From Octopus bimaculoides (lineage: Eukaryota), in the NCBI RefSeq assembly GCF_001194135.2, contig NC_068984.1, forward strand, positions 133,532,883 to 133,596,882: a stretch of 64,000 nt of DNA, given 5' to 3'. The first letter of the stretch is position 1. Each line of letters starts with the position of its first letter. Under the pieces are notes generated by a model. That model had not been told where the DNA came from and made no database searches. It was given only the letters and a program-made list of their open reading frames with translations. Positions 1 to 64,000 of the stretch are shown piece after piece. A program made the translations under genes and the position numbers.

Positions 1-135
1 GGGGTTTTGTTAAAGGACTGATTGGCAGCCCAACCTTCCAAGTTCTTTTGCAGATATTAGAAAAAACTGAAAGGACTGCTGCAATATGTTGAATAAAATA
101 TTGTAATTAACTGATCCTTCTGTATTTTCGTTTAG

Positions 136-246
136 CAAAAGCCAGGAACTTTTCAGTACAAAAAATTACTCATGGAGGAGATAGATACTCTGGCTCAAAG
201 CATTTCTCAGACCGGAGTGGACAGAACTTATCAAAGCCTTCTCGAT
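136..246 (+). CDS. Probable internal coding exon of an unidentified plus-strand gene (QKPGTFQYKKLLMEEIDTLAQSISQTGVDRTYQSLLD)
   Basis: Pyrimidine-rich acceptor (tgtattttcgtttag) at 135 and donor GTGAGC at 247. 111 nt, phase 0-0, open frame. Protein not recognised. Confidence 0.5.
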
Positions 247-1823
247 GTGAGCTTCTATCTTTGTGTAGCAGGGTCTGCTAATGCATCCTTTTTTTTTTTT
301 TTTTTCCCCCCTCAAGCCTGTAGAATATTATTTGAACTTGGGTTCTCCTATTTTTTTTTTTTTGGTAGATTGACTAAAAAGTTTCATGATGGCATTCTCT
401 CTAATGGAAGACATTGCAGTTGTGATCGTTGTCCCTTTCTCAGATCCAGTGAACCAAGAACCACATTATTCAGTGTGTAACTTATCCACTACAATTTGAG
501 ATGTGGATGAAATACCACAGTAAAAAGAACCAATAACAAAAAGCATGTTTATATCGTGTGTATTTTTGTTTTGAAATGTGGTTTTCAAGGACACCTCTGT
601 GTATCATCAATTGTTCAACTACTTGAGAATAAATTGAGTCTTACACTTACACAAAGATATATCTACTTTGTGACGCATGTATGTGGCTAATCTTTGAGTA
701 CATCATGTGTATATGATCACATGAGAATTTTTTAATACAGTTTTGCCTATCTCTGTGAAGTATCTATGTAACCATTATGATACATTTGTATAAATATGTT
801 ATACATTTGTGATTCAGGTTCTGCTGAATTATTGTTGAGAGAGACAGATAATTAGACGAAGCAAAAGAGAAATAACGAGACAAAATGACCGATGGGTACT
901 GTGAAAGATCAGTGCAAGATTAAATTTGTTATCCTGGCTTCATAAACTATAAAATTAGGGTTGATTCATGACATATGCTTAAAATGTTATGTTGGTGTAC
1001 TTTTTGAATGACTATTTAGGCGTATCGTCTGTGCCTATATGTATGCTTTTGTACATACATATCTGTAGAATGTAACAAGTCTAGCTCCAAAGGAACACAA
1101 CATAAATTTTCTTTTTTAACTTTACTAGTACAATACATTTCTTCAGACATTGCTGTATTATCAAGCTTCTTCATATTACTCCTGAAACAAAATAAAATGG
1201 CCAAAAAGACGGTGTTCCTGTTTAATGTGATTACACTATGAGAAGTTTCTGTACTGTTTATCTCAGCAGGAATATTTCTGTTTTGGAATGCTCTAACATT
1301 AAGTCAGTGGACTGATTTTATTTCATTAGTTTCAGACAGTGTGATTACATTTGCCTTGTTGCAAAATGATGGTAATTGGGAAGCTGTAATTTTATAATTA
1401 CCCTTTGAAACTGCTGAACCTCTTTCAGTCCTATTGGAAACCTGTGGACTGTCATCTCTCAATGCCTGTCTGATGATTATAGATAGGAGACCAAGCTGAC
1501 CGTTAAAAGCATCAAGTACAACAACATAATCCTCAGGTCTTTCTTTTTTAGTGGTGCCATCTTCAATATAAGTCTCATTGCTATTTAGGACAAAGTTGAA
1601 TTGCATTGGTATGGTTTACTTCAGAATAACTAGTTTCAAGGGAACCGACCACCAACAACAGTTCATGAAATCTGCTACAATGCATATTCCTTAGTTCAAT
1701 TTAAAACTGAAAGCCTAAGCTACTTGATCAAAAAAACGCACTTTTACACAACTGATAATATTTGAAACAAAAACAATGTGAAATTTTCTTGATGCACCTG
1801 TAGGAACATAACTAATGACTGGC

Positions 1824-1952
1824 TTAACCCTCTAGTCTTCATTGTTTTGAATTAATCATGCATTATCTTGTGGCGGTGACTTAATTTTTAGAAAGATATT
1901 GTAGGGTTGATGTGAGAAACTAGATATGGCCGGTTTAAATATAAAGGGTTAA
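1824..1952. mobile_element. piggyBac-type MITE, internally deleted copy
   Basis: TTAA-CCCT ... AAAGGG-TTAA. Shares cattgttttgaattaatcatgcattatcttgt with the 35869 copy. Confidence 0.65.
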
Positions 1953-3512
1953 GATAAAATGGCAAAATTTCTAAGGCATCTATATCTTGTATTGCTGTCA
2001 CTAAACTTTGAAGGCAAATAGCTCACTGAACTGATATGTATTGGATTGGTGCATAATTATTGCACCTTTTTTTTCCGACAATAACAATATTTAACAAAAA
2101 CCTTTTTAGATGACTGTCTGCCAAGCAAATGGGAAGCAGTAAATGGTGAATATACTCTGGAATAATCATTTAAAGATGTTTTGAAAAAAAGCTGCAATAA
2201 TTATGTACCAACCCAATAACATTGGCAAAGATGCAGGAACAGTAGTAGGGCTGAAATAGTGTTTGATAATAATTTACAATGAATGAATTATGTGTAAAAA
2301 TGTTGCATTTGAATTGAATTGAACAGCAGAGGAACAAGCCTTTCAACAGCGTACCAACACTAGTTTTAGAAGGCTTTCATCAGACTACTGGATTGCAGAG
2401 ATTTCTTATGGAGGAAATTTCTGGTATCAATTAATGCATTCTCAGCAAGTGATTGAATCTGTGAATCTTATTTGAAAAAAAAAAACTAGCACCTGCTTGT
2501 GGTCTTTCTATAGACACTCCTATAGAAGGATTAATATGACTGATATTCCATTTGAATTTCAATCTGTAGTGAAGTTGCATTAGTGATTCTTTCATGTTAC
2601 CTTACATTAAAAGTTCCGTTAGTCTTCTATGGCTAGCTCCAAAGATCATTTTTGTGGAAGATCAAAAAGTATTCTTACAAACTGAACATGCTGAACACTT
2701 TACTCAAAAATTATTTTATTTCTCATTTTAGAAAAAAGATTATAACATGATATTTTGGTTTCAACAACTGAAAAGATTTTAAAACAACAGTTCAGTTATT
2801 CATGTTTTTGTTTTTCTCATAAACATTTAACTGGAGATTAAGAATGATTGTTCATAACAGAATAATGATTGAATGCTTTATGATTATTATCACACTGAGC
2901 ATTAATTACACCATTGCTCAGAAGAGAGTCAATGAATTATAATATAATTAGCAGGCATAAAATTATAGCTTGAAGCTAGTCTAACAACATTTCTCACACA
3001 AACTGACAACTCTCATATCAGCCGAAATTGTATAAAAAATGATTTTTCATTTTCCGGGATTTCATTTATCTTTTCTTTGTTTAATCAGCATATTTAATAT
3101 TAGGTTTAATTTCTGTGAGACTGGTGGAAAAGAAGCTTGACAAAAATATTACAAATTTTCATTTAGTTATCTACTTGTTTGCAATATCCTTTCTCCATTC
3201 ATCTGTCATTAACAATGTTTTATTAGTAGGGCTGGGGTTTAGGCTTAATCAAGAAGCAACACCTTTGAGTTGGCAAAGGCAATTGAAAAAATATAATATA
3301 AATTCTATTAACAGAAGAAAAAGAAAAACAGTTTTTCTCACCAAAAACTAAAAAGAAATCTTTGTTGTCAAAAAAAAAATCAGTTTAAAAAGCTAATTAA
3401 AATGTAAATAAAACCGGGAGATACATCAAGAATGAAATTAAGTAGAAATGATTATCCAGTATCGAATTTAACTTAAAACCAAGTTGGGGTGGGGGGATAA
3501 CAGCAATGATCT

Positions 3513-3518
3513 TTTATT
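3513..3518 (-). terminator. Candidate GCLC proximal polyA signal (AATAAA) overlapping the stop codon
   Basis: The minus strand reads GCT AGC TAA ATAAAA, so AATAAA shares a base with the TAA. Usage is unknown. Confidence 0.35.
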
Positions 3519-3762
3519 TAGCTAGCATAGATTTTTCGGTTTAGATTAGCTTCAGCTTTAGAAACAGCAGCAGGGATGTTATCTCGTGTACGGCTATGAT
3601 ACTTGAAAAATAGTTGTGGACATTCATGTTGTCCATTGGCAATTTTGTCACATTCCATCATCAAATCGTAGTTGATTTTATCACTGACCACCGAATCATT
3701 TTTGTAATCTTCATGGTTGGTAACAAACTGTCTTGTCCACTGAGCCATTGTCAAGAGATCTC
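3518..3762 (-). CDS. GCLC: GCLC terminal coding exon 16 (GDLLTMAQWTRQFVTNHEDYKNDSVVSDKINYDLMMEC...RKIYAS*)
   Basis: Acceptor aaacAG at 3764-3763, phase 1. Matches vertebrate GELMTVARWMREFIANHPDYKQDSVITDEMNYSL. TAA at 3520-3518. Confidence 0.95.
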
Positions 3763-4876
3763 CTGTTTAATATCAGAAACATAAAAGCATTTATAATTCT
3801 GTACATTTTGTTTGTTAAACATTTCCCAAAAAAGATGGAAATGACAAGAAAATTATTCATATAAGTCACTTATCTTGCCTCTTTTTTTTTTTTTTCTAAA
3901 ACATTTACAAGACATTGAAAGTTCACTGATTAGATGTAAATTTTATTTATTCATATATATATATATATAAGCCTAGTTGTAGCATAGGCTTAATCTCTTT
4001 AGTTACAAGTGTTTGTGAAGGAAGATGCTGTCACAATATTCTAAGAAAAAATAAAAACAAATTTTAAACCAGAGTTGGGAGGAAGATTTTGTATTCACTC
4101 TCAAAGAAGATGAAAACTCTTGGTGTCTCATTTACCATGTATTGCTTAGTCATTACAAAGCCAGGAACTTGAAAACCCACTCACTAAGAAGCAAATAAAT
4201 AAATTTTTCGTATGATTACCATCCAAAATCAGAATAAAGAGTTTTTACAAAGATAGACATCGTCAAGAAACTTCAATCACTTGTCCAATCTGATTAGGAA
4301 AGTAAATGCATTGCATGATATTGAAATAAAAGACTATAAACTGGAGGAAGATTGGTTACAAGGAGTGATTCATTTTTCCTAACCAGGTGAGATGGCCTAC
4401 AAAAGGTCAGGCCTGGCTTCACCTTGTAAATCTTGCCATAGCTGGTGTGGGTCAATGATGGTTGTCGTTATTTGACGTAAAAATAGGACTGATTAAAGAG
4501 AACCTGGGTCTAAAGATGATCCACAAATCCTAGTCTAAAAGTAAGTTCTGGAAACAAGTTCCAAAAATAAAACAGAAAAACTCTGAGCTGAAGAAAACTA
4601 GCATGTGATTCATCTTAATTTTCATTCCAAAAGAATGTTCTACAGCTCAGTGGTTTGAAATGAAAAGACCAGTGGAATAAAGCACTTTCCTTGAAAACAA
4701 AGGCTGGCATAAAGAAGGATTAGTAAAGACTGCCTCAAGAAGATTTATTTAACTGATTAAAATGGATGTGAAAATGCTAACAATGATATGACAATATTAC
4801 TGCGCATTACTCACTGTACTTTGTAAAAGTTTGTAAAGTCAAATCTCTTCCACAACCAGTATACAGTCCAGACATA

Positions 4877-5361
4877 GCTAAGTCTGGACGACATGCTGAG
4901 CATGGAATCAGCTCAGTCCCCTCAAGTTCCTAGAATTTATTCCAGGTCATTTGAGCCGTATGAGGTCTTGCATTGTCGTGCTGCAGAAGAGCTCACTTTC
5001 TGTTAACGATGCCAGGTATTTTTGCTGCACAATAGCATACAACTTGCTCCAGCTGTTCAGAGTACATGTCGGCATTGGTGATTCGACTGTCCAGAATAAA
5101 TTCAGTGAATTATCCCCTCATAATTCCACCAGACGCAGAGCATCACCTTGTGTTCAAAACACCCATGTTTGGCAACAGGTTTTAAAAACCGGCCCTTGCT
5201 CAACCACTTGCATGTTAGGATTGCAGAAAAATATCTGCCTTGGATTATTACTTGTTCCATTTCATGGCTCACTTCATGTGTTTGCAACACTTCACCAACC
5301 AAAAGGAGGTGGAAGCTTTAGTAAAGAAGTTCTTTACCTCCAAGGACAAGAACTGGTATCA
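4877..5361. mobile_element. Decayed mariner (DD34D) transposase fragment with internal inversion
   Basis: Minus strand 5225-4877: KWLSKG..KPVAK..HKVMLCVWWN..GIIH...QHDNARPHTA...PDLA. Plus strand 5230-5361 continues it: LDYYLFHFMAHF...FFTSKDKNWY. Contains stops. Confidence 0.85.
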
Positions 5362-5754
5362 TGTTGTTGTTGTTGTTGGCACTCCGTCGCTTACGACATC
5401 GAAGGTTCCAGTTGATACGATCAAGGGAACAGCCTGCTCGTGAAATTAACGTGCAAGTGGCTGAGCACTCCACAGACACGTGTACCCTTAACGTAGTTCT
5501 CAGGGATATTCAGCGTGACACATTGTGACAAGGCTGACCCTTTGAATTACAGGCACAGCAGAAACAGGAAGTAAGAGTGAGAGAAAGTTGTGGTGGAAGA
5601 GTACAGCAGGGTTCGTCACCATCCCCTGCCAGAGCGTCGTGGAGCTTTAGGTATTTTCACTCAATAAACACTCACAACGCCTGGTCTGGGAATCGAAACC
5701 GCAATCCTATGACCACGAGTCTGCTGCCCTAACCACTGGGCCATTGCGCCTCCA
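5362..5754 (-). mobile_element. tRNA-derived SINE (~380-bp family, copy 1) inserted into the mariner remnant
   Basis: tRNA-like head TGGAGGCGCAATGGCCCAGTGGTTAGGGCAGC..GTTTCGATTCCC and (CAA)n tail. Near-identical to the copies at 29194 and 40672. Flanks actggtatca / actaggtatca resemble a TSD. Confidence 0.88.
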
Positions 5755-5769
5755 CTAGGTATCAGTGTA

Positions 5770-5814
<45 letters not shown>

Positions 5815-6431
5815 TTTTTTTTTTAACTGGCAGAAAGGTGGCTTCAGACAGTGGACCTTGGTGGTCCCTATTCTGAATGCTAGACTACTTTTGTTGTAAC
5901 TTGAATAAAGCAAATAAATTACCAAAATATTGCAAAACTTTTAACTCAACACAATATTATGTTAAAGTCAAGCAAGGGTTGTAACTATGTTAATTACTAA
6001 CTAAATACATTGCATAATATATAGATATTTGTGTGTGTGTATGTGTCATCATCAGCATTTTAACGTCCACTTTTCCATGCTTGTAAGGGTCAGATGGTGT
6101 TTACCAAGGCAGGTTTTCCTTTGGACAGATGCTTTCCCTGTCACCAGCTGTCAACTGCTTCCAAACAAGGTAGTATTTCCCCATAGCCAAACATGTTTTC
6201 ACAGAGAACTAGAAATGAATGACCAATCACACACACACAGAGGCTAAGTAGTCAAGTATTAGACAACCGATTCCTTGACTACGAATTCAAACCTTTTTGT
6301 TGTAACTTGCCTTTGGGCAAGTTACATAACTCTTGATGTAGTTTAGCTAAAAGAAACTCTATTCTAGCATTAAGGATAAGTGCTTAGCGATAGGAAGAAC
6401 ATTCAAATGCAAAAACAAAGGCTATAGTAAC

Positions 6432-6693
6432 CAGGGCCGTGGAGTCAGAGTCAGAAACAATTAAGGGGTAGCTGGATTTGGAGTCGGTAAAACTATACAG
6501 ACTCTGACTCACAATATCTTTATTCTTTAATACAAACCAGTTATAAGATATAACCCTACTCAAAGTACAAGCACAGGCATATATGCTTTATGAGATATGT
6601 AGACCACAATCACTTAATTACATAAAGAGGAGTCGGAGGTGCCAATAGTAGAGGAGTTGGAGTTGAAGTTTTTGTTTCGACTCCACAGCCCTG
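6432..6693. mobile_element. hAT-type MITE, copy 1
   Basis: TIRs CAGGGCCGTGGAGTC ... GACTCCACAGCCCTG. 8-bp flanks atagtaac / atattcac. A second copy lies at 51095. Confidence 0.8.
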
Positions 6694-8182
6694 ATATTCA
6701 CACGCAAATAGGCAGAGCATTCAAGTGTGACAAGGAAAACCTTACTCATAAAGAAATACAGCATTCAAGTGTAAAAACAAAAACCCTAACACAAAAGTAG
6801 ACATAGCATTCAATCGGGTGTAAAACAAGTAAGATAATGAACTAAAATATGACATATTTTGATGAGACAAATATCAGTGTTACAGCTGATCCTGTGTGGG
6901 ACGGTGGAGAATAAAGTGTGTTGACAGCTTGGGTCACATGGATACAACAGTATTCCAAATGTGGCAAATACATAATTAAAACAATCAAAGCAGTTTTGCA
7001 CAGGTTGTGAAAAGTCTTCTAGCTAATTACTCATTATCTACATTAAGAATTTCCTGACTATATAGTAATAAAGGTGACCATTAGCTATACAGAAGAAGAA
7101 GAGTTACTTCTACATGTCAGCTCAGCTGACGCCAGTTTTCATTATAATAACGAACTACATTTTACAATTAAATGAAAACTAAATCATGATTTTACCTTTT
7201 ATCATTTACTTGTTACAGTCATTGAACTGTGGCCATGCTGGGGCACTGCCTTGGGGTTTAGTTGAACAAATCGACCCCAGTATTAAATACAATAAATTAT
7301 TTTGCTTCATGTTCTGCTCTCTGCCCAATGATTTCTAGCATTGGTTCAAAACCATAGATTTTAAAATAGGGTAAAGACCCCCTTCGGTCATGAACGACCA
7401 TGGGATTGTACCTAGAAAGTTAACCTCTAAGGCACAAGTTCAGGCAAGGTTGTTTATGGAAGACCAACAGTTACCCATTCATACCAGCCTCCAATGTTAT
7501 CCAAAGGAAAGGCAAAGACCGATACAGCTTGGCACCAGTAACATCATAATTCATTTCTACAGTTGAGTGAACTGGAGCAACGTGAAATAAAGTGTCTTGC
7601 TCAAGAACACAACACACAGCCTGGTCCAGGAATCGAACTCACTACCTCATGATTGTGAGCTCTAACCACTGATTAATTCATTGGTACTTATCATATCAAC
7701 TGGGATTTGGTCACAGAAAGTAGAAAGATGGAAATAAACACAGTACATTTTTTAGATCAACACTGTTTCTGCTTTTCCTTCACTAATATTATAATCACGG
7801 TAATAATTTCTTACATTTCAAGAAGATTAATTTTGAAGAGGATGCCGTTGATAAAAATGACACCAGCACTTAGCTGAGACATCTATCCTTATTTGTCGTG
7901 AGTGTTTTGTTCCAAAAAACACCATGTTAAATGGATCAGAGGTAAATGAATACTAAAACATATGGAAAAAATAGGTTTCATTCCGAATCCCCAAGTCTTC
8001 CTGGGCATTGTGGGTGGTTGCTGGGGTGTCCAAGAAGAATCTTCGACTGATTGCCGACCCATGTTATCATGGATCAATTTGTGATAAGCATAACACAACT
8101 TACAACTGATTGTTTCATGTCACCTGCATGAGTAACGAACGAACCAGTAATAAACAAAGGTAGATGTATTTATTTCATCAAA

Positions 8183-8482
8183 CATCATCATCATCATCGT
8201 TTAACGTCCGCTTTGCATCCTAGCATGGGTTGGACGATTTGACTGAGGACTGGCGAATCAGATGGCTGCACCAGGCTCCAATCTGATTTGGCAGAGTTTC
8301 TACAGCTGGATGCCCTTCCTAACGCCAACCACTCCGAGAGTGTAGTGGGTGATTTTTATATGCCACTGGCACGAAGGCCAGTCAGGCAGTACTGGCAACG
8401 GCCACGCTCAAAATGGTGTATTTTACGTGCCACCTTCACACGAGCCAGTCCAGCAGCACTGGCAACAATCTCGCTCGGATGT
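8183..8482 (-). mobile_element. Abundant retroposon with (TGA)n tail (SINE or LINE 3' end)
   Basis: Reverse complement of the copy at 55391-55675. Partial copies at ~8738, 9690, 12500, 46080, 47825 and 62600. Confidence 0.75.
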
Positions 8483-8613
8483 CTTTAATCCCTGGTAATA
8501 TTTGAACTTATAAAACAGGTGTCTTAGTAGTAGACAAAAAAAAAATCTGTTAACTGTTAGTCATTAAGATTCTAAGTATTCACTATGTTGAATATAAAAC
8601 ATTATAACATATT

Positions 8614-8656
8614 NNNNNNNNNNNNNNNNNNNNNNNNNNNNNNNNNNNNNNNNNNN
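8614..8656. other. Assembly gap cutting GCLC exon 15
   Basis: 43 N. Confidence 0.98.
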
Positions 8657-8708
8657 CAATGTAATCTAAATATTTGTTGACCATAGGAACTAAACCAGGG
8701 AAATCTTC
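8657..8708 (-). CDS. GCLC: GCLC exon 15, 5' part only (EDFPGLVPMVNKYLDYI...), truncated by N-gap
   Basis: Acceptor tttcttttacAG at 8710-8709, phase 0. Matches EGVFPGLIPILNSYLENM. The remainder falls in the gap at 8614-8656. Confidence 0.9.
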
Positions 8709-8904
8709 CTGTAAAAGAAATCATTTCATCTGAAGGATCATCATCATCATGGTTTAACGTCCGCTTTCCATGCTAGCATGGGTTGGACGATTTGACTGAG
8801 GACTGGTGAACCAAGTGGCTACACCAGGCTCCAATCTGATTTGGCAGAGTTTCAACCATGTAGTTGGTAAGCAAGCTACTTACCACACAGCCACTTCTGT
8901 GCCT

Positions 8905-8956
<52 letters not shown>

Positions 8957-9469
8957 CACTTTTTAAAGTCATCTCTGCAGATTAGAGCCAGCAGTGAAAG
9001 TTATGATGCTTTGTATACAAATATGTCTATGTAAACAATGCAACTGAAGATAGAAAAATCAGTAATGGCTGTATATGCATATTTCAGGAATTCTAGCTCC
9101 TTCTTCAGCACCACACTCGACTCACTGACCAGACACATTAATAGGCACAGGCATGGTTACGTGGCTAAGAATTTTGCTTCTGAACCAAAAGGTTTCAAAT
9201 TCAGTTTCACGCCCCAGCATCTTGCGTTCTACTATATCTTCAAGCTGACCAAAACCTTGCAAATGGATGCCCTTCCAAATGCCAACCACTTTACAGTGTG
9301 GACTGGGTGCTTTTTAAGTGGTTCCTAAACTGGCAAGGTCACCAAGTAACTTTGCAAGACAAGTAGTCTTCGAGAGAGGAGGAGGCATTGGAGGAGGTGA
9401 TCTTGTGTCAGATGATGAAAGATTAGAGATGTTTATAATATTAAAATGTTGTAAAAGTTAGAATCTTAC

Positions 9470-9567
9470 TTTTCCATTAATGATTTCATTTATTGTCATC
9501 AGGGTGTATTTTTCATTGATCCGTTCACAACAACCAGCACATTCTGCAGCCTCGGGTGGTGAGTTCA
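9470..9567 (-). CDS. GCLC: GCLC exon 14 ((V)NSPPEAAECAGCCERINEKYTLMTINEIINGK)
   Basis: ttttgacAG acceptor and GTAAGA donor. 98 nt, phase 1-0. Matches EEYTLMSIDTIINGK. Confidence 0.93.
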
Positions 9568-10554
9568 CTGTCAAAAAGTGATTACAAATATTAAGCAACA
9601 GATATTACTGATATTAAAGCCAAAGCTAAACAAGAAATTTTCATTAATTAATGAAGACCTATAGTAAGATATTCGAATATCATCATCATTCATTATCATT
9701 CGATGTCTGTTTCCCATGTTGGCATCAGTTGGACAGTTTGACAAGATCAGACAAAGCTGTGGAGCTGCATCAGGCTCCAGTGTCAGGTAGATGCTTTTCC
9801 TAGTGCCGACCATTTAACAGAGTGTACAGGGTACTTTTTTGGGGGACACCAACATTACTGAAGAAGTAAAAGTGCAGCAAGGGTCACAAAACAAAACATT
9901 GCCATCTTCTTAGGTCTCACATATCCTTTGTATTGGAGAGCCTCATATAGTCTACATATGTTGTTGGCACTTCTCCTGTCAATAAATCGCCCATTCACTT
10001 CATACCTCTGAAGCCAAGAGAAATAAAGATGTCCCTTACTTGAAAAACAGGTAAGGGTTACTGATAGAAAGGGCATCTGGCTGTAAAAAACAATACCTCA
10101 ATAATATATTAGGCTAACCAAGTAGTTGATAATATGTTGTTGTACAATAGGTTGGTGTCAGTAGAGAAGGAGTATCAAACTGGTATAAGTATTTGAATAA
10201 ACCTCCAATGTTTAAAATACACCATGAAAGTTTATATGCCTGTATTGATTTACATAAGTTATTAGTGTAATGCATTGGGAAAATACAACACAACGTTAAA
10301 GACATAAGCTCATTAAGAAAGAGTTAAAACAGATTATTAGATTTTTTTGTCTTCCTTTTAAATTTGACTGAAAAATTTGGAAGTTTATGTGAATATCATA
10401 TATCAATTATCTTTTATTGAGATAAAAGCCTTCCACCCTGCTCTTGTTCTTGAGATTACATTATCCATGTCTCAACACATATTCTTAACTTTATGCTTCA
10501 AGAAGATGTATTCCTTTAGCATCCCAATTTTATTGCTTCCCACCTCTGTCTGAT

Positions 10555-10900
10555 TTTGTGCTATGAAGAGAGAAGAACATCATTGATTGGCAACGACACA
10601 AAGCACCATGAAAAGGTCCATGCAAGGACTTTCATTATGAGAGCATATCCAAAATGAAGTAATTCAAGAATGAAGCAAAGTGAATGACGTCATTGCAGAA
10701 TACCAAAAGCGCAAGTTCTGCAGGGCCAGACATGTCACAAGGTTCAGAGACAACAAGTGGACCCATGAAATTGCCAAGTGGTATACAAGAGGTTGGAAAG
10801 AGATACTGTTGTGGAGGACAACCCAAGTAAGAGAAGTGGGCTGTTCTACCACAAATAAATAGTGGACAGACACAGCAAGTGGAGTCAGATGGCAAGGTGC
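10555..10900 (+). mobile_element. RTE-clade LINE 3' coding remnant
   Basis: Translates LATTQSTMKRSMQGLSL*EHIQNEVIQE*SKVNDVIAEYQKRK..ARHVTRFRDNKWT..WY. This resembles the RTE C-terminal pattern AMERSMLG.SL..HIRNE.IR..WAGHV.R..DNRWT. Confidence 0.78.
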
Positions 10901-11017
10901 GCCATTCAGGCCAGTTGCGCAGACGACGAAGTTCGCTGTTATAATGTGGGACATATCAGTGTTGACCAAGACAACAGTGGCGATGAGAATTCGAACACAT
11001 GCAAGACATAACAGTGT

Positions 11018-11320
11018 TAAAGAAGGATTTCGAACACACACAGTGAAAAATATTAAAAATTGCTACTGAAGAAGGATTTTAACTAAAAACATTAAAAATT
11101 CTGTTGAAGAAGGATTTGAACTATACACAGTAAAAAAAATATTCTAAAATCTTGAAGAAGGATTTCGAACACACGTAGTGAAAAATATTAAAAAATCCTG
11201 TTGAAGGATTCGAACTACATACAGTGAAAAATAGTAAAACTCCTGTTGAAGAAGGATTAGAACCACACGCAGTGGAAAATATTAAAAATCCTGTTGACGA
11301 AGGTTTCGAACACACGCAAG
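11018..11320. repeat. Degenerate ~48-bp tandem minisatellite (~6-7 units)
   Basis: Recurring GAAGAAGGATTTCGAACACAC.CAGTGAAAAATATTAAAAA.CCTGTT. Confidence 0.8.
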
Positions 11321-12209
11321 ATATAACAGTGGCGATGAAGGTTTTGCAAGATGCAACAATGGTGATGAGGATTCTAATTTTATGCACTACACAACATTAG
11401 GACACAGAAGAAGCAAAACAAATAATATAAGTCCATTTGAAGGATTTCAGTCAGGTCACTCATGTGTTAGTAGAGCTACCAGTAAGACTGTAAAGCCAGT
11501 ACTACCTGGAGCATTCTGGAGGAAAAAATTTTGTGTATGAAATAGAACAAAAAAAAAAAATTTTTTTTAATAATACAAGTCTATTTGAAGGATTTTAGTC
11601 AGGTCACTATGCGTTGGTAGCACTACTGGTAAGAATTTAGAACTGGTACTACCTGGGGCATTGAGGAGAAAAAAATTCTGTGTGTGGAAGAAATGGAAAT
11701 GGAATGTGAAAAAAAAAAAATTTGGAAAAAGATTTTGTTGTAATACATAGTTAAAAAAAATAATTCAGTGTGTGGAAGAAGAAGAAATGGAATAATAATA
11801 AAAAAAATATAATAATGTTGTGTGAAGAAAAAAAAAATCTCAAAAGGAGAAGTGTTGTGGAGGACATCCTGAGTGAGACAAATGGGCTGTTCCACCACAA
11901 ATAAATAACAGACAGACACAACGAGTGGACGGCGAGGTACACCGTTCAGGTCAGTCACGCAGACAACAAAGTACACCGTTATGATGCGGGACATATCAGT
12001 GTCGACCAAGATACAACAGATATTCAGAAGGTCTCCACAATAATGGGAAGATGATTTAGTAAAACAATTTGAGCCAAGATGGAAAAAAAAAAAACAAGAA
12101 GGAATTGGAAGTGCATTGTGACCAGTGATGTATAACATATGATAGTCTGGGCGATAGAGGCTGTTATTAATTATATAAACAAAGAACACAAAAATATTTT
12201 TTAACCTAC

Positions 12210-12291
12210 CAGTTATGATATCTTTCCTAAAATAGAACTTTCCCAAGCGTGCAGCATTGTTCTGTTGAGCAGTTACCATATTTTCATCAAC
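12210..12291 (-). CDS. GCLC: GCLC exon 13 (VDENMVTAQQNNAARLGKFYFRKDIIT)
   Basis: AG/GT sites. 82 nt, phase 0-1, matching the phase of exon 14. Matches VDENMKVAQKRDAVLQGMFYFRKDI. Confidence 0.93.
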
Positions 12292-13134
12292 CTACCATAA
12301 GAAAAATAAGATAAAAATCTACAAAAGAGCAAAACTATCAAATTGTATACAACTTACTGGAAGACCACATGCATCTAGGAAAGTCTCTGTGGATTTAGAA
12401 GTTGATGGCTTGCATTCTAACTGTGAAAGTTAGTTACACCTACTTCAAGTTTATGTCAAATGACGTTTTAATTCAAGGAAAGAAATACAGGTTGACGCCA
12501 TCGTCATCGTTTAATGTCTATTTTCCATGGGTCGGACAATTTGATTGACAGGAACTGATAAGCCAGAAGACTGGGCTGACCTCCAATGTCTGCTTTGGCA
12601 TGGTTTCTAAGGTTGGATGCCCTTAATAGCAGCAACAGATAGTAATTATAAAATGAATCGATGTATGTAAGCACAGCTATGTCTGTTTGGTTAAGAAATT
12701 CACCTTAAAACCATGTTGTTTCAGGTTCAATTCTGCTGTGGCACTTTGGGCTGGTGTTTTCTACTAAAGCATCTGGAGTGAATTTGATAGATGAAAACTG
12801 TGCAGGAGCCATGTGCACGTGTGTGTGTGTGTGTGTGTGTATGTGTGCCTGAGAGAGTGAGTGTGAGTGTCTGTGTGTATTTGCATCTTGGCATCATGTG
12901 TTGGTTTTAAGTGAGCATCACCATGACAGAGGTGATGTAGATTTTTTTCCAGTCTTCCATGACAAGTGTGGAAAATATTACGTTGCTTGGAAAGGGGATC
13001 CAAGCCATAGAAAATCTGCCTCAGTGAATTCATTCTGACCCATGTAAGCATGGAAAAGTGGGTGTAGAATGATGATGATGGTCATTATGATGATAATGAT
13101 GACAATGATGAAGATTGATATTCCTGTAGCTTAC

Positions 13135-13239
13135 CTTTGATATGGGAATTAATAAGTTCAGCTTGAAAGTTAAAATAGCTCGAGTAACGAGAACAATAAA
13201 TACAACATAGGCTGCGTTTTCAAAGTCAGATAACTGAAT
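13135..13239 (-). CDS. GCLC: GCLC exon 12 (IQLSDFENAAYVVFIVLVTRAILTFKLNLLIPISK)
   Basis: ctttgcAG acceptor and GTAAGC donor. 105 nt. Near-identical to VQLTDFENSAYVVFVVLLTRVIL. Confidence 0.96.
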
Positions 13240-14077
13240 CTGCAAAGAAAGCAAAGACAACGAATAGCATCTGTAATAAGAGAGAGACGAGATGAGTAAC
13301 AAAAGTCACAATAACAAACAGAGATGACAGAGAATGCGATGACATATGTGAGATGGATGACAAGAAGAAAGTGAAACTGCTTCACTACAAAGGTAGAATA
13401 ATGCACACATCAATGGTACAATACATAAGTGAAATAAAATTAGGAACTTGCTATTTCAACCATTCTACCACTACTTCTATTTCTTTCAAACAAACAAGCA
13501 GTTAATAAGAGCAACTGTTTTCTAATACAACCTTATCAGTAGTTAGGTTGCAATTGTGCAGGGAAAGTTTTGACAGCTAATGAAATGAATCTGATCATTT
13601 AGCATTCAAACCAACCATATGTGGCTCAAATATTCTCCCTGACCAGACAAACTGACCAGATCAGGCCTCTCAAAGCTATGCTACAATGTCATTCTAAAAC
13701 TATACAATTATGCTATTGAAATCTCAAAGCTACAAGATAATATATTTGTTCAAAACAATATGAATAAATAAGCGTTACATTTAACAGAGAAATCTGAATG
13801 TTAAATGGTTAAAGTGAATGTCCCTTACTTGAAAAACAGATAAGGGTTACTGATAGAAAGGGCATCTGGCTGTAAAAAACAATACCTCAATAATATATTT
13901 GGCTAACCTAAGCAAGCATGAGAAAAAGAGATGTAAAAACAAATAAAAGATTGAAAAACATTCAGAGAATATCATTCTCTTCAGCAAGAGGCCAAAATTT
14001 CATACCATGACATTATTAGTGCTCACAGAAGTATAAATCAGTTACTTCACTGATTATAAAGAGTGATTCTATCTTAC

Positions 14078-14170
14078 CTCCATTGGTCTGAATTCAACTC
14101 TCCAACCAATGTTGGAATCTGGTGGGGGAGGTTTAAATCTTAATGACTGCCAATTTGTTGATTGGATATT
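14078..14170 (-). CDS. GCLC: GCLC exon 11 ([31 protein letters not shown])
   Basis: ctttgtAG acceptor and GTAAGA donor. 93 nt. Contains the signature GWRVEFR substrate-binding motif. Confidence 0.97.
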
Positions 14171-14954
14171 CTACAAAGAAAAAAAAAATGTATGTGATAT
14201 TTGAATACAAAATTATATGGTTTGAACTAGGAATTGAAATTACAACATGTGGATGGTTAAAAACTTTGCCACTCATTATTGTATTTGCATGAAAACAGAA
14301 AGCTAAATTACATTCAGTATTTAAGATTTTTCTGAGGAATTCTTGCTGATGGATTGAAACGTTACTTGTTTATCACTAATTTATTCATTACTTTTCAAGA
14401 ATAACACAGTACATGTCACACTTCTCATGAATTGATCTATCATAACATGGGTTGGCAATCAGTCAAAGATTCTACATGTTTTGATATTTTTTCAGTTTTT
14501 AAAATTTATTTATTGATCATATGTTATGAAATTTTAGTCTAAACATTTTCCAAATATGAAACAATATCATTATGTGTGTTTAAAATTGTTTAAAATAAAA
14601 ATGTCAATTGGGTAAGTTAAAGGAATAACTGGGGGGTTNNNNNNNNNNNNNNNNNNNNNNGGGGGGGGTCTTGCAACAAAAGCTATTTTCCCATATTTTC
14701 CCAAAAGCTATTTTCTATTATTCTTTTATCATTGATTCATTTAAAACAATGTTTATTTCTCTTTTTGTTTTGGAATCAATCACCCATGATAAGCAAGGGT
14801 AAATGTACTTCCCAGATTCTAGAAAAACTCACTTGAGAAAATCCACATAGTAACCGACCTAGCCAACTTACTCAACTATAATCTCCAATGTAATTAACTG
14901 GTCATCTAAGGTCCTCATAAACCAATGAAACAGCTACATACAAATGAAACTTAC

Positions 14955-15067
14955 CTCAAAATGGTCCGTATCAGTACTATCGTTCTGGTTAATCTTTTCT
15001 TCAAACAAGGAGATAGGATCTCGAATGAAGAGATGGGCAATATGCTGGGAGAGCAAATCATCAATAC
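14955..15067 (-). CDS. GCLC: GCLC exon 10 ((G)[37 protein letters not shown])
   Basis: gtcAG acceptor and GTAAGT donor. 113 nt, phase 1-0. [10 protein letters not shown] motif. Confidence 0.97.
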
Positions 15068-15949
15068 CTGACAAATATAATATTTTATTTTTCATTCACT
15101 TATTTGTGGTCCAGAAATTAAAACTCCAAAATACAATGTGGATTGACCACTTGACTGAGTTACACTAATTTGCTAGCTACTAAACAACCACAAGTTTCAG
15201 TTTGTTATAGATGGTACTATGCAATATCTATCAATAGAATGCATTTAACAAAGAACACACACACAAACATCAAACAATGGAAAAGCAATTATCAATTAGA
15301 AATCTGATATTGAATTTAGCGATTGACTTTGCATAGAATGTTCTGCTAAATCAGTGTTACATTAAAAAAATCTTCAAAATCTTATCCTTGAATCATTAGG
15401 AATCTCTATCTTTAGAGCTGATACCAGAACAATTACACAATAACAATGTTGGGATCACAGTAGTAAGAGTACCACAACACATCTGGTCAATTTAATCATA
15501 GTAGATTGTATATAGTCATATTTCACATGTGTATGTACATTCAGACATGGAAAGACAATTACACTGCACAAGTTATCTAAAGACAAGAAATTCTCCTTAT
15601 AGATAATATAGGTGTAAACATGCCTGTAGGCCATGAATGACATCACAAGCTCTTCCTGACAACAGGTTTTGCTCTTCAAAGTTGAGTTCCACTCTTCGTA
15701 GTTAATGATAGAAAAAGCACATATTTATAAAAATAAGTGTTCTAACAATACAATGTGCAAATGACTTACATTTGTCAAAACCATACAATACATTCTAATA
15801 TGGAAAAATACAAGAAAAACAGTTAAAGATTTTTACAGATATAACAACTCATGAAAATTTAAATGAAAAGTTGTAGTGATGGCTAAAAAAAAAAACAGCA
15901 CTTACGATTGAAATTTACAGCATAGATTGGAAAACTGCATAAGACATAC

Positions 15950-16088
15950 CTTCAGCCATTAACTCTTCATAAATCTCTTTGTCATACACCAACTGTAAAT
16001 CATTGTAGCAACGACCTTCTTCGGACAAGTAACTGTCGATGGAGTCATAGCGAGATTTATTGATCAAAAATCGATCATGTTTTAAAGG
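15950..16088 (-). CDS. GCLC: GCLC exon 9 (PLKHDRFLINKSRYDSIDSYLSEEGRCYNDLQLVYDKEIYEELMAE)
   Basis: ccttcAG acceptor and GTATGT donor. 139 nt, phase 0-1. KSRYDSIDSYL motif. Confidence 0.97.
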
Positions 16089-16399
16089 CTGAAGGAAAAA
16101 TTTCATGTTTGAGCAACAGAAGAGTAAAGAAAAAAAACAAAACAAATGAAATCAATAATTAGATCATTAAGCTGAACTCAGTGACATAAATTTTCCCTTC
16201 CATGATCACCAACTAGTAAGGATTTAGATATATCTTATAATCTTCTATATAAGTGACTAGACAAGAAAATCTTAACCCAAACAAATCTCTGTCACCTTAA
16301 ATGATGTGAAGAAACTGAGTTCAAGTTCTTAGATCTTAGAAAACATTTCTAATAAAGACTAAAATTATTTGAAAAGTTGATGTTTGAAAATATTCACAA

Positions 16400-17080
16400 G
16401 GTTGGACAACAGAATGATGGTTGAATAGTAGAAATCCAACCATCCACTTTCACTACTGACTATTCCTGGGTGGGTCATGAGGGTAAGGTCCTCAAGCAGA
16501 TCCTGCATAGGGTCCTATCAGAAGCAGCTATCATTAAACCTTCTTGCTAGATTTCCAAGCATGACCAGCTGAGACGATGAATATTTTCCAACCACCTCAC
16601 TCATAGATTACCCCTAGGTCTTCTGCCAGTTGGCTCAGCTTCAAGAATCTATCTTGTGATCCTTTTCTGTGGTATTCTAGCCACATGTCTGTAGTGCCGG
16701 AACTGTGACCTCTCAAATGCAGAGAAGTAGTGGTTCAACCTAGGGAGATTCTCTGATCCCCAATCTATGCAATCTGTCAAGAAATGTTACTCCAGAGATT
16801 CTTTGGAGGAACTTCTTTTCACAATCAGACTCTTTCAGTCATTGTCCAACATTTGTGGCCATAAATGAGGACAAGCAGCAAATTTGGCTTTTTCACTAAC
16901 AGTTCTTCTTCTAAGGATTAAATACTGAAGCTGGCACATCACTGTGCTAGCAACTGCAGTTCTAGCATCCAATTCAGCCTCCTACTTCCCATCATTCATG
17001 AATACATCTGCAGGATACTTAAACATCTCCACTTGACTCAGTGATGTTCCACTAACATGCACTGAGAGGATTTTCTTGAA
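16400..17080 (-). mobile_element. RTE-clade LINE 3' remnant
   Basis: Minus translation includes VEMFKY..AELDAR..AS.VM..and ERSQFRHYRHVARIPQKRITR*ILEAEPTGRRPRG...RWLENI, with stops and frameshifts. Confidence 0.7.
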
Positions 17081-17113
17081 AGGACCAATATCTCAGCCTT
17101 CACAACACTTAGT

Positions 17114-17343
17114 TTAACCCCTTCATTACTGTATTCATTTTGAGAGGCTCTGTGTTTCTTTCAATTAATTTTAAATATAACAAAGTATTTAGTAAAATAA
17201 CATAGTTATCATTAAGCTAGTGTTAGGAGCATAAATTGTGACTAAGGTTTGGTGGAAGATTTTAATTCAAAACTTACGAAAACAAGACATTTGTACTACA
17301 GAGCCAGAGGCGGTTTCAGCTGGGTTGATATCAAAAGGGTTAA
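17114..17343. mobile_element. piggyBac-type MITE
   Basis: TTAA-CCCTT ... AAGGG-TTAA termini. Confidence 0.7.
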
Positions 17344-17691
17344 AATAACTAAAAGATGAAATTTGAAGAGTTAGCAATGGTAGCAGCATTCTCTGTTATT
17401 CTTTTCGATTTAATAAATAACAATTCAGGTTAATCAAAACTTATAGAAATTTTTCTATTAAGTTTGTTGGATCAAGTTTTACAAAGACAGAGAGAGTTAC
17501 AAATATGAACATTTCTCTCTTATTACTAAGGTGACATGATTGCTTAAAAGAATAAAAGAGAGAGAAAACTCAACAACTATTCACTTCCATTGCTAACAAA
17601 GATTCTCAACCTTCTTATTTCATTCAAGAAATGTTTCCTTCCAAAAAAAAAAAAACTCATTCAATAACTCGGCTGGACAAAACAGACTTAC

Positions 17692-17808
17692 TTCTAAACC
17701 ACGTTCTTCCCTGGTGCGGTCATCAACTGATTGAACAATGACACTCCAACGACAGTCTGTGTCAGCTAAATAGCCACGGTAAATCGGAGCAGCTGCACTT
17801 AGTGCCAT
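17692..17808 (-). CDS. GCLC: GCLC exon 8 ([39 protein letters not shown])
   Basis: cacttcAG acceptor and GTAAGT donor. 117 nt. DCRW..I..SVDDRT motif. Confidence 0.97.
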
Positions 17809-18397
17809 CTGAAGTGTAAAAAAGGGGATTCTCAAGTTACTCAATATTCAGAGATTAACTAATTTTTAAAGAAAAGATTGATACAAAAAAAAAATAATAA
17901 TTAAAGAAAAAAATTAGCTAGAATTTTCCGAAATAGTTTGTGGCTGTCATTTTGCCATGTTAAACAGAAGTGTAATAAGTCATCTGTGAAGAAAGCAATT
18001 GATTTTAAACAAGAAAATAGAGCTGATCTAAAATGTGAATCTTAATAGAGAGGAAAGATATATTATTTTAAAGACTAATGAAATGCTATCAAATATATAC
18101 AGAGAAAAGGAATAGAATATTTTCAAACATAGACCATACAAAGATCTATAGTACTAAACTATATATACAGTACAATGGTGAAGAATACAAACTAATATAC
18201 CCTATACAAATTATTAAAAAAAAAAAATATATACAGTACAGTACTGTTTCAACTTTGTGGATTTTCACCTATCGTGGGGTGTTATGGAATGTAACACCCA
18301 TGATAGTCGAGGGATTACTGTATACTGGAAGCAGATTGGATGACAATAATCCACATGGAGTTCTAAACAACAGTAGTAGCAGTTGTACATCTTTTTT

Positions 18398-18599
18398 ACA
18401 CACAGGGGTGCTGAAAAGTTCCTGGCTTTGAGTAAAAGAAATACAGGAGGATCAGTTAATTATGATTTTATTCAACATGTTTTCCTCTCAGATTCACACA
18501 CTTGTTGCAGCGATCCTTCAGCTTTTCTAAGTCCTGCAAAAGAACTCGGTTGGGCCTTACCAACCAGGTCTTTCGCAATACCCTTAAAGCCAGGAACTT
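18398..18599. mobile_element. Mariner-type MITE, right end truncated by (TG)n
   Basis: TA-CACAGGGGTGCTGAAAAGTTCCTGGCTTT at the left and its inverted portion AAAGCCAGGAACTT at the right. Confidence 0.6.
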
Positions 18600-19616
18600 G
18601 TGTGTGTGTGTGTGTGTGTGTGTCAGTGAAATACTGCTCAACCTACATTGATATAAAAGGATGTAGAAGGGACAAAGGTGTAGAATATTCAATCACTAAG
18701 ATTTCATAAAAGAAAAAAAAAAAAAATCAAGATTAACAAAGCAAAAAAAAATAAAATCAAGAAAACAAGTAAACAGAAATATTTCCCTCAATTGAAAACA
18801 TTAGTAAATGTTTTAAAATAAAGTGTTTCACAAACAAAAATCTGACAAAGTATAATACTACACAATATTGTTTTCCATACGAAAACAGAGAAAATAAATA
18901 AAATAAATCATAAAAGTGTGTGTGTGTGTGCATGTATGCAGAAGAAGTAATAAAAATAACAAAAAAAGACAAAAATTTAAAAGTCTTAGACTATCTCTCT
19001 TCCCTCAACCCTCCTCTCTTCCTTCTGCTTCATGTTTAACACAACTGTTGTGATACTAAGAACATGAGAATTCAAAAAACTCAAAGCATGTTTGGTTAAC
19101 GTTATTTTCCTTTCCAAATGAAACAAGACATTGAGTAAGATTTTGTCTTTCAAACAATAGACCCTATGTATAACTCCCCACTTTCTCTCTCCCCTACCAT
19201 TCACCAACCGTCAATGGTGGTGGTGGCGGCAGTGGGGAAGATTTTTATTTTATTTATTATTTTTTTTTTTTTTGCCCTTTCTCACTTTTACACGATGGCT
19301 CCAGAGGCTTTGCTCAGCGACAATGTTCAGTTTGGAATATAAAATAAATAACCCAAAACTAACAGACCAGTTCATTGCCCAGTACAAGGACAAGCAAAGG
19401 GAGGCGAACTTAAAATGAATAAATACTTTTATTTACATTAGTTTCTCTCCTTCCCCACACGAAAAATAAATAAATACACGTCTATTTACTCCACATTCAA
19501 ACAAACGTCTCTATTTGTTTCAATTTCCATGGAATATATTGATGATATATCCAGTCTTTTGTCTTTCACAATTTCTTTTTTCATTTTTTTTTAAAAAAAA
19601 AGAGTGATCTGTCGCA

Positions 19617-19650
19617 TATAAATGGTGAGAATTACCCTGCCAAGTATCAG
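19617..19650 (+). promoter_or_regulatory. Putative TATA box and initiator of the nested collagen-C1q gene
   Basis: TATAAA at 19617-19622 and TCAG initiator-like motif at 19647-19650, ~30 nt downstream. An in-frame first exon follows. Confidence 0.5.
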
Positions 19651-19702
19651 AACTGGATATAGGTGCACAAAGTGACGATTGTTAATTCATCTCTGGACTT
19701 AT

Positions 19703-19734
19703 ATGGCAGGGAAAATTTCTCACCCACTCGTCAG
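19703..19734 (+). CDS. Nested collagen-C1q gene, predicted coding exon 1 (MAGKISHPLV(R))
   Basis: ATG at 19703 and donor CAG|GTAATA at 19735. The phase-2 end splices in frame to the acceptor at 21014 (AG|G AAG TGG ATG). Confidence 0.55.
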
Positions 19735-19790
19735 GTAATAACTCAAGTGATTTTTTATACAATGCACTATAGCATACATACATTGCTCTT

Positions 19791-19822
<32 letters not shown>

Positions 19823-21014
19823 ATGCACACACATACATACACACACTTTTTGAACTTATTAAGATAACAAGGCAGTCACTTTAAGCTGAAGATAACACCA
19901 TCATATTTCAAATACATTCTAGTAAGAATCATAAACCAGGGTGAATGCAGGTTAAATTTATTTTTAAAAAAATAAATAAATAATAATAATAATAATAATA
20001 ATAATGTTGAAATTATTGTGTATAGTGCTCAGGTGCACTACAACTCATCAAAGGTGCATGTACATAGAATTATGTACAAAAGTTAGGAAAGTGAACAGTG
20101 GGTCAGATAGAATTTGCTGAGGTAGATTTTCTATGGCTGGCTGTCATTCCTGTCAAAAACCCTCACCTGGTTCCAAGTAAGGTAATGTTTCCTCAAAAAC
20201 CAGACATGTTTTTACTGGAAGACTAGAAATGAATGACATCACTTGTATGACAGTCAAATGCATATGTGTGTGCACATGTGTGTGTGAGTGTATCGCCTTT
20301 TCTTGATATCATACAATGATTGTAAACAATTTTATGGAAGCAAAAATTAAACAAATCATGAGACAAAAGACTTGCTAAAAGCCACAACAGCTCAAATGCT
20401 TTATAAATACATTATATTTGAAAAATATTTTGACAATGCTCAAAGAAAATGTACTGCTAATGAGTCACGTGTCTAACTTGTGCTATGGCCAAGCTCTCTA
20501 TAATAGCAACTGTCAATAAAATAAAAGATTCATAATTGTGAAGAGGTGTTAACATCATATAAGTGGTGTCCTTCATTTCCAATCTTCCATGAAAACATGT
20601 CTGGCCAACCCTCACCTGTTTCCAAGAAAGGTAATATTTCCCATGACCAGAGATGTTTTCATGAAAGACTGGATATGACACTCATTTACAACTATTAGGC
20701 AATGTCCAGACAAGGAGGCCATAACACACACACACACACATGATGGACTTCTTCCAGTTCCTGCCAACCAAATTCACTTGCAAAGCTTTAGTTGGCCTGG
20801 GGCTATAGAAGAAGACACTTGCCCAAAGTGCCACACAGTGGAACTGAACTCAAAGCCATGTGGTTGAGAAGTAAACTTCTTACCACATTTGCACTTTAGC
20901 TACACAAGTGCCTCAGAAATGTTAACAGCAGACATTATATGATAAACGCATTGATTAATCCATATATGATAATAATTATCATTGTTAGAGTTAATGAAAT
21001 TATTCACCTTTCAG

Positions 21015-21691
21015 GAAGTGGATGAAAATGTACCTGATGAAGATGCCAGTTCAGGTAACAAGTTATGTTTCTCTAAATTGTGGTCATCTACACTCGACTG
21101 GATGTTTAATTATCTTGAATTCCTTGCTATTGTTGTCTAGTCTTCAGCCAGCAGCAGGTATTGTCTTTGAGAAAAGTAACTTTACAAACTCTCCAAACAA
21201 CACCGTAGAAACCGAGAACAGAACTGCTGGAACGAGGTTTTACTTCAACCAAACAAATAGTAAGGAAAATATTTCATCGACAAAAATGAAACTCCCTTAT
21301 CAAGATAAAGATAACGAAGTAAATTATTCTACTTCAAATATCAGAATTAAAAATAGAGAGACATTAGATACAACTAATAGGGCTCAAAATTTGCCATTTA
21401 CTGAGAAGGATGGTTTGAACAAGATTCTAAGACAGCACAATACAAGGAACACGCATCAACCCAAAGCAAGAAATGAAGAGATTGTTATGGACAACTTGAA
21501 TGCAATGCCAAATAATTTGAGCATTATTGTTGAGACAACCAGCTATAAAATAAAGCTTCCATCAGCAACAGATACAGCACTATCTCCAACTGCACCACCA
21601 GTGTCTAAATATTCAGCAGAGATGTGTCAGCCGAACACATCAACCCCAATGAATCTGACGGTGAATGTGGCTTCTGCAACGGCTGCGAGTG
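21015..21691 (+). CDS. Nested collagen-C1q gene, exon 2: signal-peptide-like segment and N-glycosylated Ser/Thr/Asn-rich stalk
   Basis: Acceptor cacctttcAG at 21014 and donor G|GTAAGT at 21692, phase 1. 677-nt open frame. Hydrophobic GCLIILNSLLLLSSLQPAAG. Nine N-x-S/T sequons. Confidence 0.85.
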
Positions 21692-23672
21692 GTAAGTCAA
21701 CTTCATTGCCGTCATTCTTATTTTATGTCAATAAAGTTTCACTTTGAACAAAATTCAACAAAAGGCCATGCAGCACATCATTTTTTGAATCCTCACTCCA
21801 ATAACTATTACTGGATATGTATTTACATGTGTGTGTTTGTGCATCAATACATATACACACGCACACATCAACATTTAATGACAACTTTTCCATGCTTGCA
21901 TGGGTCAGCTGGAATTAGTTGAGGCAGATATTTCTCTATGGCAAAACATGTTTTTCATGGAAGACAGGAAACAAGCAGTGCCTCTTTTATAACAGACAGT
22001 GATGCTCGTTATAATCATTACATGATATCAAGACAAGAGTAAACACACACACACACACAAAGCACCTTTCAGTTTTTGTCTTCCAAATCTATTCACAAGA
22101 CTTTGGTTGGCCCAGGACTATAGCAGAAGACATTTACCCAAGATGATGTGCACTGGGACTGAACGCAAGACAACATTGTTATGAAGCAACCTTCTTAACT
22201 ACACAGCCATGCCTGTACTTATATATATATATATATTTATATATAGAGTGTTCTTAGGTTGGGAAATTTTATATATTGGGATACAGAGGTGACAAATGTA
22301 TTCAATTTCTGGGATGGAATGGTTAACTACTTCAGATCCAAACTTCCTTCAAGAATATTCTGAAAATTATTGTGGCCTTTTGTCAGGCTGCAAAAATTAT
22401 GCCAGATGAACCAGAATTTTTCAAAACAACTGATATGTCTGTCTTCAAATCATCTACGTAAGAAATTTGATGTTGAATATATATATAATTTAGTGTGTGT
22501 ATGCACACACTAAATATATATACAACGGAGTTGTTCTGGATTGTTAGACAAGGAGTTATCTCCCTTGTCATTTGTTTCATTGAGATACATTAGGTGCTTG
22601 CGCACACAATTTCATGACTGCATAGATATACATTCTCTCTTTCTCTCTCTCTCTCTCTCTCACACACACTCATAGGTACATGCTCTCTTGCACTTACACA
22701 CGCATTCGTTCATTTCAATAAATATGACCCCTCATTACGTATTTAAGTATTTTCAGCAACAAGAGAGAAAACAAACTTTGTAAGAAGTATTAATATTTGC
22801 AATTTGAATATTGGACACATTGCCTGCACCAGAAGAAGAGAGATGAGTGTTTAGAGCATAGGCACATGATTAGAGTGAATAAACATGTACCAGTAGATGG
22901 TAGCTTTCGTAGATATAAATCAATGAAATTTTGGAGTGTGACAGTCAGATGAGACATTTATACATAAAGTTTAGTTTGTCAAGCTAAACTTTCATGTTAA
23001 ATGTCAAAGCATAAAATTGAATCAACATTTACATTTGAAATTGTACTCTCTTCCTTTAGCTCATGCTGATATTTCCCATCAAGCCACACCTCCACATCTG
23101 TTCACCACTCACTACACTCACCTCTACTTCCATCTCTAACCATTTGTTACTCTCTCCTCACATACTTATAATCTCCCCCCCCCCTTTGTTCCATTGTCCA
23201 TATCCTCTCTTATGCTCATCTCCTAGTTCCCTGAGGGTTTGTCTAGGCACCCCCTCCATCACTACCAGCTTATTTTCTCCTCAGCTATACCCACACACCT
23301 TTATATAATGTGGGGTAGCCACATATCTTCTTTATAGCAAGACATCTGCATTTGTCCCTCTGTCATAATTTAACTTCACTACACTTGGTATAAAGTTATC
23401 TCCCTCTTAGCTAAGGGGGCTTTTTCTTTTTTCTAGTTTTTTCTCTGTCTTGCAAGTTACTTGGTGACTTTACAAGTGCTGGTGGCATAAGAAAAGCATC
23501 TTAACATAGAAAAGCAGAGAACTTCTCTAGAATCACATGTGTGTATATTCAAAGTATCTCATGAAATTATATCTTTATGTTTTGACAAAAAGCAAGATCT
23601 ATGTTTTGAAAACACATGAGATGTCTGAATTAAATTTTCTAAAATATTAATAGATTTATTTTTATTATTCAG

Positions 23673-24271
23673 GTCCTCCAGGCCCTAAAGGATCTCCAGG
23701 TGTTCCTGGTAGAAAAGGAGAGCCAGGTAGACCAGGGCCTATGGGCCCCAAAGGTAGTGAAGGAGACAGAGGCTATACTGGAATGAAAGGTGCAGTAGGG
23801 AAAACTGGAAAACAAGGACTGAAAGGAGAGAAAGGTGAAAGAGGCATGTCAGGTCGGCCTCAATCACAAGCAGCTACGTCAGCCATACTCACCAAACATT
23901 TTGGTCCAGCAGAAGAGGTTATTGTTCCTTTTAACTTGGTCCTTATTGATTCAGGTGACAACTATGACAACAATACAGGTGTTTATATTTGCACGATACC
24001 AGGCATTTATGTAATGTCAGTGTATGTGATGTCTCATCCAGGTTCCATTATCAATGGCAGGATCTACATCAACAACCGGCCTGTCGCAGCCCTCTGGACA
24101 GATGACAATAAAAAGGCAGGTTTCTATCCATCAACAAGTATTCAGATAATCAGTAGATTGGAGTTTGGTGATCAAGTATATATCAAACTTGTTAGTGGAT
24201 ATGGTAAAAGCTGGGTGCATGCAAATTATAATGCTTTTTCCATATTTCTTTTGTATGAAGACATTTTCTAA
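23673..24271 (+). CDS. Nested collagen-C1q gene, exon 3: 21 Gly-X-Y triplets and C-terminal gC1q domain (C1qTNF/otolin-like)
   Basis: Acceptor tttattattcAG at 23672, phase 1, matching exon 2. GPP-GPK-GSP...GRP repeat. C1q motifs [27 protein letters not shown] and FSIFLLY. TAA at 24269-24271. Confidence 0.95.
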
Positions 24272-24385
24272 ATAACCAAAGCTGGATTTACATTTACCAT
24301 TTGGACTCGTTGTTCAATATAAAACAATACCAGAATGTGTCCTTTTTTTTGTAGTAGATATAGTGACTATTGCCACTGCTTCATA

Positions 24386-24391
24386 AATAAA
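24386..24391 (+). terminator. PolyA signal of the nested collagen-C1q gene
   Basis: AATAAA 115 nt after the stop codon. Confidence 0.55.
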
Positions 24392-25352
24392 ATAGTTTAA
24401 ATACTAAATTTCTTGAAATTAAACTATGAAAACACCACCACTAGTATTTGTGGTTACTTACCATTCTTATCTCATCTCTAATTGTTCTTTTCATAAATAG
24501 CTTCATAGAAGAATACATTAAAAGACATTGTTCATAAAATGTCTCCTTGCTATATATTCACAGATGCAAGTTAGTGTATATAAATATCACAATTTTCATT
24601 GTTTCATAAGTAATAATCTAAACTCCATTAATACAGGTCCAAGAAAACTGGTGTTTTGAACATAGTGCAGGTATGACCACATGGTGAAGAATTTCATTTT
24701 GCAATGGTGTGATTGCTGGTTCAATCCTTCTGCTGGGCACCTTACACAAGTATCTGCTATCATAGCTTCATGTTGTACAAAACCTTCTAACAAAATTGAG
24801 AAGACAGACACTATGTATAAGCTGATCAGAGGGTCTGTTAGATATCTGTTCTTAGGTGGTGGATTGAATGCATTCACTGGCTTAATACAACCACATGGCC
24901 CTTGAAAGCTTTCAGCAGGGTCCACTCTGTTGAAAGCATTTGAATAAGGTCTTTCGTCTGAGGACAACTCAGTACTTGATGCACTGTTTTCTGCTGCAGA
25001 AACAGACAAGTTGTGGTTTTATCTTCTTTTTCCCCCAACAAGTAATAGAGGCTTTGCAAAAGGTTGAGTAAGGACTCTTTAAATAAGCCATAGAAAAATT
25101 AAAACTTTTCCCTATTCTATCATGACAACCCTATTAGCATACTCTTGTCTCTATTCACACCAAAAAAAGGAGAGACACATTTTTCAAAGGAAATGAACCA
25201 TTGTTATGCTAATTCCAGCAGCTTAATTTATAAGAGAGATTCCTGTTCTTTCAATAATGATACCATTATCAATCTATTATATCATATATCACCAAACAAG
25301 ACAAAGTATTTCAACAACAGTTAGAATAAACATACATATTTATTATAATGTA

Positions 25353-25908
25353 TTAGGGGTACCGAAAAGTAATATTGCATTTTCGAGCAAATAGCCAGAT
25401 ATTATACCAAAAGAGGATCCGCAGCAATATACAGGGACTTTCAGAGATTTATCTAATAAACCTTGGTCCATAGTGCAGGATCATCTCAAGTAGATTGTGA
25501 AAATCTATAAAGAAGGGAAGAAGGTACCCAATGAGCTGTCCCTTGAAAATAAAGGCCATATTCAGTGAAGATAACCTAAGAAAAGATAAATTCATTAGGC
25601 TGGGAAACTCTACTTCACCCTTCCTATTTACTGGACCCAGCACCATCAGATTTTCACTTATTCAGGTCACTTGAGCACTTTACCTATGGAAAAACATTCA
25701 GAAGCAGGAATAATCTCAAAACAATACTCCAAACATTTTTTCTCTTCTAAAGAACCTAATTTTCAGGCCTGAGGAATCAGAAAACTGGTTTCGAAGTGAG
25801 AAAATGTTATTGCTCATCATGGTGATTATATTTTGAATGAACAAATATATTTACTAAATGTTTTGAACTTATTACATGAAATGCAACATTACTTTTTGGT
25901 ACCCCTAA
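25353..25908 (+). mobile_element. Mariner deletion derivative with intact TIRs and TA TSD
   Basis: TA-TTAGGGGTACCGAAAAGTAATATTGCATTT ... GAAATGCAACATTACTTTTTGGTACCCCTAA-TA. Internal remnant LGWETLLHP..DPAPSDFHLFRSLEH..FFSSKEPNF..GIRKL. Confidence 0.9.
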
Positions 25909-25933
25909 TATATAATATATAAATGGTTCTTAC

Positions 25934-26151
25934 CATAATTGGACAGACAGGTGCCAGATGGTCATAAAGAAGTCGAGCTTCACCAATATTACACGCCTGG
26001 AATGTAAGTTGTAAACAGCAACAGCCCATTCCAAAACCCATAGCATCCATATATATATGGTCTGGTTTGGCTGCATTTTGTGACTCACCATTGTCTCCAT
26101 ATATGGATAAATCTTCCAGGAATGGAGACATGGTATTCTTATCTTTAAAAA
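25934..26151 (-). CDS. GCLC: GCLC exon 7 ((I)[14 protein letters not shown]...[45 protein letters not shown])
   Basis: ggtttcAG acceptor and GTAAGA donor. 218 nt, phase 1-0. Active-site motif [16 protein letters not shown]. Confidence 0.97.
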
Positions 26152-26728
26152 CTGAAACCAGACAAAGAAAAAGCTATACAAACATAACAAAAAACACATA
26201 AGTATTATGAAATACTGGTTTCATCTGACAAATTAATTTAACTTATTGGTAATGTTTTTAGTAAATGATGCCAACACTTCAATCACCCACAGTATCTTTG
26301 TATCATCAGATATCTTTCTTTTATTTTTTATCGTCTACCATCTTATTTTGCTCAGATTTTACCACAGAGAGAGCAGCTGATATTTTACATTCAATTTTTA
26401 ATCAAGTATATCCCTTATCACTTATTTCTGTTTGGCATTTACATATTTCACTTGCTCTGCTCCAGCAATATTTCATTGTCACATACTAGTGGCCTGAAAA
26501 ACCATAATAAACAAGCCTCGTTCTGTAGAGAGAACAAAACATCTTCCAACAATTACAAAAATACAATTGATCATTACTTTCACTGCTAGCTCCACTACTT
26601 ACAATGATTAGCAGCTGAGCTGCTAAACATGACAGAAACAACCAGCTACATACATCTCCTGTAAGGGCTTATTAATTATACTAGCAGAAAGACCGACCTC
26701 CAGGTGGTTTTCTGCTTGTCAAACCTGG

Positions 26729-26860
26729 AGTGTGTGTGTGTGTTTATTTTAGAGAGACAGTGTGTGTGTTTATATTAGAAAGACAGTGTGTGTGTTTATA
26801 TTAGAGAGAGTGTGTGTGTTTATATTAGAGAGAGAGTGTGTCTGTTATATTAGAGAAACA

Positions 26861-26890
<30 letters not shown>
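26729..26890. repeat. ~24-bp tandem repeat (GTGTGTGTTTATATTAGAGAGACA)-like x5, merging into (TG)n
   Basis: Direct reading. Confidence 0.8.
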
Positions 26891-26891
<1 letters not shown>

Positions 26892-28511
26892 GAAGAGGGG
26901 GAGAGAGAATGTTGCAAACAATGAATGAAATAAACATGAAATGAAAATATCATATAAATAAAAGCTTGTTAAAAACTATCTTGTAATGTATATTTAAATT
27001 TGTGAACTTGAAATATTCAACAATAAAAGGAAGTTCAGAAAGTAAATTTTCCTGTAAACTTCAATTTATAAAAAAAATCTCACATGCTTAGTAAATATTT
27101 CTTTCAGAAATTTATCATACTTGTAATATATCTGTAATTTAAACAAACTTCAAGGTTTAGAGTGTTAGAAATAGCAGTGATCACATTCCAAACAGCCATA
27201 CCAACAAAATCACTTCTTAATTATATTTTTATAAATTACACCGGTATATTAAAAAATTTTCATTTTATTAAAAATAAGCCTCAAAGTTATACAGCTATTT
27301 TGTCATTATAAAGTGGTTGACATTAGGAAGGGTGTCCAGCTGTAGAAGCCATGCCAAAGCAGACATTGGTGCTCAATGAAGCCCTATCAAACAGCCCAAC
27401 CCATGCCAGCTTGGAAAACAGGCATTAAATAATGATGGATGATAATGATAAATAGTGGAGTTGTTTAAGCTGGAGAAATGGTCGAGATAGCAGAATGTCA
27501 TATTGCATGCCAATATGACATTCCTCGAACCAGTTCAGTACAAAATTCTTCTGAGTTCAAATTCTGTAGCACTTGTTTAGTGTCAAGTAAAGCCTAACTG
27601 AAACAGCCCTATGACCAAAAGAAAACCAGTTGCGGCTCTTCAATCATTTTGTATGTCTATGATGATATTGTTCATATCCTCTGTTTTTAAAATGGAAGGT
27701 TTTCATTTAAGGGAGGTTTGGCTGTTATTTACATTAATACATAATTGATTATCAAATTAATATTAACTGATATTACACTAATTCATAATTTAATTCAAAA
27801 GGTCATTTCTTGTTGCAAACATTGAACTGAGGTATGATATCTCATTATGTTGCACATTAGTACAGTGCCCCATCCTGCTAGCACTAAGTGACTGATTGTT
27901 ATCTTGTGGAGATAATATATCAGAAACAAATTACAATGTCCATTTTGAAGTAGAAGGAATGGTAAGTGCTGTGTAATGTAATCAGCAGAACAGTGGCTTG
28001 ATAAGTGGTAATACATGGTGGAATCCTTTGGTGCACTTGGTGCCCGATATTTATAGAGTGTCTGCTGCTGCTGCTGGTCCTCGTTGTTGTCATTTAATGT
28101 CCATTTTCTATGCTGGCAGGGATTAGAGGGTGTGACAGGGGCTGGCTAGGAAGAAGATTGCACAAGGCTTCACTGTCTGTTTTGGCAGGGTTTTTTATGG
28201 CTGGATGCCCTTCCTAACACCAACTACCTTACAGAGTGTCTGACAGCATTTGAAGATATATAATTTTGAACAGTAAAAAGATGAACAGAAAAAGGATGAA
28301 GTCAGAGAAAATATAGAGAAACAAAACAAAGCATCGCTAACAAAATAACCATTAGAATCAGATGCAGAAGGTGAAAGACAGATTCGAATGCCAAATAGCT
28401 GACTCTTGCCAAGACTCTTACCTGCAGGACTATTCTATTTACTGGTGTGTTGGAGACAATGGTAATGAGTTATATACTAATTATGTATGGTAAATAAACA
28501 GTTATACTTAC

Positions 28512-28570
28512 TAGGAATATTAATAGCAATTTTTTCTTTCCTCCTCAGTTTAACATTTCTGGTGAGGGTC
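28512..28570 (-). CDS. GCLC: GCLC exon 6 (TLTRNVKLRRKEKIAINIP)
   Basis: ctattaAG acceptor and GTAAGT donor. 59 nt, phase 2-1. Matches TLTRNIRHRRGEKVVINVP. Confidence 0.95.
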
Positions 28571-28679
28571 CTTAATAGAAGAAACAACATAAAAAGATGA
28601 TGGACATAGAGAATACAGTTGAGCACGAATGAAAAATACTGAATACAGTGTAGAGAGCAGCAGAGACATCTTTACTCAA

Positions 28680-28960
28680 AGTGCAAGTGTCACTTCTACT
28701 CCACATTACAGTACTGGTATCATATGAATCTTCTCTCACAATACAAGTGTCAAACTTGCCACCTGTCACATTACAGGCATCACACCTATCCACTATTACA
28801 TAACTGGTGCCACACCTATCTACTCCCACATTACTGTTGTCCTTCAGTACAGTAATAGTTCCATGCCAATCCATCATTACAATATGAGTCAGACTTGCTC
28901 TCTGTTATGTTATAGGTGGTGTCACACCTATTCCCCACTACATCACTAGTTCCTAACCAA
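28680..28960. repeat. Cryptic degenerate ~30-bp tandem repeat
   Basis: Recurring GTG(T/C)CACACCTAT...CACATTAC. It shows up as 10-aa periodicity in the minus ORF (VGVDRCGTSY VIVDRCDACN VTGGKFDTCI). Confidence 0.65.
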
Positions 28961-29193
28961 ATCACCAACAGCATACAGGTGCAATTTCTTATAAGCATCC
29001 ACATATAGTAATTTAAGAGAATATTACTGAATATCTTATGATTTGGCATACACCACCAAAACCTGAAATATAGACATATAGAGCAACATGACACACAACA
29101 CCCCAGTAACTTAACATAGTGACATTACACAAAATACCTCTATAAATGACGTACAATATACAGACAATTAAATGTTACATACAATATGCAGAG

Positions 29194-29573
29194 TGGAGGC
29201 GCAATGGCCCAGTGGTTAGGGCAGCAGACTCGCGGTCATAGGATCGCAGTTTCGATTCCCAGATCGGGCGTTGTGAGTGTTTATTGAGCAAAAACACCTA
29301 AAGCTCCACGAGGCTCCGGCAGGGGATGGTGGCGAACCCTGCTGTACTCTTCCACCACAACTTTCTCTCACTCTTACTTCCTGTTTCTGTTGTGCCTGTA
29401 ATTCAAAGGGTCAGCCTTGTCACACTGTGCCACGCTGAATATCCCTGAGAACTACGTTAAGGGTACACGTGTCTGTGGAGTGCTCAGCCACTTGCACATT
29501 AATTTCACGAGCAGGCTGTTCCGTTGATCGGATCAACTGGAACCCTCAACGTCGTAAGCGACGGACTGCCAAC
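29194..29573 (+). mobile_element. tRNA-derived SINE (~380-bp family, copy 2)
   Basis: A/B-box head. 17-bp TSD acatacaatatgcagag (29177-29193) / acatacaatacacagac (29574-29590), 14/17 identical. Confidence 0.9.
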
Positions 29574-30343
29574 ACATACAATACACAGACATGTGGAAAG
29601 ACATTACACACACAACAACTCTATAACTTACATATAATAGATAGACATATAATGCAGCATAGAACATAACACAAAAAACTTAAAACCACAGTTCAATACT
29701 AAATCCACATATAATTCTGAAGAATGCTGTTTATAGTAGTTGAACTGGTGTCCTCATCTTGATTGTTGCTTTCTCTATGTTTTAGCTGTTGTGTATTCCA
29801 GTCTTCTTCATGGGTCTTGTGTTGAACTCGATTGTTGTATCAGAGTTTCAAACTGAACCCTTTATTTGATCCACAGGAGTACACTGATCTCATTTCACTC
29901 TCTGCGTTTCATGACATTTTTTTGCGTCAGTTGATAATTTGTGAATTCAACTTAGTACCTTGCCTGGAACTGAACTCAGAATCTCAAGATGATTGCACTG
30001 CATCAACCATCATCTTGACCGACTACCTTACAGAGTGTCTGATAGCATTTATATATCATAAATTCCTCATTTCAGAAATATAGAATTGTAATTCCCAAGA
30101 AGCTTCTGAAATAATATCACTGGCCAAAAGAAATTCATTAACCCAGACGAGAATTCAGTTACTATAACAAAACAACCACCACCACTACCACCATACCAGC
30201 TAAGTGCTTCAATACATTATACATTTAGCCACAGCATAGTCATAAAGAATCATTTATACTTGATATTTTCATAGTTCCCATGATTAAACATAAGTCACAG
30301 AAACACATACACAAAAAATATTATATCATAGAGAATAGCTTAC

Positions 30344-30460
30344 TTGAATCGAGGATGGCTTGAATGGATAGCTTCATCGGGAAAGAAGAGAGAACTGGAA
30401 CACCCTGAAGGTGTGGGATTTGGCTTGTAAGAGGGATAAGTGAAATTAGGGCAACCAACC
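30344..30460 (-). CDS. GCLC: GCLC exon 5 (VGCPNFTYPSYKPNPTPSGCSSSLFFPDEAIHSSHPRF)
   Basis: atttTAG acceptor and GTAAGC donor. 117 nt, phase 2-2. SLFFPDEAI..HPRF motif. Confidence 0.96.
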
Positions 30461-30774
30461 CTAAAATATGAGGATCAGAAAGAAAATTGACAAACAAAAA
30501 ACATCAAATCAACAGTCGTACACAAATTATCAAGATTCAAATGGAGATAATTCCAGAAGATAAGCTTAATGTTGGAACCTCCACTTCCATTGTCTCGTGA
30601 TAATCAGTTAAATTAAGAACAAAGAAGGCAGTTATTTAGGTATTTTATGTAATAATATATTTGCACAAGTTTTTCACCGAATGCCAGAAAAATAATTTAT
30701 TCCATTGGCCTTCACAGTAGTCAGAAATATATATTTCTCTTTAAGAATATTCAGCAGTAATAATAATTAGTGTC

Positions 30775-31048
30775 TCTAATAGAGGAACAAAGCCCCTGCA
30801 ATTTGGGGGAAGAAGGGGGATGTTAGATGGTTAAATCAACCCCAGTACATGACTAACTTTATGTTATTGACTGCCAAAAGATGAAAGGTGAAGTGGACCT
30901 TGACAGGATCTGAAATCAGAATAGAAGCTAGGCAAATACTACAAAGTGTTTTATCTGCTTCTTTATATTCTGATTTGAAATCCTTCTGAGGTTAACTTTT
31001 TGGAAACAGAATATATAAAGAGTCAGAGGATATACCTGACAAAATATC

Positions 31049-31083
<35 letters not shown>

Positions 31084-31830
31084 CCTCTGAAATGTTTGGC
31101 ACAAGGACAGCAATTTTGAGGGGAGGGATAAGTTGATTGCATTGACCCCAGTGTTCAAGTGGTACTTATTTTATCGACCCATAAAGGATGAAAAGATGAA
31201 ATGCAAAGTTGGCTTTGGTGGAATTTTAACAATGCCCTGATGCAGTACCAGGCAGTGGCTTTCATGGCTTCTTATCTTAACTGATTGGAAGTGTTATCAT
31301 GTACATTGTTTTGTCTTGGTATAAAACATGGGCTACAGAAACCTTTCTGTTCAATACCACAGATTTGCTCGTCAGTTAAGTGGCTGACAATATGTGCATC
31401 TCTGATCACAAGCAGAAGTACTGGAGAAGCATCATAGCCATGTGTTGAGAGAAATTCTTTGGGGTTTGGATAATTCACCTCTGGAAACATCGGTGTTTCG
31501 TTCAACATCCTTAAACAACCCTTATTCAGGGACCTTTTGAACGGGATGGGGTACTCGAACTGAAGAAAATTCTAACTGGGCCCTACCTGCAAGGTCACGT
31601 TTTCTCTATTGCCCACAGGAGGCTAAACAGAGAGGGGACAAACAAGGACAGACAAAGGGATTAAGTTGATTACATCGACCCCAGTGTGTAACTGGCACTT
31701 ATTTAATCGACCCAGAAAGGATGAAAGGCAAAGTCGACCTCGGTTGAATTTGAACTCAGAACGTAACAGCAGATGAAATACCGCTAAGCATTTCGCCCGG
31801 CATGCTATCGATTCTGCCAGCTCGCCGCCT
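30775..31830 (-). mobile_element. Three minus-strand copies of the same short SINE, plus other repeat sequence
   Basis: Reverse-complement copies at ~30775-30960, 31083-31232 and 31622-31830. Further copies at ~39670, 42960, 54120, 54693 and 57796. Confidence 0.75.
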
Positions 31831-31857
31831 TCAATCAAAATGATGATGATGATAATG

Positions 31858-31890
<33 letters not shown>

Positions 31891-32189
31891 ACAACATCAG
31901 CAAAATCTATAACGGTGTTGCTGAGAACATCGTGAAATAAGTAGAGCCAAATCAAGGGAGGTTACTCTCGCAACAGTCTGGGATGGAGACGTAATACCTG
32001 TTGTATTGTAAACACCATTTCTAACATATCAGCCGAGAAAAACTGATGTAAAATTAATGCTGCTGTTGATGATTTCCTTAACCTCATTATCCCAAGAGAA
32101 TATCTAAACATCGTTCATCTGGATTTTCAGAATCAGTTACGTTAACACTATTCCTTGATTCAACTTGGCACTGACAGAGACAATAAGCT

Positions 32190-34243
<2,054 letters not shown>

Positions 34244-34570
34244 ATAATTTTTATTGCCATAATTATACAGTCTACACTTATCTATTTATTTGTACATCCG
34301 TCTTTCTATAATCACATGGGTAGATTAGGTTATTGGAGCAATTGTTCTTACGTCTGGACATACTTTCTTAGGTGCAAAGTCGGCAGTAAAGTTAGAACAA
34401 GCAGAGTTATGTACCTTGTTCAAATGTTCACCATAATGGCAGTAGCAAGTTGTTCAGCGGCTGAACTTCACAGTCAACGTGCCTAACTCTAACAATGCTT
34501 GAAGCGCTAAGCTACTATAGTGTAATACTATAGCTACTATAGTGGCAGTCATGCTTTCCCGGGGACATTA

Positions 34571-35124
34571 CCATATTTACTCGTATATAAGTTGTGCTAT
34601 TTTATATTGGATTTTCACTGAAAAAACTGGGATGTGAGTTATATATGAGGCAAAGCTAAATCTGTGTTGCAGCTCTGGGTTTCCTATTTGTTGCTCTGTG
34701 TTTGTGATTGGTTAGAATTAACTATTTCCTTCTGTTTCCGGTTTGGCGTTTGTATAAAGCATGACAGTCGCTATTTCTCACTAAAGAGTTTTCCTTCCTT
34801 CGTTTTAGAACTCTCCCAGCACGTAGTTTTTTCACTCACGTCAACGCTGGCTGCTCAGCAAGTTCTCTCGATGAGCCAGCAGACTGAAAACAATCTCGCC
34901 TTCTTGGAGGCATTCTCACGCACACTACTAGTGCTACCGTCGCCTCCATGTTGTTTCGTTTGGCTGATCCAACTTTGAAATGGAGAAATATATATTTGCA
35001 TGTAAGCCAATATCAAACACAGGGCTGCTACAACTATGAAGGGGAAAAGTTTTGGACCAAGATTTAACTCTAAAGTAGGGATGTGACTCATTTATGAGTG
35101 TCACTGATACATGAGTAAATATAG
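34571..35124. mobile_element. Decayed pogo/Tc2-type non-autonomous DNA element
   Basis: Left TA-CCATATTTACTCGTATATAAG. The right end CTGATACATGAGTAAATATAG matches its reverse complement at 17/21. CpG-retaining interior. Confidence 0.65.
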
Positions 35125-35868
35125 AAGTGATATAGAAGAGGGAAACTTCTACATGGACCCATTCTTTATTTTCAAAGTTCAACAACTATTGGAGTGACAA
35201 TGAGTGCATCAACAATTTCTGGCATTTTGGATTTTGATCCATCCAATTGAAAAATATACAGCACTGTTTTTGGTTCAGTAGGTTTGGGGATCTTTTACTT
35301 TTTTAAAAATAATTTAGTCATAAGAAGGGCAATATCTATGACCTTTGCAAACCTTCTGGAGGCAAAGAATGTTTTTTTTTCAATGTGCATCCTGAACAAC
35401 TGCAGTTGAAATAGCAAACCCCCTGTTTCATAGTTCCATAGTTAAAAGTTGTTATGCAATAATGCAAGAAACAAAAGCTCTCAGAAAAAAGATACGAAAT
35501 ATACTAAGTTTCTATGCTTGAAGAAATCTTTGAAGAAATTATCCAGATTAAATATTACTCCACCCTCATTTTATTGTAATTGCAGATCATTTTTGGTATT
35601 TTATTCACCCCTTTCACAAAAGCAACAAAACATAGCCATGGCTAGTTCATCAAGTAACTCACTCTGGCAACTTAACTCTAATGACTTTCTACTCTTGAAC
35701 AACCCCGTGCTTCTGTGAACTGATATCAAACATCATAAGCTTGTGGCACATGAGCAGTTACAAGCCTTTGAGCACACTAGTATCACAGAGATTCAGAAAT
35801 AATGACAGATTTTCAAAAATGCACAGAAATTGACATGCACACACACACATAATCAGTTCTGACATAGA

Positions 35869-36085
35869 TTAACCCTTTAGCATTCAGATTATTCTGTCAA
35901 ACATAATACTTAATCACATTGTTTTGAATTAATCAGGCATCATCTTGTAGCTTTGAGATTCCAATAATGTGATTGTTCATTCTTAGAATAGGGTGGGTGA
36001 GAGAGGCTGGATCTGGCCAGTTTAAACATAAAAATAAGTAGAATGTTTGAGCTGGATATGGCCAGTTGAAATGCTTAAGGGTTAA
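35869..36085. mobile_element. piggyBac-type MITE (second family)
   Basis: TTAA-CCCTTTAGCATTC ... GAAATGCTTAAGGG-TTAA. Related copies at 1824-1952, ~13600-13812, ~39428-39630 and ~43330-43458. Confidence 0.75.
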
Positions 36086-36470
36086 GAAAGTATTTCTGAT
36101 GTTTCTCCTGGTAACCCTCACGGTCTCAAGTGTCAACCACAGCCTGGTGAACTCAAACGTCCACTACATCAGTACAGCAGTTTCAAGTGTGCACTACACT
36201 ATGCTCAACCAAGGAAATACCACTGATAAGATAGAGCTGCCAATTCTTTAGCTGAAAACGTACAGTCAGTGTATTTCTTTATCTACTAGACCAGTAATAA
36301 ATACAAATACACTGTAGCTATATGAATAATGCACATATATATATATTTAAGTACTTTTATACAATATAACAATGCTCTAACAAGGAAATCAGACAAAGCA
36401 ATTACCTTGTGAAGCACCATTATATAAATACAACATAACAAAATTATTGCAGTTTTGATGCATACCTTAC

Positions 36471-36536
36471 CTGGGGAAAGCAGTTATACAAGCTATTCCT
36501 TCTCCGGTCTTTAATAGTTTGCGAATACTCTCACGC
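36471..36536 (-). CDS. GCLC: GCLC exon 4 (RESIRKLLKTGEGIACITAFPR)
   Basis: tttttcAG acceptor and GTAAGG donor. 66 nt, phase 2-2. Matches RKEATSILEENQALCTITSFPR. Confidence 0.93.
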
Positions 36537-36629
36537 CTGAAAAAGGTAAAAATACAGATTTAAATTAACCAAATACAAAATGATATTCTGGAAATATATC
36601 ATCATCATCATCATTTAACATCCACCTAG

Positions 36630-36923
36630 AAAACTGGTGTAGCATTCAATGCTTTATAGAACATACATGTGTTTCTTCAAATTACTGTCATAGAGTCAAA
36701 GATGAACTGAAGGCAAGGATTATGGCAGCATTCACCAACTTAAACAAGGAGACTATCCAGAAGAGTTTCAGGAAATTCAGGCCATGGTTGAAGCCAATGG
36801 TGATTTTATAGAATAAATTTACTCTTTAGTATTTCAAGATATGTTTATATAATTTTGGTAAATATATGTTAAAATTTTCATTTTTGTGTAATTTAGATGA
36901 CAGTTTATTCACTGCACTCTGTA
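36630..36923 (+). mobile_element. Tc1/mariner-superfamily (maT-like) transposase 3' remnant and TIR
   Basis: KDELKARIMAAFTNLNKETIQK..F...AMVEANGDFIE*, followed by a ...CACTGCACTCTG-TA end. Confidence 0.65.
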
Positions 36924-37569
36924 TATACATGAGTAAGAACAAAAAGGGAATGGAAATAGCACTCAACATATCTAATTGATATTGTATTTATTGAGTAAGA
37001 AGTCGGCTTAGTTCCAGATGTTACTTACAGTTTCGTTGACATGAAAGTATGTCCATCTCTTTGGACACTCAGAAGCAAAATGGGGTAAAAAAAACACTGG
37101 GTTCTTTGTTACAGAGAGAATTTTATCCCTACTGGTCAGTTCTGGTCACGATGATGCAATGATAACTAGATGGCAGCAGATTATGAGTGAAAAATCCTCC
37201 ATATGTTAAAGCAGGTGAGATATTACTTTCATTTAGTCATCAATGCAAGATGTTTGGCATACCAGCGACATCAGTGCTAAGTCATAGGATGGTGTAAAAT
37301 GTTTCCTTTGGTCAGTTATGGTCATATGAATGTAGTGATCGCTCAGCAACAACAGATGATGGGTAAAGGATACTCCACTTGTTAAATCACGTTGGAGGTT
37401 ACAAATGTCACTCAAAGAATGGCAGTGTGTGATGTTTGGCACACATGTGCCATGGTGTGTCTACTGGATCATTAAATTGTAAGAATGGAGGAGAGTAGTC
37501 TCTGTAAGGGCAGCATGCATAATACAACCCGGTCTGTGTCAGGATTATCAGGAAGTCAATGGCTTGCAA

Positions 37570-37860
37570 TACATCAAAAATGCATGCCTTCTAAGAGAAG
37601 AATATGAAATATTGGTCTTTCGATTAATGGATACAGCAGGCTATTGAAGTATGTGCGCTCTTTTTAGGAGGCAGAGCTGGGAATTATGGGCTCTGGGTGA
37701 GTAAGGTCGGACTTTGTTGAGTATACTCCATCTGATGCTGAGTGAGCGGTTCCTGTGATCACACAGTCTCCAGATGAAAAGAGACAAGGATGTGGAGGCT
37801 TCCTTTTCACCCCATTTTTATTCCTGAATGTCTGAAGAGATGAATGTGCTTTCACATTCA
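37570..37860 (-). mobile_element. Penelope-like element GIY-YIG C-terminal remnant
   Basis: Minus frame EASTSLSLFIWRLCDH..SLSIRWSILNKVRPYS..SQLCLLKRAHIL..INRKTNI resembles the PLE pattern ST.LS.YIW.L....I.WSIL....PY....C.LCL.EK..IL...LN...EI. Confidence 0.65.
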
Positions 37861-50050: not shown

Positions 50051-50960
50051 TGTTATAATCTTTAAAATTTTGGATTATTATAACGCCCACTTTGGTATAC
50101 AGTATACTTAATAAAACCAATAAAGACACAATTATCTCTGACTGCCTAATATGTACTCTTGTACTTCACGTACTTCTCTTATAGTGACTAAGTTATTCCA
50201 CTCATCATGTGGGACGGGTGTACCATTATTACTAACTTCCTACAACATCTCCCCTTTCAAGTTTTTCTTTGGAAGTGTCATTTTATTTAGCAATATTTTT
50301 TTTATTCACCCCCACCCCTCTTTTTGGGTTTTTCTTTCATACAATTTAATATTTTTTGCACTTGGCATCTATGTTCAGGAACTCTATGTTTTCTTTTCCT
50401 CTCACTTGTAACACCTGGGTTCAATCATCTGCAGTGGCATTGGTACTTGGAACGTATTGTACAACCATTCCATTAGTTCCTCCAATTTCTTTGGTTCGTT
50501 TTCCACAAATCTATTTTACAGTTGGTTCCTGTGTCTCTTTTGTATGCCTTTTCTATTTTTTACCCAATACATCATTTGGTAATTACATGCATTTGGTAAT
50601 TACACCATCTTTCCAACTCTGCTTTCCATTCTTCTATGCCCTCATATATACCTTTTCACCAACTTTAAAGAATCTAGCTATGTCTTCCCAGGCACTTTTT
50701 CTTTTCTTGCCAGGGAGCAATTTATGAAAGACTGATTTTACTTTCCTTGCAAACATCAGCTCCACTGGTGAGTGACCTGCTGGTGTATTCAGATTTGGTG
50801 TCACACAGTACACTTTTAAAAACTGTTGTAGAGCTACCTCACCCATGACTTCCTTATTCGATTTTCTAAGGACTCTTTTGAAGGTATCAACAAAGCATTC
50901 TGCCTGTCCATTAGATCTGGGATGGTGTTCAGCCAAAGATTCCTTACATCATACTTTAAA
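50051..50960 (-). mobile_element. Gypsy/Ty3 LTR retrotransposon remnant: integrase C-part, PPT and 3' LTR
   Basis: HHPRSNGQAECFVDTFKRVLRK...FLKVY..TPN..TPAGHSPVELMFARKVKS. Polypurine tract GAAAGGGGAGA, then LTR TGTTGTA...TATAACA at 50247-50051 (197 bp). Confidence 0.88.
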
Positions 50961-51094
50961 AAAAGGACATACTGAATAGCTTAGTCCTAGATACACTAAG
51001 TCTAAAAAGAAAAAAACAAAAACAAACTGATGGTAGCAGCTAGAATGCCTTTGAGCATAAGTCTCTTTAATCAAGACTAAACCTGAGTTTAAAC

Positions 51095-51381
51095 CAAGGC
51101 TGTGGAGTCAGATTCATGGAATCGGAGTCAGAAACAATTAAGGGGTAGCTAGAGTCGGAGTTGGTAAAACTATACTGATTCCAACTCCAACTCACAATAT
51201 CTTTATTCTTTAATATAAACCAATTATAACATATAGGTCTACTCAAAGTACAAGCGTATGCACGTGCTTTATGAGATATGTAGACCACAATCACTTGATT
51301 ATATAAAGAGGAGTCGAAGGTGCCAATAGTAGAGGAGTCGGAGTTAGAGTCAAAACTTTTTGCTTCAACTCCACAGCTCTG
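51095..51381. mobile_element. hAT-type MITE, copy 2
   Basis: TIRs CAAGGCTGTGGAGTC ... AACTCCACAGCTCTG. 8-bp TSD gtttaaac / ggttaaac. Confidence 0.82.
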
Positions 51382-52552
51382 GGTTAAACAACTTCAATAT
51401 TCACTTGCCAGCAGTCCACACCACTAATAGTCTTATTATTGGTAGAGTGCCAGACTAAATGAGCTGCAGTATTTCGTTTGTCTACATTCCGAGTTCAAGT
51501 TTTCTTTCCATCCCTTCAGTCATGTAATAGGTCAATATCATCAACTCTTCTCCTTCTAAAACATTTGTAGCTTGGTACTATGATAACATCATCACCTGCT
51601 TTGGCTTTGCTTACAATTGCCAATCACAGTGTTTCACTAACTGTCTACATTTTCATTGATTTCAGACCTACCATCACAGTTACATCAACTGCCTTTAAAC
51701 ACACAATATCTTTTACTGTCGATTTGCATCTTTCATTTTTATCACGCCTAAGTCATATTAACAATCCATTTACCCACTTCCATTGTTTCTTTTAACAAAT
51801 ACATTTCTTATCTTGAGAATTGAATTTTAACTTTTACATTCATGGTACTTTACTTGCAGTTGTCATGTGAGAAATATAATCTTAGTGGTGCTATATATTA
51901 TTCTGATACAAAACCAAACTGCATTTACTCCTTATGCTAACTACCCTAGCTCCCTACTACTTCTCTTTGGCATACCCTCATCTAAAATCTTACCTATCAC
52001 CATCCACACAAAGAAGAGTGAGACTAGTCAGTAACCTAACAAACAGACAAATTTCTTCCCTTTTTTTTTACCTGCCTGGGAAGCCTTTAGCAGGCTCATA
52101 CGCATTGTTCATCCTTCTCCAATTTAGCTACAATTACAAAAATTTTATTGATGCAAGGTCAGCTATGGCTGTGTGGTTAAAACACTCATTTTGCAATCAC
52201 ATGGTTTCAGGTTCACTTCCTCTATGTGGCACCAGGCCTAGACCAAGCAATGCCTTGTGAGTGAATTTGGTAGATGGAAAATGTGTGAAGCCTGTTGTGT
52301 GTGTGTCACCACTGTTTGACAACTGGTATTAGTTTGTCTACATCTCCATAACTAGATGGTTCAGCAAAAAAAAAAACACCAATAAAATAAGTATTAGACT
52401 TACAAAAATATGTACTAAAATCATGGCTGCAGTCCAATGACTGAAACGAGTAAATGGTAAATGATAAGGAGAGCTTTGTGGCTTCAAAAGTCACAAAGAT
52501 GGTGGATGGAGGACATTAGAGACACACACAGTGTGTGCATATGTGTGTGAGT

Positions 52553-52566
52553 GAGAGAGAGAGAGC

Positions 52567-52628
<62 letters not shown>

Positions 52629-52638
52629 AAGAGAGAGA
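52553..52638. repeat. (GA)n microsatellite
   Basis: Direct reading. Confidence 0.95.
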
Positions 52639-53078
52639 ATTCAATATCTTTACTGCAGAAGAGCAGTATTAACATTTACTTTTCTTGTGACTATATTACC
52701 AATGAAATATACTGTCTATGTTTTTCAATAAAACAAACTCGGAATTCCAAGGGATGTAATAAAATAATGCATTGCTTCATTATTAATCTGGTATTTGGAA
52801 TGTAACTTAACAGATACGTTCTTTCATAAAATTCTGGTGGAAGGTTTTAAATCACGATATAAACATTTTAAAACAAACAATTTTGTAATAAAGCGCCAGG
52901 GGTGGTCTTAAAAGAGTCAAAGAATAAAATAAAAGACACACCCACAGTGTTTGTTACACACACCTAAAATTTTGTGCTACTTTTTTCCTTTATTCTTGAC
53001 CACACAGCAAGCCAAGTGAGTTAAGTAATTGTTTCATAAAACAGATAACCAGTATGATGTAAGTAGTTCAAAATACTC

Positions 53079-53205
53079 AGATCGGAAGAGCNNNNNNNNN
53101 NNNNNNNNNNNNNNNNNNNNNNNNNNNNNNNNNNNNNNNNNNNNNNNNNNNNNNNNNNNNNNNNNNNNNNNNNNNNNNNNNNNNNNNNNNNNNNNNNNNN
53201 NNNNN
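53079..53205. other. Illumina adapter remnant followed by an assembly gap
   Basis: AGATCGGAAGAGC at 53079-53091 directly abuts 114 N (53092-53205). Confidence 0.92.
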
Positions 53206-53617
53206 GCGAGGGTGGAGGGTGGGCGAGGGTGGAGGGTGGGCGAGAGAGGAAAATAGGTTATTTGGCAAAATACTAAATGAGAAGGAAAGAAAGGAGTGGT
53301 GTCATTTAGTAGCTGTGTATAACAATTAAAGTGTGGAAAATTGTGTTGAGACAACCTACCACACCAGTCATGGTCACTACTATGTAACAAGCCAATGTGA
53401 GAGCCTCTAAGTGGTCATTCAATCTGCTAAACATAGCAGCCACATCTCCCACAAATCACATCATACAATCTTAAACACAGGATCATCATCATCATCATCA
53501 TCATCGTAACCCTGGGTTCGTGAGCACAGGAAAAGGAAAATGAGGTGGTTTTATGACTGGAAGGTTTTCGGTTAGAGCTCTGTTCAATCAGCAACTGACC
53601 CAGAGCCAAACAACAAA

Positions 53618-53686
<69 letters not shown>
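53618..53686. repeat. (TAC)23 microsatellite
   Basis: Direct reading. Confidence 0.95.
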
Positions 53687-53755
53687 CACAAGAAACAGCA
53701 AAGCACAAATATTTTTTTTATCTTAAATAATAATAATAATAATAATAATCTTTTA

Positions 53756-54090
53756 TCTTTTACTTATTTCAGTCATTAGACTGTGGCCATGCTGGGGCAC
53801 CACCTTGAAGAATTTTAGTTAAATAAATCAACTTGTCATTTTTTAAGCCTGGTACTTATTCTATTGGTCTCTTTAGCTGAACTGCTAAGTTACAGGGGTG
53901 TAAACCAAATACAGACACAAAGATGCATATACATGTAATGGGCTGCTTTCAGTTTCTGTGTGCCAAATCCACTCACAAGGTTTTGGCAATCCTGAGGCTA
54001 TAGTAGAAGACACTTGTTCAAGGTGCCACGCAGTGAAACTGAACCCAGAACCATGTGGTTGGGAAGCTAACTTCTTACCACACAGCCAGG
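53756..54090 (-). mobile_element. Third SINE family (head GTGGCTGTGTGGTAAGAAG..GGTTC)
   Basis: tRNA-like head at the right end. Related copies at 55740-56104 (-), 20740-20890 (-), 22060-22215 (-), 12670 (+), 46520 (+), 48830 (+) and 52160 (+). Confidence 0.72.
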
Positions 54091-54346
54091 CCTGCATCTA
54101 TAATAATAATAATAATAATCCTTTCTACTACAGGCACGAGGCCTGAAATTTGGGGGGAGAGAGACAGTTGATTACATTGACCCCAGTTTTTCACTGGTAC
54201 TTTATCGACCCTGTAAGGATGAAAAGTAATGTTGACCTCAGCAGAATTTGAACTCAGAACATAGCAACACGCATTTCATCCAGTGTGCTAACAATTCTGC
54301 CAGCTCACTGCCTTAATAATAATAATAGTAATAATAATAATAATAA

Positions 54347-54693
54347 TGAAATGGAAAAACTTTCAAAATACAAAGACCTGGAAATAGAGATAACTCGAAT
54401 GTGGAATCTAAAAACAGAAACAATTCCTATCATAGTAGGTGCCTTAGGTATAATAAAAAAATATTCAGACAAATACATAACAAAAACACCAGGACTTACA
54501 AATATATATAACATACAGAAAATTGCACTACTGGGTACTGCACACATTCTACGCAAAACACTTTCAATACAGTAAACATAAGAGCACCACAGCAAACCAC
54601 AGCACATACCCAAGGCGCACAGAGCTGCGCTCGGTAGTGAAGTGAAAGCACGTTATAAAAATAAAACTACTGAATAATAATAATAATAATAAT
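54347..54693 (+). mobile_element. 3' end of an RLE-type non-LTR retrotransposon (HERO/NeSL/CRE-like) with (AAT)n tail
   Basis: EKLSKYKDLEIEITRMWNLKTETIPIIVGALG...IQKIALLGTAHILRKTLS* is the restriction-like endonuclease C-terminus. Short 3' UTR and (AAT)n. Confidence 0.82.
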
Positions 54694-55042
54694 CCTTTCT
54701 ATTAGAAGCACAAGGCTTCAAATTTGGGGGAAGAGATTAAGTTGATTTCAGTGACTCCAGTGCATAACTGGTACTAATTTTATTGACCCCAAAAAGGATG
54801 AAAGGCAAAGTTGACCTTGGTGGAATTTGAACTCAGAACGTTACTACAAATGAAATACTGCTAAGAATTTCCTCCAACGACCACATTTTCTCAGCTACAA
54901 TTATCTGATTAATCAGGTTCTTCAAGTCAAGTCTTTCTATCCCATTCTTCTTGAATTTTCATATTACAGGTTTCTTAACTAAACAAATTTTTTTTTCCCT
55001 TATCTCTCACAGTAAAGCCTCTCTTACTCTCCCCTGCACGCG

Positions 55043-55074
<32 letters not shown>

Positions 55075-55390
55075 CGTGTGCCTCCCTCCCATGAAAAACT
55101 TCCAACACATTCACACACCCCAATACATAGATTTATTTCTTCCTTTACACACATACATACAACCCATTTTCATCTACTAACCTATTAACAAGGTTGTGAT
55201 TTTCCACCCAACAGCAGACATCCTCTGACGTAATAAAATTATATCAGGAATGAAATGAAAAACAACACAAATAAGATAAGATAATGAGAAGAATTTATGC
55301 AATGAAGAAAGCAGAATATTTGATCCTCCTCAGAAAGAGCAGCTAAAGTTCTCCTCTTCAGGGTTATGGTATATAATTCAAAGAATTACT

Positions 55391-55675
55391 TCCAGGGCTC
55401 CTGGACTGGCTCTTGTGCGGGTGGCACATAAGATGCACCATTTCGAGCGTGGCCGTTGCCAGTACCGCCTGACTGGCCTTCGTGCGGGTGACACGTAAAA
55501 GCACCCACTACACTCTCTGAGTGGTTGGCGTTAGGAAGGGCATCCAGCTGTAGAAACTCTGCCAAATTAGATTGGAGCCTGGTGTTGCCATCCGGTTTCA
55601 CCAGTCCTCAGTCAAATCGTCCAACCCATGCTAGCATGGAAAGCGGACGTTAAACGACGATGATGATGATGATGA
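55391..55675 (+). mobile_element. Abundant retroposon with (TGA)n tail
   Basis: Body ...GTTAGGAAGGGCATCCAGCTGTAGAAAC...GGAAAGCGGACGTTAAACGA(TGA)n. Many copies in the window. Confidence 0.75.
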
Positions 55676-58098
55676 CTATACAAACTTAAGAATTCACATA
55701 ATCATCATCATCATCATCATCATCGTCAGTTTAAGTTTATTCTTTTACTTGTTTTAGTCATTAGACTGCGGCCATGCTGGAGTGCCACCTTTAGTTGAAG
55801 AAATCGACCCCAGGACTTATTCCTTGTAAGCCTATTCTATCAGTCTCTTTTGCTGGACTCCTAAGTTACAGGACATAAACACACCAACATCGGTTGTCAA
55901 ACGATAGTGGGGGGATAAATACAGACACACAAACCCACACACACACACATGATGGGTTTCTTTCAGTTTCCGTCTACCAAACCCACTCACAAAGCTTTGG
56001 TTGGCCTAAGGCTATAATAGAAGACACTTACCCAAGATGCCAGAGAGTAGGACTGAACCTGGAATCATGTGGTTGAGAAGCAAGCTTCTTATCACACAGC
56101 CACGTCCACTTTTTGATACTCACATGGATCGGACAAAATTTTAATGAGATGAATTTTTCCATAGCTGGATGCCCTTCCTGTCAACAGCCCCCTCCTGTTT
56201 CCAGATAAACTAATATTTCCCTATGGTAAGGCATGTTTTCATGGAAGATTGGAAGCAAAGGACACCGCTGGTATGATGGTGAAACTCATTTACAACTATA
56301 GCATTATGTCAAGGCAAGGGGACAGAAAAACACACACAAAGGGCTTCTCTCACCTTCCATCCATGAAATCTCCTCACAAAGCTTTGGTCAGCCTGGGGCT
56401 ACAAGTAGAAGACAATTGCTCAAGGTGCCACACATTCATCATCGTTTAACGTCTGTTCTCCATGCTGGCATGAGTTAGACAGTTTGACTGGAACTGGTAA
56501 GCCGGAGAGCTGCACCAGGCTCCCATTGTTTGTTTTGGCTTTAGTTTCTACTACCATTACAATATCAAGATAAGAAGACACAAACATACACACTCACACA
56601 CATATACATACATACATGTGTACACACAAAGACACACACACACACACACACACATATGTTAAATAAAATGAGACAACAAAGCCAAGGCTGTGTGGAATTT
56701 ATAGGACATTTATGAAGAGAAAGATAGTCTTACAGCTGTTTCTGGGATATTGTTGAAACTGCATAAGAATGACTAAAAATTACTCTCCAGAGGAAGGAAA
56801 TTCTTCAACCAGATTAGATCCTGACCTTCAATGAAGTTCAAATGCAATGCATATTAAAGAATATGTGATGGTGTTGCATCTATACAGCCAAAAGACAATT
56901 TCTTGATTGACAAAGATTCAATCACCGACACCTTGTAACTTCAGGAATTCATATGCACTTTCTCTTCTCTCACTAACAATCATGGCTCTGCCTGTTGAAC
57001 TAGGTTATTATATACCTCCATGACTTGATTCTAACAGTAACTCACCACCTAGATTCTGGACTAAATGACCCCCCACCCCACCCAGTTTTTCCTTCTAAGA
57101 ACTTCAGCCATTTGGAATTCCCTCTCCGCTTATACCATTCCCAAGAGACATTGACCTACACATATTCAAGCCTACACGTCAAGTGCATGCATCAATCTCT
57201 CTCACCATGCGGGAAGAAGGATAAGGGTCAAAAAACACAAATGTTCCCCCTCGTCCTCCACCTCCTCCTCACTCACTTAGCAAAAATTCTTTTTTTAATC
57301 TAATCCTTAAATCTGCTTACAGACACCAAAATACAACAGATCATAAAAGATTTCTTTTTATTATCTATCATTTTTAATAACTGGGAACTTCTCACACTTT
57401 CAAAACAGAATAATTTAAAGTAGTTCTCTTTGTATTTACATAACAAACAAAAACGATGAAGAAAGATATTTCATTTAACCCTTTCACAATGAAATTAAAT
57501 TTCATGGTTGTTCCAATAATAATGTTAAATATCTAGAAAATCAGAATTGGTATTTTGTACAAGTCACATTGTCTCAATAAATATGACATCTCTCAACAGA
57601 AAATAGTTTCAAATGTTACATTCCTCAACAAAAGATTGATTGGTATATAAAACTGCTTTCCAAAGTTAAGGATAATGAAATTTTGAATGGATATACCTGA
57701 TTTCTGCAGTAAAAAAGTTCATAAACTCTCAAGGAGAAATACATAATATTGATTTCAGAACATTTATTTTTCAGTCTAGTATAAATTTTCTTTCCTACTC
57801 TAGGCACAAGGCCCGAAATTGGGGGGGGGGGAGACAGTCAATTAGATCGACACCAGTACACAACTGGTACTTATTTTATTAACCCCGAAAGGTTGAAAGG
57901 CAAAGTTGACCTTGGTGGAATTTGAACTCAGAACATAAAGACAGACGAAATACCGCTAAGAATTTCGCCTGGTGTGCTAATGTTTCTGCCAGCTCACTAC
58001 CTTGCTAGTCACAAACATAGCCAAGTCTGTATCTCTGCGTATTTGTATGTATTATGTGTGTTAGTCTCTCTCTTTCTTTGTCTGTTTCTCACTTTATG

Positions 58099-58131
<33 letters not shown>

Positions 58132-59029
58132 TGGTATATCTTTTACCTTTTACTTATTTTAGTCATTGGACTGCAGCCATGCTGGGCACCACCTTGAAGG
58201 GTTTAGTCAAACAAATTGATCCCACTAATCTAGTATAAATACTGCCAATTGGTTATACAAGTTACCTCAAAGGAGGCAACTTCATAAAATAAACAAAACT
58301 GACTAAAAAAACACAAACCAACAACTTCTTTTAAAGCTTTTAAAACGAAAGGTTAAAGGGTAACCTAATTATTATTATCATCACTATTTGGCCTACAAAG
58401 ATATAACAGGACAAATTATACACTTAAAGACCCAGAAGAAAACATTTGAATAAATTGCATGGTACAGTAACTGGAATTGTAAAGAGTAAATTTTTCTACT
58501 TCAGTAGTTGCCACAGTTATAAAGACACTCCCCAACCCCACACTTAACAGAGTGCAATGGGTGCATTTTATTGTGATCCCCTGCATTAGAGAAGGTAGGA
58601 GTGAGAGAGTGATGGATAGCAAATGGCAGATAAAGAGTAAGAATAAATGATGGAATATCAATACCAAATGGCTAGAGGGGAGCATAAAGTGTATGAGGTA
58701 CATGCAGCTTTGATCAAGTTCTTTATGTAATATGCCTTAAGAGCTGTTGAAATTCCTCATATATATATATATATATATTGCTTACAGAATTACAGGTGTA
58801 GCTAGAGCAGAGCAAGAAGAAACAGGTAGCACAAAATTTTCTCTGGTTTATAAAAGGTAAGGGTGGAAAAAATGTCTTTGCCCCCCAGGCACTGAGAATT
58901 CTTGCTAGGTCACAGCATAAAGCTTAATATTACTTTTATCAAAATTTTAGCAACTGAATCACAATTACTACTCATATCAAAGAGACACAATGCTGCTCCC
59001 TTTTTGCCCTGAACGACTTGTAACTAAAA

Positions 59030-59530
59030 TGTTCGCTAATTCTATAAAGTTAGATCTCACAATATCTGGTGACCTCTTAGGGTGACCATACAAATCTAGA
59101 ACATAGTCAAAACCAACATTTGAAAAGCTAGGCCTTCCGTCCAAGGCCAAGAAATACTTCAGCTCTGAATAACTGTTAGCATTAAGGAAAGTTCAAGTGC
59201 ATCCCACACTAGAGCACTGATCATATGTCTGAAACAGCAACTCCAAAACTACTATCTTACAGATTGGCAAGTCTTTAATGATACACTATAACAAGCATTG
59301 TGTGCCACCTTTATCTCTTTTATTGCCCCTCTAACAGACTCTATGCCTCTTATCTAGTTAGGTAATCCATCCAAGTTCGTCTGGTCTACTTGCTCCTTTT
59401 CCTCTTATCATCCCAATTGTGTTTCACTTGCAAAATCCCAGACCAAACACTTAACTCAGAACTGCAATTCTAGAAACCCACCTTCTCCAAGCCAATTTTT
59501 TCTGTACAATCAACAGGCATAACTTCAAGC
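59030..59530 (+). mobile_element. L2/CR1-group LINE RT C-terminal remnant
   Basis: LDLTISGDL...KLGLPSKAKKYFSSE*LLALRKVQVHPTLEH*SYV* resembles LG.TI.SDL.W..HI...KLG.L.R...YF...LL.LYK.QVRP.LEY. Confidence 0.6.
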
Positions 59531-60370
59531 TGAACCATAGCTACATGGATTTTACTGGTCAGGCAAAACTCTGTACCTTTGCCTCAGAGTGAGTCCCCCA
59601 ATTTCATCACACATATACTACACAGACTAAACTTGCATGACGGTTTTGATCTATTTCAGGGGTAGAAAGTATTTTATTTCTAACTACAGCTGACTTTATA
59701 TAAGACACAAGTTTTCCCAACACTGGAATAACACTCACCCATCTGGAATGACACACCACACAACACTTATATTCTGGACTGCAACCATAAACGGCCATCT
59801 TCCTGATAGACAAATGTTTACTTATCAAAGTATTTTAACCACAGAGTAGCCATGCCTTTCATTCTGATGATACTACAATGGTTTCTGTTCCTCTAAACAT
59901 ACCAATTGTATAGCCATTCCTACTTAAACTTCTTATTTCTCCTGTCTCTTTTGCATTATCATCTTCTAGAACAGTGATGGTCTAGAGCAGGCTTGGGCAA
60001 TATTTTCAAGAAGTGGGCAGCATGAGACTTGGCTCATCAACAGGTGGGTTGTACTACTTAAAAAATTCAAGATAATTTTTTTGTTAGGCACCATTGAGGA
60101 AGTCTTGAGGGCCACAGTTTGCTTCAAACTTGTTTAGAGTGTACCAAACGTAAACTTCTTTAGTGCTCCTCTTATTCAAGTATCACTTATATCTGTACAT
60201 ATATTTTCATTTAAATGCTTACAGATAAGCTTTTTCCACAAAGTCCATCATGTCACCTAAAAACCAGTAGTGTGTCACCGCTGACAAGCATGTCATAGGT
60301 TTGTCACCAGCACTCTAGATCATATATTAAGCAATTACCCAGTCCTTTCCTTCTTATAATTACATCCAAT

Positions 60371-60586
60371 AGAAAGGCAGCAAGCTGGTAGAATCATTAG
60401 CACGCCGGGCAAAATGCTTAGCGGTATTTCGTCTGCCACTGCGTTCTGAGTTCAAATTCCGCCGAGGTTGACTTTGCTTTTCATCCTTTCGGGGTCAATG
60501 AAATAAGTACAAGTTATGCACTGGGATCGATGAAATCGACTATCCCCTTCCCTTGAATTTCAGGCCTTGTGCCTATAGTAGAAAGG
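60371..60586 (+). mobile_element. Young full-length short SINE with 15-bp TSD
   Basis: Perfect TSD ataattacatccaat at 60356-60370 and 60587-60601. CpGs retained. Confidence 0.92.
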
Positions 60587-60741
60587 ATAATTACATCCAA
60601 TGAGAGCTTCTTCCTGCTTATGCCCCCACTAGCAATTAACTATACCCAGCTCTGCCTACATTCCAGTCTATGAGGAAGGTATTGAAAGGTTATGGGTATT
60701 GTACCAGCTCCAGAGACAAAATTATATAAGAAAACATTGAA

Positions 60742-60808
60742 AGAAGGAGACACTCAATAAGGAGACACTCAAGAAGGAGACACTCAATAAGGAGACACTC
60801 AATAAGGA
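60742..60808. repeat. 15-bp tandem repeat AGGAGACACTCAA(T/G)A x4
   Basis: Direct reading. Confidence 0.85.
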
Positions 60809-63800
60809 AACTTTCAATTTTGGAAGTTGACCTTGTTGTACAGCACAAGCAAGACACTTATCAGTTTGCTATTTGTGCCAAGTTCAGACATGACTCTTGT
60901 CAAAAGGTAATAACATTATAATATCAATGAAGCTTTCAACAGTTACGTAAACCATTTGCGTGTCATCTGTCTGATAGCAAAGATTAGAAGCCAGCAGCCA
61001 TATAGCTAGTTACTGCCAGGACACTGACATATTGGAAGCAATTGATAAACTTACATATATAGCGATGCATATGTGCACACATACTTGTGTGTGATGTCAT
61101 CATATCAGAAAACTACAAATATATATATGTATATATATGTACATATATATTTGAGTGAGAGAGAAGTAATGTTTGTGGGTATTTTTCTCTCTCTTTCACA
61201 CACACACACACACACACAAGTTAATTGAAATGATTGAATTCCTCTCACTTGCAAAAACACTTATTCTTCTACGATACTTAAACATAGCAGTCTTAGGTAG
61301 GTGTTATGACCTCACAGTCACCATGACAACACTAGTAATATATGTATGCACACACATAACATATATATCTTTCGTAGTTAATGTATATATCTTTTGAAGT
61401 TAATTATATGTGCACATATTGACTAACTTTTGATAGTTGTCTGTATTTGTTTGCCTAAACATCCATGTAATTACATGTACTTTAATTTATTTTAAATTCA
61501 TTATATGCACGCAAACACGATTAGTTGTCATATCCAATCTGTATCAGCCTGAAAGTGTAATAAGCTTTTTATCACATGATATTGCAGGGAGTTTTTTCAA
61601 AGTCCATCATGTCACCTAAAACCCAGTACTGTGTCACTGCTGACAAGCATGTCAGGTTTGTCATCACTGTTCTAGACATATACTAAGCAATTACTCAGTC
61701 CTTTCCAACGAGAACCCCTTCTGGTCTATGTCTCCACTAACAATTAATTTTCCTCAGCTCTGCCTACATTGCAGTCTATGAGGATATTGAAAGCTTATGG
61801 GCATTGTACTACCTCCTGAGACTAAATCATATAAAAGAATGTTGAAAGAATAGCCTGAAATTGTAACAGACACTACCCCTCTTTCTGAAACTACCATCAT
61901 CGTTTTAGGTCTACTATCCACATTGGTATGGGTCGGTCATTTGGAGTTACTGCCCTCCTAGGTAACTCAGAAGATCATATCTCATGTGCATGGTCCATTA
62001 TAAGTGTGGTTTCTACAGCTGGATGCCCTTCCTAACACTAAACACTCTACAGAGTGAATTGGATGCATTTTATTGTGGCATCAGAATAAAAGAGATTAAG
62101 TCCTCAACAAAGATAAATTCATCAAGGCAGTAACCCCAGCATGGCCATACTCTAATGCTTGAAACAAGTAAAAAATAAAAGATAATCCTCTCCATTATCT
62201 ACATTATCACTATTGTTACAGTCACCTCTTCTCCATCTCTAATTATCTCCCTTCACATCCCTATGGAACATCCCCTTCTATCCCCTCTGAACCAATTATA
62301 CACCCTCCACTGTTCCCTGTAGATAGGTCCTGATGATCTCCAACACAATCTGTTTCCCCGCCTTCTCTCTCTCACTCTGGCTGTCTCTCTATCTTTCTCT
62401 AGAACTCTATCTCTCCTTCTTCTTCTTCTTCTTCTTCTCTCTTTTCCAACGTGTGTAGCCAAATATCTCCTGTACAGTTATGCATCTACTTCCATCCCTC
62501 TGTTATACTCCAACCCCTCACCTGGCACAAAGCCACTTCCACTCCCTCTCCCAGCTAAGAGGTCTTCATTTTGCAAGTTACTTGGCGACCCTAAACATCC
62601 AGTACACTTTGTAAAGGTGGTTGGTGTTAGGAAGGGCATCCAGCCATAGAAACCATGCCAAAGCAGACAATGGAGCCTGGTGCAATTCCTTGGCATGTCA
62701 GGTCCTGTTAAACTGTCCAACACATGCCAGCATGGAAGACAGATGTTAAATGATGATGATGATGATGATGATGAGGTAATCAACCATCCTCCTATTCCAA
62801 TGTTATTCTCTCTCCTTTATTTCAAATAATTTCAAACTCACTAGTGTTAATTAGAATACAATAAAAGACCATTTCAGAGATATTATATCTTAATTCAGCA
62901 GTCCTTAAAACCACAAGTAACAGCCCCACCTCAAAATTGCTGGAAATTTTACCTTCCACTCAAAACCCCACCCCACCTCATTCGCGGGACAGCCGAATAG
63001 TGCTTGCAACCACATTCTTCTCTTTTGTCCGATTTGGTGTTGAGCAAGTTTAAATTGTTTAACATTTTCTTTATTTTTGTCAAACACAGCAACTTGCCTG
63101 CCCCTTTTCAATCATCATAGTCCCACCACTATGAGAAACCCCCGATTTAATGTATATTGCATGCAAAGAGTAAGTGTTTCAAGAGGAATACCTGCCAGAA
63201 TACTCAGCCCTTTGGGGATAGGATAACATTCTAGAACTGGTATTATGTAATACAACTGGCTAAGTTTGTGTGACACACACACACTGCTGAGTTATGCTCG
63301 AATATTGAGAAAACACTGTAGATGTGTCAACCAATTCAGCCAATCAGCTTCCTGCATGTCCCCTTCTCATAATCAACCTGACCCAGCTACAGTCCCGAAT
63401 TCTAGAACTGTAACCGACCTCCAAAGGAACATACCTCATTATTTTAACAGCTATTCCACTTCCACTTTTTAGTCTCTGCATGTAATAAACATTAAATCAA
63501 TGGTGAAGCCATGGGGATTGGGAAAGGGGCGGACAAGTGATGATGTTTAATAAGAATCAAGATGTAACGAGCTTTAGTAATATGTTATAATGTTCAATGT
63601 AGCAGACTTAATATGTTGCTGTTAAACATGAGGTCAGCAAGACCAAACATTCCAATCATGATCATCATAGCTTTTTCAGAGGGGTATATCTTGGATTACA
63701 TTATCCAATGTAACCTTTTCCTATTTCTATCAGTTTGAGCAGTCGTGTAGAGACTCACTGATATGCAGGAAAAAAAGGGTGGAGTCAAACACCAGTTAGA

Positions 63801-63830
63801 CCAATCACAGGAAGGTAGGAGGAGTTTATA

Positions 63831-63873
<43 letters not shown>

Positions 63874-64000
63874 ATATCTATATTTATTTTTATTTATTTA
63901 TGGGTTTCAGCCAAGTGGCTGCGGTCATGCTGGTGCACCACCGTGATTTTCACGTTCCTTGCATGGCTCTTCTCCCCCACCTGATATGGTCCAATCAAGA

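Follow-up and report, generated by a model that had tools for sequence, protein, structure and literature searches.

A collagen-C1q gene nested antisense within a GCLC intron of Octopus bimaculoides, an arrangement that probably goes back to the ancestor of living molluscs

The stretch of DNA analyzed here (the window) comprises 64,000 nucleotides from Octopus bimaculoides, and all positions given below refer to it. Exons of GCLC, a gene of glutathione synthesis, were located on its minus strand by tblastn, with O. sinensis GCLC as the query. The exon at 25934-26158 (5' border approximate) encodes residues ~206-280, ending in ...CPIM; it was detected with an E-value of 1e-43 and aligns with positions 1-42 of the Pfam GCS profile. 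The next coding exon, at 17692-17808, encodes residues 281-319, starting with MALSAA...; it was also found by tblastn, aligns with profile positions 39-81 and is delimited by RNA (joint 16088|17692, end at 17808/17809). Seventy reads from RNA run X20 and contigs from X7, X14 and X39 leave 17809 and continue into sequence identical to 25935-25964. Thus, the two exons are separated by a GT..AG intron of 8125 bp on the minus strand (17809-25933), as stated in an earlier sequence-only reading of this DNA.

Six coding exons (residues 51-280) lie upstream of this intron in the window. The first coding exon (residues 1-50) was not found within the window, either by motif search or by sensitive tblastn; in Patella and Pomacea these residues are encoded by a single exon. 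By homology, the intron is therefore the seventh coding intron of GCLC, consistent with its previous labelling as intron 7. A repeat search revealed no long repeats in it.

A second gene is located on the plus strand. Its coding sequence, join(19703-19734, 21015-21691, 23673-24271), comprises 1308 nt and encodes 435 residues with no internal stop. Every junction displays GT/AG splice sites with matching phases (donors CAG|gtaat and GTG|gtaag; acceptors ttcag|G and ttcag|G), so that the complete three-exon frame proposed previously is borne out. At the local base composition, chance would yield about 0.0035 open frames of 241 codons, as in exon 2, per window. The proposed TATA box and polyadenylation signal are also present in the sequence. 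The former (TATAAAT, 19617-19623), a putative promoter element, lies 45 nt upstream of the 5' end of an X7 RNA contig (19662), although the real transcription start may sit a few nucleotides 5' of this position.

Exon 1 (19662-19734) consists of an RNA-backed 5'UTR (19662-19702) and a short coding part (19703-19734, MAGKISHPLVR); positions 1-74 of the X7 contig correspond to 19662-19735. In the mRNA observed, the ATG at 19703 is the first AUG, with an in-frame TGA upstream at 19673. Its Kozak context is weak and it is followed by four in-frame AUGs. Intron 1 (19735-21014, GT..AG) is in phase 2, and 4-5 nt, tcag(g), are common to both sides of the junction. Exon 2 (21015-21691), covered by X7 contigs from 21011 to 21690, encodes a hydrophobic signal-like core, a fast-evolving region with N-glycosylation sequons and a cysteine motif. 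Intron 2 (21692-23672, GT..AG) is in phase 1 and interrupts the first Gly codon of the collagen stalk. The coding part of exon 3 (23673-24271) contains 21 G-X-Y triplets and the globular C1q domain, followed by a TAA stop. Finally, the 3'UTR (24272-24391) ends with AATAAA at 24386-24391, 12 nt beyond the 3' end of the longest RNA contig.

Both junctions (19734/21015 and 21691/23673), singled out in the earlier reading as the points to check, are spanned by contigs from the source species. In X7 (O. bimaculoides), a 391-nt contig joins 19662-19735 to 21011-21332, and a 634-nt contig joins 21313-21690 to 23672-23927. RNA from two close relatives spans the junctions or stops there. Indeed, a 917-nt contig from X1 joins 21476-21690 to 23672-24374, and contigs from X2, whose 5' tails do not align, begin at 21011 and 23672 and reach 24361 at the 3' end. 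The nested mRNA thus extends from 19662 to at least 24374 on the plus strand. Together with the GCLC reads, these contigs place the gene wholly within the 8125-bp intron, on the opposite strand, as had been claimed. The nested gene has its own spliced mRNA, separate from the GCLC pre-mRNA.

Expression of the nested gene is low and patchy, with a contig depth of about 4 in X7. In X20-22, three deep RNA runs from 2026, no read fell on nested exons in the ~6% sampled per run. The depth of these runs within the nested-gene introns is high, but it reflects multi-copy repeats and microsatellites, with chimeric joints, rather than nested-gene transcription. GCLC was spliced and expressed in all RNA runs examined, among them X7, in which the nested mRNA was detected too.

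The nested gene itself is not new, since RefSeq already holds an identical model: XP_014785497.1 ("adiponectin [Octopus bimaculoides]", UniProt A0A0L8G0J1) is 100% identical to the earlier model over all 435 residues. The O. sinensis protein (XP_036357705.1) also contains 435 residues. The earlier expectation that the exons are easily annotated as separate genes did not hold for RefSeq, which joins them; split or partial versions were found only among ORF-level calls on short contigs (P0003, P0217) and in some orthologue models of other species. Partial models of the nested gene are seen in Liolophura and probably in Biomphalaria. Annotation errors at the locus also affect the host, with a truncated GCLC model in Batillaria and an unannotated GCLC in Patella. 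A literature search retrieved no paper on the GCLC/C1q nested pair and none mentioning the nested position.

The domain content of the protein was analyzed with Pfam. A Collagen match covers residues 238-294 (E 6e-10), and C1q (PF00386) covers residues 306-429 (E 2e-15; 57.5 bits for a cut-off of 23.7; profile positions 3-126 of 127). The stalk comprises 21 uninterrupted G-X-Y triplets (residues 237-299, 63 residues), directly N-terminal to the C1q head. In a sequence search of the PDB, 37 solved gC1q chains matched at E<=1e-3, the best match of the head being C1QL3 (E 4e-13). An AlphaFold2 model built from a six-sequence alignment was all-beta, with a mean pLDDT of 44.

Numbered from the ATG at 19703, a hydrophobic signal-like core occupies residues 40-54 and is followed by QPAAG. 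This core begins at residue 40 only if that ATG is used, and the choice of start codon is uncertain. The Argonauta and Haliotis orthologues display ordinary N-terminal signal-like starts; the former begins ~27 residues before the cleavage-like site. Further along, residues 66-226 contain nine NxS/T sequons, and Cys215 is the single cysteine before the stalk. The exon 2 motif Cys-x-P-N-x-S-x-P-M-N-L-T-V is kept in Argonauta and in the chiton. Pfam domains and spliced RNA thus agree with the earlier reading of a complete, separately transcribed collagen-C1q gene of the secreted type, secretion itself being predicted.

The RefSeq name raises the question of the relatives of this protein. As a molluscan counterpart of adiponectin, it would be a circulating metabolic hormone acting via AdipoR-type receptors. 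The layout is similar in both proteins (a variable region, ~21 G-X-Y triplets and gC1q), and adiponectin-like C1q proteins have been proposed in gastropods and cephalopods (PMC10045044). However, among solved gC1q domains, adiponectin/Acrp30 (38.9 bits) scored below C1QL3 (52.7), collagen VIII (48.9) and collagen X (46.9), and also below C1QL1, C1QL2, caprin-2 and C1qC, and is thus not the nearest C1q/TNF relative in this comparison. The top vertebrate database matches were otolin-1 and CTRP9, at 26-37% identity. Moreover, the octopus sequence in PMC10045044 has a different accession, and the Lymnaea protein described there has 264 residues, against 1,735-2,078 for the heterobranch orthologues of the nested gene; its orthology to the nested gene is unproven. 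The hormone reading is thus very unlikely, and "adiponectin" is an automatic label, unsupported by the searches made here, and a misleading name.

Otolin-1 proteins were the best-scoring vertebrate relatives, which would fit an otolin-like scaffold in the balance organ, within the matrix of statoliths or statoconia. Part of these scores nevertheless stems from the collagen repeats, and the proteins are ~35% identical. The nested-gene protein has a 21-triplet stalk preceded by the single Cys215, whereas in an example otolin-1 (P0010, 471 residues) the collagen region is long and a CCDCC motif is present. Thus, two hallmarks of otolin-1, the long collagen domain and the N-terminal cysteine cluster, were absent. 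The taxonomic spread also opposes this role. Chitons have no statocysts and bivalves do; the nested gene is present in a chiton and absent from the bivalves examined. A literature search returned no paper on an otolin-like protein in mollusc statocysts. We regard a balance-organ scaffold as highly improbable.

The GCLC locus was then compared across species, by searching for degenerate GCLC exon motifs with mismatches allowed, followed by tblastn. In seven species, drawn from three classes, this GCLC intron carries an orthologue in antisense orientation: Octopus and Argonauta (Cephalopoda, two octopods), Haliotis, Patella, Pomacea and Batillaria (Gastropoda, four lineages) and the chiton Liolophura (Polyplacophora). 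The synteny check suggested in the sequence-only reading was therefore strongly positive for octopods, gastropods and a chiton, and no frameshifts were seen in the seven species, disabling mutations having been named there as a potential refutation. The situation differs in the heterobranch Physella, where the orthologue (2056 residues) lies between unrelated genes and the GCLC intron (0.76 kb) is empty. In the bivalves Mactra and Solemya and in Lingula, no C1q sequence was found in the orthologous GCLC intron.

An exhaustive profile search was also performed. Long collagens swamped it because the profile included the stalk, and only matches to the C1q part were counted. Scores were 156 bits or more in the orthologue group, well apart from the generic C1q proteins with 123 bits or less. 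Among group members with named taxa, only cephalopods, gastropods and a chiton are represented; several short members are unplaced. Across classes, the C1q domain is 62-82% identical, compared with ~30% to other C1q proteins. The dN/dS ratio relative to Argonauta is ~0.09 for the C1q domain (~0.1 for the coding part of exon 3) and 0.45 for the N-terminal region, indicating purifying selection.

The shared position might be convergent, C1q genes having entered this GCLC intron independently in the different classes. What speaks for this is of a general kind: molluscs have many C1q genes, and these are mobile. Against it, the nested genes are mutual best matches, with the C1q identities given above, and all share the same orientation. 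In addition, where the structure was examined, a phase-1 intron precedes the stalk: an Argonauta intron matches octopus intron 2 in position and phase, and Haliotis has a phase-1 intron just before the collagen stretch. Convergence is thus extremely unlikely.

Chitons branch outside the group formed by cephalopods, gastropods and bivalves. The antisense orthologue occupies the same intron in both octopods, in the four gastropod lineages and in the chiton; the nesting therefore most likely existed already in the last common ancestor of the living molluscs, given the established phylogeny and a sample without scaphopods, monoplacophorans, aplacophorans, Nautilus and squids. The guest has probably stayed within this single intron of a housekeeping gene for more than 500 million years, in chitons and cephalopods as well as in most gastropods.

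Such persistence might result from selection on a functional coupling of the two genes: head-on transcription of the C1q gene could dampen GCLC (or the reverse), or shared regulatory DNA could lead to mutually exclusive expression. In the earlier reading, transcriptional interference or tissue-exclusive expression was considered plausible. The same intron and orientation in seven species of three classes fit such a coupling, as does the silence of the nested gene in three runs where GCLC was well expressed (~6% of each sampled). On the other hand, both mRNAs occur in X7, although this is a bulk sample and exclusivity at the single-cell level would still be compatible with it. Physella moved the gene out, and the bivalves and Lingula do without it while keeping the GCLC intron. 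Persistence alone is no proof either, since long-lived nested pairs exist in other animals (PMC3933685, PMC3240667). Transcriptional interference is therefore not favoured, and we consider selection for the nested arrangement unlikely.

A more far-reaching version would make the C1q gene and GCLC a selected regulatory unit since the first molluscs, either through guest elements located in GCLC or through antisense tuning of glutathione synthesis in a few secreting cell types. The product would then be a mollusc-specific extracellular protein of structures that bivalves lost with the head, such as the radula and buccal apparatus. A tie to these structures would explain its absence from bivalves, but this scenario is speculative and we give it a low probability.

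The same data fit passive and selected retention, and the nesting is best explained by the former. A gene inside the intron of an essential gene could leave only by breaks that spare the host. Since the gene was relocated in Physella and is missing from the bivalves, obligate regulatory coupling is a less likely reason for its retention.

Altogether, these results make it very likely that this is an independent three-exon octopus gene and the guest of an ancient nested pair in GCLC, mostly passively retained. It would be transcribed from its own TATA promoter, opposite to GCLC and entirely inside the seventh coding intron. The predicted product is of the secretory type and has four parts: a hydrophobic signal-like segment, an Asn/Thr/Ser-rich, fast-evolving region that is presumably glycosylated, the 21-triplet stalk and the conserved C1q head. 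If it behaves like every collagen-C1q protein characterised so far, it would form trimers via the head and the triple helix. Cys215 may join these trimers into larger bundles, and the head would bind an extracellular partner. The gene would later have disappeared from bivalves and moved elsewhere in heterobranch snails.

The novelty is comparative and lies in the same-intron nesting across classes; the gene model adds nothing beyond RefSeq. With the clean departure of the gene in Physella and its clean absence from two bivalves and Lingula, the locus offers a compact natural experiment on passive constraint versus shared regulation. It is also of use in molluscan phylogeny, as a rare genomic change that can be scored in scaphopods, monoplacophorans and aplacophorans. 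Finally, it draws attention to a conserved, mollusc-restricted C1q protein hidden under a misleading database name.

TIMP within synapsin is another nested pair. Long-conserved examples include the LRRTM genes within alpha-catenin introns (PMC3933685) and the TipE cluster within an insect intron (PMC3240667). As here, a complete gene lies on the opposite strand in one intron of an unrelated host, and the guest has remained in the orthologous intron for hundreds of millions of years, apart from losses or escapes in individual lineages. The present pair involves other genes in another phylum, and its host is a housekeeping metabolic enzyme and its guest a C1q protein of the secreted type. Regarding the protein, C1q/TNF members with a short stalk (C1QL1-4, CTRPs, adiponectin, otolin-1 and the NC1 of collagens VIII and X) likewise combine a variable N-terminus, G-X-Y repeats and gC1q. 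However, none of the vertebrate proteins is a one-to-one orthologue (identity at most ~37%), and the N-terminal region of the octopus protein is long, Asn/Thr/Ser-rich and poorly conserved, reaching ~1,800 residues in heterobranch snails. The domain is also shared with the C1qDC proteins of bivalves, which form expanded, fast-evolving, immune lectin-like families, whereas the nested gene appears as a single, strongly conserved orthologue in each species examined and is absent from the bivalves examined.

The nested gene reported by the sequence-only reading is a real gene, located at about 133.5 Mb on Octopus bimaculoides chromosome CM046604.1. As claimed there, the + strand segments 19703-19734, 21015-21691 and 23673-24271 join into an open frame of 1308 nt (435 codons) free of internal stops. 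Intron borders are GT..AG throughout and phases are compatible (2 at the first intron, 1 at the second). At the window's 36% G+C, chance would produce a 241-codon open frame, the size of exon 2, about 0.0035 times per window; therefore exon 2 is not a chance ORF. The proposed TATA box (TATAAAT, 19617-19623, + strand) and polyA signal (AATAAA, 24386-24391, + strand) are both present. The start codon at 19703 is the first AUG in the observed mRNA, with an in-frame TGA at 19673. It has a weak Kozak context, and exon 2 holds four further in-frame AUGs.

Both predicted junctions (19734/21015 and 21691/23673) are used in RNA, since they are crossed by contigs of run X7 (2015, same species): a 391-nt contig aligns to 19662-19735 then 21011-21332, and a 634-nt contig to 21313-21690 then 23672-23927. 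A 917-nt contig of X1, a run from a closely related species, covers 21476-21690 and 23672-24374, ending 12 nt short of AATAAA. The aligned parts of X2 contigs, from another related species, start precisely at 21011 and 23672, and their 5' tails do not align, the pattern that spliced mRNA should give. The gene is expressed weakly and patchily (X7 contig depth about 4), and its exons received no reads in a sample of about 6% of each of three deep RNA runs from 2026. Within GCLC introns, RNA depth was very high at 17054-17374, 19784-19849, 20606-20913, 21768-22299 and 22512-22761, with contig depths from hundreds up to hundreds of thousands. Chimeric joints and CA/CT microsatellite tails are numerous there. 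The segments are multi-copy repeats, SINE-like or microsatellite, that are transcribed elsewhere in the genome and belong to neither gene.

Pfam GCS matches minus-strand exons on either side of the nested gene. Using the O. sinensis GCLC protein as query on the window, minus-strand exons were mapped for aa 51-86 (47701-47594), 88-127 (43300-43181), 126-149 (36541 to about 36470), 149-188 (30462-30343), 193-207 (28557-28513), 206-280 (26158-25934) and 281-319 (17808-17692), with eight more down to 3521. Reads join 15063|15946 and 16088|17692 and, in run X20, 70 reads leave 17809 into sequence identical to 25935-25964. The host intron is therefore 25933-17809 on the minus strand (8125 bp), and the nested gene lies wholly inside it on the opposite strand, as first described. 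The exon for aa 1-50 was not found in the window by motif search or tblastn, and only six upstream coding exons are visible there; since aa 1-50 form a single exon in Patella and Pomacea GCLC, the original numbering as intron 7 is right by homology. The piece encoding aa 547-567 was not found in the window either. Three assembly gaps (runs of N) occur at 8614-8656, 14639-14660 and 53092-53205. The annotated GCLC product has 628 aa, whereas those of O. sinensis and Argonauta have 649; thus the O. bimaculoides GCLC model is probably incomplete. A 154-nt fragment in another GCLC intron (49748-49901, minus strand) scores 96 bits against positions 2833-2984 of the eukaryotic large-subunit rRNA model (Rfam RF02543); it is probably an insertion of rRNA origin or belongs to a repeat.

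The 435-aa product is identical over its full length (100%) to XP_014785497.1, 'adiponectin [Octopus bimaculoides]' (UniProt A0A0L8G0J1), and its O. sinensis counterpart, XP_036357705.1, likewise has 435 aa. The expectation of separate annotation for its two large exons does not hold for RefSeq, where they are joined, but does for short-contig ORF calls (database proteins P0003 and P0217) and some partial orthologue models. A hydrophobic core (aa 40-54, GCLIILNSLLLLSSL) followed by QPAAG precedes an Asn/Thr/Ser-rich stretch with nine N-x-S/T sequons within aa 66-226. The lone pre-stalk cysteine (Cys215) lies within the motif C-x-P-N-x-S-x-P-M-N-L-T-V, and the stalk of 21 G-X-Y triplets then leads into the gC1q head. 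Pfam detects the collagen repeat at aa 238-294 (E 6e-10) and the C1q domain at aa 306-429 (57.5 bits, cut-off 23.7). The pre-stalk motif (window 21644-21691; columns 1-22 of orthologue alignment A1) contains two glycosylation sequons and the sole Cys ahead of the stalk. Almost unchanged between Octopus, Argonauta and the chiton, it did not turn up in the proteins of Haliotis, Patella or Batillaria. Identity to Argonauta is 24% over aa 1-59, 39% over aa 60-214, 91% over aa 215-236, 73% in the collagen stalk and 82% in C1q. Against Argonauta, dN/dS is about 0.45 in the N-terminal region and 0.09 in the head, with dS near saturation. Between classes, stalk and head identity is 62-82%. The AlphaFold2 model was of too low confidence for use.

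The best-scoring solved structure for the head is C1QL3, followed by collagen VIII and X NC1, C1QL1 and 2, caprin-2 and C1qC. The best vertebrate matches in a large database were otolin-1 and CTRP9 (26-37% identity, with scores raised by collagen repeats), and neither search revealed a one-to-one vertebrate orthologue. From these similarity rankings, the RefSeq label 'adiponectin' is not supported, and identity with adiponectin is weakened by its score of 38.9 bits versus 52.7 for C1QL3.

Orthologue-bearing contigs were then located in other molluscs and GCLC exons mapped on each. Seven species carry the C1q gene antisense in the same GCLC intron, between the exon ending ...CPI(M/L) and that starting (M/L)ALSAA: the cephalopods O. 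bimaculoides and Argonauta hians, the gastropods Haliotis asinina, Patella caerulea, Pomacea canaliculata and Batillaria attramentaria, and the chiton Liolophura sinensis. The synteny check proposed in the initial reading thus comes out positive in Argonauta, four gastropods and a chiton. The host intron measures 7.3-11.8 kb in these species. An Argonauta intron matches octopus intron 2 in position and phase, and Haliotis has a phase-1 intron directly ahead of the collagen stretch. Annotation at these loci is uneven: GCLC is unannotated in Patella (L004) although its exons flank the guest, the Batillaria GCLC model ends before the nested gene despite upstream exons (L006 1-9033, 15660-17133), and the Liolophura guest model (L005) is partial. 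Just downstream of the Batillaria guest, a second C1q-like fragment (L006 12765-12860, + strand; 32 aa, 56% identical to the head's end) is possibly a duplicated exon remnant.

In two profile searches, one exhaustive, every orthologue-level match with a named taxon (at least 156 bits, whereas generic C1q proteins reached 123 at most) came from cephalopods, gastropods or one chiton; several short unnamed members were unplaced. An otolin-like statolith role is weakened by this taxon pattern, read with general zoology. No C1q sequence was found in the orthologous GCLC intron of the bivalves Mactra (1.2 kb) and Solemya (6.0 kb) or of the brachiopod Lingula (0.36 kb). In Mactra antiquata, an additional intron of about 1 kb interrupts the GCLC exon for aa 204-284, which is single in the other species (L007 21684-22911). 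In the heterobranch Physella acuta, the orthologue (2056 aa, with an extra intron in the head; L010 10001-17685) lies between a gene for an Arf-like GTPase and a further gene; GCLC exons are absent from its surroundings, and the orthologous GCLC intron is empty (0.76 kb). The first 22 codons of the exon before this intron occur four times in tandem (11171, 11269, 11366 and 11463; L011 11171-11705), a local tandem duplication beside the vacated nest. In the heterobranchs Physella, Bulinus, Biomphalaria pfeifferi, two Elysia species and Plakobranchus, orthologues are 1,735-2,078 aa long and terminate in the conserved C1q head (P0219-P0222, P0230, P0198); the N-terminal region of this clade is therefore expanded four- to five-fold.

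In the established phylogeny, chitons branch outside the group formed by cephalopods, gastropods and bivalves. Given this position, the simplest history would have three steps: nesting already in the last common ancestor of living molluscs, loss of the guest in bivalves, and its relocation in heterobranchs with N-terminal expansion. The sequence-only reading had considered transcriptional interference or tissue-exclusive expression plausible. This is not supported at the bulk level: GCLC is spliced and abundant in X7, X14, X39 and X20, and the guest is detected beside it in X7, a bulk sample in which cell-level exclusivity is out of reach. Passive retention of the guest in the host intron would be the most economical reason for persistence, because its removal while sparing an essential host needs two breaks within one intron. 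Departure or loss of the guest had no visible effect on GCLC gene structure.

No literature on a C1q-GCLC nested pair was found. A Lymnaea study defines a cephalopod and gastropod 'adiponectin group 1' (PMC10045044); its O. sinensis accession differs from that of the nested-gene orthologue, so orthology with this group is unproven. The gene itself is not new, being already in RefSeq. To our knowledge, there is no earlier description of a nested position for it that is deeply conserved across molluscan classes, apart from one defined escape and defined absences. The GCLC-C1q pair is thus a fresh example of a known phenomenon, comparable to other long-lived nested genes such as LRRTM inside alpha-catenin (PMC3933685) and the TipE cluster (PMC3240667).
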